Positions 1 to 56,155 of a DNA stretch of 56,155 bases are shown here, in pieces. The stretch covers positions 1-56,155 of the forward strand of contig JAUVLC010000002.1 in assembly GCA_030595925.1 (NCBI GenBank), given 5' to 3'. The position numbers were made by a program, and so were the translations under genes. The notes beneath the pieces are model-generated. The model worked only from the letters and a program-made list of their open reading frames with translations, ran no database searches and was not told the origin of the DNA. The DNA is from Clostridia bacterium (GTDB lineage Bacteria > CBDUZB01 > JAGLHV01). How positions within the stretch are numbered: the first letter of the stretch is position 1; each line of letters starts with the position of its first letter.

Positions 1-280
1 ATCCCCGCACTCGGCTTTAGGATTACAAAACATTTCACTGCGACAATCAGTTACCCTCTTTCGTCTCGTTTCATAAAACATTTTGCAATACTAAATCAGG
101 ATTATTCCCACCCTATTAAATACGCCTTCCATCTAAAAAGACGAACTCTTCTGTTTGATAGTGTAAGATATTCTTCTGACATTACGTGAGTGTGTCATAA
201 TCCCTTTTCTAAAAATTATCCCACTAAATATTACACTAACAGAAAGGAATAATTGTTTTTAAAAATTATATGAGTTTATA

Positions 281-309
281 TGTTAACCATAACAAAGAAA
301 AGGTTGACA
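281..309 (+). promoter_or_regulatory. BirA-operator-like inverted repeat TGTTAACC-N13-GGTTGACA overlapping the bioY -35
   Basis: Half sites lie at 281-288 and 302-309 and match 7/8 as an inverted repeat. The site is immediately upstream of a biotin transporter gene. The half-site type resembles known BirA boxes (TGTwAACC). Confidence 0.35.
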
Positions 310-332
310 AAAATGATTTAATAATTTAAAAT
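304..332 (+). promoter_or_regulatory. sigma70-type promoter of the bioY operon
   Basis: TTGACA at 304-309, a 17-nt spacer, then TAAAAT at 327-332. It lies about 40 nt upstream of the SD-preceded ATG at 370. Confidence 0.5.
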
Positions 333-369
333 ATTGCAGGAAATAAAACAAAAAAACAAAGGGGGAAAA

Positions 370-957
370 ATGGTTAGTCAATCTCTAAATCAGGTATGGT
401 CAGCAGGAAAAAAAGAAATAATTTTAGATAAAAAGGTATGTGCAATAATCGGAGTAGGCGGGTTTATTATTGCTACGGCATTAGCTGCTTATGCTAAAAT
501 TTATTTACCCTTTACTCCTGTTCCCATAACGTTGCAAACCCTTTTTGTCTTACTTTCCGGAGCGGTATTAGGTAAAAAATTAGGTGGAATATCGCAGTTG
601 GGGTATTTGACGTTAGGTGCGGTAGGATTACCCGTTTTTACCGGTGCGGGAGGAATAGGATATTTTTTTGGTCCAACAGGAGGATATTTAATCGGATTCT
701 TATTAGCTTCCTGGGTAATAGGTAAAATGCTGGAAGAAGAAAAAAGATTCCCATGGGTAATTTTATCTTTTTTTACCGGAACAGTAATTATTTATTTGTT
801 AGGCATGGTGCATTTATCAGTAGTAATGAGAATAGGAATGGGGAAGGCTTTTGCTTTAGGGGTAGCACCTTTTATTCCCGGAGGCCTTTTAAAAATAATT
901 TTTGCCGGTTTGTTATATAATAGATATAAAGCAAGATTTAAAGCAATTTTTAAGTGA
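370..957 (+). CDS. bioY: biotin transporter BioY (ECF S-component type)
   Basis: Multi-TM protein with the BioY-like core LQTLFVLLSGAVLG...GPTGGYLIGF. The GGGGG SD lies 5 nt before the ATG at 370. The ORF-track TTG at 334 sits almost on the predicted TSS, so I chose 370. Confidence 0.85.
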   Translation: MVSQSLNQVWSAGKKEIILDKKVCAIIGVGGFIIATALAAYAKIYLPFTPVPITLQTLFVLLSGAVLGKKLGGISQLGYLTLGAVGLPVFTGAGGIGYFFGPTGGYLIGFLLASWVIGKMLEEEKRFPWVILSFFTGTVIIYLLGMVHLSVVMRIGMGKAFALGVAPFIPGGLLKIIFAGLLYNRYKARFKAIFK

Positions 958-2780
958 AAAAAATTGCCTTTTGCGGAATAGTTGGGTATTTTATTTTTAT
1001 GCCCTTTTGGTTATGGGGGGAAAGCGTTTACTTAAATACAGTACGGTTGGGAAGTTCTTTCCCCGGGAGTTTTGTTCAAGGGTCTCCCTATGTAGAAATT
1101 ATCGACCAAAAAGAAATAGAAACATTACCAATTACTTCTATCGGTCAGCTGCTTGATTATACCCTGGGTGTAGATATGAGCAGGCGTAATCCCTGGGGAA
1201 TGCAGGCAGATATTAATATAAGAGGATGTACTTTTCAACAAGTTTTGGTTCTTATTAATGGAGTAAGAGTCAACGATCCACAAACCGCTCACCACAATAT
1301 GGATTTTCCCATAACTATAAATGATATAGAAAGAGTTGAAATTTTATATGGTGCAGGCTCTTGTCTTTACGGCGCAGATGCTTTCGGAGGAGTGATTAAT
1401 CTGATAACTAAAAGGCCGCAGGGAGATGAATTTTTAAAAAGTATTCAAATAGGTTTTAGTGAATATAATACCGGGAATGTTTCTTTTTCTTTAAAGCAAG
1501 GTGGAAAATTCAGTAAAAGAATTTCTTTTCAAAAAATGAAATCTGATGGGTTTCGATACGACACGGATTTTGATAATAATAACTTTTTTAGCAGTTTTGT
1601 CTGGAATATGTTTAGCCCCGGGTCTGATCTTCAGCGAGGAAAAATTTCCCTGGATTTAGGATTTATGGATAAGGAATTCGGAGCTTATGATTTTTATACA
1701 CCGGGAATGAATTTTCCTTCCAAAGAATGGACAAAAACTTACCTGTCTATTATTAAGGGATCTTACAGAATTAATAAAACAATAATGATTGATTCTAATT
1801 TCTCTTTTCGCTGTCATGAGGATAAATACATATTAGATATAAACAACCCTTCCTGGTATGTTAATGAACATACATCTTCTACTTGCGGAGGCGGTTTGCA
1901 GTCTAAGTTTTTCCTTAAAGGGGCAGGGAATTTAGCTGTGGGAGGGGAAATAAATAGCGAAGAGATAGACAGTACCTCTTTAGGAGAACATAGTCGCTTG
2001 AGGAAAGCAGTTTTTGCTGAATATTTGCTGCCGGGACCTATTTGGAAAATGGATTTTAATACCGGTTTACGTCTTGATTCTTCTGACTGGGGACAGATGT
2101 TATCTCCCCAATTAGGTATTGGGTGGAGGGTTGTGCCTTTTTGTGGAGTGCATATGTCGGTTAGCCGTGCTTTTCGTATTCCTTCTTTTACAGAACTTTA
2201 TTACCAAAGTCCGGTAAATAGCGGTAATGTTAATCTTAACCCGGAGGAAAATGTGTCGTATCAATTAAAAGTGGATTTTTCAAGTAAAAATCAAGATAAA
2301 ACAGGGATTATTTTTTTTAGAAAGGAAGAAAAAAATCTTATTGACTGGATAAAAAATGATGAAAATCAAACTCAATGGTCTGCGGAAAATATAGGGAAAG
2401 TCGATTTTAACGGATTAGAAATTTTTTTAAAGAAAAAAATAAATAAAAACATAAGTACGCAGTTAGGATATACTTATGTTGATTCTATATTAAAAAAGGA
2501 TGATTACATTTCTAAATATGGATTGAAATATAGCAAACATCAAATTTCCTGCAAAATAAATCATTTTTTATATAGGGGAATTAATCATGTATGGTGTGGG
2601 GTTTATAAACAAAAAGAAGATAGGGATTTTTTTATTTTAGATACGCGTCTACTCTTAACTATTAAAAAATGGAAATTGTTTTTAGATGTAAAAAATATTT
2701 TTGATGAGAAATATGAAGAAGTTATCGGTATTGGGCAACCGGGAAGATACTGGGGGAGCGGGGTAATGCTAAAATTTTAG
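954..2780 (+). CDS. TonB-dependent outer-membrane receptor (plug plus beta-barrel, BtuB-sized)
   Basis: Signal-like N-terminus; plug motifs DINIRG...VLVLINGVRVND...ERVEILYGAGSCLYGADAFGGVINLITK; aromatic C-terminal residue (F). The GTG start overlaps the bioY stop. Confidence 0.85.
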   Translation: MKKIAFCGIVGYFIFMPFWLWGESVYLNTVRLGSSFPGSFVQGSPYVEIIDQKEIETLPITSIGQLLDYTLGVDMSRRNPWGMQADINIRGCTFQQVLVLINGVRVNDPQTAHHNMDFPITINDIERVEILYGAGSCLYGADAFGGVINLITKRPQGDEFLKSIQIGFSEYNTGNVSFSLKQGGKFSKRISFQKMKSDGFRYDTDFDNNNFFSSFVWNMFSPGSDLQRGKISLDLGFMDKEFGAYDFYTPGMNFPSKEWTKTYLSIIKGSYRINKTIMIDSNFSFRCHEDKYILDINNPSWYVNEHTSSTCGGGLQSKFFLKGAGNLAVGGEINSEEIDSTSLGEHSRLRKAVFAEYLLPGPIWKMDFNTGLRLDSSDWGQMLSPQLGIGWRVVPFCGVHMSVSRAFRIPSFTELYYQSPVNSGNVNLNPEENVSYQLKVDFSSKNQDKTGIIFFRKEEKNLIDWIKNDENQTQWSAENIGKVDFNGLEIFLKKKINKNISTQLGYTYVDSILKKDDYISKYGLKYSKHQISCKINHFLYRGINHVWCGVYKQKEDRDFFILDTRLLLTIKKWKLFLDVKNIFDEKYEEVIGIGQPGRYWGSGVMLKF

Positions 2781-2791
2781 TTCTCTGTTAC

Positions 2792-3487
2792 CTAAGAAAT
2801 TTCTTTAAATTGAGCAATAATAAGAATGATCAGCTCTTTACCCTGGGTATAGAGCCATTTCCATATTTTCTGAGTAGTGAAACAACTTACTTCAAAGAAT
2901 TCTCTTATAGAAAAAAAATCTGCCATAGTCCATCCCAGGATTAAAGACAAAACAATGATATTCATTAACCATATGATTACCAGGGAAAAAAACATTCCGC
3001 CTTTTTGAAGGTCTGACTGTTCCTTTCTTAATGAAAAAAAACAAAAAGATAAATGAAATGACCATGAAAATCCGATTAAAAAGATTAATAAAGAAAAAAA
3101 AGATTTTAAGGGATAGAAAAAATTAACAGAATAATAAATAGCTAAAATTAAAAAAGTGTAAAAAGGAAAGAAGTAAGGAGCCAGGGTAATTAAGAAATTG
3201 ACCCTGGTAAGCTGAACTTCTCCTCTATTTTTAAAAACCTTTAGTTTTTTTACTTTTCCGCCAAAGGCTACTGACCAGAGAGCATGGGTTAATTCATGTC
3301 CTAAAATGTATATACGAAAAGGGGTAAATACGAATGTTTGCAAAATGAGATAGGAAAGGAACCCGGTGATAAAATATATTAGCGAATAAGAACCTCCTAA
3401 AGAAAAAACCTGGGACATTAATCCGGCAACGGCTGCTAAACATACGGGAATAAGAAAAAGGCTGATTGAAAATTTTAAAAAACGCAA
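2792..3487 (-). CDS. integral-membrane zinc metallopeptidase, M50B-like (HExxH)
   Basis: About 6 TM segments, the motif GHELTHALW, and a downstream SD acidic motif. Confidence 0.55.
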   Translation of the reverse strand: MRFLKFSISLFLIPVCLAAVAGLMSQVFSLGGSYSLIYFITGFLSYLILQTFVFTPFRIYILGHELTHALWSVAFGGKVKKLKVFKNRGEVQLTRVNFLITLAPYFFPFYTFLILAIYYSVNFFYPLKSFFSLLIFLIGFSWSFHLSFCFFSLRKEQSDLQKGGMFFSLVIIWLMNIIVLSLILGWTMADFFSIREFFEVSCFTTQKIWKWLYTQGKELIILIIAQFKEIS

Positions 3488-3493
3488 TTGAAA

Positions 3494-3874
3494 TCAGTTC
3501 TCCTTTGTTTTGAATAGTGTATGGATGATGATTAAGGCCAGCATTATTCCTGTTGTATCGATTAATACATCAGTGACAGAGGGACAGCGGGTGGCAACGT
3601 AATGTTGGTGTAGTTCATCGGAAACAGCAAAAAACAAAGAAAGAGTTCCTGACCAGAGGTAAGTTTTTATTTTATCCCAGGAAAAAGTGATTTTAAGTGC
3701 TCGCCAGAGAAGAATAACCAGAATAAAATATTCTATTATGTGAGCCAGTTTGCGTAAAAAGAATCCCCATTTGTAGTTAATCCCTAAATTCGGAGTAGCG
3801 GAAAGAAGATAAATTATTCCCATCCAGAGAAATACCGGCATCCAGGAGTTTATATGTGTTTTAAGTTTTTTCAT
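3494..3874 (-). CDS. VanZ-like family membrane protein
   Basis: Four TM segments with LRKLAHIIEYFIL...DELHQ...TDVLIDTTG, typical of the VanZ family. Confidence 0.7.
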   Translation of the reverse strand: MKKLKTHINSWMPVFLWMGIIYLLSATPNLGINYKWGFFLRKLAHIIEYFILVILLWRALKITFSWDKIKTYLWSGTLSLFFAVSDELHQHYVATRCPSVTDVLIDTTGIMLALIIIHTLFKTKEN

Positions 3875-4059
3875 TTTGTTATTTTTTTCCCATCCTTTTT
3901 TTTGTATAATAAAATTATCAAAAAAAGGGTAATAAAAAATTTATTGGTTTATAATACCTAAAATTTAAATAAAATTCAAGAGTAAATTAAAGATGTTGGT
4001 ATTATTTGTTGTTAAAACCGCGAATAAAAGGACGGTTTGGTAATCCAACAGGAGTAAAA

Positions 4060-6042
4060 ATGGATAGATTTAAGTTGAAAACAGAATATAATCCCAGGGG
4101 AGATCAACAACAAGCAATAGATTCTTTAAGTAAAGGCATCAAGCAAAAAGAAAAAAATCAAGTTCTTCTGGGGGTTACCGGTTCGGGCAAAACCTTTACC
4201 ATGGCTAATGTAATTGCTAAACTTAATAAACCCACCTTAATTATTTCCCATAATAAGACATTAGCCGCACAACTCTATTCTGAATTCAGGCAGTTTTTTC
4301 CGGAAAATGCCGTGGAATATTTTGTTAGTTATTATGATTATTATCAACCCGAAGCCTATATTCCCCATAAGGATGTTTATATAGAGAAAGACTCTTCCAT
4401 CAATGAAAAAATAGACCGCTTAAGACTTAGAGCGACCAGTTCTCTTCTGGAAAGAAAAGATGTGATTATTGTTGCCTCGGTTTCGTGTATTTATGGAATT
4501 GGGTCTCCTGAAGAATGGGAAGAATCTCTGATAAGTTTGCAAGAGGGAAGGATTATTATGCAGGGGGATTTGCTCAGGAGTTTGGTCGATATACAATATG
4601 AAAGAAATGAGATTAATTTTTCCAGAGGGAAATTTAGGGTAAGAGGGGATGTAATAGAGGTTTTTCCCGCTTACTTGGAGACGGCATTACGAATTGAATT
4701 TTTCGGTGATAAAATTGATAAAATTAGCGAAATAAATCCTTTAACCGGTAGAGTACTTAAAAGGAAAAATACTGCTTATATTTATCCGGCAAAACATTTT
4801 GTTACTACTGCTCCCCGCAGGGAAAAAGCTATAAAAGAAATAAGGAAAGAATTAGATGAACGATTGAAATGGTTTGACGGCCAAGGTAAACCTTTAGAAG
4901 CTGAGAGATTAAAGATGAGGACTAATAATGATATAGAAATGATGCAGGAGATAGGGGTTTGTCATGGAGTTGAAAATTATTCCCGTCACCTGTCAGGGAG
5001 AAAACCGGGACAAGCACCTGCTTGTCTGATTAATTATTTTCCTAAAGATTTTCTTTTAATTATTGATGAGTCTCATGTGGCTATTCCTCAAATAAGAGGA
5101 ATGTATGCAGGAGATAGATCGCGTAAAGAAAACTTAATAAATTATGGATTTCGTCTTCCCAGTGCTTTGGATAACCGCCCTTTAAAATTTAATGAATTTG
5201 AAAAGATAACCAATCAGGTAATTTATCTTTCGGCCACTCCCGGACCTTATGAATTAGAAAAAAGTAAGGGAGAATTTATAGAACAGATCATTCGGCCTAC
5301 GGGATTGGTGGATCCCATAATAACGGTAAAACCCATAGAAGGACAAATAAAGGATTTAATTTTCCAGGTAAAGCAAAGAATTGCTAAAAAACAAAGGACA
5401 TTGATAACTACTCTCACTAAGAGAATGGCAGAGGATTTGAGTGATTATCTCCACCAGGAGGGATTATGTGTGAGGTATTTGCATTCGGAAATTAATGTTT
5501 TAAAACGGATAGAAATTTTACAATCATTGCGTAAAGGGGATTTTGATGTTTTGGTAGGAATAAATCTTTTAAGGGAGGGATTGGATTTACCGGAAGTTTC
5601 TTTAGTAATAGTATTGGATGCGGATAAAGAAGGGTTTTTACGAAGTGAGACTTCTTTAATTCAGGTTTGTGGTAGGGCGGCCAGGAATGTAGACGGTGAA
5701 GTAATAATGTATGCGGATTCTATAACCGGTTCGATGGAAAGGGCTATTAAGGAAACCCGGAGAAGAAGAAAAATACAAACAGAATATAATGAACAATATA
5801 ATATTACTCCTCAAACTATTCAAAAAGCTATTCGGGAAGGAATAGAGGAGTATAAGAGTGAAAAACAGGAAATATCTTCTTTCGTTTTCCGGGAAGGTTT
5901 CGGATTTTTGGCTCAAAAAGAAAAGGGTCAAATTTTAAATGACTTAAAGCGGCAAATGAAAGAAGCGGCAAATGAATTGGATTTTGAATTAGCCATAATT
6001 TTAAGGGATAAAATTAATCAATTTAATAAGAAGAAAAAATAA
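4060..6042 (+). CDS. uvrB: excinuclease ABC subunit B
   Basis: Motifs [17 protein letters not shown], Walker A GVTGSGKT and DESH, plus the C-terminal UVR motif ([12 protein letters not shown]). The AGGAG SD precedes the ATG at 4060; the ORF-track start at 4006 adds a non-conserved leader. Confidence 0.97.
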
Positions 6043-6205
6043 TAGGATTAGGTAATATAGTTTAAAAATTAAAAATATTGATAGGGGATTGAAAGAAAGG
6101 GTTTTCGGTAGATTCTACCATAAATTTCAGTCAACTTTTACTGGGTTTAAATTCAAGCAAAATGACAGAGATGGGGGGATAATGTCTTATTTCTCATCTA
6201 TTTTC

Positions 6206-6234
6206 TTGACAAAAACCCATTTGTGGTATAAAAT
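6206..6234 (+). promoter_or_regulatory. sigma70-type promoter upstream of the EndoQ-like gene
   Basis: TTGACA at 6206-6211, a 17-nt spacer, then TAAAAT at 6229-6234. It would give a G/U-rich leader of about 80 nt. Confidence 0.45.
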
Positions 6235-6320
6235 TTATTAAAATGGGAGGTTGTTGGTACGTTTGGGTGAAAAGACTGTGGTAGTTTGGAAGTCGTGTGG
6301 GAGAAAAAAGGAAATAAGAG

Positions 6321-7553
6321 ATGGTGTTTGTTGCTGATTTTCATATACATTCCAAATATAGCCGTGCTACCAGTCCTAATATGGATTTGGAAAATTTAGC
6401 CTGGTTTGCTAAGCTGAAAGGGATTGGCTTATTAGGAACCGGTGATTTTACCCATCCGCAATGGTTGATTGACCTTAAAAAAAATCTTAAGCCTTGCGAA
6501 AATGGGGTTTTTATTTATAAAAGTGTACATTTTGTACTTACCTGTGAAGTATGTACTATTTTTTATGATAAGGGAAAAGCGAAAAAGGTTCATATTATTC
6601 TTTTTGCGCCAGGTTTTGAAGTAGTAGAAAAAATAAAGAAAGCTTTATCTAAATACGGGAATCTTGGTGCGGATGGGCGGCCTATACTTAAATTAGAGGC
6701 TAAAAATTTAGTAAAAATAGTTCTTAATATATCGGATAATTGTTTTCTTGTTCCGGCGCATATTTGGACGCCTCATTTTTCTTTATTTGGAGCCAACTCG
6801 GGATTTGATAGTATAGAAGAATGTTTCCAGGAGCAAACAAAGAATATTTATGCCCTGGAAACAGGCCTTTCTTCTGATCCGGCAATGAATCGGCGGATTT
6901 CTTATTTAGATAGATTTTCTCTTATTTCTAATTCTGACAGCCATTCCCCTTCTAAAATAGGAAGGGAAGCAAATGTGTTTGATTGCAAATTGGAATACAA
7001 TGAAATTTTAAACGTTTTAAAGACAAAAGATAATAAGAAATTTTTGTATACAATAGAATTTTTTCCGGAAGAAGGCAAATATCATTTTGACGGACATAGA
7101 AAGTGTAATGTGAGAATGACTCCCCGTGAGGCACTAAATAACCAAAATCTATGCCCTGTTTGTGGAAAAAAACTAACTATTGGGGTAATGCATAGAATTG
7201 AGCAGCTTGCTGATAGAAATGCTGGGTTTTCACTTTCAAAGAAGATTCCTTTTAAGCACTTAATTCCTTTGCCGGAAGTAATTTCTCAGGCTATTAATAG
7301 AGGGATAGGAACAGTAAGTGTGGAAAAAGAATATAATAAATTAATTAATCGGATAGGTGCGGAATTTGATATTCTGATGAATGTTGACAGGGAAGAATTA
7401 GAAAAGGTTACTTTACCGAAAATTGCGGAAGGGATAATTAAGATAAGGGAGAAAGAAGTAAAAATTCTTCCCGGGTATGATGGGGTTTACGGAAAAATAA
7501 AAATTTTGTGGGACAACAAAGGAAAAGAAAAAAAACAATTATCTCTTTTTTGA
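6321..7553 (+). CDS. PHP-domain endonuclease Q-like protein (TIGR00375 type)
   Basis: N-terminal ADFHIHSKYSRATS...GTGDFTHPQW PHP motif and a CPVCGKKLTIGV zinc-finger-like segment. Confidence 0.65.
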   Translation: MVFVADFHIHSKYSRATSPNMDLENLAWFAKLKGIGLLGTGDFTHPQWLIDLKKNLKPCENGVFIYKSVHFVLTCEVCTIFYDKGKAKKVHIILFAPGFEVVEKIKKALSKYGNLGADGRPILKLEAKNLVKIVLNISDNCFLVPAHIWTPHFSLFGANSGFDSIEECFQEQTKNIYALETGLSSDPAMNRRISYLDRFSLISNSDSHSPSKIGREANVFDCKLEYNEILNVLKTKDNKKFLYTIEFFPEEGKYHFDGHRKCNVRMTPREALNNQNLCPVCGKKLTIGVMHRIEQLADRNAGFSLSKKIPFKHLIPLPEVISQAINRGIGTVSVEKEYNKLINRIGAEFDILMNVDREELEKVTLPKIAEGIIKIREKEVKILPGYDGVYGKIKILWDNKGKEKKQLSLF

Positions 7554-7604
7554 TTTGAGTCTGTTTTCACAGTATAAAATAGAAAAAGTATATATTTAAA
7601 GCTT

Positions 7605-8288
7605 ATGAATTTATTAGCTGTTTATGAACGATTGCAGGGCCATTTTAAAATAAAAGATTGCTGGTGGCCACACGAAACTACTTTTGAAATAATGGTGGGA
7701 GCACTTCTTACACAGAATACAGCATGGGGAAATGTAGAAAAAGCGATAAAAAATTTAAAAACAGAAGGTCTTCTTAATATAAAGAGTTTATCAAAAATCA
7801 ATCGGAAAAAATTAGAAGAAGCGATTCGTCCTTCCGGTTTCTATAAACAAAAGGCCGGATATCTTTCAGCATTTAGTAAGCATTTATATACAAAATATAA
7901 AGGTGATTTAAATGCTTTTTTTAATCGCGACACCCATATAATTCGTCGGGAACTTTTATTGTATAAAGGTGTTGGTAAAGAGACGGCGGATTCTATGCTT
8001 TTGTATGCAGGGAATAAGTTGATTTTTGTTATAGATGCTTATACTAAAAGAATGTGCTTTCGTTTGGAACTTACCGAGTTGGGTGATTATGATAAATTAC
8101 AATTGTTTTTTCAGGATAACTTAAGAAATGACTTGTTTTTATATAAGCAATTTCATGCCTTAATTGTGGAATTAGGGAAAAATTTTTGTAAAAGTAATCC
8201 TTTATGTGGGAAATGTCCATTAAAAAGAAAATGTAAACAGCAGGGGATAAGCGAAAAGTTGAAGAAAAGGGAGAGCAGGGAATTATAA
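7605..8288 (+). CDS. endonuclease III-related HhH-GPD protein with a C-terminal Fe-S cysteine cluster
   Basis: Motifs LLTQNTAWGNVEKAI and GVGKETADSMLLYA (HhH), plus CKSNPLCGKCPLKRKC. Confidence 0.75.
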   Translation: MNLLAVYERLQGHFKIKDCWWPHETTFEIMVGALLTQNTAWGNVEKAIKNLKTEGLLNIKSLSKINRKKLEEAIRPSGFYKQKAGYLSAFSKHLYTKYKGDLNAFFNRDTHIIRRELLLYKGVGKETADSMLLYAGNKLIFVIDAYTKRMCFRLELTELGDYDKLQLFFQDNLRNDLFLYKQFHALIVELGKNFCKSNPLCGKCPLKRKCKQQGISEKLKKRESREL

Positions 8289-9961
8289 TGATATTGAGAA
8301 TAGGGGAAAGAGGAGATAAACTGCATGGTTTGAACCAAACAATAGAGAGATTAGAGTTCAAGTTAAATGCTTTGGAAAAAATCAATGAAGCGATAAATTT
8401 AAATGAACAAATAGATATTACCATAAATAAAATAATGCAGTTGTTTTTGGAGTTGTTTAATGCCGAATATATCCTGATTATTTTAACCGGGAAGAAAAAA
8501 AGCGAATTTAAAATTAGTTGTTCGGATTGGGGAGATAAAGAAAAAGAACAAAAAGAAAAACTTTTAATAAACAAAACGATTCCGGAAAAAGGTATAATAA
8601 AAGAAGTAATTGATAAGGGGATTTCAATAGCAGGAACAAGTCCTTTATCAAATGAAATGGAATTTGAAAAAGAATTAGAAGGCTGTATAGGGTTTTCCGT
8701 AAGAAATTTTCTCTGTGCTTCCTTAAAAAATAAAAACCGGAAATTGGGAGTGATTGAGATATTTAATAAAAAAGGGGAAAACTCAGATTTTTCCGAAGAA
8801 GATATGGATTTAATTAATTTTTTGTCTAATAAAATAGGTAGTGAGATAGAAAATGCCGGATTGGTTAGTGAGAGGAATCAAAAAATTTTAGAGTTGAATA
8901 GTCTTATTAGGGCAACAGAGTTGATTAATTCTACATTGGAACTTAAAGTGCTACTGGATGTAGTGATGCAATTAGCTATGAAAATGTTGAGTGCTGAGGC
9001 GGCATCGTTGCTTCTGCTTGATGAAGAAAGGCAGCAGCTTTATTTTGAATCTGCCCAGGGAGAAAAAGGAGAAAGAATAGAAAGGACATATTTGACTAGA
9101 GGAGAAGGTATTGCTGACTGGGTAGTACATGCGGGGAAAGATGCGTTAGTTCCTGATGTGAGTAAAGACCAGCGTTTTTGTAAAAAAATGGATCGTTTTT
9201 CAGGGTTTGAAACCAAATCCATTTTATGTGTTTCCTTGAAAGTAAAAAATAGAGTTATTGGAGTAACGGAGGTTATAAATAAAGTGGGAAAAGGAAGTTT
9301 TACTTCCGCGGATTTAGTGTTACTCAAGACATTGTCTTCACAGGCTGCAGTGGCTATTGAAAAAGTAAAATTATATCGGAAATTAAATAATATGGGTATA
9401 GCAGTGGTGAAGTCTTTAATGACGGCTATAGATGCTAAACATCCTTACACCCGGGGCCAATCTGAACGGGTAACGAAATATGCCTTAATTATAGCCCGGG
9501 AATTATGTTTTTCTGCGGAAGAGATGCGAAATGTACAATTGGCCGGATTGTTGCATGATATAGGAAAAATAGGAATCCCGGAAAAAATTTTGGAGAAAAA
9601 TGGAAGTTTTTCAAGGGAAGAGTGGATAATAGTGAAAAAACATCCTATTCTTGGAGCGGAAATATTAAGTCCCATAAAAGAATTGAAAGATCTTATTCCT
9701 ATTATTCGTCACCATCATGAGAGATTAGATGGGACAGGATATCCGGATGGATTAAAGGGAGAGAAAATTCCCTTGATTAGCAGGATTATTGCTATAGCCG
9801 ATGCTTTTGATTCTATGACTTCTCCCAGGTTTCATAAAAAAGAAAAATCCGATATGGAAGCTTTACGTGAAATAAAAAATAATGAAAAATCACAATTTGA
9901 CACCGGATGTGCGGAAGCGTTTATAAATGGCTATAGAAAAGAGTATATTCTTAGAGAATAA
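8288..9961 (+). CDS. GAF-GAF-HD-GYP domain signalling protein (probable c-di-GMP phosphodiesterase)
   Basis: Two GAF-like regions followed by HDIGKIGIPEKIL and HHERLDGTGYPDGL. Its ATG overlaps the preceding stop (TAATG). Confidence 0.8.
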   Translation: MILRIGERGDKLHGLNQTIERLEFKLNALEKINEAINLNEQIDITINKIMQLFLELFNAEYILIILTGKKKSEFKISCSDWGDKEKEQKEKLLINKTIPEKGIIKEVIDKGISIAGTSPLSNEMEFEKELEGCIGFSVRNFLCASLKNKNRKLGVIEIFNKKGENSDFSEEDMDLINFLSNKIGSEIENAGLVSERNQKILELNSLIRATELINSTLELKVLLDVVMQLAMKMLSAEAASLLLLDEERQQLYFESAQGEKGERIERTYLTRGEGIADWVVHAGKDALVPDVSKDQRFCKKMDRFSGFETKSILCVSLKVKNRVIGVTEVINKVGKGSFTSADLVLLKTLSSQAAVAIEKVKLYRKLNNMGIAVVKSLMTAIDAKHPYTRGQSERVTKYALIIARELCFSAEEMRNVQLAGLLHDIGKIGIPEKILEKNGSFSREEWIIVKKHPILGAEILSPIKELKDLIPIIRHHHERLDGTGYPDGLKGEKIPLISRIIAIADAFDSMTSPRFHKKEKSDMEALREIKNNEKSQFDTGCAEAFINGYRKEYILRE

Positions 9962-9978
9962 ATTCGGAGGTTTTAAAA

Positions 9979-11667
9979 TTGAAGTATAGTGTGATAAAAT
10001 TACTTCTAAAATATTTAGAGCAAGAGGGAGTTAAGTATATTTTTGGCATTCCCGGAAAATTTCTAATGCCTTTTTATGATGAATTATATAATATGCGGAC
10101 TATAACTCCCATATTGGCTAAACGTCATGAAGGGGCAGTGTTTATTGCTGATGGATATGCCCGGGTAAGTAAACAGATAGGGGTTTGTTGTGCTACGGCA
10201 GGAGCAGAAAGTACAAATTTACTTGCCGGAATAGGAACTTCTTATGCAGGGGCCGTTCCTTTATTCGTTTTAACTGCTTCTTCGGGTGAAAATGCCATGA
10301 AAAGAGGGCTTTTTCAGGAAGATTTTTATGATGAAATAGATGTGATGGAGATGTTTAAAACAATTACAAAATTAAGTGTTGATGTTTCGGAGGTTAATTA
10401 TTTATCCCATACAATAAGGCATTGTTTAAGGGTAGCATTGAATGGGCGAAAAGGGCCGGTTCATCTTAATCTACCTTTTCCTTTAATGAAAGAAGAGGTA
10501 GAGGAAGAGATAATTCCTCCCAGTGAATATCGTTTAATGAAAAGAACATTTTTTGATCGGGAAGAAATAAAAAAAGCAACTAAGTTTATTCTTCAGGCAC
10601 AGAACCCGGTTATTCTTATTGGTAATGGGGTGAATAATGCTAAGGCAAACCGAATAATTCGCAAATTTGCTGAGCGATTAGTAATTCCGGTAGCTACTAC
10701 TCCTAAAGCAAAAGGGGCTTTTCCGGAAAACCATTTACTTTCTTTGGGAATTTTTGGGTCTGCCGGGACACCGATTGCCAATAAATATTTGCATTCAGGA
10801 GAAGTCGATGTTTTATTGGCTGTAGGTACAAGTTTGAATGAATTGTCGAGTTCTCATTATCGGGGAAAGCTTAATCCTACGAAGGCTTTGATTCAGATAG
10901 ACATAGAACCTTATCAGATTGGCAAGAATTGTCCGACAACTGTAGGTTTGTGTGGGGATGCCCATACGCTATTGACAGAAATGATGTATCAGATTTCCCG
11001 GGATACCAACTGGAATGAATTTAAGCCTAAAATGTCAATAGATGGAATTCGTTCTTTTAAGAAAGAAAATTCTATGTTTGCTAATGAAAAAATGATATAT
11101 TCGGATAGTTCTCCCGTTAAACCACAGCGATTAATGAAAGATTTGCGGGATAGTTTGCCGGATGAGGCAATTGTTTTTACTAATAGGGGGAATAGTTTGC
11201 TCTGGGCACTACAATATTTTCCTTGTTATCATCCCGGAACTTTTTTATGTAATATAGGTTTTTCTTCAAAAGGGTATGCTATAGCTGCGGCTATCGGCGG
11301 AAAAATAGCTGCTCCCCAGAAAAACGTGATTGCAATAGTAGGAGATGAAAGTTTTGGTATGAATGGAATGGAAATTGCTACTGCTGTTAATTATAATATT
11401 CCGGTGATCTGGTTAGTGCTTAATAATAGTCGGTTGGGAACTGTTTATTCCATGCAGAAATTTCAATATCAAGGGAGGTATATTGCTTCTACTTTTAAAA
11501 GATTGGATGTTGTAAAAATAGCGGAAGGGTTAGGAGCACAAGCCGTTCAGATAGAAAAACCCGGGGAGCTCAAAGAAATTATGCCTCGACTAATAGAGAG
11601 CAAAAAGCCAACGGTAATAAATGCTATTATTGATTCTGAAGAAATGCCATCGGTAGATTTGTTTTAA
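9979..11667 (+). CDS. thiamine-diphosphate enzyme of the acetolactate synthase large-subunit family
   Basis: N-terminal EQEGVKYIFGIPG...GYAR and C-terminal GDESFGMNGMEIATAV...NN ThDP-binding motif. TTG start 8 nt after GGAGG. No small-subunit gene is adjacent, so the substrate is uncertain. Confidence 0.75.
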   Translation: MKYSVIKLLLKYLEQEGVKYIFGIPGKFLMPFYDELYNMRTITPILAKRHEGAVFIADGYARVSKQIGVCCATAGAESTNLLAGIGTSYAGAVPLFVLTASSGENAMKRGLFQEDFYDEIDVMEMFKTITKLSVDVSEVNYLSHTIRHCLRVALNGRKGPVHLNLPFPLMKEEVEEEIIPPSEYRLMKRTFFDREEIKKATKFILQAQNPVILIGNGVNNAKANRIIRKFAERLVIPVATTPKAKGAFPENHLLSLGIFGSAGTPIANKYLHSGEVDVLLAVGTSLNELSSSHYRGKLNPTKALIQIDIEPYQIGKNCPTTVGLCGDAHTLLTEMMYQISRDTNWNEFKPKMSIDGIRSFKKENSMFANEKMIYSDSSPVKPQRLMKDLRDSLPDEAIVFTNRGNSLLWALQYFPCYHPGTFLCNIGFSSKGYAIAAAIGGKIAAPQKNVIAIVGDESFGMNGMEIATAVNYNIPVIWLVLNNSRLGTVYSMQKFQYQGRYIASTFKRLDVVKIAEGLGAQAVQIEKPGELKEIMPRLIESKKPTVINAIIDSEEMPSVDLF

Positions 11668-11719
11668 ATGGCTCAAATTTTAATGGGTTGGACTTAACAA
11701 GCCGAAATAAAAAATAACC

Positions 11720-11807
11720 TGGTGCCGGAGGAGGGAGTCGAACCCTCATGTCCACAATTAGACGGCAGATTTTGAGTCTGCTGTGTCTGCCATTTCACCA
11801 CTCCGGC
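11720..11807 (-). tRNA. tRNA-Leu (anticodon CAA), type II with a long variable arm, CCA encoded
   Basis: The reverse complement folds as acceptor GCCGGAG/CTCCGGC, 3-bp D stem, anticodon stem GCAGA/TCTGC with loop CTCAAAA, long variable arm, and T arm GAGGG-TTCGACT-CCCTC, ending ACCA. Confidence 0.95.
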
Positions 11808-11832
11808 TAAGAAAATCCATCAAAACAATCTC

Positions 11833-11861
11833 ATTCTAATTGAATGTGTTTTAAAAGTCAA
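11833..11861 (-). promoter_or_regulatory. sigma70-type promoter of tRNA-Leu
   Basis: On the minus strand: TTGACT, a 17-nt spacer, then TAGAAT. This places the TSS about 20 nt before the tRNA 5' end. Confidence 0.5.
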
Positions 11862-11869
11862 TAAAAAAC

Positions 11870-11898
11870 TTGACAAAGAAGAAAGAATGTTGTAGACT
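11870..11898 (+). promoter_or_regulatory. sigma70-type promoter of the infC-rpmI-rplT operon (divergent from the tRNA promoter)
   Basis: TTGACA at 11870-11875, a 17-nt spacer, then TAGACT at 11893-11898. It would give a leader of about 290 nt. Confidence 0.45.
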
Positions 11899-12071
11899 GC
11901 TATTATTGTTTTGGCTTCTAAAAAATCAAGAAAAGATGTAGAAAGAGAAATAATTGTTTTTAATAAAAAAATGATAGTTTCTCACCTTGTGCCTTTTAAA
12001 TTGAGTTATCTTTTTATATGGAAGTAGGCAAAAAGGTTGTTGATTAAAAGAAAGGTATTTTAAATAAAAAG

Positions 12072-12093
12072 GATGGCGTGAGCCATCTTTTTT
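12072..12093 (+). terminator. intrinsic terminator/attenuator hairpin inside the infC leader
   Basis: Stem GATGGC, loop GTGA, stem GCCATC, then TTTTTT. It lies about 100 nt upstream of infC and has no upstream plus-strand gene to terminate. Confidence 0.45.
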
Positions 12094-12191
12094 CGCCTAA
12101 AGTTTGTTTTAGTAGAATAGAACAGAGTTTCATTAATGAAATATATTTTAAAGAAATAGAGAAAAATTATTTTTTAACAGAAAGGAGTTGA

Positions 12192-12719
12192 TTGAGAATA
12201 AAACATAAAAAAGAAAGCAAGGTTAGTAAAAATGATGATATTAAAGCAAAAAAAGTAAGGCTTATTGATGTGGACGGGAACCAATTAGGGATAATGGAGA
12301 AGGAAAAGGCACAAACTATTGCTTTAGAGAAAGAGTTGGATTTGGTACAGGTATCGATAGGAGTTGATCCTCCGGTATGTAAGTTGGTTGATTATAACAG
12401 ATATAAATATGAGAGAGTAAAAAAGAAAAAACAAAACAAGAAGAAACAGAAAACTATGCAATTGAAGGAAATAAGAATTCGTCCCAGGATTGATAAGCAT
12501 GATTTGGAAATAAAAGCAAAACATATTGAAAAATTCCTGGAAGGAAACGATAAAGTGAAAGTTAGTGTTATGTTTAGAGGAAGGGAATTAAAAAATGTTC
12601 AAGCAGGAAAAGAAATATTAGAAAGATTAAAAGAGAGATTTGTTAAAATAGCAACTATAGAAAGAGATGTTTGTAAAGACGGCCGGGTTTTTCATATGAT
12701 TATTGTCCCAAAAAAATGA
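12192..12719 (+). CDS. infC: translation initiation factor IF-3
   Basis: Motifs VRLIDVDGNQLGI...LDLVQVS...PPVCKLVDY and C-domain KEIRIRPRIDKHDLEIK. There is no in-frame ATG near the SD; the start must be TTG 12192 or ATA 12198, consistent with the atypical infC starts known elsewhere. Confidence 0.93.
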   Translation: MRIKHKKESKVSKNDDIKAKKVRLIDVDGNQLGIMEKEKAQTIALEKELDLVQVSIGVDPPVCKLVDYNRYKYERVKKKKQNKKKQKTMQLKEIRIRPRIDKHDLEIKAKHIEKFLEGNDKVKVSVMFRGRELKNVQAGKEILERLKERFVKIATIERDVCKDGRVFHMIIVPKK

Positions 12720-12766
12720 TATACATAAATTAAAGAACGAAAAGGATTTTGGTAAAGGAGGAAGAA

Positions 12767-12964
12767 ATGCCTAAGATGAAGACGCATAGTGGCGCAAAGA
12801 AAAGATTTAAGCTTACAGGAAAAGGGAAAATTAAGAGAAAAAATGCATTTGCCAGACATCTTTTAGCTCACAAGAATGCTAAACGTACGAGAAATTTAAG
12901 AAAAGCGGGAACACTTAATAAAACGGATTCGAATACCATTAAGAAACTAGTGCCGTATTTGTAA
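12767..12964 (+). CDS. rpmI: 50S ribosomal protein L35
   Basis: N-terminus [15 protein letters not shown]; AAGGAGG SD upstream of the ATG at 12767. Confidence 0.95.
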
Positions 12965-13020
12965 AAAAAATAATTAGACTTTAAAAAGAATTTATTTGGC
13001 TTCGTAAATAGGGAGGAAAA

Positions 13021-13461
13021 ATGAGTAGAGTAAAAGGTGGAGTGACAACAAAAAAAAGAAAGAAAAAAATTTTTAAAATGGCTAAAGGATACCGTTTAGG
13101 AAGAAAAAATCTTTATCGACATGCAACAGAACAGGTAGATAAAAGTCTACAGTATTCTTACAGGGATAGGCGAAAAAGAAAGAGTGTTTTTCGTTCTTTA
13201 TGGATTACGCGAATTAATGCAGCATCGAGGTTAAATGGTTTATCCTATAGTCAATTGATGAATGGATTAAAGAAAGCAGGGATTTGTGTTGATAGAAAAA
13301 TTTTGGCTGATTTAGCCGTTTTTGATATGAATACTTTCAGTCGGTTGGCTGAAGTAGCTAAAAATCAATTAGTGATTTCCGATCCGAATTTATCTTGCCC
13401 TGCTGCTGGTTCTTCTTCATCCGATACTCTTTCTAAATCAGAAGTTAATAGTGTTGCTTAA
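13021..13461 (+). CDS. rplT: 50S ribosomal protein L20 with a C-terminal extension of about 28 aa
   Basis: Motif [28 protein letters not shown]...WITRINAA. The Ser-rich tail follows the normal end of L20. Confidence 0.93.
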
Positions 13462-13497
13462 GTAAAAGCAAAAAGAAAAGAGGATGGATTAAAGAAG

Positions 13498-14838
13498 ATG
13501 TCCTATAGGTTTACTCCTTCACAGATTTTATTAATCGGTTTTGCCTGTGTAATTTTAATCGGGACGGTTTTGCTTTCTTTTCCTTTTTCTACTGTTTCAG
13601 GAAAGGGACAGCCGGTAATCGATGCTTTGTTTACAGCAACTTCAGCTGTTTGTGTAACGGGGTTAGTGGTTAAAGATACAGGAAGTTTTTATTCCTTGTT
13701 TGGCCAGCTTGTAATTTTATTCCTTTTACAGATAGGGGCTCTTGGTTATATGACCATGGCTACGATTTTAAGTTTAATAATCGGGAAAAAAATATCCTTG
13801 CGTGAAAAGGTGATAATAAAGGAATCGCTAGACCAGTTTAATTTGGGAGACTTAGTGTCTTTCGTTAAATATATTGTCAAGGTAACTTTTCTTATTGAAA
13901 TGATTGGGGTTGTAATTCTGACCTGTCGCTGGATGGGGGATTTTTCGATATTAAAAGCTGTATATCTGGCAGTATTTCATTCTGTTTCCGCTTTTTGTAA
14001 TGCAGGTTTTGATGTTTTTGGTGGAATATCAGGTCCTTTTAGTAGTTTATCCGCTTATAAAGGGGATATAGTAGTTAATTTAACTATGGGTTCTTTGATT
14101 ATTTTAGGGGGACTGGGATATATAGTTTTAAGTGAGTTTTATCGATATAAGAAAGAAAAAAAAATATCTTTACATAGTAAAATTGTTTTGTTATTTTCTT
14201 TTCTTTTAATTGTTTTTGGAACAATAGTTTTTTTCGTTTTCGAATATAATAATCCTGCTACTTTAGGGGGTTTTTCCTGGAAAGAAAAAATTGTAACGGC
14301 GTTTTTTCAATCTGTTACGGTGAGAACAGCAGGATTTAGTACTATAAATATTTCATGGCTAACCAGTGGAACATTATTTGTAGTTGCTTCCTTAATGTTT
14401 ATTGGTGCCTCACCGGGAGGTACGGGAGGAGGAATAAAGACAACTACTTTTGGGGTAATGATCACTGCTATGGGGGCTACAATTAGAAGAAAAAGAGAAG
14501 TAACTTTTTTTCATCGGCGAATAGCTGATGAAATAGTGAGGAAATCTTTTGTGGTGGGGTTTCTTTCTATAATTTTTATTGGTATTATTACTGTTGTTAT
14601 GTTAAAAACGGAGAATGAAACTTTTATTAGAGTTTTTTTCGAAGTGATTTCCGCTTTTGGTACGGTAGGTTTATCTACGGGAATAACTCCGGCTTTAAGT
14701 AGTATAGGAAAAGTATTGATTGTTTTTACCATGTATGTAGGAAGATTAGGGCCTCTTACTTTAGGAGTAGCAGTACTGTTGCAGGATAATGAACAAGTAA
14801 AAATTCAATATCCCCTGGAAAGAGTTTTTGTGGGATAA
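13498..14838 (+). CDS. ktrB: K+ uptake membrane subunit, KtrB/TrkH family
   Basis: Four repeated M-P-M pore units with selectivity-filter-like motifs TGL, NAGF, RTAGF and TVGLSTG. Confidence 0.9.
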   Translation: MSYRFTPSQILLIGFACVILIGTVLLSFPFSTVSGKGQPVIDALFTATSAVCVTGLVVKDTGSFYSLFGQLVILFLLQIGALGYMTMATILSLIIGKKISLREKVIIKESLDQFNLGDLVSFVKYIVKVTFLIEMIGVVILTCRWMGDFSILKAVYLAVFHSVSAFCNAGFDVFGGISGPFSSLSAYKGDIVVNLTMGSLIILGGLGYIVLSEFYRYKKEKKISLHSKIVLLFSFLLIVFGTIVFFVFEYNNPATLGGFSWKEKIVTAFFQSVTVRTAGFSTINISWLTSGTLFVVASLMFIGASPGGTGGGIKTTTFGVMITAMGATIRRKREVTFFHRRIADEIVRKSFVVGFLSIIFIGIITVVMLKTENETFIRVFFEVISAFGTVGLSTGITPALSSIGKVLIVFTMYVGRLGPLTLGVAVLLQDNEQVKIQYPLERVFVG

Positions 14839-14920
14839 ATTTTTTTAATAATTATCTAAATTTGTGAATGATAGTAAAGATATTTTGTAAAAGTAGATTG
14901 AACGTTTTTAAGGAGAAAAA

Positions 14921-15616
14921 ATGGCAAGTAAAAAACAAATAGCAGTTATTGGGTTAGGGACTTTTGGTTATAATATCGCAAAAGTTTTGTCCCAGAAAAA
15001 ATGTGAAGTGTTGGCAATAGATATAAATGAAGAGCGAATAAGAGAAATTAGCGGTTTAATTACTCATGCGGTGCAGGCTAATGCAACAGAAGAGAAGACA
15101 CTGCGTGCTCTGGGAATAGAAAAGATGGATGTTGTTATTGTTGGTATTGGAACAGGGATGGAAGCAAGTATTTTGGTGACTTTATTATTAAAAGAGATGG
15201 GAGTAAAAAAAATTGTCGCTAAAGCATTAAATTCCCTTCATGGAAAAATTTTGAGAAAAGTGGGAGCTGATAGAATTATTTTTCCCGAAAGGGATATGGC
15301 CCTTAAATTAGCAGAGGGTTTAATTTCTCCCAACATATTAGATCAAATAGAACTTTCTTCTGATTATCGTATCGTGGAAATACATGCTCCGCAATCTTTT
15401 ATCGGCAAAACAATTCGAGACATAGATATAAGAGCAAAATATGGGGTTACGGTAATTGCCATAAAGAAAAAACAACCAATAGTAACTAAATCCGGAGAAA
15501 CGGATTTTAAAGAAGTAGTGAATATTTCTCCTCAGCCGGAAGATGAAATTAACGAGGGGGATTCTTTGGTAGTTCTGGGTAAAATTGAAACCATTACCCA
15601 ATTGAAAAAAGATTAA
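14921..15616 (+). CDS. ktrA: K+ uptake regulatory subunit, KtrA/TrkA (RCK N plus C)
   Basis: Rossmann motif VIGLGTFG and an RCK-C region; adjacent to ktrB. Confidence 0.9.
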   Translation: MASKKQIAVIGLGTFGYNIAKVLSQKKCEVLAIDINEERIREISGLITHAVQANATEEKTLRALGIEKMDVVIVGIGTGMEASILVTLLLKEMGVKKIVAKALNSLHGKILRKVGADRIIFPERDMALKLAEGLISPNILDQIELSSDYRIVEIHAPQSFIGKTIRDIDIRAKYGVTVIAIKKKQPIVTKSGETDFKEVVNISPQPEDEINEGDSLVVLGKIETITQLKKD

Positions 15617-15658
15617 CAAAAAAGAATTGATTTATTAATATAAGAGAGAAAGACTGAG

Positions 15659-15958
15659 ATGAAAGAGAAAAAAGAAAAAAAAGAGAAGTTAGATGAGGAT
15701 GTAGACAGCATAGAGCAGGAATTGATAGAATTGGGGAAATTTTATTTTTTGAATCAGAAGTATGATCAGGCAATAAAAGAATTCCAAAAAGCTATAGAGA
15801 TTAATTCAAAAAATCCCCAGGGTTTTTATAATTTAGGAATTGTTTACGAAGCAAAAAATATGATTGAAAAAGCAAGCAGGATGTATAGACGGACTTTGGA
15901 ATTAAAACCTGACCATGTTTTTGCTAAAGAACATCTGAATAAATTGGTAGGCATTTAA
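15659..15958 (+). CDS. small TPR-repeat protein
   Basis: Motifs YDQAIKEFQKAIEINSKNPQGFYNLGIVYEAKNMIEKASRMYRRTLELKPDH. Confidence 0.6.
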   Translation: MKEKKEKKEKLDEDVDSIEQELIELGKFYFLNQKYDQAIKEFQKAIEINSKNPQGFYNLGIVYEAKNMIEKASRMYRRTLELKPDHVFAKEHLNKLVGI

Positions 15959-15974
15959 AAGAGGAGATTTCAGG

Positions 15975-16994
15975 GTGGAGAAAGAATTAGAAAAGCTAAG
16001 GGAAACGGCAAAAAAAGAAATAGCCCAAATAAAAGAAAAAAAAGAGGATTTAGAATTAATAAGGGTTAAGTATTTAGGAAGAAAGGGGTTAGTGACTAAG
16101 ATTTTGCGTATAATGAAAGACCTTTCTCCCCAGGAACGGAAAATCATTGGTAAATTAGCAAATGAAATAAAAGAAGAAATCAATCTTTTATTAAGTTTAA
16201 AACAGGAAGAATTAAAACAGTTAATTTATAAAAAAGATTTAAAAGAGGATTTGGATATAACACTTCCCGGAAAACCTTTGGTGCGGGGGAAATTACATCC
16301 TTTGACTAAGATTTTAGAAGAAATAAAAGTTATTTTTGAAAGATTAAATTTTGATATTGTGGAAGGGCCTGAGGTAGAAACCGAATATTATAATTTTGAA
16401 GCTTTAAATACTCCTGAAGATCATCCTGCGCGGGATATGCAGGCTACTTTTTATATTTCTGATGGAATAGTTTTGAGAACCCAAACTTCACCTGTTCAAA
16501 TTAGAGTAATGGAAAAAAATACACCTCCATTGCGTATTATTGCTCCCGGAAGATGTTATCGGAGTGATGCTATAGATGCTTCTCATTCACCTGTTTTTCA
16601 TCAGGTGGAAGGATTGGTTGTGGGTAAGGAAATAACCTTTCGACATTTAAAAAGCATTATGAAAATGTTTTTCAGACAATTATTCGGGGAAGATATAGAA
16701 ATTAGATTAACACCCAGTTTTTTCCCTTTTACTGAGCCAAGTGCGGAGGTTTCTGTGTGCTGTGTTTTATGCAAAGGAAAAGGTTGTAGTGTTTGCCAGC
16801 AAACGGGATGGTTAGAACTTTTCGGTGCGGGGATGGTGGATCCTAATGTGTTTAAGGCGGTTGGTTATGATCCGGAAAAGTGGACAGGGTTTGCCTTTGG
16901 CGGAGGCATAGAACGTTTAGCAATGATTAAATATGGTATTAGTGACATACGTTTGTTTTATGAAAATGATTTACGGTTTTTGAAACAATTTTAA
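15975..16994 (+). CDS. pheS: phenylalanine--tRNA ligase alpha subunit
   Basis: Class II motifs HPLT..., FEALNTPEDHPARDMQATFY, RTQTSPVQIR and GGGIERLAM. Confidence 0.97.
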   Translation: MEKELEKLRETAKKEIAQIKEKKEDLELIRVKYLGRKGLVTKILRIMKDLSPQERKIIGKLANEIKEEINLLLSLKQEELKQLIYKKDLKEDLDITLPGKPLVRGKLHPLTKILEEIKVIFERLNFDIVEGPEVETEYYNFEALNTPEDHPARDMQATFYISDGIVLRTQTSPVQIRVMEKNTPPLRIIAPGRCYRSDAIDASHSPVFHQVEGLVVGKEITFRHLKSIMKMFFRQLFGEDIEIRLTPSFFPFTEPSAEVSVCCVLCKGKGCSVCQQTGWLELFGAGMVDPNVFKAVGYDPEKWTGFAFGGGIERLAMIKYGISDIRLFYENDLRFLKQF

Positions 16995-17009
16995 AAAAAA
17001 GGGTTTTAA

Positions 17010-19421
17010 ATGAAAATTACTTATCGTTGGCTAAAAGAATATGTGGATTTTGATTTATCTGCTGAACAGTTGGCTGATAAATTAGTTAGTTTAGGTATAA
17101 ATGTAGAAAGTATGCAATCCATAGGAGAGGGAATAGACGGTGTTATTGTAGGCAAAATTCTGTCTGTTGAAGCACATCCTCATGCAGAACGCTTAACAGT
17201 TTGTAAAGTAGATACAGGGAAAGAAGAATATAATATTGTTTGTGGGGCAAAAAACATGAAACAGGGAGACGTTGTCCCTGTAGCTTTGGAAGGAGTTGTA
17301 TTAAGTGAAAACAAATTAATAAAGCCGGTTAATATACGCGGAGTTAAGTCGGAAGGAATGATGTGTTCAGCTAAGGAACTTGGTGTTTCCGATGATGCGG
17401 CAGGATTGTTTATTTTGCCTGAGAAAACTCCGTTAGGGAAAGAAATCAAAGAGGTACTTTCTTTGCCCGATGTGGTTTTTGACCTGGAAATTACACCTAA
17501 TCGCCCGGATTGTTTGAGCGTAATAGGGGTAGCGAGGGAAATAGCTGCTGTTTTAAATATTCCTTTTAAATTACCGGAGATAAAGTTAAAAAGTACGGGG
17601 AAAGAAATAGAAAAACAGTTACAAGTAACAATAAAGGATTCTTTACTTTGTCCCCGTTATCTGGCCAGGGTAATTAGAAACGTTAAAGTTTCCTCATCAC
17701 CTCTTTGGTTGCAACGTCGTTTGGAGATGGTAGGATTAAGGGCTATTAATAATGTTGTGGATGCAACAAATTATGTTTTGATGGAATTAGGACATCCCCT
17801 TCATGCCTTTGATTATGATCTTATTAGTAATCACCATATTATTGTTCGTCGGGCAGAGGAGAAAGAAAAATTTGGTGCACTGGACGAGGTTGAATATACA
17901 TTAACTAAAGATATGTTAGTAATTACCGATGATAATAAGGCCGTTGCTTTAGCCGGTATAATGGGAGGAAGTAATTCTCAGGTGAGTGAAGGAACTTGTA
18001 ATTTACTTATTGAAAGTGCTTATTTTGATGCAATAAATATTCGTAGAACTTCTAAAAAATTAGGGTTAAGCACAGAGTCTTCCTATCGATTTGAACGGGG
18101 GACTGATTTTGAAATGGCGGAAAAAGCCATTAATAGAGTTACTTCATTAATTAAAGAAATAGCAGGAGGTGAAGTAGTAGAAGGGATTATTGATCAATAT
18201 CCTCAAAAAATTGTTCCTCAACAGATTATTTTAAGACTGGAACAGGTGAATAGAATTTTGGGAATAGAAATATCCGGAAAACAAATACAGGTTTTTCTTA
18301 AAAGGCTAGGTTTTGAATGTAATTTGGAGAAGAATTCCAATCTAAAAGTAGTGGTTCCCGCTTTTAGACGGGAGGTAAGCAGGGAAATTGATTTAATAGA
18401 AGAGATTGCCCGTATTTATAAATATGATGAAATTTCTCCTGCTGTTCCCCAATGGAAAAGTTTAGAGTATAGTCCTAATCAGGAATTTTTGTTGGAAAGG
18501 GAAGTAAAGAATTTTTTTGTTGGTGCAGGGTTTTACGAAGTAATAAATTATTCTTTTAGCAGTGAGGATGAATTTAAGAAATTAGGGGTTGAGGATAGTT
18601 TTTATTATACTAAGGCGGTAAAGGTTAAAAATCCTCTATCTCGTGAATATGGTTTTTTGCGGACGACTCTTCTGGGAAATATTTTCGAAAATATTTCAAA
18701 AAATATTAGTTACAATTTATATAATCTTAAATTATTTGAATTAGGAAAAGTATTTTTAACTAAAGAAAATAATCTTTTGCCGGAAGAGAAGAAGATGCTT
18801 TCCGGTGCGATTTGTGGAATGGCAGAAGAATCGTACTGGCAAAAAAAATCTAATGAAGTAGATTTCCATTATTTAAAAGGAGTTCTGGTCTCTCTTCTGG
18901 AAAATTTAGAAATTAAGAATTACAAAATGGAGAAAGGGTCGAATATACTTTTTCATCCGGGACAATCAGCAAAAATAATTATCAATGGGAATCAACAGAT
19001 AGGACAACTTGGGAAGGTGTTTCCCTGGATAGCGGAAAAATATAATTTTGATTTACCTGTTTATATTTTTGAATTAAGTCTGGGTGCTCTTCTAAAAAGT
19101 CAAAATACCAAAAGGCGTTATTTACCGGTTAGTAAATATCCGGCCGTGACAAGGGATGTAGCTTTGGTAGTGCCTAAAGAAATTTCTTATTTTCAGGTTT
19201 CTTCTCAAATTAAAAAAACAGGAGGGGAGGTTATTTCTCAAATAAAATTGTTTGATGTTTATCAGGGGAAGCAAATAGATGAAGGGTATAGGAGTTTGGC
19301 TTATTCTATTGTTTATCAATCAAAGGAAAAAACTTTAACGGATAAAGAGGTTAATTTTATTCATAACGATGTTCTTCAGTCGCTGAAGGAAAATTTCAAG
19401 GTAAAAATAAGGGATAAATAA
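17010..19421 (+). CDS. pheT: phenylalanine--tRNA ligase beta subunit
   Basis: tRNA-binding OB domain (HPHAERLTVCKVD), B3/4, B5 and FDX-ACB domains; adjacent to pheS. Confidence 0.97.
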   Translation: MKITYRWLKEYVDFDLSAEQLADKLVSLGINVESMQSIGEGIDGVIVGKILSVEAHPHAERLTVCKVDTGKEEYNIVCGAKNMKQGDVVPVALEGVVLSENKLIKPVNIRGVKSEGMMCSAKELGVSDDAAGLFILPEKTPLGKEIKEVLSLPDVVFDLEITPNRPDCLSVIGVAREIAAVLNIPFKLPEIKLKSTGKEIEKQLQVTIKDSLLCPRYLARVIRNVKVSSSPLWLQRRLEMVGLRAINNVVDATNYVLMELGHPLHAFDYDLISNHHIIVRRAEEKEKFGALDEVEYTLTKDMLVITDDNKAVALAGIMGGSNSQVSEGTCNLLIESAYFDAINIRRTSKKLGLSTESSYRFERGTDFEMAEKAINRVTSLIKEIAGGEVVEGIIDQYPQKIVPQQIILRLEQVNRILGIEISGKQIQVFLKRLGFECNLEKNSNLKVVVPAFRREVSREIDLIEEIARIYKYDEISPAVPQWKSLEYSPNQEFLLEREVKNFFVGAGFYEVINYSFSSEDEFKKLGVEDSFYYTKAVKVKNPLSREYGFLRTTLLGNIFENISKNISYNLYNLKLFELGKVFLTKENNLLPEEKKMLSGAICGMAEESYWQKKSNEVDFHYLKGVLVSLLENLEIKNYKMEKGSNILFHPGQSAKIIINGNQQIGQLGKVFPWIAEKYNFDLPVYIFELSLGALLKSQNTKRRYLPVSKYPAVTRDVALVVPKEISYFQVSSQIKKTGGEVISQIKLFDVYQGKQIDEGYRSLAYSIVYQSKEKTLTDKEVNFIHNDVLQSLKENFKVKIRDK

Positions 19422-19451
19422 AAGATTTAAAAGGGTTGTTTTTTAATAATA

Positions 19452-19691
19452 ATGAAAATATTAAAAGAAAAAATAAAAAAAACAGTAGAAATGGTTTATT
19501 TTTTAAAAGAAGAAAATAAATTGTTAAAAGAAAAGATTAAAAAAAACAGTGATAAATTAAAGTTTTTAGAAAAAGAAAATGAAAAGGCACGAAAGTTAAT
19601 TAAGGAAAATGAGGTACTTTATGAGGAAAAGAAAGAAATAAAAGAAAGGATGATGGATCTTTTAGGAAAGATGGAAAAATTTAAAATATAG
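19452..19691 (+). CDS. small coiled-coil protein upstream of zapA (ZapB-like / TIGR02449-like position)
   Basis: 79 aa with Lys/Glu/Leu heptad-rich composition, directly upstream of zapA. Confidence 0.5.
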   Translation: MKILKEKIKKTVEMVYFLKEENKLLKEKIKKNSDKLKFLEKENEKARKLIKENEVLYEEKKEIKERMMDLLGKMEKFKI

Positions 19692-19710
19692 ATAAACCAG
19701 GTGAAGCAAA

Positions 19711-19995
19711 GTGGCTAAAGATAAGATAGTAATAAAAATATTTGGCAGGGAATATGAAGTCACCAGTGAAGAAGATCCGTTACATGTATATTCTTTAGCT
19801 TCTTTAATTGATCAAAAGATGAAAGAAATTTCACACATCACTAACATTGTAGACACAAATAAAGTAGCAGTGCTGGCAGCATTGAATATTGCTGATGAGT
19901 TGTTTAAATTAAAGGAAAACAAGAATTTTATTCATGATTCAATGGAAAAAGATACCGAAGAGTTGATTAAATTATTGGATACTGCCTTAGAATGA
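19711..19995 (+). CDS. zapA: cell division protein ZapA
   Basis: Motif IKIFGREYEVTSEEDPLHVYSLASLIDQKMKEI...VAVLAALNIADEL. Confidence 0.8.
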   Translation: MAKDKIVIKIFGREYEVTSEEDPLHVYSLASLIDQKMKEISHITNIVDTNKVAVLAALNIADELFKLKENKNFIHDSMEKDTEELIKLLDTALE

Positions 19996-20064
19996 GTTTA
20001 TGTTTTGAATCTGAAAGAAAATTAAAGTTTTTCTGAGTGGGGCTTGTAAAAAAGGTATTATAAT

Positions 20065-20093
20065 TTGAAAAAATGTTAAAATTTTAGTAAAAT
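20065..20093 (+). promoter_or_regulatory. sigma70-type promoter of the 6S-like RNA
   Basis: TTGAAA at 20065-20070, a 17-nt spacer, then TAAAAT at 20088-20093. Confidence 0.4.
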
Positions 20094-20099
20094 ATATAT

Positions 20100-20270
20100 A
20101 AGCCTTTAATATATCCCTGCGGTGTTAGTGTTGTGTTGATCATTTTGGGCCTACAAGCCTAAATCAGGGAATTCTTCGGTTTTCTGTAATCTTGGTTACA
20201 GAAACGGAATACCCACCTGGTATCTGGTGCTTCAAAAGGACTGCACACACGGCATACGCGGGGGTTTTTT
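20100..20270 (+). ncRNA. ssrS: candidate 6S RNA
   Basis: GC-enriched island of about 170 nt with no ORF, immediately downstream of zapA. The ends pair (CCCUGCGGUG.. with ..CAUACGCGGGG). A perfect apical hairpin TTCTGTAA-TCTTGG-TTACAGAA is extended by GGGAAUUC/GGAAUACCC. The element ends in GGGGG-TTTTTT. A 5-formyl-THF cyclo-ligase gene follows two genes later, as in the classic zapA-ssrS-ygfA synteny. Confidence 0.6.
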
Positions 20271-20365
20271 ATTTAATGGTAAATAATTCTAATTTGGATA
20301 AAAAAATATAAATCAGGGGGTGTAATTTAAAATATCTTTGGATTAAAGGTGGATTGAGGAAAAAA

Positions 20366-21670
20366 ATGGATTTGTTTAATCAACAACTAAACCGGGAAGA
20401 TATGCCTCTGGCTTTACGTATGTGTCCTGAAAAGTTAGGAGAGTTTGTTGGTCAGGAGCATATATTAGGGAAAAATAAACTTTTGCGTAGGCTTATTGAG
20501 GCGGATAAGATTATTTCCCTGATTCTTTATGGCCCTTCCGGTTGTGGAAAATCGGCATTAGTTAATGTCATTGCTAAAACGACAAGAAGTAGTTTTATTT
20601 CTTTAAATGCAGTAACTTGCGGGGTTGTCGATTTGCGAAAAGAGATAAAATGTGCTGAGCAAAGAAGGATACAAAATAATAAAAAAACCATATTGTTAAT
20701 TGAAGAAATTCATCATTTTAATAAAACTCAACAGGATGTGCTCCTTCCTAATGTGGAAAAAGGAATAATTACCCTGGTAGGTATTACTACACATAATCCT
20801 TATTTTTATTTGAATTCCGCTTTGATTTCGCGGTCGGTAGTATTTGAGTTTAAGGCTTTAAGTGAGAAAGAAATAGAAACTATTTTAAAGAAAGCAATAA
20901 TTGATTCTAATCGGGGTTTGGGTAAGTACAGGATAAATATGGAAGAAAAAGCTCTCAACCATTTAATTAAAATTGTAGGAGGTGATGCAAGGAAAGCATT
21001 AAATGCCTTGGAATTAGGGGTAATTACTACATTCCCTGATGAAAAAAATATGATTAATTTTACTATTTCAGTAAGTGAAGAATCCATCCAGAAAAAAGTT
21101 CTTCTTTATGATAAAAAAGAAAATGAACATTTTAATACAATTTCAGCTTTTATTAAAAGTATGAGGGGCTCTGATCCTGATGCTACTTTGTATTGGTTAG
21201 CAAAAATGATTTATGCCGGGGAAGATCCCCTGTTTATTGCCCGCCGGATTGCTATTTGTGCTTCGGAAGACGTAGGGAATGCAGATCCTCAGGCGATATG
21301 TGTAGCAGCAGCAGCCTTAAAAATTAGTGAGTTTGTGGGTATGCCCGAGGCAAAAATTCCTCTTTCTCAGGCAGCTGTTTATGTTGCTTGTGCCCCCAAA
21401 AGTAATGCATCTTTTTTAGGGATTGAGAGAGCTTTAAAAGATATAGAAGAAGAAATAATTCAGAAAGTTCCTTTCCACTTAAAAGATAGCCATAGTAAAA
21501 AAAATGAACAGGTAAAGAATTATAAATATCCCCATGAGTTTGCCGGGCACTATGTAAAGCAGGAATATTTACCGGGAGGAAGAAGTTATTATAAACCAAC
21601 GGAAGAGGGATATGAATCAGGAATAAAAAAAAGGTTAATTAATTTGATGGGAAAAAATGAAAACAGATAA
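20366..21670 (+). CDS. rarA: replication-associated recombination protein A (AAA+ ATPase RarA/MgsA)
   Basis: Walker A GPSGCGKS, Walker B LLIEEIHHFNK and C-terminal MgsA motifs (HFNTISAFIKSMRGSDPDATLYWLAKM). GAGG SD precedes the ATG at 20366. Confidence 0.93.
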   Translation: MDLFNQQLNREDMPLALRMCPEKLGEFVGQEHILGKNKLLRRLIEADKIISLILYGPSGCGKSALVNVIAKTTRSSFISLNAVTCGVVDLRKEIKCAEQRRIQNNKKTILLIEEIHHFNKTQQDVLLPNVEKGIITLVGITTHNPYFYLNSALISRSVVFEFKALSEKEIETILKKAIIDSNRGLGKYRINMEEKALNHLIKIVGGDARKALNALELGVITTFPDEKNMINFTISVSEESIQKKVLLYDKKENEHFNTISAFIKSMRGSDPDATLYWLAKMIYAGEDPLFIARRIAICASEDVGNADPQAICVAAAALKISEFVGMPEAKIPLSQAAVYVACAPKSNASFLGIERALKDIEEEIIQKVPFHLKDSHSKKNEQVKNYKYPHEFAGHYVKQEYLPGGRSYYKPTEEGYESGIKKRLINLMGKNENR

Positions 21671-22256
21671 AAATAGTTTGAGGGATAAATTCAGGAAATT
21701 AAGAGATAGTCTTTTGGTAAAGGACAAAGAAAAAAAAAGCAAGAGAATAGCTCAAAGGGTATTTTCCTTGCAGGAATTTAGGAAAGCACGCGTTATTATG
21801 TTTTATTTTAATTTTGAGGGAGAAGTAAGAACGGAAGAAATGATAGATGCTGCCTTGAATATGGGGAAAAGGGTAGTATTACCTGTGGTAATAGACAGGC
21901 AGGGAAAAATGGAAGTATTTGAAGTAAAGAAAGATTATAAAAAACAATTAACGAAAGGAGCATTTGGAATTATGGGAATAAAAAAATCTTTAATGGAAAA
22001 ATTTAACAAAAAGAATATTGAGATGGTAATTGTCCCGGGAATAGTTTTTGATAAGGAGGGACAAAGAATAGGGTTTGGTTATGGATATTACGATCGATTT
22101 TTAAAGAAATTAAAAAAAGAAGTTTTCCGGGTAGGATTGGCCTATGAATTACAGGTAATAAACAAAATTCCCTTCAAAAAAAAGCACGATGTAAATATGA
22201 ATTTAATAATTACCGAAAAAAAGATTATTAAAGTTAAAGAGGCGGCAGCGGCATAA
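21657..22256 (+). CDS. 5-formyltetrahydrofolate cyclo-ligase
   Basis: Motifs MIVPGIVFDKEGQRIGFGYGYYDRFL and an N-terminal LR..R motif. Overlaps the rarA stop. Confidence 0.85.
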   Translation: MKTDKNSLRDKFRKLRDSLLVKDKEKKSKRIAQRVFSLQEFRKARVIMFYFNFEGEVRTEEMIDAALNMGKRVVLPVVIDRQGKMEVFEVKKDYKKQLTKGAFGIMGIKKSLMEKFNKKNIEMVIVPGIVFDKEGQRIGFGYGYYDRFLKKLKKEVFRVGLAYELQVINKIPFKKKHDVNMNLIITEKKIIKVKEAAAA

Positions 22257-22320
22257 AAAGTAATTGAAAAAAGATAAGGAATAAATAATAAATTGAAAAA
22301 AAGACAGAAAGGGGCAAGTT

Positions 22321-23880
22321 ATGAATAATTTTAGTTTATGGATGATAGGTAGCCTTTTTTCGGGTATACTTTTAGGTTATTTAGGAAGAATGACCTATAT
22401 AAAGTTTAAGATAAATATTTCGGAAAAAGAATCTAAGAAAATTTTAGAAGAGGCTATTAGAGAAGCGGAAACGAAGAAGAAAGAAGGTTTTTTGGAAATA
22501 AAAGAAGAAAGGCACCGGCTTAGAATAGAATTTGATAAAGAGACTCGTAGCCGCCGAGTAGAACTGAATAATGCGGAAAAAAGATTAATTCAGAAAGAAC
22601 AAAATATGGATAAGAAAATGGATATTTTAGACAGAAAAGAAAGAGAAACCCAGGTAAAGGATAAATCTTTGTCTAATTTGGATAAGCAACTTAGGGAAAA
22701 AGAACAAAAAATAAGTAGACAGGATGAAGAACAGAAGAAAGTTTTAGAAAGAGTAGCCGGGATGAGTCGTGAAGAAGCAAAAAGGATTCTTCTTCAAAAT
22801 ATAGAAAAAACTCTAACCCATGAATCAGCAGCATTAGTAAAAAAAATGGAAGAGGAAACACGGGAAATAGCCAGTAAAAAAGCGAAGGAAATTATTAGCT
22901 TATCTATTCAAAGATGTGCTGCGGATCATACTGCGGATATTACGGTATCAACCGTTTCTTTATCCAGTGATGAAATGAAAGGGAGAATTATTGGTAGAGA
23001 AGGACGAAATATCCGGGCTTTTGAAACTATTACCGGGGTTGATTTAATAGTTGATGATACTCCCGAAGCTATTACTTTATCTGCGTTTGACGGGGTAAGG
23101 AGAGAAATAGCCAGGGTATCTTTAGAAAGATTAATTAGTGATGGAAGGATTCATCCGACCCGTATTGAAGAAGTTGTGGGAAAAGTAAGCAATGAGATGG
23201 AGGTTTTCTTAAAAGAAGTAGGAGAGCAAACTGTTTTTGAATTAGGAATAGTAGGCCTTCATCCGGAATTAATAAGGTTAATAGGCAGGTTAAAATATCG
23301 AACGAGTTATGGTCAGAATGTTTTACAGCATTCCAAAGAAGTAGCTCTTCTTATGTCGGTTTTAGCTGCGGAGATAGGGGTGGATATTGCTTTTAGTAAA
23401 CGGGCAGGACTTTTGCATGATATTGGAAAAGCGATAGACCATGAAGTAGAAGGTTCCCATCCTCAAATAGGTGCGGATTTAGCCAGGAGATTTAATGAAG
23501 GGGATAAAATGTGTAATGCTATTTTGTCTCATCATGAAGGGGGGGAAGAGCCACGGAGTGTGGAAGCCGTATTACTTCAGGCAGCGGATGCAATTTCCGC
23601 ATCCCGTCCGGGAGTAAGGAGAGAAAGTTTAGAACGTTATTTGAAGAGATTGGAAAAATTGGAAGGGATAGCTAATGAATTTCAGGGAGTGGAAAAGAGT
23701 TATGCAATTCAAGCCGGAAGAGAATTAAGAATTATAGTTGAACCGGAAGATATAGATGATAATTGTGCAGCGCAATTAGCCAGAGATGTTGCTAAGAAAA
23801 TAGAACAGGAATTAGAATATCCCGGACAAATAAAAGTTACCGTTATCAGGGAAATAAGAGCAGTGGAGTTAGCAAAATAG
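22321..23880 (+). CDS. rny: ribonuclease Y
   Basis: N-terminal TM, coiled coil, KH domain (GRIIGREGRNIRAFE) and HD domain (LLHDIGKA). Confidence 0.97.
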   Translation: MNNFSLWMIGSLFSGILLGYLGRMTYIKFKINISEKESKKILEEAIREAETKKKEGFLEIKEERHRLRIEFDKETRSRRVELNNAEKRLIQKEQNMDKKMDILDRKERETQVKDKSLSNLDKQLREKEQKISRQDEEQKKVLERVAGMSREEAKRILLQNIEKTLTHESAALVKKMEEETREIASKKAKEIISLSIQRCAADHTADITVSTVSLSSDEMKGRIIGREGRNIRAFETITGVDLIVDDTPEAITLSAFDGVRREIARVSLERLISDGRIHPTRIEEVVGKVSNEMEVFLKEVGEQTVFELGIVGLHPELIRLIGRLKYRTSYGQNVLQHSKEVALLMSVLAAEIGVDIAFSKRAGLLHDIGKAIDHEVEGSHPQIGADLARRFNEGDKMCNAILSHHEGGEEPRSVEAVLLQAADAISASRPGVRRESLERYLKRLEKLEGIANEFQGVEKSYAIQAGRELRIIVEPEDIDDNCAAQLARDVAKKIEQELEYPGQIKVTVIREIRAVELAK

Positions 23881-23992
23881 TATTCAAATCAGGTCTTATT
23901 TTTTTTAAGATAGAATGAAAATACAATTCAGGGTATATGCTTGTTGTTTATTTTTCCGGAGTTTATTATTGAAGATTTAGAAAGGTAAATAG

Positions 23993-24784
23993 ATGAAACT
24001 ACTGTTTGTTGCTGATATTGTGGGAGAGACGGGCAGAAAAATATTAAAAGAGTTATTACCTGAAATAAAAAAAGAGGAACAAATAGATTTTACTATTGTT
24101 AACGGGGAAAACTCAGCCGGTGGGTTTGGTATTACTCCCAGAGTGGCTGAGGAAATATTTTTTTTAGGGGTAGATGTTATTACTTTAGGAAATCATACCT
24201 GGGATCGCAAAGAAGTTTTTGAAATTATAGGCAATCCCCGGATTCTTCGTCCGGCAAATTATCCGCCAAATGTTCCCGGTAAAGGGTTTAATGTTTATGT
24301 TCCCAGCTTTAAGGGAGTAAAAATTGGAGTAATAAATCTTATGGGGCGGGTTTTTATGGCTAGTTTGGATTGCCCGTTTCGGAAGAGTGATTCAATTATA
24401 GAAGAAATAAAAGCACAAACCCCTGTTATTTTTGTGGATTTTCATGCGGAAGCAACTTCGGAAAAATTGTGTTTTGGGCATTATCTTGACGGCAAGGTGA
24501 GTGCTGTTGTTGGTACTCATACTCATGTTCCTACTGCTGATGAAAGGATTTTTCCCGGGGGGACGGCATATATCACTGATGTTGGTATGACCGGACCCGG
24601 AGATTCTATAATTGGGGTAAAAAAAGAAATAATTTTAAAAAGATATTTAACCGGTTTGCCTGTGCGTTTTGAAGTAGCCCGGGAAGGGCCTATTTTTGAG
24701 GGAGTAATTATCGAAGTAGATGAAGGAACGGGTAAGGCTTTGAGCATAAAGAGAATTTCTAAAAAAGGAAAAAGTAGTTTTTGA
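23993..24784 (+). CDS. ymdB: YmdB-type metallophosphoesterase (TIGR00282; 2',3'-cyclic-nucleotide 2'-phosphodiesterase)
   Basis: Motifs LFVADIVG, VNGENSAGGFGIT, LGNHTWD and DFHAEATSEK; follows rny as in Bacillus. Confidence 0.9.
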   Translation: MKLLFVADIVGETGRKILKELLPEIKKEEQIDFTIVNGENSAGGFGITPRVAEEIFFLGVDVITLGNHTWDRKEVFEIIGNPRILRPANYPPNVPGKGFNVYVPSFKGVKIGVINLMGRVFMASLDCPFRKSDSIIEEIKAQTPVIFVDFHAEATSEKLCFGHYLDGKVSAVVGTHTHVPTADERIFPGGTAYITDVGMTGPGDSIIGVKKEIILKRYLTGLPVRFEVAREGPIFEGVIIEVDEGTGKALSIKRISKKGKSSF

Positions 24785-24846
24785 GTTAGAGAAGAAAAAA
24801 ATTATTTTTATTAGTGTAAAATAGATAAAGTAGGAGGTAAAAGATT

Positions 24847-25347
24847 ATGGAAGATTTTACTGAGAAAATGGAAAATGAACGGAATAAATGGCAGGTACTT
24901 ACAGAGAAAATACCCGGGTATGGGGGATATAAAGATAGGGAAAGAAGAAGGGATGCCGATAAATTAATTCGGGATTTTCTGGTAAAAGAGCTTAATCAAA
25001 GTAAAGAAAAAATTGCCCAAATTGCTTCAGAGAAGGTAGAAAAAAAACAGTTATCCGGAATTGACAGGATTGATCGATTGACTAAAAAAATGGAAAAAAT
25101 AGCAGATAAAATTCGCTTTGCTGATTATGGATATAGTGGTTTTTTTGATCAGATTAAAATTGATGCTAAAAAATTAGATGATATTTATGATTTTGATCAT
25201 TCGTTAATAGAAAAAGTTGAAGAATTGAAAAAAATGATTGAAACAGTAAAAAAAGAGGCAACAGAAGAAAAAATTTCTTTACTTTCGGAAAAAATTGAAA
25301 AGTTAGATGATATTTTTTCTGAAAGAGAAAAAGGAATAATTATTTAA
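24847..25347 (+). CDS. hypothetical charged, probably all-helical protein (first gene of the SPFH/zinc-ribbon module)
   Basis: AGGAGG SD. 166 aa, rich in K/E/D. I recognise no catalytic motif. Confidence 0.6.
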   Translation: MEDFTEKMENERNKWQVLTEKIPGYGGYKDRERRRDADKLIRDFLVKELNQSKEKIAQIASEKVEKKQLSGIDRIDRLTKKMEKIADKIRFADYGYSGFFDQIKIDAKKLDDIYDFDHSLIEKVEELKKMIETVKKEATEEKISLLSEKIEKLDDIFSEREKGIII

Positions 25348-25380
25348 AATAGCATAAAAAAAAAGAAGGAGGAAATTAAA

Positions 25381-26430
25381 ATGGGAATTTTAATTGAAGT
25401 TTTGGAATTTTTGGATGAAACGGGAAAAGAAATGGTGCATCGTATTCCGGAGGGTGGTTCCGGGGATATTAAAATGGGTGCACAGCTTATTGTCCGGGAA
25501 AATCAAAAAGCAGTGTTTTTTCGTGACGGAAAAGCCCTGGATACTTTTGGGTCAGGCAGGCATGTTTTAACAACCGAAAATATTCCCATTATTACCCGGG
25601 TTTTAAGTTTACCTTATGGTTTTAAGAGTCCTTTTCGGGCAGAAGTATATTTTGTTAATGAAAAAGTTTTTATTAATATGAAATGGGGGACAAAGGAACC
25701 GGTTGTTTTTCATGATTCGGAATTAAAAATGGTTAGGTTACGCGGTTTTGGAATGTTTTCCACTAGAATTACCGATGCTCAACTTTTTGTAAATAAGATT
25801 GTAGGAACCCAGGGTAGTTATAATTCAGAACTATTGGAGGATTTTTTTAGGGAAATAATTATAGGCAGATTAAATGACCTTTTAGGTGAAAATTTAAAAA
25901 CAATATTTGATCTTCCTCAATATTATGATGAATTAGCCATGGGAATGAAAACAAGGCTGAGGGATGATTTTGCTAAATACGGAGTGGAGTTGGTTGATTT
26001 TATTATTGGGTCTATTACTGTACCTAAAAAGGTCCAGGAGGTTATTGATGAAAGAAGTGGCCTGGAAGCAGTAGGGGGGTTGCAGGGATATATGCAATTT
26101 AAAGCAGCCCGGGCAATAGAAGAAGCAGCTAAAGGACGAACAGAAGGAGGAGGAAGAGCTGCCGGTTCAGGAATGGGTATGGGTTTAGGAGCAGGAATGG
26201 GAATGATGTTACCCGGTATGATTATGCAATCAATGCAGGGAAAGCAGACTGTCCCCGGTGGAGCAACAATAAAATGTCCCAAGTGTCAGGTGACTATGGC
26301 TGCCGGAGCAAAGTTTTGTTCTAATTGCGGAGAAAAATTAGTTCATGAAGAAACAAAAACCTGTCCGCAATGCAAAAATACTATTCCCTCAGAGGTTAAA
26401 TTTTGTCCTGAGTGTGGTAAGAAAGTATAA
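25381..26430 (+). CDS. SPFH/Band-7 family protein (PF13421 / COG4260 'virion core protein-like', YdjI-like) with a Gly/Met-rich linker and a C-terminal double zinc ribbon
   Basis: N-terminal region [45 protein letters not shown]..., low-complexity [13 protein letters not shown], then CPKC..CSNC and CPQC..CPEC. Confidence 0.75.
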
Positions 26431-26514
26431 TAAAATTTGGTTTTAATGTAGACATGAGATTTTTCTCCGGAAGAAACCGGGTTGTGATTTGCGGGGATAA
26501 AGAAGAGGAATTTT

Positions 26515-27273
26515 ATGCAGGTTAAATGTAATCAATGCGGAGCTGAACTAAAAATAAAACCCAATGAAATATTTTTTAGTTGTACTTATTGCGGTTCTTC
26601 TTTATATTTAGATGCCTCTCAAATAAGTTTTCATTATTATTTAGCTCCTAAAACAATCGATGGTGATTTAAAATTAATCCTTTCTGCTTTCCTGCAGCGA
26701 AAAAGCTTGAAACAAAAAATTAGAATAGAAAAAAAAGAAATTTTTTATTTCCCTTTTTGGTTATTAAAAGGGGGAGAAAAAGGAATAAAACTTAAACTTG
26801 CTGCTTCTACGGCAATTGATGAAATTGAAAAAGTTGTTATTCCCCCTGCAGGGAAATTAAATTTTTTTGATCCTGAAAATGAAGATATAAAAGGTAAAAA
26901 AATAGTAGCACCCGGTATTGCTTATGAAGCGGTTAAAAAAAATATGGAAGATGAAATTAAAAAAGGTGATTTTTCCCAAATTATGCTTTTGCATCTTCCG
27001 TTTTTTTTATGCCAGTATAGATATGCAGGAGAAAAAGGGGTATTTACGGTTTTAATTGATGCTGTCGGAGGGAAGATTTTTGCTAATTCTTTTCCCCATG
27101 TTTCTCTGGAAAAAATAGACTCTGAATTTTTTTGGGCAATAGGGATAACCTGTATTATTTTTTTTATGGAAGGATTAATGTTTAAAAATTTATTGGTTAA
27201 ACTATTTGTATATTTTATTTCTGCTTTTCCTTTATATTTATTATTACAGTATCTTCTCAGAAAGAAGTGGTAA
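26515..27273 (+). CDS. zinc-ribbon membrane protein, paralog 1 (CxxC-x13-CxxC N-terminus, two C-terminal TM helices)
   Basis: Motifs CNQCGAELKIKPNEIFFSCTYCGS and the shared FYFPFWLL motif, with two hydrophobic C-terminal helices. Confidence 0.65.
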   Translation: MQVKCNQCGAELKIKPNEIFFSCTYCGSSLYLDASQISFHYYLAPKTIDGDLKLILSAFLQRKSLKQKIRIEKKEIFYFPFWLLKGGEKGIKLKLAASTAIDEIEKVVIPPAGKLNFFDPENEDIKGKKIVAPGIAYEAVKKNMEDEIKKGDFSQIMLLHLPFFLCQYRYAGEKGVFTVLIDAVGGKIFANSFPHVSLEKIDSEFFWAIGITCIIFFMEGLMFKNLLVKLFVYFISAFPLYLLLQYLLRKKW

Positions 27274-27275
27274 CA

Positions 27276-28400
27276 ATGAAAGAAACGGTAGTAATTACTT
27301 TAAATTGTCCCCAGTGTGGTTCTTCTTTGAAAATAAAAGAAGGACAGCAGAATATAAGGTGCGGTGCCTGTTCCTCCTATTTATTGATTAAAGGTGGTGA
27401 AGGAGTAAATAAATTATATATTTCTTCGCTGGTAAATAAATCTAAAGCAGTGTTGAGAGTAAAAAAATGGTTTGACAGGGATGATACGGCTAATGATATT
27501 GGGTTAAGTAAGGTAAAAAGTGTTAAGTTAGTATATATTCCGCTTTGGAAATTGTCTTTTAAGGCAATCGGCTGGCGTTTTATGAAAAGAGAACATAAGC
27601 GTCGTAGTTATAGCGGTAACAGTTATTATGCGTTGGATAATTATGGATTTAATGAAGGACAGAAAAGTATCTCAAAGCGGGAAGCAAAACCTATTTTGCG
27701 TTTCGGAGAATGGATAGTTCCTGCTTGTGGAATAACTGATTTTGGAAGTGAATATGTTAAAATATCTCAAAATAGTTTAAAAAGGGGATTAAAAGTCTTA
27801 GAAGAGGATAAACTACAAGCGGAAGCAATGGTTTTTGATGTGACTATTCCTGCGGAATCTATTTTGGAGAAAAAAGAAAAATCACTGTTGGGCAATCTTC
27901 CTTTAAAGAGATCCACCTCAAATTTTTTCCAAATGGTTAAAAAAATTTCTACCAAAAAAATGTTGATTTATTATCCTTTATGGATAATAAGGTATGATTA
28001 TAAAGGACTGAGATATTTAGTTTCGGTGGATGGAGTGGAGGAAAAAATTGTTTACGCCCATTTTCCGGGAAATCCTCACTATCGGGTAGTTAATTTTTTG
28101 ATTGTAATTGCAGCAATTAATTTTGTATTAACCAGTATTATTCAGCGTCCCGGGGATTTAGTGAATGCTTTAATAAAAATGGAAGAGGTTTTTCTTTTGG
28201 CTTTGTTTTTATTGGGTTCTCTTTTATTTGGGTATTTTAAAGCGGGGATTAAGTCTTTTCGTTTTTCGGATGAAGTAATAGTGAAAAATGGTTTACGTGT
28301 AGATAAGGGATATGCTCCTACCCGGGATGTTTGGGACAATGTCGGATTTTTGGCTATGGAGCGATTGAAAGGGAGTTTGTCTGGTAGAAGATTTAGGTGA
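27276..28400 (+). CDS. zinc-ribbon membrane protein, paralog 2 (duplicated internal domain, two C-terminal TM helices)
   Basis: Motif CPQCGSSLKIKEGQQNIRCGACSS; the shared motif occurs twice (VYIPLWKL, IYYPLWII). ATG 27276 lies 2 nt after the upstream stop; an alternative GTG at 27267 overlaps it. Confidence 0.65.
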   Translation: MKETVVITLNCPQCGSSLKIKEGQQNIRCGACSSYLLIKGGEGVNKLYISSLVNKSKAVLRVKKWFDRDDTANDIGLSKVKSVKLVYIPLWKLSFKAIGWRFMKREHKRRSYSGNSYYALDNYGFNEGQKSISKREAKPILRFGEWIVPACGITDFGSEYVKISQNSLKRGLKVLEEDKLQAEAMVFDVTIPAESILEKKEKSLLGNLPLKRSTSNFFQMVKKISTKKMLIYYPLWIIRYDYKGLRYLVSVDGVEEKIVYAHFPGNPHYRVVNFLIVIAAINFVLTSIIQRPGDLVNALIKMEEVFLLALFLLGSLLFGYFKAGIKSFRFSDEVIVKNGLRVDKGYAPTRDVWDNVGFLAMERLKGSLSGRRFR

Positions 28401-28413
28401 AAAAGGAATCTTT

Positions 28414-29055
28414 ATGAAAAAACAAAATATTTGTATTATTCCTTTAAAATGTTCTCAGTGTGGTATGGAATTGCAAGCTGTGGAAGGGGAACAGGTTTAT
28501 TATTGTAATAATTGTAAGACTGCTTTATATTTAAAAGATGGTGAGCTTGAAGTTCTTCCTGTAGAGTTTGCACTTCCGTCGATTGAAAGAGAGAAAGAAG
28601 AATATGTTTTTTTTCCTTTTTGGTCTTTTTTGGTAGATATTGAATTTTTTGCCGGATTGAAACAGGAAAGATTTACTCAATTTTCTTTAGCCCGAAATAA
28701 ACAAGGGGTATGGCAATATCATGTAGCAGGATTATGGGGAACGGATGATTTTGGTTATATTAACAGGACATCCAATTTGTTTATGCGTTTTTGCCCTCAA
28801 TACAAGTTGAGTTCTAACTTCTATCCGATGCAAAAATGTTTTTTATCCAGAGAGGAGGCGGAAGATTTAGTCGAATTAATATTTTTATCTTTGGAAAACG
28901 AAACAATAGTTTCATTAAGTAAAATTAATTACAAGATTAAGATTCTTTCTTCTAAAATGGTAGGTATCCCTTTTTATCTTGACCGGGAAAAAGATGTATA
29001 CAGAGATGCATTAGGGGGAAAAACAATTGTACCGGTTTCTTTATTTAATAAGTAG
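28414..29055 (+). CDS. zinc-ribbon protein, paralog 3 (soluble, no TM)
   Basis: Motifs CSQCGMELQAVEGEQVYYCNNCKT and VFFPFWSF; 13 nt after the previous gene. Confidence 0.65.
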   Translation: MKKQNICIIPLKCSQCGMELQAVEGEQVYYCNNCKTALYLKDGELEVLPVEFALPSIEREKEEYVFFPFWSFLVDIEFFAGLKQERFTQFSLARNKQGVWQYHVAGLWGTDDFGYINRTSNLFMRFCPQYKLSSNFYPMQKCFLSREEAEDLVELIFLSLENETIVSLSKINYKIKILSSKMVGIPFYLDREKDVYRDALGGKTIVPVSLFNK

Positions 29056-29126
29056 TCGAATGGTCTCGGGTTTAATTTCCGGTAGCTTGTGTGTCATTCC
29101 CGTGAACAGAATGTGTCATAATCAAA

Positions 29127-29172
29127 GTAGTTGCCCAATGAACTTGTACCGAGTGTAATCGAAGTATTGGGC
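29127..29172 (+). repeat. REP-like element: GTAGTTGC head plus 7-bp stem GCCCAAT/ATTGGGC with a 26-nt loop
   Basis: Read directly from the sequence. It is followed by GGGCTGATGAAT(A)TTTTTC, which also occurs at 47175-47195. Confidence 0.4.
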
Positions 29173-29229
29173 TGATGAATATTTTTCCTGACGAGCGTCA
29201 TAAAGAGATTGTTGAAAAATACAAAGTTG

Positions 29230-29252
29230 GTAGTCGCAAACTTTAGTTTGCG
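29230..29252 (+). repeat. REP-like hairpin: GTAGTCGC head, stem CGCAAAC/GTTTGCG, loop TTTA
   Basis: Read directly from the sequence. Confidence 0.6.
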
Positions 29253-29294
29253 TGAAAATGTGGTAATATTTGGTAATAATCAGCAAAAAAATTC

Positions 29295-29316
29295 GCCGGC
29301 TGAAGCTGTCGGCTAC
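29295..29316 (-). repeat. REP-like hairpin in inverse orientation (GTAGCCGAC-AGCTTCA-GCCGGC on the minus strand)
   Basis: Read directly from the sequence; it is the partner of 29230-29252 inside the 131-bp element. Confidence 0.45.
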
Positions 29317-29404
29317 CGTTTTTCAACAATCTCTAAATGTCGCCACTATAATTGTTTTGAAAATTAGAGTTGTGACACAGTCTGGAAAATGGTAATATAT
29401 AGAA

Positions 29405-29435
29405 ATAGACTTCTGCTTTCGCAGGAGTGACATTG
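29405..29435 (-). repeat. 30-nt hairpin repeat, copy 1 (the reverse complement matches 55847-55876 at about 27/30)
   Basis: Sequence ATAGACTTCTGCTTTCGCAGGAGTGACATTG, with a 7-bp stem around TTTC. Confidence 0.55.
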
Positions 29436-29498
29436 ATCGCTTTCCCGTAGATTGCTGTGGGGTTGTTTATTGTATAAGTGGAAAAAGGAATTGGAAAA

Positions 29499-30701
29499 AT
29501 GGAAAATAGAAAAATTTATACTATTACGCAAATTAATCAAATAGTAAAAAATTTATTGGAAGATTCTTTTTTTGAGGTATGGATAGAAGGGGAAATATCC
29601 AATTTTAAATTGCATTCTTCAGGGCATATGTATTTTTCGTTAAAAGATGAAAGTGCTCAAATAAGTGCAATAATTTATAGAGGAATGTCTTTTGCTTTAA
29701 AGTTTGTTCCGGAAGATGGAATGAAAGTAAGGGTTAAGGGGAAATTAACCTGTTTCACTAGGAGGGGGCAGTATCAGATAATTATTTCTTTAATGGAACC
29801 ACAGGGAAAAGGAGCGTTACAGCTTGCTTTTGAGCAATTGAAGGAAAGATTAAAAAAAGAAGGATTGTTTGATGCAGAAAAAAAACAAAAAATTCCTTTT
29901 TTACCGCAGAGGATTGGAGTGGTGACTTCTCCTACGGGAGCGGCCGTAAGGGATATTTTATCCGTAATTGAACGTCGTTTTGCTAATGTGGAGATATTGA
30001 TTTATCCTGTGCAGGTGCAGGGGGATAAGGCGGCGGGAGAGATTTCCGGGGCAATAGATAATTTAAACGGCAAATTTTCTTATTTAGATGTGTTGATTGT
30101 TGGTCGTGGCGGAGGCTCGTATGAAGATTTGTGGGCGTTTAACGAAGAAATTGTTGTCCGGTCTATTTATTATTCTAAAATTCCTGTTATTTCGGCGGTA
30201 GGGCATGAGACAGATTATACTATTGCTGATTTTGTTGCTGATTTACGTGCCCCTACACCTTCGGCAGCGGCGGAGTTAGTCGTAAAAAACAAAGAAGAAT
30301 TGGCTTATCGTTTAAAAAATTATCAGATACAACTTACACAGAATATCAATTATAAATTAAATTCTGTAATGGAATTATTTTCCCGGATTAAGAGGAGTCG
30401 TGTTTTTCTCAATCCGTTTGATTTTATTAACCGGAAGCAACAGGAAGTAGATTATCTCGATGAAGGTCTAAATAGTAAATTCAAATACCTTTTTGCTAAT
30501 AAAGAAAAAGCATTTACTTCTTTGCTGGAGAAATTAAATATTTTAAATCCTCTTTCTGTTTTAGCCCGGGGTTATAGTATTATCTGGAAATGGCCGCAAA
30601 ATACTATTTTAAAAAGTAGTAAAGATGTAAAAATAAATGACAAAATAAAGATAAAACTTCATCAAGGGGAAATAATTTGTAAGGTAAGCCAAAAAACTTA
30701 A
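29499..30701 (+). CDS. xseA: exodeoxyribonuclease VII large subunit
   Basis: N-terminal OB region (TITQINQIVKNLLEDSF..VWIEGEISNFK.HSSGHMYFSLKD) and catalytic region GVVTSPTGAAVRDIL, GRGGGS.EDLW.FN. Confidence 0.93.
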   Translation: MENRKIYTITQINQIVKNLLEDSFFEVWIEGEISNFKLHSSGHMYFSLKDESAQISAIIYRGMSFALKFVPEDGMKVRVKGKLTCFTRRGQYQIIISLMEPQGKGALQLAFEQLKERLKKEGLFDAEKKQKIPFLPQRIGVVTSPTGAAVRDILSVIERRFANVEILIYPVQVQGDKAAGEISGAIDNLNGKFSYLDVLIVGRGGGSYEDLWAFNEEIVVRSIYYSKIPVISAVGHETDYTIADFVADLRAPTPSAAAELVVKNKEELAYRLKNYQIQLTQNINYKLNSVMELFSRIKRSRVFLNPFDFINRKQQEVDYLDEGLNSKFKYLFANKEKAFTSLLEKLNILNPLSVLARGYSIIWKWPQNTILKSSKDVKINDKIKIKLHQGEIICKVSQKT

Positions 30702-30772
30702 ATAAAGAACATTATTTAACTCTGTTTCCCAAATTTATTAAAAATAGAGTTTAATAACCGGAGGAAGAAAAT

Positions 30773-31000
30773 ATGGCTAAAAAAGAAATGCAGTTTGAGA
30801 GTGCTTTAAAGAGATTAGAAGAAATTGTCGGTAAATTAGAGCAAGATGAAAATGTATTGGAGGAATCGTTAAAATTGTTTGAGGAGGGAATAAAATTATC
30901 TACATTTTGTTCCGTCAAATTAAACGAGGTCAAGAAAAAAGTAGAGGTACTTACTACTAAAGAAGGAAAATTGCAAAAGGAAGACTATCTTGCGGAATGA
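30773..31000 (+). CDS. xseB: exodeoxyribonuclease VII small subunit
   Basis: Motif FESALKRLEEIVGKLE....LEESLKLFEEG. Confidence 0.9.
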   Translation: MAKKEMQFESALKRLEEIVGKLEQDENVLEESLKLFEEGIKLSTFCSVKLNEVKKKVEVLTTKEGKLQKEDYLAE

Positions 31001-31923
31001 AGAATTTTAAGGAGCAAAAAATTGATTTAAAACAATATCTGAAGAAAAGAAGGGAAGTTATTAATCAGGTCTTAAACAAGTATTTAAAATGTAATAAGAA
31101 ATCTCCTCGTGCTATTCAGCAATCTATGCGTTATAGTGTTTTTTCCGGGGGAAAGAGATTGAGGCCTATTTTGGTTTTATGTGCAGCGGAGATTTGTGGA
31201 AAAGACGGGTATAAAAAAGCATTGGCGTCTGCGTGTGCTCTGGAAATGATTCATGCTTATTCTTTGGTTCATGATGATTTGCCTGCTATGGATAATGATG
31301 ATTATCGCCGGAATAAATTGACTTCTCATAAGAAGTTTGGGGAAGCAATGGCTATTCTTACCGGAGATGCGTTGCTAACTTATGCCTTTCAGATTGTTGC
31401 GGATGACCTCTGGGTAAAAAAAGAAATGATTAGTGAATTAGCCATAGCAGCCGGTAGAGAACAAATGCTGGGAGGACAGGTAGAGGATATACAAAACTCA
31501 GGATGTAAAGGAAAGAAGATAAAGTCAAAGAACGAAAGGGCAAGGGTTGCCAAAAAAATAAATTATATTCATGACTGTAAAACAGGGTCATTAATAAAAA
31601 CAAGTTTGAAGATGGGGGCAATGGCGGTAAATGCATCCAAAAAACAAATTAAAGCTTTAGAAAAATATGGCGAAAATATAGGTTTGGCATTTCAAATTAT
31701 GGATGATGTTTTAGATATTGTGGGCAACAAAAAAAAATTAGGCAAAAGAGGAAGTGATTTTGATAATAGTAAATTGACCTATCCTTTAATTTATGGAGTA
31801 GAAAAGTCAAAGGAAAAAGCAGTTAAATTAGTAGAGAAAGCAAAGCAAAATTTAGTTATTTTTGGGCAAGAAGCAAATATTTTGAAAAAAATAGCTGATT
31901 ACGTAGTAAGTAGAGAATATTAA
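30997..31923 (+). CDS. ispA: polyprenyl (farnesyl/geranylgeranyl) diphosphate synthase
   Basis: First DDxxD motif (VHDDLPAMDNDDYRR) and second (FQIMDDVLD), with GKRLRP upstream. The ATG overlaps the xseB stop. Confidence 0.9.
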   Translation: MKNFKEQKIDLKQYLKKRREVINQVLNKYLKCNKKSPRAIQQSMRYSVFSGGKRLRPILVLCAAEICGKDGYKKALASACALEMIHAYSLVHDDLPAMDNDDYRRNKLTSHKKFGEAMAILTGDALLTYAFQIVADDLWVKKEMISELAIAAGREQMLGGQVEDIQNSGCKGKKIKSKNERARVAKKINYIHDCKTGSLIKTSLKMGAMAVNASKKQIKALEKYGENIGLAFQIMDDVLDIVGNKKKLGKRGSDFDNSKLTYPLIYGVEKSKEKAVKLVEKAKQNLVIFGQEANILKKIADYVVSREY

Positions 31924-31990
31924 ACCTGTACTTTTTTTAAAAAAATGGGCATAATAAACAAACATAAAAAATAATGAGGGAAAAAACCTG

Positions 31991-32013
31991 GTAGCCGCAG
32001 GCTTTAGCCTGCG
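31991..32013 (+). repeat. REP-like hairpin: GTAGCCGC head, stem CGCAGGC/GCCTGCG, loop TTTA
   Basis: Read directly from the sequence, in the ispA-dxs spacer. Confidence 0.6.
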
Positions 32014-32214
32014 TAGGGAAAGGAGACACAGATTACCTTTAAATAGTTATAATTGATAATTGGTAAGAGTATGCGTTTAAAGGTTCGTTAGGTTTTGATG
32101 TAGAAGAAATTATTATATAAAAACGCAGGCTTCCTCCGGAGGTGGACAAGAAAGCCTGTGATTACCAAAAGATAAAATATTTTGACATTAAAGTGATTTT
32201 TAGGGAGGAAAGAA

Positions 32215-34092
32215 GTGAGCATTTTAGAAAAAATAGAAAGTCCCGAAGATTTAAAATTGATAAGGAAAGATTTATTTCCTGAATTAGCCAAAGAAATTCG
32301 TGAAGAAATGATAAAAACCGTGTCGGTTACCGGGGGACATTTGGCAGGGAGTTTAGGGGTCGTAGAGTTAACTATTGCCCTGCATTATGTTTTTAATGCC
32401 CCTCAGGATAAAATAATATGGGATGTGGGGCATCAATGTTATCCTCATAAATTATTAACGGGAAGAAGAAAACTTTTTTCTACTCTTCGTCAATTTGAAG
32501 GAATAAGCGGTTTTCCGAAAAGGGAAGAAAGTGTTTATGATTCTTTTGGTGTAGGGCATAGTTCTACTTCTATTTCGGCAGGTCTGGGTTTTGCCTGTGC
32601 GAGGGATATTAAAGGAGAAGAAAATAAAGTAGTGGTAGTAATCGGGGATGGAGCAATGACTGGAGGTATGGTTTTTGAAGGATTAAATAATGCCGGGCAT
32701 ATAGCTACAGATTTACTGGTAATTTTAAATGACAATGAAATGTTTATTTCGCATAAGATAGGTGCGTTTGCCGGTTATTTGGCTAAACTGATGACTTTGG
32801 GATTGGTAAAAAAGTTGGAGCAAAAAGCTTATAAATTACTTAAGAGAATTTCTTTTTGGGGGATAAATCTGGTAAGAATAGCGAAAAGATTTAAGGTCTT
32901 GTTATTTCCGGGAATGCTTTTTGAAGAAATGGGGTTTGCCTATATAGGACCTATTGACGGACATGATATTTATCATATGATAGAAATTATAAGTAAGATA
33001 AAAGATTTAAAAGGCCCGGTTCTTCTTCATATTATTACTAAAAAAGGAAAAGGGTATCGTCCTGCGGAAGAAAAACCTACGGATTTTCATGGGGTAGGTC
33101 CTTTTGATATAACTACGGGAACAAAAGAACAAAAGTCCTCCGGAAAAAAAATTCCTACTTATACAGAAGTTTTTTCTTCTACCCTGCTTGCTTTAGCAAG
33201 AGAAAATGAAAAGATAGTAGCAATTACGGCAGCAATGTCTGATGGGACAGGTTTAACTCTTTTCGAAAAGCAATTTCCAAATCGATTTTATGATGTAGGT
33301 ATTGCCGAACAGCATGCGGTAACCTTTGCAGCAGGACTGGCGGCAGAGGGGCTGAAACCTGTTTGTGCTATTTATTCCACTTTTTTGCAGAGAAGTTTAG
33401 ACCAGATTATTCACGATGTTTGCCTGCAGAAATTACCGGTTGTTTTTGCTCTTGACCGGGGTGGTATTGTGGGGGATGACGGGCCTACCCATCAAGGGGT
33501 TTTTGATTTATCCTATCTTAGAATGATTCCTAATTTAATAGTGATGGCTCCTAAAGATGAAAATGAATTACAGCATATGTTGTATACAGCTTTTACTTTT
33601 GATTTGCCTTGCGCGATAAGATTTCCACGGGGAAAGGGAGTAGGGGTTAAACTGGATAACGACTTAAAAAAATTATCTTTGGGCGAAGCAGAAGTTTTAA
33701 CCTTAGGAAAAGATATAAATATTTTAGCAATAGGTAATATGGTTGAGCCTTCGCTTTTGGCTGCACAGAAATTACAGGTAGAAGAAGGAATATCCTGTGG
33801 AATAGTTAATATGCGTTTTTTAAAACCCTTAGATGAAAAAACACTCAATCTGGTAGCCCAAAAAAGTAAAAAGATAGTTACTGTGGAAGAAAATGTTTTA
33901 GCCGGAGGTTTTGGTAGTGCCGTAGCCGAATTTTTTAAAAGTGAAAAAATGCTTATAAAAAGTATTGGACTTCCTGACCTTTTCATCGAACAGGGAAAAC
34001 CTGAAATAATTCGACAAAAATATGGATTGACGACGGAAAAAATTGCTCAGGAAGTGAAGGATTTTTATAAAAATCGTAAAAAAAATGAGTGA
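32215..34092 (+). CDS. dxs: 1-deoxy-D-xylulose-5-phosphate synthase
   Basis: Motifs GGHLAGSLGVVELTIALHYVF, DVGHQCYPHK, GDGAMTGGM and IAEQHAVTFAAGLA. GTG start after GGGAGG. Confidence 0.97.
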   Translation: MSILEKIESPEDLKLIRKDLFPELAKEIREEMIKTVSVTGGHLAGSLGVVELTIALHYVFNAPQDKIIWDVGHQCYPHKLLTGRRKLFSTLRQFEGISGFPKREESVYDSFGVGHSSTSISAGLGFACARDIKGEENKVVVVIGDGAMTGGMVFEGLNNAGHIATDLLVILNDNEMFISHKIGAFAGYLAKLMTLGLVKKLEQKAYKLLKRISFWGINLVRIAKRFKVLLFPGMLFEEMGFAYIGPIDGHDIYHMIEIISKIKDLKGPVLLHIITKKGKGYRPAEEKPTDFHGVGPFDITTGTKEQKSSGKKIPTYTEVFSSTLLALARENEKIVAITAAMSDGTGLTLFEKQFPNRFYDVGIAEQHAVTFAAGLAAEGLKPVCAIYSTFLQRSLDQIIHDVCLQKLPVVFALDRGGIVGDDGPTHQGVFDLSYLRMIPNLIVMAPKDENELQHMLYTAFTFDLPCAIRFPRGKGVGVKLDNDLKKLSLGEAEVLTLGKDINILAIGNMVEPSLLAAQKLQVEEGISCGIVNMRFLKPLDEKTLNLVAQKSKKIVTVEENVLAGGFGSAVAEFFKSEKMLIKSIGLPDLFIEQGKPEIIRQKYGLTTEKIAQEVKDFYKNRKKNE

Positions 34093-34891
34093 TAAAAATC
34101 GTTTAGATAAAGTATTAATAGATAAAAGATTAGTGCAAAGCCGGCAGAGAGCTAAATCGCTTATTATGGCGGGGATGGTTTTTGTAAATGGAAAGAAAAT
34201 AGATAAAGTAGGTACCTTGATTGACCAAGAAGCAGATATTTATTTAAAAGAAAAAGATATCCCTTATGTCTCACGGGGAGGATTAAAATTAAAAACGGCT
34301 TTGGATGGTTTCAAGATAGATGTAAAAAATAGAATTTGCCTGGATGTGGGAGCATCTACCGGAGGATTTACCGATTGTTTACTTCAATATGGAGCAAAAC
34401 TGGTTTATGCTGTTGATGTCGGGTATGGACAGCTTGATTGGAAATTACGTAATGACTGCAGGGTAATAAATATAGAAAAAACAAATATTAGATATTTTAG
34501 TAGAGAGAATTTTTTACAAACCTTAAAAAATAAAATCAATGAAGCTGTTTTGAAAAACTGTGGTTTTAATAATCTTTGCTTTGAGGAAGAGGTTCTTCCG
34601 GATTTAGCGGTAGTGGATGTTTCTTTTATTTCTTTACGCAAGGTTTTACTTCCTGTTTATCAATTAATTAAACAAAAAGCAGAAGTCATTGCTTTAATTA
34701 AACCGCAATTTGAAGCAAGTAGAAAAGAAATAAAAAAAGGAATCGTAAAAGACGAAGAGGTTATAAAAACGGTAGTAGAAGAAATTAAACAATTTTCCGG
34801 TGAATTAAATTTTAAAGTAAAAGGAATTATTGCTGCACCCCTTAAAGGTCCCTCAAAAAACAGAGAACAATTGATTTATCTACAAAAATAG
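34085..34891 (+). CDS. tlyA: TlyA-family rRNA 2'-O-methyltransferase (S4 domain plus FtsJ-like MTase)
   Basis: Motifs RLDKVLIDKRLVQSRQRAKSLI, YVSRGGLKL, DVGASTGGFTD, VDVSFISL and LIKPQFE. Confidence 0.9.
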   Translation: MSDKNRLDKVLIDKRLVQSRQRAKSLIMAGMVFVNGKKIDKVGTLIDQEADIYLKEKDIPYVSRGGLKLKTALDGFKIDVKNRICLDVGASTGGFTDCLLQYGAKLVYAVDVGYGQLDWKLRNDCRVINIEKTNIRYFSRENFLQTLKNKINEAVLKNCGFNNLCFEEEVLPDLAVVDVSFISLRKVLLPVYQLIKQKAEVIALIKPQFEASRKEIKKGIVKDEEVIKTVVEEIKQFSGELNFKVKGIIAAPLKGPSKNREQLIYLQK

Positions 34892-34990
34892 TAATGTCAA
34901 AAATAAAATGATAAAAGCCAAGAAATGTGTTATAAAAGAAGAAAAATAAAACATTTTTGATATTACTACAAAAATAAAAAGGATTAATTA

Positions 34991-35992
34991 ATGAAGGAAG
35001 CCGCCTATTTTTCATTAATCGATACAGAAATTAAAACCGTACAATGTCATTTATGTCCTCATAAATGTATTATTGAAAATGATAAATTAGGGAATTGTCG
35101 GATAAGAAAGAATATAGAAGGGAAATTGTATTCTTTAACCTATAATAAATATGTTTCAGCAGGAATGGATCCGATTGAAAAGAAACCTTTATATCATTTT
35201 TTCCCTGGGTATGAAATATTATCCATAGGTAATGTGGGGTGTAATTTGCATTGCCTGTTTTGTCAGAATTGGGAAATTTCTCAAAAAGGAGTTCAATCAG
35301 GCCGTTTGCGGGAAATAACGGCGGAAGAGACAATTAATTTAGCTCAAAGTTGTGGTTCTATAGGAATTGCTTATACTTATAATGAACCGTTAATAAATTA
35401 TGAATATGTTTTAGAGACAGCGGCGAAGGCACAAAAAAGAGGCTTAAAAAATGTATTGGTTACTAACGGTTATATTAATGAAGCTCCTCTGGTTAATCTT
35501 TTACCTTATATTGATGCGGCAAATATAGATGTAAAGTCTTTCAGAAATGATTTTTATCGGGAATATTGTGGAGGAACCCTTAGTGATGTTTTACGGACGG
35601 CGGAAATTATGGAGCATCATAATAAGCATATAGAATTTACTAATCTGTTAATTGCCGGGTTGAATGACCGGGAAGAAATAATCGAGGATATGGTAGATTG
35701 GATTTATTCTTTATCTCCTGATATCCCCCTCCATTTTTCACGTTATTTTCCCTGTTACAAAATGACGCGTGAAGCAACCCCCTGGCCTGTTCTGGAAAGG
35801 GCAAGAGAGATTGCCTTGAAAAAATTACATTATGTTTATTTGGGAAATGTTGTAGAAGAGAAATCATCCTCGACTTTTTGTCCGGCTTGTGAAGCGGAGC
35901 TTATTGAACGAAGAGGATATAATGTTAAAATAATTAATCTGGAAGACGGGCATTGTAAAAGATGTGGTGAAAAAATTAATATTGTTGGTTAG
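34991..35992 (+). CDS. AmmeMemoRadiSam-system radical SAM enzyme (PflA-like)
   Basis: N-terminal VQCHLCPHKCII..GNCRIRKN, radical SAM cluster GCNLHCLFCQNWEIS and a C-terminal Cys cluster CPAC...CKRCG. Confidence 0.8.
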   Translation: MKEAAYFSLIDTEIKTVQCHLCPHKCIIENDKLGNCRIRKNIEGKLYSLTYNKYVSAGMDPIEKKPLYHFFPGYEILSIGNVGCNLHCLFCQNWEISQKGVQSGRLREITAEETINLAQSCGSIGIAYTYNEPLINYEYVLETAAKAQKRGLKNVLVTNGYINEAPLVNLLPYIDAANIDVKSFRNDFYREYCGGTLSDVLRTAEIMEHHNKHIEFTNLLIAGLNDREEIIEDMVDWIYSLSPDIPLHFSRYFPCYKMTREATPWPVLERAREIALKKLHYVYLGNVVEEKSSSTFCPACEAELIERRGYNVKIINLEDGHCKRCGEKINIVG

Positions 35993-36064
35993 GAAAAGAA
36001 AAATACCTATCAATTTTTCCCCCTGGGGGATTTTGACAAAAGATATCGAATGGTAAATCTGTTC

Positions 36065-36086
36065 GTAGTCGCTCAATTTATTGAGC
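36065..36086 (+). repeat. REP-like hairpin: GTAGTCGC head, stem GCTCAA/TTGAGC, loop TTTA
   Basis: Read directly from the sequence. Confidence 0.6.
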
Positions 36087-36200
36087 AAAAATGTTTAGGA
36101 TTGGGAAGTTTGCCTGTCCGCCAGTCTGTAAGGCGGGAACAAGGGAAAATAAAGGCAAAATATATTTCTCTCTAGACGCATAATTTTACCCTATGGGCAC

Positions 36201-36270
36201 GCAAAAACAAGCTAAAAATGAAAAACTCGCTTTGCTCAAACAGTTCCATTTTTTTTACGCTTGTTTCTGC
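36201..36270. repeat. 70-bp palindromic element (arms GCAAAAACAAGC / GCTTGTTTCTGC, 11/12)
   Basis: Read directly from the sequence. Confidence 0.4.
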
Positions 36271-36321
36271 TAAAATTTGCTATATCGTTCGAAACACATT
36301 TCACCTTTATTTTTTCTGTTT

Positions 36322-36343
36322 GTAGTTGCTCCATTTATGGAGC
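36322..36343 (+). repeat. REP-like hairpin: GTAGTTGC head, stem GCTCCA/TGGAGC, loop TTTA
   Basis: Read directly from the sequence. Confidence 0.6.
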
Positions 36344-36394
36344 TGTCTTTATCTTCTATTTTTTTGATTCATAACTTATAACTGTAGTTCCTGT

Positions 36395-36517
36395 CTATGA
36401 ACTATCGACTGCTGGAGCGGAGCGGAAGTCCACCAATCTTTAGTCCAGATGCCTTTGTGCCTGTCTTTTGTTTGTTGTCTTTTATCTATGGACTATCGAC
36501 TGTGGACTATGGACTGT
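36395..36517 (+). repeat. 17-nt direct repeat CTATGRACTATCGACTG (36395-36411 and 36486-36502); the second copy runs into four tandem heptamers GGACTAT/CGACTGT/GGACTAT/GGACTGT (36490-36517)
   Basis: Read directly from the sequence. Confidence 0.6.
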
Positions 36518-36557
36518 TTTTGTATTTATATTCACATTATTTAGTAAAAAACAAATA

Positions 36558-36591
36558 TTTTTGTAAGATTTTTACTTATTTATCATCTAAT
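36558..36591 (+). promoter_or_regulatory. ECF-like promoter motif, copy 1 (TTTTTGTAAGATTT-N13-CATCTAAT) upstream of the anti-sigma gene
   Basis: The -35-like GTAAGAT and the -10-like TCTAA are separated by 16 nt. Both blocks and the spacing recur exactly at 37101-37134. Confidence 0.45.
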
Positions 36592-36614
36592 CTAAGTGAA
36601 AGGAGAAAAATACC

Positions 36615-37109
36615 ATGAAATGCAAAAAAGCAAAAAAACTAATTTCTTACCAAATAGACGGCCAAATTAAAGCTAATGACCTAAGCGAATTAAAAAACCA
36701 TCTACTCCTTTGCCCTCATTGTAATAAAGAATACAAAGAACTTTTTGATTATAAGAATCTATTTAAGGAAACTTTTGATGATGTTACTCCCCCGGCTCTC
36801 TCTTCCCGTTTTGACCGGGTTTTTTACCGGCGTCTGGAAGAACAAACCATTTTACAAAAAACAAACATATTAGAAAAATTCATCCTACCCTACAAGCGTA
36901 TATGGGCTAAAGCAGGCATATTAGTAACAGCAGCAGTTTTAATCGTCACGCTAATTATTCCCAAAAACAAACCAATGGAAACACCGCTTAAAATGGCTGA
37001 ATCCAATTTAAGTACTTTAATTGAAAGTGCTGTGGCAAAAAGTAATGAAACCGAGGTGAAAAACTTCGTAGATTTACAGGCAAAAGAAATCTTACAAAAT
37101 TTTTTGTAA
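36615..37109 (+). CDS. zf-HC2 anti-sigma factor (single-pass membrane protein)
   Basis: N-terminal C-x28-H-x3-C-x2-C (CKKAKK...NHLLLCPHC) and a TM helix AGILVTAAVLIVTLII. GGAG SD upstream. Confidence 0.7.
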   Translation: MKCKKAKKLISYQIDGQIKANDLSELKNHLLLCPHCNKEYKELFDYKNLFKETFDDVTPPALSSRFDRVFYRRLEEQTILQKTNILEKFILPYKRIWAKAGILVTAAVLIVTLIIPKNKPMETPLKMAESNLSTLIESAVAKSNETEVKNFVDLQAKEILQNFL

Positions 37110-37134
37110 GATTTAGATTATATTAACATCTAAT
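37101..37134 (+). promoter_or_regulatory. ECF-like promoter motif, copy 2, overlapping the anti-sigma stop codon
   Basis: Identical TTTTTGTAAGATTT and CATCTAAT blocks with identical spacing. Confidence 0.45.
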
Positions 37135-37160
37135 AAAGCAAAAGGAGGTGGAAAAAGAAA

Positions 37161-38249
37161 ATGAAAAAGCAAATAAGCAAAAAAGGATTATTTAAAGAAA
37201 TTTTGAAAAAATTTAATCGAAAAGGAAAGGAGGAAGAAATAATGAAGAAAATCAGTAAAATAAGTTTAGTCTGTCTGGCAGTCTTAAGTTTGATAGTTGT
37301 AGGAGGAGTATTCGCCCGGGATTATGATTTGGTTAATGAATACCGTAGGGAAATTCGCCTGAGCAATGAAAGAGCATCAACCCAACGCAGTATTACCGGT
37401 GATACCAGAACTGCAGAATACGAAACAGGGAAAACCATCACTGATGTTAATGGTTACCGGGTAGAAATGGAGCAATATATCGAAAGAACAGACCTTGCAG
37501 CTAACCAGTACAAATTAGTTGTACTCAATAAAAGAACAGAATTACCTCCGGAAAAGCAACTTACTGAAGGGTATTCATTACAAACCTTTAATAAAGACCT
37601 ACCTGATAATTTAGGGGATTTATACGGCAAAATGAGTGGAATAGGTCAAGCACCGGAATACTATGCTACCGATATAGAAACCAGAGTATCCAACCCTGAA
37701 GGTGATAGTTGGCAACACGATTCGGAAGGGGGATTTCTCCACGAATATGCTACAAATGGTAGTTGTAGAGTTCTTTATGAGGTAGAAAAAACATCAGTCA
37801 ATGATATCCCCAAAATAAAAGTAGAAAGGAAAGATTATGATTTTCATCGCGAAGGCAACCAAACTTGGTCGGTGCCTAATAGACAGGGAGAATTAGCAAT
37901 ACTCTACAACGGACAGACAGGCCACCTTGATCTTGCAATATTACCCGCTTTGGATATACATATAAGTGGATCAGAAGCGCACTGGAGTGGAAAATTAATC
38001 TTTGTCGATGGTACTTTTATTTCTCACGAGCATTACCGGATTAACGATAAAGGAGAACCGCTGACCTGGAGAAAATTGTTCGGAGAAGGATTAACCATTG
38101 AAAACTGGCAGGAAGAAATCAGCCAATGGAATAATGAACACATCCTCGGAGCAAGTGAATTTAATGGAAGAAATATCGATATCGTCTGGTCACCACATAG
38201 TCTTGCTCTGGAAGTATTTCGCACTGACATTATTCCAGAAGATAATTAA
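37161..38249 (+). CDS. hypothetical exported/membrane-anchored protein
   Basis: AAGGAGGTGG SD before 37161. A second strong start at 37242 (AGGAGG SD) would begin MKKISKISLVCLAVLSLIVVGGVFA, which is signal-peptide-like. I recognise no motif. Confidence 0.6.
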   Translation: MKKQISKKGLFKEILKKFNRKGKEEEIMKKISKISLVCLAVLSLIVVGGVFARDYDLVNEYRREIRLSNERASTQRSITGDTRTAEYETGKTITDVNGYRVEMEQYIERTDLAANQYKLVVLNKRTELPPEKQLTEGYSLQTFNKDLPDNLGDLYGKMSGIGQAPEYYATDIETRVSNPEGDSWQHDSEGGFLHEYATNGSCRVLYEVEKTSVNDIPKIKVERKDYDFHREGNQTWSVPNRQGELAILYNGQTGHLDLAILPALDIHISGSEAHWSGKLIFVDGTFISHEHYRINDKGEPLTWRKLFGEGLTIENWQEEISQWNNEHILGASEFNGRNIDIVWSPHSLALEVFRTDIIPEDN

Positions 38250-38288
38250 TAGGAGAAAATTTATCTCTATTGATGTAGAAACAAAACA

Positions 38289-38328
38289 CAGAGGGAAGAT
38301 AAAAAGTTTTCCCTCTGCGTTTATTTTA
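38289..38328 (+). terminator. rho-independent terminator
   Basis: Stem CAGAGGGAA, 11-nt loop, stem TTCCCTCTG, then a T-rich tract. Confidence 0.65.
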
Positions 38329-38505
38329 TCTTGACAATTAGTTTTGTTATTTGTTAAACTTATTGACGATGTTACAATAATGCCTCATCCTCCAAATCCG
38401 CCTGAGGCGGATGAGACGGAGCGGAATGACCCGCCTTAAGGACTGTCGGGCAGACAGAATACTGTATTTTGCAAAAATCTCACGAACTAACCAAAGGGGG
38501 AATGC

Positions 38506-39762
38506 TTGAAAATGTTTAAAAATAAAATTACTGTCGGATTATTTATTTATTTTTTTGTTTTTTCTTTTTTCTTTTTTATATCAGCTGAAGCGAAAATAGA
38601 AGTCGTTCCTTTGCTTGATTTAAAATTAGGTGGAGGAAATTCTTATTTTGAAGGGGAATCCAGTTCGTTCGGAGGTAACTTTAGTCTGCATTTAGTACCG
38701 GCAATAAGATTTGGTAGAACAACCACCCTGCTTCCCCGCTATAGTGCTTATTACTCAGGATACAGATTAGCTATAGAAATAGAAGATGAAGAAAGCCTCT
38801 ATCAACAATCTTTTGACCATACACTCTCGCTTAAATTAATCCAGGAAATTTTACCCGATTTTAAATTCAGGGCAGAATACGGCCAGGATACGGAACTACT
38901 CAAAGAAACCAAGGACGAATCATGGGGTGATGGATTATATGATTATAACAGTCCCTATACTAATTTCGAGTTAGAAAAAAAATTCCCCATAGGAAACGGC
39001 TCTTCATTTCTTCTGGGAGGAGGAATGAGACTCTATAATATTACTTATCCCAACTATCAATCTCTATCCAGCGAAATAGGACTGGAATTAATGGGAAAAA
39101 ATGTTCTGGATAATAAAAATGCGGATGTTTTTATTAATGGTGAAATCTTCTGGAATTCAAAATATTTCACTCACTGGAAATTTACTCACACCAGAAGCGA
39201 TTATAACGACCAAAAAATAATTACTAATTCCGGAGAATATTCCAATGAAAAAAGAAATGACCGGATTAGCAATTTTACTGTCGGTTTAAATTTTAATCCG
39301 GACAGAAAGTATTATCTGGGTTTTGAGGAAGACGGATATTACAAAATATATTCGGGAATAGATCTGGTTTTTAAAACGAAAACCTCCAATCAAAACCATT
39401 TTGATACTGAATTTCTAATGTTTACCCCCCACTTCTACAGCTATAATCAAGTAAAATTCATCCCTTCTATTACCTTTAAATTTGTACCTGGTAACACCAA
39501 TGTTACCTTAAGTTGTAACTTTTCGTTTAAAAATTATCCCGATAGATTAGCTCAAAATACTCTCGGTGAATATACCAATGACAACCTTTCTTCTCAATCA
39601 GGCGGTATAATGCTAAATCTTTCTTCTCCTATTAATGAACGAATTTATGTGGAATTAGGCTGTGGCTATAAAAAAACATCTTCTAATATGAAATACGAAA
39701 CTTTTTATCAATATAATTATTCTACCGCTGATTATTCAATGGGAATTTGCTATCGGTATTAA
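38506..39762 (+). CDS. outer-membrane beta-barrel protein (hypothetical)
   Basis: Signal peptide; Y/F/N/S/G-rich sequence with alternating hydrophobic pattern; C-terminal ...GICYRY aromatic terminus. The start is TTG 38506 or ATG 38512. Confidence 0.6.
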   Translation: MKMFKNKITVGLFIYFFVFSFFFFISAEAKIEVVPLLDLKLGGGNSYFEGESSSFGGNFSLHLVPAIRFGRTTTLLPRYSAYYSGYRLAIEIEDEESLYQQSFDHTLSLKLIQEILPDFKFRAEYGQDTELLKETKDESWGDGLYDYNSPYTNFELEKKFPIGNGSSFLLGGGMRLYNITYPNYQSLSSEIGLELMGKNVLDNKNADVFINGEIFWNSKYFTHWKFTHTRSDYNDQKIITNSGEYSNEKRNDRISNFTVGLNFNPDRKYYLGFEEDGYYKIYSGIDLVFKTKTSNQNHFDTEFLMFTPHFYSYNQVKFIPSITFKFVPGNTNVTLSCNFSFKNYPDRLAQNTLGEYTNDNLSSQSGGIMLNLSSPINERIYVELGCGYKKTSSNMKYETFYQYNYSTADYSMGICYRY

Positions 39763-39776
39763 ATAAACCTTAAAAA

Positions 39777-40811
39777 ATGAAAAAAACAACTTTATCTTTA
39801 GTTTTATTAATTCTAATCTTTAATTTGTTTTTTTTGCTGCCTTTGGAAGCAAGTAATCTGATTTCCATTATCAGCCCTCTTGCTATTAGTACCGAAGACG
39901 CAGAACAAATTGTAGAAGGAAAAGTAGAAGAATCCTTTATTTCCCGTCTAAAACTTTCGGTAGAACCATTCCTGCCCCGAAAAGGGGAAAAACCAAAAAC
40001 AGTCATTATTGAGGTTAAAAAAGGAATTTTCAGGGAAAACATTATTCTCTTCCCCGGATTAAATATTATCAGTATTTCCACTTTAAGCGGAAAACACAAA
40101 CAAAATAAAGCAATCTTTCTAATCACCCACAAACACAAAAAAGAAAATCAATTTCAAACCCCCATAGAACAATGGGGAACTAATTCCCCTATTGTATTTA
40201 CCACCCCACAAACCCTAAAAACAAACAAACCCAGAGTTTTTATTAAGGGAGTAATTACCAAACCCGAAATTAAAACAATAAAAATTATGGCAATCAATAC
40301 TATGGATTTTTTAACCAGTAAACCTATATCTTCTTCCCGGGAAGAAAGAATTGATTATCATGAGGTTAAAATTAAAAACTTGCAATTTGGCTTTCCGGTT
40401 AAATTAACCGAAGGTTTGAATATAATTATTGCCCGTCCCAGCCTGCTTTCCACTGAAACAATTGACCCAACTATCCTTCAAATAAAAACCCTTATTTATG
40501 AAAAGTTATCTTCGCAAATTTTATTAGATGAACCGCAAATGCAAGACGGAACCCTGATTATAAAAGGAAAAGTAACAGATCCTGCAATTAAAAAAGTGCG
40601 AATAAATGTTTCTGCTTTGGTTAAAGAAGAAATTCGCCCGGGAATACAATCCAAAACACTGATTAATAAAAAAATAAAAGTAAACAACAAGGGTGAGTTT
40701 GCTCTCAAATTAGCGCTGGAGAAAAAAGGACTTTATATAATAAAATCCCCTCCTACTATCAATGTGTGGGCGAACGGAAATAACGCTACAAAAACTATCC
40801 TTAAATGGTAA
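39777..40811 (+). CDS. secreted protein with three Ig-like repeats (hypothetical)
   Basis: Signal peptide MKKTTLSLVLLILIFNLFFLLPLEA. A repeated signature occurs three times: (I/V)xGKVxx / IKGVITKPEIKTIKI / IKGKVTDPAIKKVRI. Confidence 0.55.
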   Translation: MKKTTLSLVLLILIFNLFFLLPLEASNLISIISPLAISTEDAEQIVEGKVEESFISRLKLSVEPFLPRKGEKPKTVIIEVKKGIFRENIILFPGLNIISISTLSGKHKQNKAIFLITHKHKKENQFQTPIEQWGTNSPIVFTTPQTLKTNKPRVFIKGVITKPEIKTIKIMAINTMDFLTSKPISSSREERIDYHEVKIKNLQFGFPVKLTEGLNIIIARPSLLSTETIDPTILQIKTLIYEKLSSQILLDEPQMQDGTLIIKGKVTDPAIKKVRINVSALVKEEIRPGIQSKTLINKKIKVNNKGEFALKLALEKKGLYIIKSPPTINVWANGNNATKTILKW

Positions 40812-40900
40812 AAAAAAATACGCTGATTTCTGTGACTTTTGCGAAAAAATTGAGCAAGTCTTCGAGTTTTAGCAAAAATATAAATTTTAAATAAAAAAAA

Positions 40901-40924
40901 TCCCTAAAAAAAATAGGGATTTTT
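40901..40924. terminator. bidirectional intrinsic terminator between convergent genes
   Basis: Sequence A8-TCCCTA-AAAAAAA-TAGGGA-TTTTT. Confidence 0.6.
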
Positions 40925-40956
40925 AAAATTAGATAATTTTTTTATAAAAGCCGTTC

Positions 40957-42540
40957 TTAGCTATAAACCGTGTAATCCATCCAGGGAAAAATATTATCTT
41001 TATATTCTATATCGGAAAGCCAATCTTTATCTATCTTATCTTCTTTTATATCATTATATAATTTGGTAAACCGATTAAGATGTTCTTTGGTCCTTTTCTG
41101 CGCATAACTAACTACTGTCCCGGTAGTCATAATAAAAGCCCAATCACTACTCTGGGCTAAAAGTAATTCCCTCGCTGCCTGATTTAGCGCCTGTTCTTTA
41201 ATCCCATTCGCCTGAGGATTTTCCCTGCTTACCTCCATCATTCTCTCTACCGCTTTATGTAAATGCCTATAAATCCAGTCATTAGAACCATTCAACCAAC
41301 ACTCATTATATCCTTTATCCCCCCATGTTGACATAGAAGGAGTAACGACTTGATTTCTAGGGTTTTCCCTTAAATATTCTATTGGTGTAATTAATCTTAT
41401 CGTTTTCTGATCATAATGAATTTTTCGGAATAAAAAATCAATGAAAGCTGGACCTTCATACCACCAGTGCCCAAACAATTCCGCATCGTAAGGAGAAACA
41501 ATTATGGGTTTCTTTCCCATTAAATCGCTAAGATATTCTAACTGTTTTCCCCTATTAAACACAAAATTGCCTGCATGAGCAGCAGCTGCATCCAGAGCAT
41601 CTTGCGGACAATATGGCTTTTTATCATATAAAGGAACCTGTCCTGTAATCTTATAATATTTAATTCCTATATTCTTTCTTATCCCATTAGACTGTAAGTG
41701 CGGCCGAATATATTCATAATCAGCATCATAACCTAAATCACGGTAGAACTCTCTATAACGAAAATCACCCGGATAACCCGTATTTGCACTCCAGACCTGA
41801 TGGGATGACTCTGTATCCCGAGCAAAAGCTGCAACCCCTGAAGGACAAAAAACCGGCGAAAAAACTCCATATTTCGGCCGCGGGTTACCATACATTAATC
41901 CATGAGTATCGATAAAGAAAAATTTAATTTTTTCTTCTTTAAGAACCTCATCAATGCCCGAACCATAAGCACATTCTGAAAGCCACATCCCTCCTGGTTT
42001 TCGTCCAAAGCGCATTTCATAATCTCTCACTGCAACCTTTACCTGTGCTTCTTTTGCTTTTTGATTAACCATTAACGGTAAAATACCATGAGTAGCACAT
42101 CCGGTAATAATTTCTACTTTTCCCATATCCTGAAATTTTTTAAAAGCCGAAAGAACATTCTTATGATATTTATCTTCAAAGATATAACGCGCTGTTTTAA
42201 ATTTTTTCTCGTACATTTGAGCCACATTGCAAAGCTCAGGAATCCATTGTAAACGTTTCACCTCTTTTTCTGATAATTCAATCAATTTATATAGATACCG
42301 AAGATACCGCTCCCGCAGTAGGGAATCAGAAAGCATGGCACATAAAGGAGGAGTTAAAGATAAGGTAAGCCTAAAATCAATATGTTCTTCTACTAATCGG
42401 TCAAAAATCTCAATTAACGGAAGATATGTCTCGGTAATTGCTTCAAAAAGCCAGTCCTCTTCCATAAAATCTTTATGCTCAGGATGACGAATAAAAGGAA
42501 GATGTGCATGCAATACAAAACATAAATACCCTTTTTCCAT
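40957..42540 (-). CDS. GH57-family 1,4-alpha-glucan branching enzyme
   Basis: N-terminal YLCFVLHAHLPFIRHPE..., motifs TGCATHGILP, WLSECAY and ELFGHWW. Confidence 0.85.
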   Translation of the reverse strand: MEKGYLCFVLHAHLPFIRHPEHKDFMEEDWLFEAITETYLPLIEIFDRLVEEHIDFRLTLSLTPPLCAMLSDSLLRERYLRYLYKLIELSEKEVKRLQWIPELCNVAQMYEKKFKTARYIFEDKYHKNVLSAFKKFQDMGKVEIITGCATHGILPLMVNQKAKEAQVKVAVRDYEMRFGRKPGGMWLSECAYGSGIDEVLKEEKIKFFFIDTHGLMYGNPRPKYGVFSPVFCPSGVAAFARDTESSHQVWSANTGYPGDFRYREFYRDLGYDADYEYIRPHLQSNGIRKNIGIKYYKITGQVPLYDKKPYCPQDALDAAAAHAGNFVFNRGKQLEYLSDLMGKKPIIVSPYDAELFGHWWYEGPAFIDFLFRKIHYDQKTIRLITPIEYLRENPRNQVVTPSMSTWGDKGYNECWLNGSNDWIYRHLHKAVERMMEVSRENPQANGIKEQALNQAARELLLAQSSDWAFIMTTGTVVSYAQKRTKEHLNRFTKLYNDIKEDKIDKDWLSDIEYKDNIFPWMDYTVYS

Positions 42541-42587
42541 TTATAATTCCTTTTCTATTAATTTAATTATTGATTTTAAGAATTTTG

Positions 42588-43457
42588 TTAGTTTGTTTGG
42601 CAATTCACGATAATCTTAATATCCCGTTTTTCTTTTCTATTTTTAGAAACCGCCTTGATAGGAATTTGCTGACATCCATCGGGTAACGCCATCCTTAAAG
42701 AAAATGTTCCATCCGGCTTCAGGGGTACTTCTTTCCCCTGAACACTTAAAACAGCATCCGACTGAGTAGCCCCACAAATTGTTAATTCCGCATTAGCTAC
42801 AAACCAAAATCCATTCGTTTCCGTTTTATTCCATATTCCCAAAGAAGATATTCCCGGAGAACTCACAGAAATAATCTCTTTCATTTCCTCAAAAAGCCTT
42901 CTTTTCACCTCGACTGAACTTTTACCAATTTTCTCAATATTTACTAATCGCATTAATTTCTCAAAATCTCCCTTTACCATCATCCATTCTTCATCAGCGA
43001 TATCAGATATTCTTCCTGTTGGTAAAGTGATAATATTAGACCGGGCTAAAACGAAAAAATCCCCTCCCGGAATATGCAAACCAATATCCACACAACAACC
43101 TTTTCCGCTTTCATTAATATTAATATACCAATTATTAGCTCCGGAAGGAAGCTCAATATCAAAAAAACGATGAGCATTCAACCCGTTAAAATCAATATTT
43201 GTGACATCATAAAACCTTAAAATATAAGGTATTTTTTGAAAAATATCCTTGCCAAATCTTTCTTTTACTTCCGTTTTTTTTGACTCATTAATCTCCCAAT
43301 AAGCATAAATCATTACGGGATCACGCGGCAAAATAACAATTTTATTGTCTTCGTAATTTAAAGGCAAAGAACCTCCCACATCTACATAAACACCTTGCTT
43401 TCTGGAAACATAACTACCCTGAGAAGCTGTTGCTTCTTCCCCCTTATCATGTCCCAT
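42588..43457 (-). CDS. DUF4912-domain protein (usual partner of GH57 branching enzymes)
   Basis: Motif LPLNYEDNKIVILPRDPVMIYAYWEI. Confidence 0.65.
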   Translation of the reverse strand: MGHDKGEEATASQGSYVSRKQGVYVDVGGSLPLNYEDNKIVILPRDPVMIYAYWEINESKKTEVKERFGKDIFQKIPYILRFYDVTNIDFNGLNAHRFFDIELPSGANNWYININESGKGCCVDIGLHIPGGDFFVLARSNIITLPTGRISDIADEEWMMVKGDFEKLMRLVNIEKIGKSSVEVKRRLFEEMKEIISVSSPGISSLGIWNKTETNGFWFVANAELTICGATQSDAVLSVQGKEVPLKPDGTFSLRMALPDGCQQIPIKAVSKNRKEKRDIKIIVNCQTN

Positions 43458-43526
43458 AACCCTTTCCCCTTTCTATCTCATCTTTTTTGCACAAACAAAC
43501 ATTTTTGGGCCCAAAACCTAATTTAT

Positions 43527-43555
43527 ATATTACTCTTTTCTTTTGTCCCTGTCAA
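43527..43555 (-). promoter_or_regulatory. sigma70-type promoter of the DUF4912-GH57 operon
   Basis: On the minus strand: TTGACA, a 17-nt spacer, then TAATAT. Confidence 0.5.
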
Positions 43556-43606
43556 GACAAAAAAAACCTTTTTTTCTAAAATAGGTGCTTTTTAAAATTA
43601 TAAAAA

Positions 43607-43696
43607 ATTACACCGATTTTGTCGTCTAAGTTTTAATCTGTGTAATCTGGTTTCTAATCTGTGAAATCAGGAACTGCTGGGTTTTTCAGCAGACCC
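43607..43696 (+). repeat. 90-nt direct repeat, copy 1
   Basis: The first 65 nt are identical to 47110-47174 and the last 25 nt match 20/25. It contains GATTACAC/GTGTAATC inverted 8-mers, two tandem units of about 20 nt (43630-43670), and a terminal hairpin CTGCTG..CAGCAG. Confidence 0.9.
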
Positions 43697-44322
43697 TAAA
43701 TATATCCCTTACATAAATAATAAATAAACTTTATATACTCATTATTTACACGGACAAGACCTTTTTCGGAAGACCACCAATTGTTTGCGGAAAACCAGCT
43801 ATCCTGGACAGGATAAAACATTAAATTTATAGCACTTTTCTTAAATCTTTTTTTAAATACAAAAAAAGCTCTCTTTATATGGTATGGCTCAGTAACAATA
43901 ATAAGCGATTTAAACCCATATTTTTTAACGATTTTTTTAATAAGCAATGCATCATCATAAGTACTATGAGACTCCAACACAATAATTATATCTTTTTCTT
44001 CAATACCCTTTAACATTGCTTCTTTTTTCGCCAATTGTGCCCAATGCACTTCTTCTAAAGAAGGAACATCTATTTTTTCTCCGGTAAAAATAATTTTTTC
44101 AGCATATTTCTCTTTAAAAAGTTTTATTCCCTGATGGGCCCTTTCCTTTTCTCCTCCCCCTAACACCACTATAACATCCGCCGGTTTTATGGCTGTTTGA
44201 AAAACAAGATATTCTCCTATCTGAATTAACCAAAACTTATAACTAACTAATAAAAAAATTATAAAGGATATAACAAAAAAAATAATCCTTTTTTTAAATG
44301 TCTCTTTTCTCAAAAAAATCAT
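43696..44322 (-). CDS. YdcF/DUF218 (ElyC/SanA-like) family protein with an N-terminal TM
   Basis: Motifs DVIVVLGGGEKER...IIFTG... and TEPYHIKRA. Confidence 0.75.
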   Translation of the reverse strand: MIFLRKETFKKRIIFFVISFIIFLLVSYKFWLIQIGEYLVFQTAIKPADVIVVLGGGEKERAHQGIKLFKEKYAEKIIFTGEKIDVPSLEEVHWAQLAKKEAMLKGIEEKDIIIVLESHSTYDDALLIKKIVKKYGFKSLIIVTEPYHIKRAFFVFKKRFKKSAINLMFYPVQDSWFSANNWWSSEKGLVRVNNEYIKFIYYLCKGYI

Positions 44323-44372
44323 TTTTTTACCATATCCTCTATGTTTTTTCTGAAATGTATCAATTGTAATTT

Positions 44373-44786
44373 CTACTTACGTGTTTTTTTGGGTTTCCGG
44401 GAATATTTTGCTTCTACAATTGTCTTTATTCCACCTCTAAAATTAAATTCCCCGGAAACATTAACCCATTCAGGTTTTGCCGCCTTGACTATATCCTGTA
44501 AAATATGATTAACTGCATTTTCATAAAATATACCTAAATTGCGGTATTTACCGATATAAAGCTTTAGAGACTTAAGCTCCACACAATATTTAAAAGGCAT
44601 GTATTTAATAATAATCGTCCCAAAATCAGGTAAACCGGTCTTGGGACAAATAGATGTAAATTCAGGAATAACAATAGTTATTTCATAATTTTTAAATTGA
44701 TTTATCCAACATTCAATATCCGGTAATTTTTCCTTGAGTCCTGCTTTTGCATGTTTATCAGAATATTCTCTTTTAACAGAAAGCAA
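44373..44786 (-). CDS. queF: NADPH-dependent 7-cyano-7-deazaguanine (preQ0) reductase, unimodular type
   Basis: Catalytic-Cys context PEFTSICPKTGLPDFGTI and the QueF motif ELKSLKLY. Confidence 0.9.
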   Translation of the reverse strand: MLSVKREYSDKHAKAGLKEKLPDIECWINQFKNYEITIVIPEFTSICPKTGLPDFGTIIIKYMPFKYCVELKSLKLYIGKYRNLGIFYENAVNHILQDIVKAAKPEWVNVSGEFNFRGGIKTIVEAKYSRKPKKTRK

Positions 44787-44807
44787 TTTTTACCTCCTTA
44801 AAATATT

Positions 44808-45776
44808 TCATTTTTTTTCTAATACTAAATTCGATAAGAAATAAGAACATTTCCCCGCCCATTTTTTTCGATCAGGCCCTATCCGAACAGAAAAAGGAAC
44901 ACTAAATCCCGGTTTAAGTATTTTTCCCTTATTAACTTTTTTTTCGCCTTTAGCAATAACATTAAAACTTCTTTCCAAAATAATTTTCTTTTTCTTATCC
45001 AAAAGTTTAATATTCATTTTCACATTATTAATAACACTTTTACTTATATTTTTTATTTTTCCCTTTGCTAAAACCGATTCACCTTCTTTTTTGTCATGAT
45101 AACGTTTTATTTTAAACTTGCTGACTATTACATACTTACCAATCTTTAATGACTTACCATTCTGTTTCGTTTTTTTCTTAATCTGTTGTTTTTTTGCTTT
45201 TTTGGATATTTTTTTCACCACAGGGGATTTTTTTACCTTTTTATTCTCCATTACTTTTACTTTGCTTTCTTTCTTTTTTTGTTTCACTGTTTTCTTCTTT
45301 TTTTCTGTTATATTTTTCACTTCAGGGGAAATTATCTTTTTATTTAATGCAAATAGATTTAAATCCAGCATTTTTATTTCTTTTTTAATCTGATTATTAG
45401 TTTTTATTCCCAATGCTAAAAAAAGCAAAATAATTCCTGTAATAAAAAGCAAAAAATAAAATACTTTTTTTTGAAAGGACTTTATCGGTTTTATCCTATC
45501 ACTGACTTCCTTTTTATACTGTTCAGCACTTTTCTTAAAACCATCATTTAAACCATTTATTTTCCTCTCCAACGGTTTCATTTTTTCTTCTATTAATTTT
45601 AATACTTTAGCACTTAATTTCTCTTCCTCCTTTGCTTCCGAATATCTCTTTATATCTGATATTTCTTCCTGAAATTGTTTTCTCTTTGGCCTCTCTTCTG
45701 AATTGTCTTTTTTATCAGCTACTTGTTTTCTTCCTTCCATATCTTTTTTTAAAGCTTCTATTTCCTGTTTATCCAT
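44808..45776 (-). CDS. hypothetical Lys-rich single-pass membrane protein with a C-terminal beta-rich (DUF3426-like) domain
   Basis: Coiled-coil N-terminus, TM helix VFYFLLFITGIILLFLALGI, poly-K linker, and a C-terminal VLAKGKIKNIS...LKPGFSVPFSV pattern. Confidence 0.5.
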   Translation of the reverse strand: MDKQEIEALKKDMEGRKQVADKKDNSEERPKRKQFQEEISDIKRYSEAKEEEKLSAKVLKLIEEKMKPLERKINGLNDGFKKSAEQYKKEVSDRIKPIKSFQKKVFYFLLFITGIILLFLALGIKTNNQIKKEIKMLDLNLFALNKKIISPEVKNITEKKKKTVKQKKKESKVKVMENKKVKKSPVVKKISKKAKKQQIKKKTKQNGKSLKIGKYVIVSKFKIKRYHDKKEGESVLAKGKIKNISKSVINNVKMNIKLLDKKKKIILERSFNVIAKGEKKVNKGKILKPGFSVPFSVRIGPDRKKWAGKCSYFLSNLVLEKK

Positions 45777-45790
45777 ATCTTTACCTCTCT

Positions 45791-46249
45791 TTACTTTAAA
45801 ATTTTTATCTGTTCCGGTTTATTTAAAATTATTTCCGGTTTCCCTGCATATTCTTTAATATAACCAAATACACAAACCTTCTTTCCTTGATAAAAACGTT
45901 CAGGATTTAACGGAAACAAAGAAAACGAAGACTTAAAAATAACCGCACTAAAATGTCGTCTGTAATCCTGATGAAAATTAAGAAAACAGGCTTTTCCTGA
46001 ATTATAAGTAGCCACAACCGTTCCTTCCACTGCAACATATTCTCCATAGTAATCTGCTGCGTTTTGCCAGGAAATGACCGGAATTGAATCTGGTGTTTTT
46101 TTAATTTCTGTTTGTTGCTTATACAAACAAACAGGGTTTTCAAACCAAGTCTTCGCCAAATACATTATCAAAACAGTTGCTATTACAACAAATCCCAGTC
46201 GAACAAGAAATTTTTTTAAATCAATGCTTTGTTTTTTCATTATTTTCAT
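45791..46249 (-). CDS. membrane-anchored OB-fold-like protein (hypothetical)
   Basis: N-terminal TM followed by YYGEYVAVEGTVVATYNSGKACFLNF...GKKVCVFGYIKEYAGKPEIIL. An alternative start is at 46240. Overlaps the nuclease gene's 3' end. Confidence 0.55.
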   Translation of the reverse strand: MKIMKKQSIDLKKFLVRLGFVVIATVLIMYLAKTWFENPVCLYKQQTEIKKTPDSIPVISWQNAADYYGEYVAVEGTVVATYNSGKACFLNFHQDYRRHFSAVIFKSSFSLFPLNPERFYQGKKVCVFGYIKEYAGKPEIILNKPEQIKILK

Positions 46250-46964
46250 TTTTTATTTTTTTAAGAGGATACTTCAAAACAAGATTATTCAGTAATTTAT
46301 CTAATTCCATACGTCCCTCCAAATTGAGAGAATCATATCTTTTTGCAAGATTGGCAATTCTGCCATCCTGAAGTGTCAAATGCCATAAACCGTACTGCCG
46401 ATTTCTTGCCCTTTGTTCTAAAGCAATAAATTCATCTCTTCTACGAAAAGGAAACCGGGTATAAGCATAGGCATAACCCCAACGAATCATCTCAGCATTT
46501 ATCAGCTTATCCCCAATAAAAACATAGGCTAAAATCCTTTCGTATTTATCCAGCTTATTATGGGGTTCGTATTCCAAAAAACACTTATTTCCTTCAGCCA
46601 TTTCCTTTAAAAACCCTGTTGCCTCCCGTCCAAATCTCTGTGCCGGAATCACCGGATGATGAACTTCTGGGGAATCAATACCAATAAGGCGAACTATTTT
46701 ATTATTACTAAGTTTAATTGTATCACCATCAATAACATTTTTTATAAAAAACGGCCCTTCTTTCAAAAACAAAGAAGAACCTTTTCCCTTCGGAATACAT
46801 TTATTAAAACTTTCCTTATGATTTAATTTTACACGAATTACCGCCATTATTAAAATGATACTTACAGTAATGGCGATAAGCCTCACCAGAAAAATATCCT
46901 GACAGAAGGATTTAAAAATATTTTTAGACCGAATAAAAAATCCCATTTGTTCCTTTTTGAACAT
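46221..46964 (-). CDS. membrane-anchored thermonuclease (staphylococcal nuclease/SNase fold)
   Basis: Motifs VIDGDTIKL...VRLIGIDSPEV...GREATGFLK...DKYERILAYV...NAEMIRWGYA. The SD-supported start may be ATG 46946. Confidence 0.8.
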   Translation of the reverse strand: MFKKEQMGFFIRSKNIFKSFCQDIFLVRLIAITVSIILIMAVIRVKLNHKESFNKCIPKGKGSSLFLKEGPFFIKNVIDGDTIKLSNNKIVRLIGIDSPEVHHPVIPAQRFGREATGFLKEMAEGNKCFLEYEPHNKLDKYERILAYVFIGDKLINAEMIRWGYAYAYTRFPFRRRDEFIALEQRARNRQYGLWHLTLQDGRIANLAKRYDSLNLEGRMELDKLLNNLVLKYPLKKIKNENNEKTKH

Positions 46965-46985
46965 ATCTAAAACTTTCGAATTTAG

Positions 46986-47086
46986 GGCTTACTGAAAAAT
47001 GCAAATCCGCCTCAGGCAAAGCACTCTTTGTACAAAATCACCAAAAACCTTGCACTTTTAATTGCATATAAATTTTCCAGTAAGCC
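46986..47086. repeat. 101-bp palindromic (MITE-like) element
   Basis: The arms GGCTTACTGAAAAAT (46986-47000) and ATTTTCCAGTAAGCC (47072-47086) match 14/15. Inside is AAATCCGCCTCAGGC, which recurs at 38394-38408. Confidence 0.5.
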
Positions 47087-47109
47087 TTGATTACACAGAT
47101 ATTAAAGAG

Positions 47110-47199
47110 ATTACACCGATTTTGTCGTCTAAGTTTTAATCTGTGTAATCTGGTTTCTAATCTGTGAAATCAGGGGCTGATGAATTTTTCAGCAGACCC
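47110..47199 (+). repeat. 90-nt direct repeat, copy 2
   Basis: See 43607-43696; 85/90 identical and 3503 bp away in the same orientation. Confidence 0.9.
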
Positions 47200-47455
47200 G
47201 AATTTATTTTTTCGTCCGTTTTTTTTTATAACAAAACAAATACCTATCTGTCATTATAAAAAGTAACACAAAAAAACCAGGGTGGCAAGATAAATATTAA
47301 GAATTACGTATGTTTATCTATCAACACCTCTAAAAAATATTGACATAAAAGAGAAAAATATTATATATTATTGAAAGGATAAAAGTCAATCATTTCCCTC
47401 CAAATTAAATGAGGGTTAAAAAATTTAGTTTTTATTGAATCTATGGTATAATTAA

Positions 47456-48103
47456 ATGAAGAAAATAGTAGCGGTATTTGATATTGATGGAACGATTATC
47501 GATTTTTTTTCGGAAAGGATCTTTTTACTTTTTTTATTGTCAAAGGGGAAATTTTTTATAAATGATTTATTTAATTACGCGGTAAATTTACTGCAAACAA
47601 CCAACAGGGGATTTATATTTGCTACTAAAGGCAACAAAGCATATTTCAAAAACAAAGACAGCAAAGAAATAGAAAAACTGGCTCATATTTGCTTTAGGCA
47701 ACATCTCCTCAAAAGAATTTTTACCCGAGCCAAAGAGAAAATTGAACAACACAAAAAGAAACAACATGAAATAGTTCTTCTTTCAGGAACATTATCTTTT
47801 CTATTAAACGAATACAAAAATTATTTTGGGGTAAAAAAAGGATATGGTACAACATTGGAAATTAAAAATGGCAGGTTCACCGGAAAAACTTTAGGAATAT
47901 ATCCTTACGGTGAAGGCAAAGCTGAAATAATAAAAAAATATTTCGATAAAAACCAATATGACTTACCCCGTTCTTTCGCTTACGGCAATCATCTCTCAGA
48001 TATAAAATCGCTTAAATTATTTGGAAATGCTTTTATTATTAATCCTGATAAAAAATTAGCAGCAATTGCCAGAGCGGAATCAATAAAAATAGAGTATTTC
48101 TGA
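47456..48103 (+). CDS. HAD-IB family hydrolase (SerB-like phosphatase superfamily)
   Basis: Motif I FDIDGTI at the N-terminus, LLSGT, and a K...GNHLSD motif. Confidence 0.75.
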   Translation: MKKIVAVFDIDGTIIDFFSERIFLLFLLSKGKFFINDLFNYAVNLLQTTNRGFIFATKGNKAYFKNKDSKEIEKLAHICFRQHLLKRIFTRAKEKIEQHKKKQHEIVLLSGTLSFLLNEYKNYFGVKKGYGTTLEIKNGRFTGKTLGIYPYGEGKAEIIKKYFDKNQYDLPRSFAYGNHLSDIKSLKLFGNAFIINPDKKLAAIARAESIKIEYF

Positions 48104-48111
48104 TTTTAAAA

Positions 48112-48630
48112 TCAATTTTGTTTTACTGCACATCCCTTACAAATCAATCTCATCCTACATTTTGAACAGGTTTTTTTCCTATTAATGGCTCCGCTGTAGA
48201 TGGAAACAAGTAACAACAAAATTAATATCATTAGCTTGAAAAATACAAACTCCTGAAAAATTGAAATAAGAAGAAAAATAAGTGGAATAACAGTTAAAAG
48301 CCCATAAGTAAATGGCGCAAGCTTTTGCCCGTAACTATCCTTAAATTTTTCAATATTCCCTCCTTTGAAAAACAAAGTGGAAAGTTTACCCCATCCCAGG
48401 CAACACCACCGATTATAATAACAACAATTTGTGCAAAGCAATTTCCGCAAAATGATACCTATCATTATTATGGCAAATAAAAGATAAATCCAGCCCGTCA
48501 AAGGACAAAAAAGCCGGCAACTAATCGTCCCTAAGAAAACCCATAAAATCATCAACAAATTACCCTGAAAAATAGTTGCTTTAGAGTATTCTTTTAATCC
48601 TTGTTCATAAATTTTAATTTTACTTTCCAT
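48112..48630 (-). CDS. hypothetical Cys-rich polytopic membrane protein
   Basis: Four TM segments with CTNCCYYNRWCC and a C-terminal CSKCRMRLICKGC cluster. Confidence 0.5.
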   Translation of the reverse strand: MESKIKIYEQGLKEYSKATIFQGNLLMILWVFLGTISCRLFCPLTGWIYLLFAIIMIGIILRKLLCTNCCYYNRWCCLGWGKLSTLFFKGGNIEKFKDSYGQKLAPFTYGLLTVIPLIFLLISIFQEFVFFKLMILILLLLVSIYSGAINRKKTCSKCRMRLICKGCAVKQN

Positions 48631-48667
48631 TGTTATTTTTCGATAAAATTTTTAGTTTCTTTGAATC

Positions 48668-48862
48668 TTATTGACCTGTCATTTTCTCCAAATCTGCTGT
48701 TTTCTTCAGATCGCTTAACTGCTTTTCTAACATTGCAATTTTATCTCGCGATTGTTGTGTAAAATTTTCCAATTCTTTTATCGAATTGGCATTATCCATC
48801 AATCGCCTTTCCATACCAAAAAGAATAATAAATGCACAAACCAAAGCAAATAACCATAGCAT
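48668..48862 (-). CDS. small single-pass membrane protein with a coiled-coil tail (hypothetical)
   Basis: 64 aa: an N-terminal TM helix followed by heptad-like IKELENF...LEKQLSDLKK. GGGGGG SD upstream. Confidence 0.4.
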   Translation of the reverse strand: MLWLFALVCAFIILFGMERRLMDNANSIKELENFTQQSRDKIAMLEKQLSDLKKTADLEKMTGQ

Positions 48863-48916
48863 TTTTCTCGCCCCCCTTTCAATATATTATAACTTCTATT
48901 GCTTTATACTTTTCTT

Positions 48917-50047
48917 TTATTTATTAATTTGCTTTTTAGATAACCCGGACGGTATCGTCTTAAGCACAGACTTTGTTACCGCAGAATCTGAATTTAAAAA
49001 TAATGTCTGTGTTGGATAGGCAAATTCAATTTTTCTCTTTTCAAATTCTTCCTTAATAGCAAAATTAATCTCCTGCTGAACATCCATGTATTTATTATAA
49101 TCACTACTCAAAACATAATAAACTACCTCAAAAACAAGGCTAAAATCTCCGTAGGAAAAAAAATGTGCCCGGTCAAAAACAGTATTATCAATGCCCTTGA
49201 TAATATTGGTAATTATTATGGGGATTTCTTTTAATTGTTTCGAACCTGTCTGATATGTAACTCCCAACTTAAACACTACTCTGCGTTTATTCATTCTTTT
49301 ATAATTACGCAGGCGGGAATTGGTAAGATCAGCGTTAGAAAAAACTAATTGTTCTCCCCCTAAACTACATATCCGGGTTGTTTTAATACCAATATGCTCA
49401 ACTACTCCTAAATAATCGTCTATAATAACAAAATCACCAATCTCAAACGGACGATCGAGAAATATAGCAAAATAACTAAGTAAATCGCCTAAAACCGACT
49501 GTACAGCCAGTGCTATTGCTACACCGCCTATTCCCAATCCGGCAATTACTGTCGAAATTTTAAAACCAAGATTATCCAAAAGAAAAATAATACCCAAACC
49601 CCAAACAACTACTTTCGTTATTGTAATCATTGTTTGAAAACTCTTTTTTTTAGCCATATCCTTTTCTTTCTTCAGCCAATAATTTTCAAGGATATAAGTA
49701 ATCATAGCTACAGAAAAACGAATGGTAAGGATAGTTAGAATAGTTACTCCTAAAACATTGATTACTTTAGTCAAATAAGCGGTCAAAATTAAACTGCGGA
49801 TAGATAAATAGAAAACACCAAAGTAAAGTAATGGAATCAAGGCCTTTTCGACAATACCAACCAGAAAGTCATCTATAATCGCAGTGCTTTTTTCCGTCCA
49901 TACTTTAAGCCGTTTTAAAACTATTTTTTTGAATACTTTAATAAAAATAAGCCCTAAAATGAAAATAAAAAAACTAATAAGATAATCCAAAAGAGTATTT
50001 TGAAAAACTGTTTTTTCCGTCAAAAAAGAAATAATATTTTGAAGCAT
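48917..50047 (-). CDS. MscS-family mechanosensitive channel
   Basis: TM3-beta domain signature GLGIGGVAIALAVQSVLGDLLS...PFEIGDFVIIDDYLGVVEHIGIKTTRI. Confidence 0.85.
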   Translation of the reverse strand: MLQNIISFLTEKTVFQNTLLDYLISFFIFILGLIFIKVFKKIVLKRLKVWTEKSTAIIDDFLVGIVEKALIPLLYFGVFYLSIRSLILTAYLTKVINVLGVTILTILTIRFSVAMITYILENYWLKKEKDMAKKKSFQTMITITKVVVWGLGIIFLLDNLGFKISTVIAGLGIGGVAIALAVQSVLGDLLSYFAIFLDRPFEIGDFVIIDDYLGVVEHIGIKTTRICSLGGEQLVFSNADLTNSRLRNYKRMNKRRVVFKLGVTYQTGSKQLKEIPIIITNIIKGIDNTVFDRAHFFSYGDFSLVFEVVYYVLSSDYNKYMDVQQEINFAIKEEFEKRKIEFAYPTQTLFLNSDSAVTKSVLKTIPSGLSKKQINK

Positions 50048-50082
50048 TTTCTATCCTCCTTTTTTCCTCCGGGTTTTTAAAT

Positions 50083-51168
50083 TTAACGTAATTTTAGCGA
50101 AGCCAATGATATTAAAGAAAGAATAATTGCTATAACCCAGAAGCGAATTACTACTTTTGGTTCTGCCCATCCTAATAACTCGAAATGGTGATGCAGAGGA
50201 GCCATTTTAAATATTCTCTTTCCTCTAATTTTAAAAGAAATAACTTGCAAAATAACCGATAATGCTTCTACAACAAAAATTCCTCCAACAATAACCAAAA
50301 GTAATTCCTGTTTTACTAAAACGGCAATTACCCCTATCGTTCCTCCCAAGAACAAAGACCCCGTATCCCCCATAAACACCTCTGCGGGGTAAGTATTAAA
50401 CCATAAAAAACCTAACCCTGCTCCAACCATTGCCGCTAATAAAACAACTAATTCCCCGCTACCCGCAACAGGAATAATACGTAAATACGCACTAAATTTG
50501 GCATGCCCGGCAAAATAAGCAAATATTGCATAAGTCAAGGCAGATAATACAATCGATCCAATAGCTAAACCATCTAACCCATCGGTTAAATTCACCGCAT
50601 TAGAAGCTCCTACGATAATTAAAAGTACCAAACCAAAATATAAAAACCCCAAATCTATAAAAAAATCTTTCACGAAAGGAATATTCACTTTAGTAGCAAA
50701 ATCAGCATTAGAAGGATGAAAATAAATATAGGTTATCACAAAAAAAGCTAAAATCAATTGTCCTCCTAATTTATATAAAGCCCGCAAACCTTGTGTATGT
50801 TTTTTTACTACTTTAAGATAGTCATCTATAAAACCTAACAAACCTAACCACAAAATGGAAATTACGGATAAAAAAATAAAAGGATTGGTTAATTTAGCCC
50901 AGAGAAAAACAGAAATTAAAAGCACCAGTAATATAATTATCCCTCCCATGGTAGGAGTACCAGCTTTAGACTGATGAGAAGGAGGACCTTCCGGACGAAT
51001 ATGCTGTCCAATATGCAATTTTTTAAAACTTCTTATCATTCGGGGAGCTAAAAAGAAGCTGACAATTAAAGAAGTAATTATCGCTCCACCCGCCCGAAAA
51101 GTAATATATTGAAATATATTAAAGGGAGAAAAATATATGTGAAGAGGATAAAGAAAATGATAAAACAT
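50083..51168 (-). CDS. mraY: phospho-N-acetylmuramoyl-pentapeptide transferase
   Basis: Motifs KAGTPTMGG, IGFIDDY, NAVNLTDGLDGLA, MGDTGSL and APLHHHFE. Confidence 0.97.
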   Translation of the reverse strand: MFYHFLYPLHIYFSPFNIFQYITFRAGGAIITSLIVSFFLAPRMIRSFKKLHIGQHIRPEGPPSHQSKAGTPTMGGIIILLVLLISVFLWAKLTNPFIFLSVISILWLGLLGFIDDYLKVVKKHTQGLRALYKLGGQLILAFFVITYIYFHPSNADFATKVNIPFVKDFFIDLGFLYFGLVLLIIVGASNAVNLTDGLDGLAIGSIVLSALTYAIFAYFAGHAKFSAYLRIIPVAGSGELVVLLAAMVGAGLGFLWFNTYPAEVFMGDTGSLFLGGTIGVIAVLVKQELLLVIVGGIFVVEALSVILQVISFKIRGKRIFKMAPLHHHFELLGWAEPKVVIRFWVIAIILSLISLASLKLR

Positions 51169-51173
51169 TTAAA

Positions 51174-52583
51174 TCACACCTTTTTACTGCTATTTTTTAA
51201 TTCTCTCACTACTTCTTCTAATTTCATTGCCCTGGATGCTTTAAATAAAAGCATATCTTTTTTTTGTATAATCTTTTTTAATTCAAAAGTTAGTTTTTTT
51301 CTATCTTTAAAAACGAAAATATTTCCTTTTTTCATCCCAAATTTTCTTGCCTCCTGAGCAGTAAGAGCAGCTAAATCTCCTATAGTGAATAAAATATCAC
51401 AAGCCTTTGCCGCTATTTTTCCCGTTTTTTTATGTTCCTTAACAGCATCTTTTCCCAATTCTAACATATCACCCAAAATTAATATTTTCTTTCCTGCGGA
51501 AGATCTTCCGGAAAATGTACCGATAGCATTTTTCATTGAAACAGGATTAGCATTATAAGCATCATTTATAACTTCAATATCTTTAAAAAAAAGTTTTTCC
51601 ATACGCATAGGAAGAGGAGAAAAATTTTCTAATGTTTGTTTAATTAAAGATATATCTATATTTAAATTCCAACTAACGGCACTTGCTGCCAATGCATTAT
51701 AAACATTAAAAATACCTAACATAGGCAATCTGATTTTTTCCTGTTTATCTTTTATATGCAATTTAAACTCTATACCATAAGATAAATTTTTTATATTAGT
51801 AGCATAAATATGTCCCCTGTTTTTTACTCCAAAACTTAACCACTTACATTTTATTTTATTAGTTTCTAAAATTCTCCTGAATTTAACATTATCTATATTT
51901 AAAATCGCCACCCCTTCTTTTGCAGATAACGCATTTATCAATTCCATCTTCCCTGATAATACATTTTTTAGAGAACCGAAAGACTCAATATGAGCATTAG
52001 AAATATTAGTAATCAATCCTATTTGAGGATTAGAAATCTGTGCTAAACGCGCTATCTCTCCGATGCTACTTGCTCCCATTTCCAAAACACATATACGATG
52101 TTTCTTTTCTAACTTTAAAAGAGTTAAAGGCAATCCTATCTGATTATTTAAATTACCTTCCGTAGCTAACACAGAAAATTTTCGTTTTAAAATAGAAAAA
52201 ATCATTTCCTTAGTAGTAGTCTTTCCGTTACTTCCGGTAATTCCTATAACCAAACAATCAAACATTTTACGATAATACCCGGCTAATTCCTGTAAAGCCA
52301 ACAACGTATCGTCAACTTTAATTACTAACAAGTTTTTTTTTTCAATAATCGAATCAAACCCCAAAGGAACTTGAGAAAGAACTACTCCTGACGCACCTTT
52401 TTTAATTGCTTCCCCAACAAAGTTATGCCCATCAAAATTCTCACCTTTTAGAGCAACAAATAAATCATCCTGCTTTAATTTTCTTGTATCAATAGAAATA
52501 TTTTTTACTGTTTTTCTCCTGTTTTTCTGTAAAACTTTTCCTTTAATTACTTTCACTAATTTTTCTATATTAATTTTTGTCAT
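51174..52583 (-). CDS. murF: UDP-N-acetylmuramoyl-tripeptide--D-alanyl-D-alanine ligase
   Basis: Motifs DTRKLKQDDLFVALKGENFDGHNF, GITGSNGKTTTKE and NDAYNANP. Confidence 0.95.
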   Translation of the reverse strand: MTKINIEKLVKVIKGKVLQKNRRKTVKNISIDTRKLKQDDLFVALKGENFDGHNFVGEAIKKGASGVVLSQVPLGFDSIIEKKNLLVIKVDDTLLALQELAGYYRKMFDCLVIGITGSNGKTTTKEMIFSILKRKFSVLATEGNLNNQIGLPLTLLKLEKKHRICVLEMGASSIGEIARLAQISNPQIGLITNISNAHIESFGSLKNVLSGKMELINALSAKEGVAILNIDNVKFRRILETNKIKCKWLSFGVKNRGHIYATNIKNLSYGIEFKLHIKDKQEKIRLPMLGIFNVYNALAASAVSWNLNIDISLIKQTLENFSPLPMRMEKLFFKDIEVINDAYNANPVSMKNAIGTFSGRSSAGKKILILGDMLELGKDAVKEHKKTGKIAAKACDILFTIGDLAALTAQEARKFGMKKGNIFVFKDRKKLTFELKKIIQKKDMLLFKASRAMKLEEVVRELKNSSKKV

Positions 52584-54066
52584 TTTTATCCTTAAATTTT
52601 TTTCTTAACATATCTCTTACTATTTTACGTTCATCAAAAGGAATAATTGCCGCTAAAATCTGACAGGTCTCATGGCCCTTTCCCGCAATAAGCACAAAAT
52701 CTTTTTCAGCAGCATAATCTAAAGCTTCTTGTATTGCTTTCCGCCTATCTAAAACAACTTTGTAATTAGTACTTCCTATTCTTTTTATACCAACTTCAAT
52801 ATCCGTAACAATTTTTTTAGGATCTTCACTTCTGGGATTATCCGAAGTAATCCAGACAAAATCACTATTTTTTACGGCTATTTCCCCCATTAAAGGACGC
52901 TTACTTCTATCTCTATCCCCGCCACAACCAAAAACAGTAATAATCCTTTTAGGATTTAAATGCCGTGCCGTACGGATCGTCCTTTTCAGTGCATCCGGAC
53001 TATGGGCAAAATCTACCACACAAGTAAAGTTTTGACCTTCGGAAATTATTTCAAATCTACCGGGAACAAATTTCAGAGCTTCTAATCCTTCCTTAATCTT
53101 GTCTATTGAAACACCCTGTATTTGTGCAGCAGCACTACTGGCTAAAGCATTATATACATTGTGCCGTCCGATAAGATTTAAACGAATAGAAACGTCCCCC
53201 TGAGGAGTACAAAGAATAAAAGAAGTATATTCCAAATTAAATTCTATTTTTTTAGCGAAAAAATCCCCTTTCGTTTTAATTCCATATTTGACTACCGGAA
53301 CTTTTGTTTTTTCTATTATATACTTACTTGCTTCATCATCAATATTTATTATAGCAAATTTTTGTCCTTTTTTCTTTGAATTTTTACCTAATTCGGCAAA
53401 TAACCTGGTTTTAGCATTTAAATATCCCTCCATGGTCTGATGATAATCCAAATGATCAGGGGTTAAATTAGTAAAAATTGCTATATCATACTCACAATTT
53501 GTTACCCGATGTTGTAATAAGGCGTGAGAGGAAACTTCCATCACTGCAATATCAAAATTTTCTTTTACCATTTTTGATAAAATTTCCTGCAGTTGCACAC
53601 AACTGGGAGTAGTAGTAAAAGAAGGAATCACTTTCTTTCCCAAACGATAAGAAACAGTCCCCAATACTCCTACTTTGTCTCCATTTACAGAAAAAATTGA
53701 TTCTAAAAAATAAGTAATAGTAGTTTTACCATTAGTTCCCGTAACACCTATCATTTTAAGTTTTCTCGAAGGATTTTTATAAAATTCGGAAGATAAAACC
53801 GCCAAAGAATAACGGGTATCCGGGGTAACAACCAAAGTAACGTCTTTAATATCCAATTTCCTTTCTGTTACAATTATTGTTGCTCCATTGGATAAAGCTG
53901 AAGAAATATAATCTTCTCCGTTTTCTTTTTCCCCCACGATGCAAACAAAAATAAAATTTTTTCCCACTTTGCGGGAATCATTGGAAATCCCTTGAACCAT
54001 TATATCCGTTGAACCATAAATTTTTTTATCTTCTAAACAATTAAGTATTTCCTTTAATCTTATCAT
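52570..54066 (-). CDS. murE: UDP-N-acetylmuramoyl-L-alanyl-D-glutamate--2,6-diaminopimelate ligase
   Basis: Motifs GVTGTNGKTT, MEVSSHAL, DYHQT, VDFAHSPDAL and a DNPR motif, which points to a meso-DAP type. Confidence 0.95.
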   Translation of the reverse strand: MIRLKEILNCLEDKKIYGSTDIMVQGISNDSRKVGKNFIFVCIVGEKENGEDYISSALSNGATIIVTERKLDIKDVTLVVTPDTRYSLAVLSSEFYKNPSRKLKMIGVTGTNGKTTITYFLESIFSVNGDKVGVLGTVSYRLGKKVIPSFTTTPSCVQLQEILSKMVKENFDIAVMEVSSHALLQHRVTNCEYDIAIFTNLTPDHLDYHQTMEGYLNAKTRLFAELGKNSKKKGQKFAIINIDDEASKYIIEKTKVPVVKYGIKTKGDFFAKKIEFNLEYTSFILCTPQGDVSIRLNLIGRHNVYNALASSAAAQIQGVSIDKIKEGLEALKFVPGRFEIISEGQNFTCVVDFAHSPDALKRTIRTARHLNPKRIITVFGCGGDRDRSKRPLMGEIAVKNSDFVWITSDNPRSEDPKKIVTDIEVGIKRIGSTNYKVVLDRRKAIQEALDYAAEKDFVLIAGKGHETCQILAAIIPFDERKIVRDMLRKKFKDKNDKN

Positions 54067-55753
54067 CTTTCATTAATTCCTTTTCCGCTTGAAAAAAGAG
54101 TCCGGAATCTTTTTCTCGTGGAATATTTAAATAATTCATTATCTGAGAACCTACCCGGGAAAAAACAGGTGCGGCAATAACTCCACCCCAATAATCTTTT
54201 TTAGATTCATCAAAAATTACTAAAATTGCTATTTGAGGATCATTTAAAGGTAAAAAACCAACAAAAGAAGAAACATATTTGTTCTTTTCATAATTATTAG
54301 TTTTAACATTTATTTTCTGAGCCGTCCCTGTTTTGCCTGCTACCCTATATCCATGAATAGCCGCAAATGTACCCGTTCCATCCTTTACTACTCCCTCTAA
54401 TATTTCTACCATCTTTTCTGCCGTAGAAGAAGAAACCACTTCCCGCACTTTTACCGGCTTAAACTCTTTAGCAATTTCCCCTCTTGCATTTACCACACAT
54501 TTTACTATTCGAGGTTGCATAAGAACTCCTGAATTTGCTATACAGGAAAAAGCAGAAATTAATTGAATTGCAGTTACTCCTATTTCCTGCCCAAAGGAAA
54601 TAGAAGATAACGACCGCTTTGACCATCGTTTAGGTGAAGAAAGTATGCCTTTTACTTCATTAGGAAGATCTATTCCTGTAAGATTTCCAAACCCAAAATT
54701 CCGTACATATTTATAAAAATCCCTGTTTTTCATACGAAAAGCAACCTTGCTCATTCCAATATTACTGGATTTTTTCATCACTTCGTCAAAAGTTAACCAC
54801 TCTTCTTTTTCATGGTCATGAATATAAAATCCTTTCGTATAATACTTACCATTTTCACAAAATATTTTTTCTTTACGCTTTACTGTTCCTTCTTCCAAAC
54901 TTGCAGCAGCAGTTACCATTTTAAATGTTGAACCAGGCTCAAAAATATCGCTAACTGCCGCAGATTTTAAATGTTTCACATTAAACGCAGTTAACCTATT
55001 AGGATTAAAATTGGGATAATTAGCCATTGCCAATATTTCCCCGGTTTTTATATTTTGTACAACAATAGTCGCTGCTTTTGATTTAGAGTTTATAAATGTT
55101 TTTTTTAATTCTTTTTCTGCAATATACTGAATCACTTTATCTATGGTAAGCACTACATTATGACCGGAAAAATCAACAACCTTCTTACCTGTCTCTGTAT
55201 TCTTTTTGCCTTTTCGTTTAAGATAAGAATCAAAATAATATTCTATTCCCGCCAATCCCTGATTATCTAAACCAGCCACCCCTATAACCTGACAGGCTAA
55301 TTCATTCTGAGGATAAAAACGTTTTTCTTCTTTTATAAAGCAAATTCCTGCAAGATTTTCCTTTTTAATTTCTTCAACAATTTCCGGATCAAGTTTTCTT
55401 TTTATCCACACAAAAGATTTGTGGGATTTTAATTTTCGTACAGTTTTTTTATAATCTAAGTTTAAAATAGAACAAAGTTTGCGCACGCAGGTTTTACGAT
55501 TTTTTATCTTATAAGGAACTGCATAACAAGAATCCACCATAATACTTACGGCTAATTCTCTCCCCTTACGATCATAAATATTCCCCCTTGTAATCTGAGT
55601 TAAATTAGAAGGAATGACATATTTTTGACCCTTACTTTTTTTAAGATAAAATTGATGTTGGCCAATTTGAATCTGGCCCAATTTAAAAGCAAGAAACAGA
55701 AAACAAAAAATAATACCACAAAAAACAATTTTAATTCTCCCTTTAGAAATCAA
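54041..55753 (-). CDS. ftsI: penicillin-binding protein (FtsI/PBP3-class transpeptidase)
   Basis: N-terminal TM and dimerisation domain, with motifs STFK, SSN and KTGT. TTG 55753 lies 7 nt after AAGGAGG; the ORF-track GTG at 55771 contains that SD inside the ORF. Confidence 0.9.
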   Translation of the reverse strand: MISKGRIKIVFCGIIFCFLFLAFKLGQIQIGQHQFYLKKSKGQKYVIPSNLTQITRGNIYDRKGRELAVSIMVDSCYAVPYKIKNRKTCVRKLCSILNLDYKKTVRKLKSHKSFVWIKRKLDPEIVEEIKKENLAGICFIKEEKRFYPQNELACQVIGVAGLDNQGLAGIEYYFDSYLKRKGKKNTETGKKVVDFSGHNVVLTIDKVIQYIAEKELKKTFINSKSKAATIVVQNIKTGEILAMANYPNFNPNRLTAFNVKHLKSAAVSDIFEPGSTFKMVTAAASLEEGTVKRKEKIFCENGKYYTKGFYIHDHEKEEWLTFDEVMKKSSNIGMSKVAFRMKNRDFYKYVRNFGFGNLTGIDLPNEVKGILSSPKRWSKRSLSSISFGQEIGVTAIQLISAFSCIANSGVLMQPRIVKCVVNARGEIAKEFKPVKVREVVSSSTAEKMVEILEGVVKDGTGTFAAIHGYRVAGKTGTAQKINVKTNNYEKNKYVSSFVGFLPLNDPQIAILVIFDESKKDYWGGVIAAPVFSRVGSQIMNYLNIPREKDSGLFFQAEKELMKDDKIKGNT

Positions 55754-55846
55754 AATATATCCTCCTTTCACCCGTAAGATTTACCCCCCCCTACAATTAA
55801 GATTACGAATACAAGCCAAGCCGCAGTAAGCCACGGGGTATCAATT

Positions 55847-55876
55847 AATGTCACTCCTGCGAAAACAGGAGTCTAT
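55847..55876 (+). repeat. 30-nt hairpin repeat, copy 2
   Basis: Sequence AATGTCACTCCTGCGAAAACAGGAGTCTAT; the inverse copy is at 29405-29435. Confidence 0.55.
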
Positions 55877-55972
55877 TCTGGATTTCCGCTGAAGTTTATC
55901 CCGCACTTGATGCGGGGCGGGAATGACAGGCAACGAAGCAAGCTTCGGGGAATTGACCCGAAACGATTAAAA

Positions 55973-56014
55973 AACCGTGAACCGTGAACTGTAAACCGTA
56001 AACCGTAAACCGTT
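55973..56014 (+). repeat. six tandem heptamers AACCGTG/AACCGTG/AACTGTA/AACCGTA/AACCGTA/AACCGTT
   Basis: Read directly from the sequence. Confidence 0.8.
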
Positions 56015-56155
56015 AAACAATTGAGGTTAGTTATGGATTATAATTCCATCGACAGAGAAATAGAGACTTTAGGAGATCCCGGATTATCTTCGCCTATTTT
56101 AAGAGGGAGAAATAGCATAAAAAGTCAAAATTTTGTTTCCGACGATGACAGGATA

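Follow-up and report, generated by a model that had tools for sequence, protein, structure and literature searches.

A predicted five-gene SPFH operon found across several bacterial phyla and probably related to SamGHI, a membrane-stress system of Bacillus

In the HflK/C-FtsH, stomatin/QmcA-NfeD and flotillin-YqiJ/YuaF systems, an SPFH scaffold is paired with a small dedicated partner at the inner membrane. Soluble SPFH proteins of the PF13421 type are common in bacteria, and to our knowledge only YdjI (SamI) of Bacillus subtilis, which we take to be of this type, has been studied, its role being tied to PspA. The SPFH protein YdjI is recruited by Bacillus membrane proteins (PMC8581546). YdjG combines zinc ribbons at its N-terminus with an alpha/beta domain and a transmembrane (TM) segment (PMC11237479), its ribbon is annotated as TF_Zn_Ribbon (PMC9239133), and it has been proposed that SamGH signals while SamI restrains SamGH (bioRxiv 10.64898/2026.02.06.704340). 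Accessory domains of the Psp network, namely Toastrack (DUF4097) and HAAS, were described by Ravi et al. (PMC11237479), and Toastrack proteins are part of this interaction network in B. subtilis (PMC9239133).

In the window (the whole 56,155-nt stretch of Clostridia DNA that was analysed), we observed five same-strand ORFs, W1 to W5, at 24847-29055 (+), with gaps of 33, 84, 2 and 13 nt, as the first-pass annotation had read them (Table 1). An alternative GTG start would make W4 overlap W3 by 7 nt. Transcription probably ends at the terminator-like hairpin 240 nt past W5. By the consensus scan, the 62 nt that separate ymdB from W1 contain no terminator-like site, so that read-through from rny-ymdB into the cluster is possible. 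Housekeeping genes border the cluster on both sides (rny-ymdB upstream, xseA-xseB-ispA-dxs downstream), an arrangement shared with a relative at 68% identity, and the base composition is uniform.

Table 1. Features of the five-gene cluster (nucleotide positions in the window)
Feature	Nucleotides	Residues	Strand	Description
W1	24847-25347		+	166-aa ORF, all-helical, LIMLP_15305-like family
W2	25381-26430		+	349-aa soluble SPFH protein, YdjI/SamI type (predicted)
W2 SPFH domain	25462-26064	28-228	+	Pfam match
W2 Gly/Met-rich linker	26134-26253	about 252-291	+	read from sequence
W2 two zinc ribbons	26272-26424	298-348	+	DZR, Zn_Ribbon_1
W3	26515-27273		+	252-aa ribbon paralog with TM hairpin
W3 TM hairpin	27121-27267	203-251	+	C-terminal
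W4	27276-28400 (ATG, 374 aa) or 27267-28400 (GTG, 377 aa)		+	ribbon paralog with TM hairpin
W5	28414-29055		+	213-aa soluble ribbon paralog
Terminator-like hairpin then T run	29295-29323		+	consensus scan only

When we examined W2, we observed a match to PF13421 Band_7_1 (E 7e-62; 209.2 bits, cutoff 24; covering positions 9-209 of the 211-position profile) and one to PF01145 (E 2e-14). Its ribbons match DZR and Zn_Ribbon_1 (E 1e-10), and no hydrophobic or TM segment was seen by hydropathy. From the model score, the missing anchor, the linker and the C-terminal ribbons, W2 is a soluble SPFH protein of the PF13421 Band_7_1/COG4260 type, and the earlier assignment to this type, with a Gly/Met-rich linker and two C-terminal ribbons, stands. 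W2 thus resembles YdjI/SamI (soluble SPFH, low-complexity linker, C-terminal zinc finger), in agreement with the published description of that protein (PMC8581546; bioRxiv 10.64898/2026.02.06.704340). W2 orthologs with 48-58% identity were found in 80 genomes from many phyla.

W3, W4 and W5 are related by BLASTP (E 8e-7 to 7e-9). With hhalign, W3/W4 gave 99.9% (E 9e-31, 211 columns, covering the ribbon, both repeat units and the first TM segment), W4/W5 96.9% (E 1e-10, 188 columns) and W3/W5 97% (E 1e-10). By these alignments the three are true paralogs with one shared fold, as had been supposed. Each contains one zinc ribbon, which is CxxC-x14-CxxC rather than the CxxC-x12/13-CxxC given before, and a helix-plus-hairpin unit that is duplicated (units A and B compared by hhalign, 85%, E 7e-6). 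W3 consists of an N-terminal ribbon (aa 3-31), unit A (aa 39-95, FYFPFW) and unit B (aa 115-190, LHLPFF...IDAVGGKIFAN), ahead of its hairpin. The order in W4 is ribbon, unit A (YIPLW), a long insert, unit B (YYPLW), TM hairpin (272-328 by hydropathy) and a tail of about 50 aa; W5 has a ribbon, unit A (FFPFW) and unit B (GIPFY). The FYFPFW, YIPLW/YYPLW and FFPFW motifs were all present as reported, but the internal duplication, previously noted in W4 only, extends through LHLPFF and GIPFY to all three.

Hydropathy placed TM hairpins in W3 and W4 and showed no TM or hydrophobic segment in W5, which is the W3/W4 domain minus its anchor, bearing out the earlier view of two anchored paralogs and a soluble third. 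The AlphaFold2 model of W3 (pLDDT 91.9, pTM 0.79) agreed with hydropathy on the TM hairpin. In W3 and W4 the large N-terminal domain lacks a signal peptide and is followed by the hairpin, so these two proteins should face the cytoplasm almost wholly. An exhaustive HMM search placed 1030 cluster representatives in the W3 family at E<=1e-3 (about 1000 at 50% identity). The ribbons of the family resemble the Rpo12, LysW and TFIIB types. No Pfam family beyond generic ribbons was found for W3, W4 and W5 (77 family members checked), and none of the three had a significant match in the PDB; the top Foldseek match of W3, with the whole multi-domain model as query, was 4exr at a non-significant E of 0.12. 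The repeat unit, in which a helix packs against a beta-hairpin sheet and a 'VDAxxGxV' motif forms the end, recalls PepSY/YpeB-like domains, but it has no significant sequence or fold match: PepSY (PF03413) was absent from the Pfam matches of the 77 members at E<=0.01, and the unit-B profile matched no PDB sequence. We treat this resemblance as a lead only.

The first gene, W1, had been left with no family that could be named. We observed a nearly full-length match (5-160 of 166 against 8-169 of 175) to NCBIfam NF047596, the LIMLP_15305 family, with E 8e-17. As its 61.7 bits fall under the curated cutoff of 210, equivalog membership was rejected, and W1 is a homolog of this family. There are 135 W1 homologs, with the invariant motifs IPGYxGYxxRExRRDxDK and RFAxYGYSGFFD. 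The AlphaFold2 model of W1 has five helices (pLDDT 79), with no significant match in the PDB by fold or sequence, and none to PspA or ESCRT-III. W1 has no Pfam family, and PspA_IM30 (PF04012) was matched by none of 33 W1-family members. Six of these 33 gave weak HAAS (PF22564) matches (E 0.007-0.03, about 15 bits against a gathering score of 27), always at N-terminal residues 10-60; the window's own W1 gave none.

We further evaluated the gene neighbourhoods from two sides, using the W2 ortholog loci of 78 genomes from many phyla, and W3 relatives in metagenomes, the latter counted only where the contig leaves room for the neighbour. The W1 family adjoins the SPFH gene in 58 of the 78 loci, often with an overlap or a gap under 15 nt, and the ribbon family does so in 37. 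On the W3 side, W4 comes next after W3 in 41 of 42 loci and W5 next after W4 in 40 of 42, while 19 of the 25 loci with enough upstream sequence (76%) have the SPFH gene before W3, and 14 of 25 have W1 upstream. W1 and the SPFH gene are a near-obligate pair, W3-W4-W5 is an almost invariant paralog triad, and linkage of pair and triad recurs in several phyla, with differing gene orders.

All five genes were together in 10 loci of the SPFH-side survey. Such loci occur in Actinomycetota (in the order W3-W4-W5-W1-SPFH), Eremiobacterota (Baltobacteraceae, L072), a deltaproteobacterium (L087) and the window's own lineage (L012); the synteny with SPFH genes, whose absence would have told against the first-pass annotation, is thus found in other genomes. 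At a distant locus, where the SPFH protein is 55% identical, W3, W4 and W5 each have their own one-to-one ortholog. Because orthologs of all five genes are found in the same order in distant genomes, the cluster is more than chance, and the five genes form a predicted operon found across several bacterial phyla.

The ribbon partner also varies. In 18 loci it is a soluble W4-W5 fusion without TM segments, directly after the SPFH gene, so membrane anchoring is not universal in the ribbon family. In Acidobacteriota a ZnR-TM-Toastrack protein lies between W1 and the SPFH gene, replacing the triad and never occurring together with it, which suggests that the ribbon-bearing membrane partners are interchangeable. 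Lipid-related genes recur as neighbours (PAP2 in 4 loci, DAGK/YegS in 4). No PspA/ESCRT-III, protease or other effector was linked to the module, either in the five proteins or among the recurrent families in 134 flanking genes of the 78 loci.

The window and the pspA-ydjGHI (pspA-samGHI) operon both encode an SPFH protein beside membrane proteins, at least one of which has a zinc ribbon. W3 and W4 (ribbon, two alpha/beta units, TM hairpin) resemble YdjG (zinc ribbons, a YpeB-like alpha/beta domain, TM segment) in architecture, YdjG being compared by description only. However, the window has no PspA/IM30 gene: PF04012 matched none of the five proteins, in line with the earlier reading, and was absent from the recurrent families among the flanking genes. 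It likewise has no equivalent of the TPM-domain protein YdjH/SamH, as TPM_phosphatase was matched neither by W1-W5 nor among recurrent neighbours. Further differences are three paralogous ribbon proteins instead of the one in B. subtilis, each of which pairs a single ribbon with two repeat units, against two ribbons in YdjG; the additional conserved helical protein W1; and the position of the SPFH gene, second here and last in B. subtilis. As PspA and a TPM-domain YdjH equivalent are both missing, we draw the likeness to SamGHI for how the module may work and not as a claim to operon membership, and to that extent the resemblance to ydjGHI drawn earlier is reasonable.

The HflK/C-FtsH, QmcA-NfeD and flotillin operons share with the window an SPFH scaffold encoded beside a small partner. 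W2, unlike their SPFH proteins, lacks both a TM segment and a long coiled-coil wall; NfeD and proteases are not among the partners, and the W1 and triad families have no Pfam model. The Toastrack protein of the Acidobacteriota relatives and the HAAS-like N-termini in the W1 family recall the Psp network, whereas Toastrack is missing from the window, the HAAS matches are sub-threshold, and PspA, PspC and LiaF are not linked.

On balance we lean, with modest confidence, towards the five genes being a single conserved operon whose products form a complex on the cytoplasmic side of the membrane, built around a soluble SPFH protein of the YdjI/SamI type. By analogy with SamG/H-SamI of B. subtilis, the module would most likely be a membrane-face SPFH scaffold or regulator complex, and the operon is probably an uncharacterised relative of SamGHI. 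W3, W4 and W5 may come together as a hetero-oligomer, docking the SPFH oligomer at the membrane or regulating it there, as SamG/SamH do for SamI in B. subtilis. W1 could bind the SPFH protein as a regulator or effector, and would stand in the genome where Bacillus has PspA; contact is likely to be made through the invariant Gly/aromatic loops of W1, a poorly modelled part of the protein. The role is likely to be inner-membrane surveillance or organisation (envelope stress or lipid-domain maintenance) and not catalysis.

It is unlikely that the cluster is instead a membrane-tethered, anti-sigma-like signalling device, in which nucleic acid or a transcription factor is the ligand of the W3/W4/W5 ribbons, with the SPFH protein as the brake. 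The Rpo12, LysW and TFIIB likeness, the TF_Zn_Ribbon annotation of YdjG, the proposed restraint of SamGH signalling by SamI and the weak matches of the W1 family to the HAAS signalling domain all point that way. However, no sigma factor, PadR or other transcription factor recurs among the 134 flanking genes, and the HAAS matches stay well under their cutoff. Isolated zinc ribbons, moreover, usually mediate protein contacts.

We consider it improbable that two independent modules merely lie side by side, a W1-SPFH pair and a self-sufficient triad unrelated to the SPFH protein. About a quarter of loci do have the triad with no adjacent SPFH gene (L010, L011 and 6 of 25 metagenome loci), about half (about 35 of 78) have W1-SPFH without the triad, and the gap between the SPFH gene and W3 is the largest in the cluster (84 nt; 186 nt in L005). 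Against this, the linkage recurs across phyla in two orders (triad after SPFH, or before W1 in Actinomycetota), the fused W4-W5 gene directly follows the SPFH gene in its 18 loci, and SPFH stands upstream in most W3 loci. Linkage that recurs in rearranged form, as it does here for pair and triad, classically points to functional coupling.

An anti-phage defence or phage-sensing system, as the first-pass annotation had also suggested, is very improbable. Some conflict systems do include SPFH and zinc-ribbon proteins, and this is a multi-gene cluster, but no PADLOC model matched any of W1-W5 at E<0.003 (best match in PADLOC-DB 2.0, E 0.0035, to the ribbon only), and no nuclease, protease or NTPase effector is present. 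The family is almost absent from phages (1 weak match in 50,697 phage records, 2 loci in IMG/VR), and the conserved housekeeping flanks and even base composition also speak against it. That the cluster is an accessory of RNase Y/YmdB organising membrane-bound RNA decay is hardly credible and is disfavoured by the comparative context: the terminator-free gap and the rny-ymdB-W1 order kept in L005 and L012 fit it, but outside the window's lineage the contexts are unrelated (polysaccharide genes, dnaG-rpoD, tRNA synthetases) and rny/ymdB are absent among neighbours in other phyla.

Returning to the membrane-face SPFH complex, a bolder version of it is tentative and, to our mind, rather doubtful. 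Here the module would be a widespread, PspA-independent machine for membrane maintenance or stress, with W1 as a new effector or regulator replacing ESCRT-III/PspA, the ribbon plus duplicated-hairpin domain as a new fold docking the soluble SPFH oligomers at the membrane, and SamGHI-PspA as a derived offshoot of an older and commoner arrangement. W1, an uncharacterised helical protein, and not PspA, is the usual upstream partner within the SPFH clade closest to the window, and about half of the loci add an unannotated zinc-ribbon family whose confidently predicted fold matches no solved structure. Together, these studies define three protein families, give an operon model for how soluble SPFH scaffolds may reach and act at bacterial membranes, and provide a comparative context in which the Bacillus system can be read.

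Five plus-strand genes, W1 to W5, follow one another closely (intergenic gaps of 33, 84, 2 and 13 nt), and ORF calling bore out this arrangement as described in the first-pass annotation. They are flanked by rny-ymdB upstream and xseA-xseB-ispA-dxs downstream, an order that was identical in a relative at 68% identity, and base composition was uniform across the window. The RNase Y of this lineage had its nearest named taxa in Elusimicrobiota/Endomicrobiales and Omnitrophota, at about 60% identity. A terminator-like hairpin was found 3' of W5 and none 5' of W1. Rfam gave no match inside the cluster, and the 84-nt gap between the SPFH gene and W3 was rejected as the site of a regulatory RNA or attenuator (folding z-score 0.17; the hairpin was not conserved in the related locus L005).

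Coordinates of the cluster genes and other features, with the loci that carry variant arrangements
Feature	Position	Strand	Remarks
W1, helical protein	window 24847-25347	+	166 aa
W2, SPFH protein	window 25381-26430	+	349 aa
W3, zinc-ribbon paralog	window 26515-27273	+	252 aa
W4, zinc-ribbon paralog	window 27276-28400	+	374 aa; alternative GTG start at 27267 gives a 7-nt overlap with W3
W5, zinc-ribbon paralog	window 28414-29055	+	213 aa
Terminator-like hairpin	window 29295-29323	+	3' of W5
6S RNA	window 20111-20268	+	Rfam RF00013, 56.5 bits, full-length model
tRNA gene	window 11723-11807	-	85 nt
Distant SPFH with three ribbons	L093 7932-10208		IMG/VR contig
ZnR-TM-Toastrack insertion	L007 7677-8810; L009 7617-8804		also about 12 Acidobacteriota loci among L022-L083
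W4-W5 fusion			directly 3' of the SPFH gene; L013-L014, L019, L021, L025, L028, L030-L031, L039, L041, L043-L044, L048, L054, L061, L074
Reordered W3-W4-W5-W1-SPFH			Actinomycetota; L063, L068-L070, L076, L078, L090

Elsewhere in the window, the 6S RNA sits just 5' of an MgsA-like AAA gene at 20354, and the tRNA is probably of class II with a long variable arm, as judged from its length. GC skew was strongly positive (0.15-0.37) until about 36 kb and negative from about 40 kb, while gene orientation turned from plus to minus at about 40.9 kb. This convergent point (approximately 36000-41000) could be a replication terminus or mere strand bias.

W2 agreed with the YdjI-type SPFH family in every feature tested. 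It matched PF13421 (Band_7_1) at E 7e-62, and a Gly/Met-rich linker separates the SPFH domain from two C-terminal zinc ribbons, all as read at first pass. In L093, a gut Firmicute-like contig, the genes 3' of the distant SPFH gene encode first a 150-aa protein that also bears the CxxC-x14-CxxC ribbon, then a 203-aa multi-TM protein. The small ribbon protein is of a different kind from YdjG, and the arrangement may be a further partner variant.

W3, W4 and W5 are paralogs sharing one fold, and the proposal of mutual paralogy was upheld both by BLASTP (E 8e-7 to 7e-9, in the N-terminal region) and by hhalign with family alignments of 55-89 orthologs each. The W3/W4 comparison (99.9%, E 9e-31) covered 211 columns, in which the ribbon, the two repeat units and the first of the TM helices were included; W4/W5 gave 96.9% and E 1e-10 over 188 columns, and W3/W5 gave 97% and E 1e-10. 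The N-terminal ribbon is CxxC-x14-CxxC in all three, which corrects the x12/13 spacing given previously. The aromatic-Pro-aromatic-Trp strands reported earlier were found in each paralog; the pair of C-terminal TM helices in two of them also stood, as hydrophobic helices in W3 and W4, with none in the soluble W5.

The AlphaFold2 model of W3 (pLDDT 91.9, pTM 0.79, from a 77-sequence alignment) runs from a four-stranded ribbon through two copies of a helix plus long beta hairpin to a TM hairpin. The two copies aligned with each other in hhalign (85%, E 7e-6), and a cross-unit alternative alignment also appeared in the comparison of the paralogs. The first-pass annotation had seen an internal duplication in W4 only; that copy is real, but W3 (FYFPFW and LHLPFF, the latter in the second unit) and W5 (FFPFW and GIPFY) are duplicated too. 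Beyond the ribbon itself, the W3 fold had no significant structure or sequence match in the PDB, and no Pfam or NCBIfam model covered the fold of the three proteins. A PepSY identity of the repeat units was unsupported in sequence searches and in a fold search with the whole multi-domain model.

W1 had been described as having no nameable family. It matched NCBIfam NF047596 (LIMLP_15305 family) over nearly its full length at E 8e-17, below the cutoff, and had 135 homologs. LIMLP_15305 is an uncharacterised Leptospira gene for which we found a table mention only (PMC7567364). Two motifs are invariant in the W1 family, IPGYxGYxxRExRRDxDK and RFAxYGYSGFFD. The AlphaFold2 model shows five helices (pLDDT 79), and both Gly/aromatic motifs fall in its least confident loops, which probably form a putative binding surface. 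W1 as a divergent PspA/ESCRT-III protein was rejected: PspA_IM30 and Snf7 matched none of 33 family members, a profile search of PDB sequences returned generic coiled coils only, and all Foldseek matches of the model stood at E 0.18 or above, with neither PspA nor Vipp1 among them. Weak, below-threshold matches to the HAAS signalling domain (residues 10-60, E 0.007-0.03) were seen in 6 of the 33 members, and this sequence similarity may serve as a lead only.

Conservation was surveyed from the SPFH side in 80 genome loci, retrieved with an SPFH alignment and carrying orthologs of 48-58% identity. These came from Acidobacteriota, Actinomycetota, Desulfobacterota-like 'deltaproteobacteria', Methylomirabilota/NC10, Krumholzibacteriota, Eremiobacterota/Vulcanimicrobiota, Aminicenantes, Nitrospirota and others. 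Scanning the 78 loci that had a complete SPFH ORF with our own family HMMs, we observed that a W1 homolog adjoins the SPFH gene in 58, typically overlapping it or at most 15 nt away, and that a protein of the W3/4/5 family does so in 37. Two or three separate paralogs were present in 19 of these 37. The other 18 had one protein of 460-550 aa, in which a W4-like half is fused to a W5-like half; it is soluble, without TM segments, and either half has a CxxC-x14-CxxC ribbon of its own plus two units of the FPFW type. All five genes occurred together in 10/78 loci: the reordered Actinomycetota loci, a Baltobacteraceae MAG (L072), a deltaproteobacterial MAG (L087) and L012, which belongs to the window's own lineage (95% identical). 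Upstream of the reordered module is a release-factor-like baeRF family 10 protein bearing a C-terminal ribbon, and downstream of it a DUF2207 membrane protein.

From the W3 side, a word-index search gave only 4 matches; that the family is tiny was refuted by an exhaustive HMM search, with 1030 cluster representatives at E<=1e-3 (185 at E<=1e-10). A distant locus among polysaccharide genes reads SPFH-233 aa-349 aa-280 aa; the SPFH protein there shares 55% identity with W2, and the three ribbon proteins correspond one to one, as orthologs, to W3, W4 and W5. In 80 metagenome loci retrieved with a W3 sub-clade alignment, W4 lay 3' of W3 in 41/42 and W5 in 40/42 contigs with room. SPFH lay 5' of W3 in 19, and W1 in 14, of the 25 loci whose upstream sequence extends to 2.5 kb or more; L010 and L011 are stand-alone triads. 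Synteny with SPFH genes in other genomes, on which the initial reading depended, was thus present in both surveys. The cluster is a real operon that spans several phyla, with a W1-SPFH core to which the triad W3-W4-W5 is usually, not always, attached, and the five genes very probably constitute one functional module.

The 134 genes directly next to the module in the 78 SPFH-side loci included no recurrent PspA, TPM, sigma factor or protease; the initial impression that a PspA-like gene is missing held, for W1 as well as its surroundings. The recurrent neighbours were DUF2207 (6) and baeRF family 10 (5) in Actinomycetota, PAP2 (4), DAGK/YegS (4) and Toastrack. PAP2 lipid phosphatases lie 3' of the triad in Krumholzibacteriota-type loci (L016, L017, L034, L046, L050) and lipid kinases of the DAGK/YegS type are recurrent elsewhere, which hints at a lipid connection. 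In Acidobacteriota, the W1 homolog and the SPFH gene are separated by a gene for a ZnR-TM-Toastrack (DUF4097) protein. Since it never occurred together with the W3/4/5 family in the surveyed loci, this suggests interchangeable ribbon-bearing partners, with the Toastrack protein as a probable alternative to the triad.

The module is unlikely to be specifically tied to RNase Y, because in other phyla, outside the window lineage, the flanks are unrelated to rny-ymdB. The suggested phage-sensing function, and with it a defence role or phage origin, found no support, as PADLOC models matched none of the five proteins and W2-type SPFH occurred hardly at all in phage and IMG/VR collections.

In B. 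subtilis, YdjI/SamI is a soluble protein that the membrane-bound YdjG/YdjH (SamG/SamH) recruit; it then controls the foci of PspA and keeps signalling by SamGH in check (PMC8581546; bioRxiv 10.64898/2026.02.06.704340). YdjG has two ribbons, a YpeB-like alpha/beta domain and a TM segment (PMC11237479), and the architecture of W3 and W4 resembles it, as compared with the description of YdjG rather than its sequence. The likeness to ydjG-ydjH-ydjI proposed at first pass survives in the YdjI-type W2; however, the operon lacks PspA and the TPM protein and so falls outside pspA-ydjGHI. A tblastn of plasmids and phages with the SPFH protein returned no Bacillus locus, and a Monoglobus match had a TIM44-like neighbour and no YdjG. 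By analogy, then, the cluster would work like SamGHI but is filed outside that operon.

The N-terminal ribbons lack a signal peptide and precede the TM hairpin, which implies a cytoplasm-facing topology. On a model borrowed from SamGHI, W3, W4 and W5 would assemble into a hetero-oligomer on the inner side of the membrane, this assembly would dock the soluble SPFH oligomers or regulate them, and W1 would bind the SPFH protein as a regulator or effector. Soluble W4-W5 fusions, triads that stand alone and the lack of a recognisable effector all weaken a simple anchor model, and we hold a membrane-scaffold mechanism to be only slightly better than an even bet. At present, the three protein families of which the cluster is built carry no annotation.

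What the first reader, a model, noticed from the sequence alone, without database searches (positions are those of the whole stretch)
29127..36343. REP-like hairpin family: conserved GTAG head and TTTA loop with fully covarying stems
Four intergenic hairpins share the architecture GTAG-YY-GC, a stem, the loop TTTA, then the complementary stem:
- 29230: GTAGTCGC AAAC TTTA GTTT GCG
- 31991: GTAGCCGC AGGC TTTA GCCT GCG
- 36065: GTAGTCGC TCAA TTTA TTGA GC
- 36322: GTAGTTGC TCCA TTTA TGGA GC

The four variable stem positions differ in every copy, yet they are always perfectly compensated. The head and loop stay constant. Two further GTAG-headed hairpins have longer loops: 29127-29172 on the plus strand and 29295-29316 on the minus strand.

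A 5' GTAG tetranucleotide followed by a palindrome is the defining signature of REP elements, which are mobilised by RAYT (TnpA-REP, Y1 transposase) enzymes. No such gene lies in this window. Stem covariation with a fixed loop is not typical of simple REP decay. It suggests selection on the structure, either as single-stranded DNA or as RNA, with the loop and head as the recognised parts.
Basis: seen in the sequence. Interest (0 to 1): 0.62.

Follow-up and report, generated by a model that had tools for sequence, protein, structure and literature searches.

The report
REP hairpin repeats beside RAYT relic
The GTAG-headed hairpins are ordinary REP elements, short selfish DNA repeats copied by a RAYT enzyme, present in tens of copies in this uncultured bacterium; one sits beside the gutted remains of that enzyme's own gene.

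Summary
Four intergenic plus-strand hairpins of the form GTAG-YY-GC-N4-TTTA-N4'-GC lie at 29230, 31991, 36065 and 36322, where chance predicts none.

The REP reading is supported.
- The 23-mers at 31991 and 29230 are identical to a hairpin family found in more than 120 genomes from many phyla. The free stem positions pair perfectly in 134 of 156 copies.
- The same hairpins flank RAYT (REP-associated tyrosine transposase) genes on both sides in every RAYT locus of this subfamily that I examined.
- Metagenome contig depth gives about 77, 36 and 14 copies of three window hairpins in this organism and 2-3 of the fourth.
- Related genomes lack the inserts.

GTAG, a short perfect stem and a TTNA loop are the published recognition determinants of a group-3 REPtron. 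Stem covariation is therefore expected, not odd.

One new point: 32015-32114, between the 31991 hairpin and its inverted partner, is a RAYT gene relic missing about 358 nt. A related contig carries the intact gene with the same ends. The deleted unit is itself multi-copy, so it looks like a REPIN caught at birth.

An intact RAYT in this genome is indicated but not shown. No RNA data exist. Verdict: a new member of a known kind.

The parts
29052..29058 (+). GTAGTCG, a duplicated REP head. Its TAG is the stop codon of ORF 28414-29055.
   Evidence: Direct reading. Relatives L084 and L085 carry GTAGT-TTTAGTTTGC here, a REP lacking its left arm. The same 7 nt recur at 29230.
29109..29180 (+). High-copy repeat containing the long-loop GTAG hairpin 29127-29172: GTAGTT GCCCAAT [26 nt] ATTGGGC.
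   Evidence: Hairpin. Contig depth is about 3100 against 36 single-copy in X1, about 85 copies. Copies occur in L206 and L213, and in L209 and L215 the unit encloses other repeats in its loop.
29203..29338 (.). REPIN-like unit of about 135 nt. It has outer inverted arms AGAGATTGTTGAAAAA / TTTTTCAACAATCTCT and two GTAG hairpins facing outward.
   Evidence: Inverted repeat I1. Alignment of six lineage copies. Depth is 30-45 times single copy across the whole unit.
29230..29252 (+). REP GTAGT CGCAAAC TTTA GTTTGCG.
   Evidence: About 77 copies by depth. The exact 23-mer occurs in 6 loci of related MAGs and flanks the RAYT gene in L211.
29294..29316 (-). Inverted partner REP, GTAGCCGACAGCTTCAGCCGGCG. 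It is degenerate in this copy.
   Evidence: Other contigs laid there all read C at 29307. The same type lies 4 nt before the RAYT start in L226.
31989..32167 (.). Mini-REPtron made of a REP, a RAYT gene relic and an inverted REP. Absent from this spacer in L085.
   Evidence: Inverted repeat I1. The spacer is 40 nt in L085 against 239 nt here. Aligned end to end with the intact RAYT locus of L228. At least 4 more full-length copies lie in contigs at the organism's depth.
31991..32013 (+). REP GTAGC CGCAGGC TTTA GCCTGCG, the commonest variant of the cross-phylum family.
   Evidence: Depth is 1290 against 36, about 36 copies, with a sharp left edge at 31989. Logan contigs break here.
32015..32114 (+). 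RAYT gene relic. The N-terminal 12 codons (RERRHRLPLNSY) are fused, with a frame shift, to the C-terminal 22 codons (IIDNW*EYAFKGSLGFDVEEII). About 358 nt carrying the HUH and Tyr motifs are deleted.
   Evidence: tblastn with P0028. Best hit of a 120-member RAYT profile anywhere in the window, iE 0.002. 78-88% nucleotide identity to both ends of the intact gene in L228.
32125..32167 (-). Inverted REP with a mutated head (GTAATCA) and a 19-nt loop (about 15 extra nt): CAGGCTT [19 nt] AAGCCTG.
   Evidence: Other copies have the short canonical form (loose end at 32131). L085 20729 has the long-loop form with an intact GTAGT head.
36065..36086 (+). Type-B REP GTAGTC GCTCAA TTTA TTGAGC.
   Evidence: Only 2-3 copies by depth.
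36322..36343 (+). Type-B REP GTAGTT GCTCCA TTTA TGGAGC.
   Evidence: About 14 copies by depth. Sister variants occur in L215, L120, L104 and L163.

Best explanation
The hairpins are REPs (repetitive extragenic palindromes) of the GTAG-tagged superfamily. They are the non-autonomous DNA partners of a RAYT / TnpA-REP enzyme, an HUH tyrosine nuclease.

**How it works.** This is inferred from published work on related systems.
- When the strand carrying GTAG is single-stranded, it folds into the short perfect hairpin.
- RAYT recognises the GTAG head, the TTNA loop and an uninterrupted stem.
- RAYT cuts at a nearby CT or CA dinucleotide and rejoins strands. This spreads the hairpins, mostly as inverted pairs (REPINs).
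- The enzyme reads the head and loop and needs pairing rather than a fixed stem sequence. Copies can therefore differ in the stem only by compensated changes.

**Shown here.**
- Membership of the family by sequence identity.
- The family's constant association with RAYT genes.
- Multi-copy status in this organism.
- Presence or absence differences between related genomes.
- A RAYT relic between the 31991 hairpin and its partner.

**Inferred.**
- That an intact RAYT in this genome is or was active on these hairpins.
- Any effect on the xseA-ispA-dxs transcripts that must read through them.
For: 1. **Same sequence as a widespread family.** The pattern GTAGYCGCNNNCTTTAGNNNGCG hit at least 119 loci in many phyla. 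134 of 156 copies have the three free stem pairs complementary, where chance gives 1 in 64. The commonest 23-mer equals window 31991.
2. **Constant association with RAYT genes.**
   - Found through the hairpin: L146, L173, L211 and the partial L195.
   - Found independently through protein similarity: L217, L218, L219/L220, L222, L224, L225, L226, L227 and L228.
   - L146, L173, L211, L220, L222, L224, L227 and L228 have hairpins on both sides; the others have one on a single side, within about 160 nt of the gene.
   - All these proteins hit NCBIfam REP_Tyr_transpos best, with 77-97 bits against a cut-off of 80.
   - The L211 protein hits PDB 4ER8, TnpA-REP.
3. **Multi-copy in this organism.** Depth over the hairpin cores is 14-85 times single copy. 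The between-run ratios match the single-copy ratios: 2790:973:1097 against 36.3:12.6:14.9.
4. **Insertion differences.** Relatives have spacers of about 20 nt and 40 nt where the window has 413 nt and 239 nt.
5. **RAYT relic.** It lies at 32015-32114. The intact homologue in L228 has the same REP, the same ends and the same downstream flank. A second copy with the same deletion junction also lies in L228.
6. **Longer RAYT copies in the same metagenomes.** Contigs at about the organism's depth (27-44 in X1) join relic-like C-terminal sequence to coding sequence for VLDNPVRKG, the RAYT tyrosine-motif region.
7. **Published determinants match.** In REPtron Mb the REP is GTAG, 2 nt, a perfect stem and a loop T-T-N-A. 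T12, T13 and A15 are essential, a stem swap is tolerated and a mismatch is not (PMC8266576). REP families split into sub-families with complementary stem changes (PMC3733652).
8. **No RNA signature in the mismatches.** Only 4 of 25 stem mismatches are G-T pairs. That is the chance level and argues against RNA-type selection.
Against: - No intact RAYT gene is in the window, nor in about 66 kb of related MAG sequence held here. Its presence in this genome rests on short contigs.
- Copy numbers come from assembler word depth of short metagenome contigs. Other taxa share the hairpin core.
- The two type-B hairpins are in direct rather than inverted orientation. No type-B copy was seen next to a RAYT.
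- The 135-nt unit has long outer inverted arms like a classical MITE.
- Some RAYTs score just under the NCBIfam cut-off.
- No cleavage or transposition has been shown for this family.
Confidence: 0.88

Rival explanations
1. The hairpins exist mainly as RNA structures. They would act as 3' stabilisers, attenuators or protein-binding stem-loops within the xseA-ispA-dxs operon transcripts, and the structure is selected at the RNA level.
For: All four are co-oriented with the flanking genes and must be transcribed if the operon is read through. In relatives these genes are 20-40 nt apart. REPs are known to affect mRNA stability in other bacteria (background knowledge). A weak terminator-like tail follows 36328-36343.
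Against: - No Rfam match.
- Partners occur on the opposite strand.
- The same sequence flanks RAYT genes in many phyla.
- G-T pairs are not enriched among mismatches.
- The inserts are absent in close relatives, so they are not needed for the operon.
- No RNA reads cover the region.
Confidence: 0.05
2. The mobile units are ordinary terminal-inverted-repeat MITEs moved by a DDE transposase. The GTAG hairpins are passengers inside them.
For: The 135-nt unit has 16-25-nt outer inverted arms. Other MITE-like repeats, such as element X, crowd the same spacers.
Against: - Across phyla only the hairpin is shared, not the outer arms.
- No target-site duplication is seen at the unit ends.
- The hairpins alone flank RAYT genes.
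- The 31989-32167 unit ends in the hairpins themselves and carries a RAYT relic.
Confidence: 0.05
3. The four hairpins are a chance resemblance in AT-rich intergenic DNA.
For: None beyond the small number of copies in the window.
Against: There were 0 occurrences in 300 simulated windows. The sequences are identical to a family with hundreds of members. Depth shows tens of copies in the organism.
Confidence: 0.01

Closest known systems
Group-3 REPtron Mb of Marinomonas sp. MWYL1 (Corneloup et al. 2021, PMC8266576)
   Same: GTAG head, a 1-2 nt unpaired spacer, a short perfect stem and the 4-nt loop T-T-N-A. The RAYT gene is flanked by the REPs. In that system the loop and head are the recognised parts and the stem sequence is exchangeable.
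   Different: Stems here are 6-7 bp rather than 5 bp. The host is an uncultured low-GC bacterium labelled Clostridia in the nearest MAGs, not a gammaproteobacterium. No biochemistry exists for this family. Whether its RAYT belongs to the group-3 clade was not tested.
Pseudomonas REPs and REPINs (Di Nocera GTAG-1 family, PMC3733652; Bertels and Rainey 2011, PMC3116915)
   Same: GTAG-tagged palindromes, inverted doublets, sub-families with complementary stem changes, tens to hundreds of copies, and a cognate RAYT.
   Different: The same 23-mer recurs here across many phyla instead of being lineage-specific. One doublet keeps a recognisable piece of the RAYT gene as its spacer.
E. coli REP/BIME with TnpA-REP (PDB 4ER8; PMC3479197, PMC3333891)
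   Same: GTAG next to a hairpin acted on by an HUH-Tyr enzyme, mosaic clustering in intergenic regions, and a REPtron layout.
   Different: E. coli REPs are longer, have a required bulge in the stem, and their loop is not sequence-specific.
IS200/IS605 subterminal hairpins and their miniature derivatives
   Same: Single-strand hairpins with a 5' guide tetranucleotide, recognised by a related Y1 HUH enzyme. Non-autonomous derivatives arise by deletion.
   Different: The associated proteins match the REP_Tyr_transpos model far better than the IS200 model (77-97 bits against 20-24 bits). There is no TnpB gene and no distinct left and right ends.

Membership tests
REP (GTAG-tagged repetitive extragenic palindromes) | A GT[AG]G tetranucleotide at the 5' side of a short palindrome of 20-40 nt | tested here: met
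   All four copies are 22-23 nt with a GTAG head.
REP (GTAG-tagged repetitive extragenic palindromes) | Extragenic location | tested here: met
   All four lie between Pfam-supported genes.
REP (GTAG-tagged repetitive extragenic palindromes) | Many copies per genome | tested here: met
   About 77, 36 and 14 copies by contig depth, and 2-3 for 36065. Between-run ratios match the organism's single-copy depth. This is indirect, because no closed genome is available.
REP (GTAG-tagged repetitive extragenic palindromes) | Arranged as inverted doublets (REPIN/BIME) | tested here: met
   The pairs 29230/29316 and 31991/32167 are inverted with GTAG outward. About 29% of family copies have such a partner within 60 nt. 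The type-B pair is in direct orientation.
REP-RAYT system (REPtron) | The same REPs flank a RAYT gene | tested here: met
   Met in other genomes: 13 loci. In the window it is met only as a relic at 32015-32114.
REP-RAYT system (REPtron) | An intact cognate RAYT in the same genome | tested here: inconclusive
   None in the window or in related MAG loci. Contigs at about the organism's depth carry RAYT Tyr-motif coding sequence joined to relic-like sequence. An intact gene lies in the related contig L228.
REP-RAYT system (REPtron) | RAYT binds, cuts and rejoins the single-stranded REP | not testable with these tools
   Needs protein and oligonucleotide assays.
Group-3-type REP layout (Mb-like; Di Nocera GTAG-1/-2) | Unpaired bases between GTAG and a short perfect stem, with a T-T-N-A loop | tested here: met
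   The spacer is 1 nt in type A and 2 nt in type B. Stems are perfect and 6-7 bp. The loop is TTTA in the window. In paired family copies the loop is TTTA or TTCA in 253 of 256, though the search pattern favoured TTTA.
Group-3-type REP layout (Mb-like; Di Nocera GTAG-1/-2) | The RAYT falls in the group-3 clade | not tested
   No phylogeny with reference group-2 and group-3 proteins was made.
IS200/IS605 ends or their miniature derivatives | Association with a TnpA of the IS200 type | tested here: not met
   The proteins score 77-97 bits on REP_Tyr_transpos and 20-24 bits on transpos_IS200, whose cut-off is 55.
Intrinsic terminators | A GC-rich hairpin followed by a run of T | tested here: not met
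   No T run follows three of the four, and only a weak tail follows 36343. The scan found 8 sites against 4.9 expected.
Curated RNA families (Rfam 15) | A match to a covariance model | tested here: not met
   There was no hit on the hairpins even at E up to 5.
TIR-type MITE | Terminal inverted repeats plus a target-site duplication | tested here: inconclusive
   Outer inverted arms are present in the 135-nt unit. No duplication is visible at the ends of six copies.

The most novel reading that the evidence does not exclude
The unit 31989-32167 is a REPIN caught at birth. A RAYT gene flanked by its REPs lost about 358 nt of coding sequence, and the remaining REP-relic-iREP piece then spread as a non-autonomous element.
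- It has at least 5 copies in this organism and another in a related genome, all with the same deletion junction.
- This would be direct sequence evidence for the proposal that REPINs arose like MITEs from the ends of an ancestral RAYT or IS200-like element (PMC3116915).
- It would belong to a REP-RAYT family whose 23-nt hairpin is shared almost unchanged across many phyla.
Probability: 0.55. Interest if true: 0.55.

Novelty: new member of a known kind. Interest (0 to 1): 0.4.

Why it matters
- **Annotation.** It settles what these hairpins are, so they need not be chased as a new RNA or regulatory motif.
- **Range of the system.** REP-RAYT systems are extended to an uncultured, low-GC, sediment-dwelling lineage labelled Clostridia. 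Its intergenic DNA is unusually crowded with small repeats.
- **One family across phyla.** One REP-RAYT family keeps nearly the same 23-nt hairpin across many phyla. This fits horizontal spread of some RAYT subclasses (PMC6006769).
- **Origin of REPINs.** The relic-bearing doublet is a rare visible intermediate between a transposase locus and its miniature offspring. That bears on how REPINs originate.
- **Assembly.** These repeats break short-read assemblies exactly at the hairpins.

Tried and rejected
- **Dxs as bait for relatives.** A less conserved neighbouring protein worked.
- **Other readings, dropped after the genes were identified.** These were a phage promoter hairpin, a sigma-54 site, a Bacteroidetes -7 box, a Spo0A box and an integron attC site.
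- **First RAYT regular expression.** It was too strict and missed true hits. It was corrected and replaced by profiles.
- **RNA evidence.** Three metatranscriptomes from the same study hold nothing from this region.
- **Rfam.** Nothing at gathering or E-value thresholds.
- **Promoter and terminator scans.** No excess over shuffles.
- **Literature search for the exact hairpin strings.** No relevant paper.
- **Hunting this organism's own RAYT.** I looked up Logan-derived homologues.
  - L225 and L227 are from other organisms.
  - L226 carries lineage-type REPs.
  - P0137 is not on record.
- **Conserved upstream motif.** A CTGTGTCATAA motif lies 20-27 nt before GTAG in only 7 of 147 family copies, so it is not part of the core element.

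Full report
**Setting.** The window is a 34% GC bacterial chromosome piece. It carries xseA, xseB, ispA, dxs, tlyA, a radical-SAM gene and an anti-sigma factor around the finding, plus a 6S RNA and one tRNA elsewhere. It appears only in cold-seep, hydrothermal and marine-sediment metagenomes. The nearest public genomes are uncultured MAGs, two of them labelled Clostridia.

- The four hairpins are exactly where stated, all on the + strand and all between genes.
- GTAGYYGC occurs seven times against 1.3 expected.
- The full paired pattern occurs four times against none in 300 simulated windows.
- In 29230 and 31991 an extra C-G pair makes the stem 7 bp.
- The long-loop hairpin at 29127-29172 is real.
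- The one at 29316-29294 is a weakened inverted partner.

**The hairpins sit in lineage-specific inserts.**
- Three related contigs align with the window at 83-93% identity. They have about 20 nt where the window has 413 nt (29057-29469), and 40 nt where it has 239 nt (31959-32196).
- At the first site the relatives keep GTAGT-TTTAGTTTGC right after the stop codon. This is the same REP minus its left arm.
- In the window, GTAGTCG stands on both sides of a 171-nt block.
- Logan contigs from several runs break at the hairpins.

**The hairpins belong to a very wide family.**
These come from Planctomycetota, Nitrospirota, Desulfobacterota, Ignavibacteria, Bacteroidota, Verrucomicrobiota, Chloroflexi and others.
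- Of 156 matches, 134 have the three unconstrained stem pairs fully complementary, spread over 13 different stems. The commonest sequence is identical to window 31991.
- About 29% have an inverted partner within 60 nt, with GTAG outward.
- Among mismatched pairs, G-T is no commoner than chance, at 4 of 25.
- Loops in fully paired copies are TTTA or TTCA in 253 of 256. The search favoured TTTA.
- Type-B forms (GTAG-TT-GC-YYNA-TTYA) also occur in other taxa.

**The family is the partner of a RAYT subfamily.**
- ORFs next to the hairpins in L146, L173 and L211, and a partial one in L195, are RAYTs. The complete ones have the hairpins on both sides, often as doublets.
- Searching by protein instead, from the L211 and L226 RAYTs, I examined nine independent loci: L217, L218, L219/L220 (a Syntrophomonadaceae MAG), L222, L224 (WOR-3), L225, L226, L227 and L228.
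- Every one of the nine has the same hairpin family beside the gene.
- These proteins hit NCBIfam REP_Tyr_transpos best, at 77-97 bits against a cut-off of 80. They hit the IS200 model only weakly.
- The L211 protein matches the solved E. coli TnpA-REP, PDB 4ER8.

**The hairpins are multi-copy in this organism.** I laid metagenome contigs on the window. Single-copy genes sit at 36, 13 and 15 in runs X1, X2 and X3.

| Region | Depth in X1 | Approximate copies |
|---|---|---|
| 29226-29252 | 2790 | 77 |
| 31989-32014 | 1290 | 36 |
| 29109-29180 | 3100 | 85 |
| 36316-36351 | 510 | 14 |
| 36064-36087 | not recorded | 2-3 |

- The between-run ratios equal the single-copy ratios, so the copies belong to the same organism.
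- About half of the 29230 copies extend to 29333.
- Copies from four related MAGs and the window (six sequences, five with the full unit) define a 135-nt unit: outer arms AGAGATTGTTGAAAAA / TTTTTCAACAATCTCT, the 29230 REP, a 41-nt spacer, and an inverted REP with a different stem.
- Units nest inside one another, for example inside the loop of the GCCCAAT hairpin in L209 and L215. This recalls the mosaic BIMEs of E. coli.

**A RAYT relic lies in the window.**
- Between the 31991 REP and its inverted partner, 32015-32050 translates as RERRHRLPLNSY. This is the RAYT N-terminal KEKKHRL motif region.
- In another frame, 32049-32114 translates as IIDNW*EYAFKGSLGFDVEEII, the RAYT C-terminus.
- A profile of 120 RAYTs finds this C-terminal piece as its best hit in the whole window, iE 0.002.
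- Contig L228 (33% GC) shares lineage repeats and holds an intact RAYT. Its REP, first 12 codons, last 22 codons, inverted REP and downstream flank align with the window at 78-88% identity.
- The window lacks the 358 nt between those ends, including the HUH and tyrosine motifs.
- L228 also carries a second copy of the deleted form with the same junction.
- At least four more full-length deleted copies lie in contigs at this organism's depth.
- Other contigs at about that depth join relic-like C-terminal sequence to coding sequence for VLDNPVRKG. Longer RAYT copies therefore exist in the same samples.

**Mechanism.**
- Published work shows that RAYTs bind single-stranded REPs in a strand-specific way and cut at CT 5' or 3' of the hairpin.
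- In the group-3 Marinomonas REPtron Mb, the REP is GTAG, two bases, a perfect stem and the loop T-T-N-A.
- In that system T12, T13 and A15 are essential. Swapping the stem to its complement has only a moderate effect, and a mismatch strongly reduces cleavage.
- GTAG acts as a guide for the cut site (PMC8266576).
- REP families commonly split into sub-families with complementary stem changes (PMC3733652).
- This explains the fixed head, the fixed loop and the covarying stems seen here.
- That the lineage enzyme acts in this way is inference.

**Rivals.**
- An RNA-level role as the primary cause is unlikely. There is no Rfam match, partners lie on both strands, wobble pairs show no excess, and the inserts are absent in relatives. 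A secondary effect on the read-through transcripts cannot be excluded, because no RNA data cover the organism.
- A DDE-type MITE origin fits the outer arms of one unit. It does not fit the cross-phylum sharing of the hairpin alone, nor the RAYT relic.

**Verdict.** This is a new member of the known REP-RAYT kind. It has one detail of wider interest: a multi-copy doublet whose spacer is a recognisable transposase remnant.

Noticed in passing
window 36146-36313; L085 8862-9109, 18092-18135, 20938-21091: Element X is a long imperfect hairpin repeat with arms AATAAAGGCAAAATAT... and ...ACATTTCACCTTTATT and a variable centre. It reaches 100-170 copies by contig depth. In the window it lies between the two type-B hairpins, which form a 29-nt direct repeat around it.
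   Followed up: partly
window 36456-36700 (core 36486-36517): Another very high-copy stretch, about 90 times single copy, holds 7-nt tandem units CTATGGA/CTATCGA. The same motif occurs reversed in L085 8923-8993. ORF 36397-36618 overlaps it and has no Pfam hit, so it is probably not a gene.
   Followed up: partly
window about 37000-39000: GC skew changes sign from about +0.3 to about -0.25 and gene orientation flips. This could be a replication terminus. All four hairpins lie on the G-rich strand just before the switch.
   Followed up: no
window 29107-29121 (+), 29370-29384 (-); L085 20828-20842; L108, L133, L164, L170, L174: The motif (C)AGAnTGTGTCATAA lies 5-27 nt upstream of GTAG in this window (5 nt) and in a few distant phyla (20-27 nt), 7 of 147 family copies. 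It resembles an extended -10 box. Its role is unknown.
   Followed up: partly
window 29052-29055: The GTAG of a REP head supplies the TAG stop codon of ORF 28414-29055. Relative L085 keeps GTAG at this stop (L084 reads GCAG, with its stop a few bases upstream); both keep a REP remnant that lacks the left arm.
   Followed up: partly
L086-L204 (family-wide): The 5' arm of the variable stem is nearly always purine-rich (AGG, AAC, AAG, GGG, AGA and so on), and the complementary versions are not seen. The stem is therefore not freely swappable. The identical 23-mer recurs in many phyla.
   Followed up: partly
L085 18045-18078: A different GTAG-headed palindrome, GTAGGGGCGACCC...GGGACCCCTAC, sits directly before a half-copy of element X. 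Similar GTAGGGGC strings flank hairpins in L107 and L172, which suggests a second REP class.
   Followed up: no
window 29404-29434 and 55847-55877: A 31-nt match at 93.5% identity in inverted orientation links the xseA upstream region to the far end of the window.
   Followed up: no
window 32168-32195; L228 4490-4520: Similarity between the window and the intact RAYT locus continues past the inverted REP into ACCAAAA-ATAAAATA-TTTTGACATTA, which contains a TTGACA hexamer facing the downstream gene.
   Followed up: no
window 20111-20268: A 6S RNA gene, with an Rfam score of 56.5 bits against a gathering score of 46.4.
   Followed up: no
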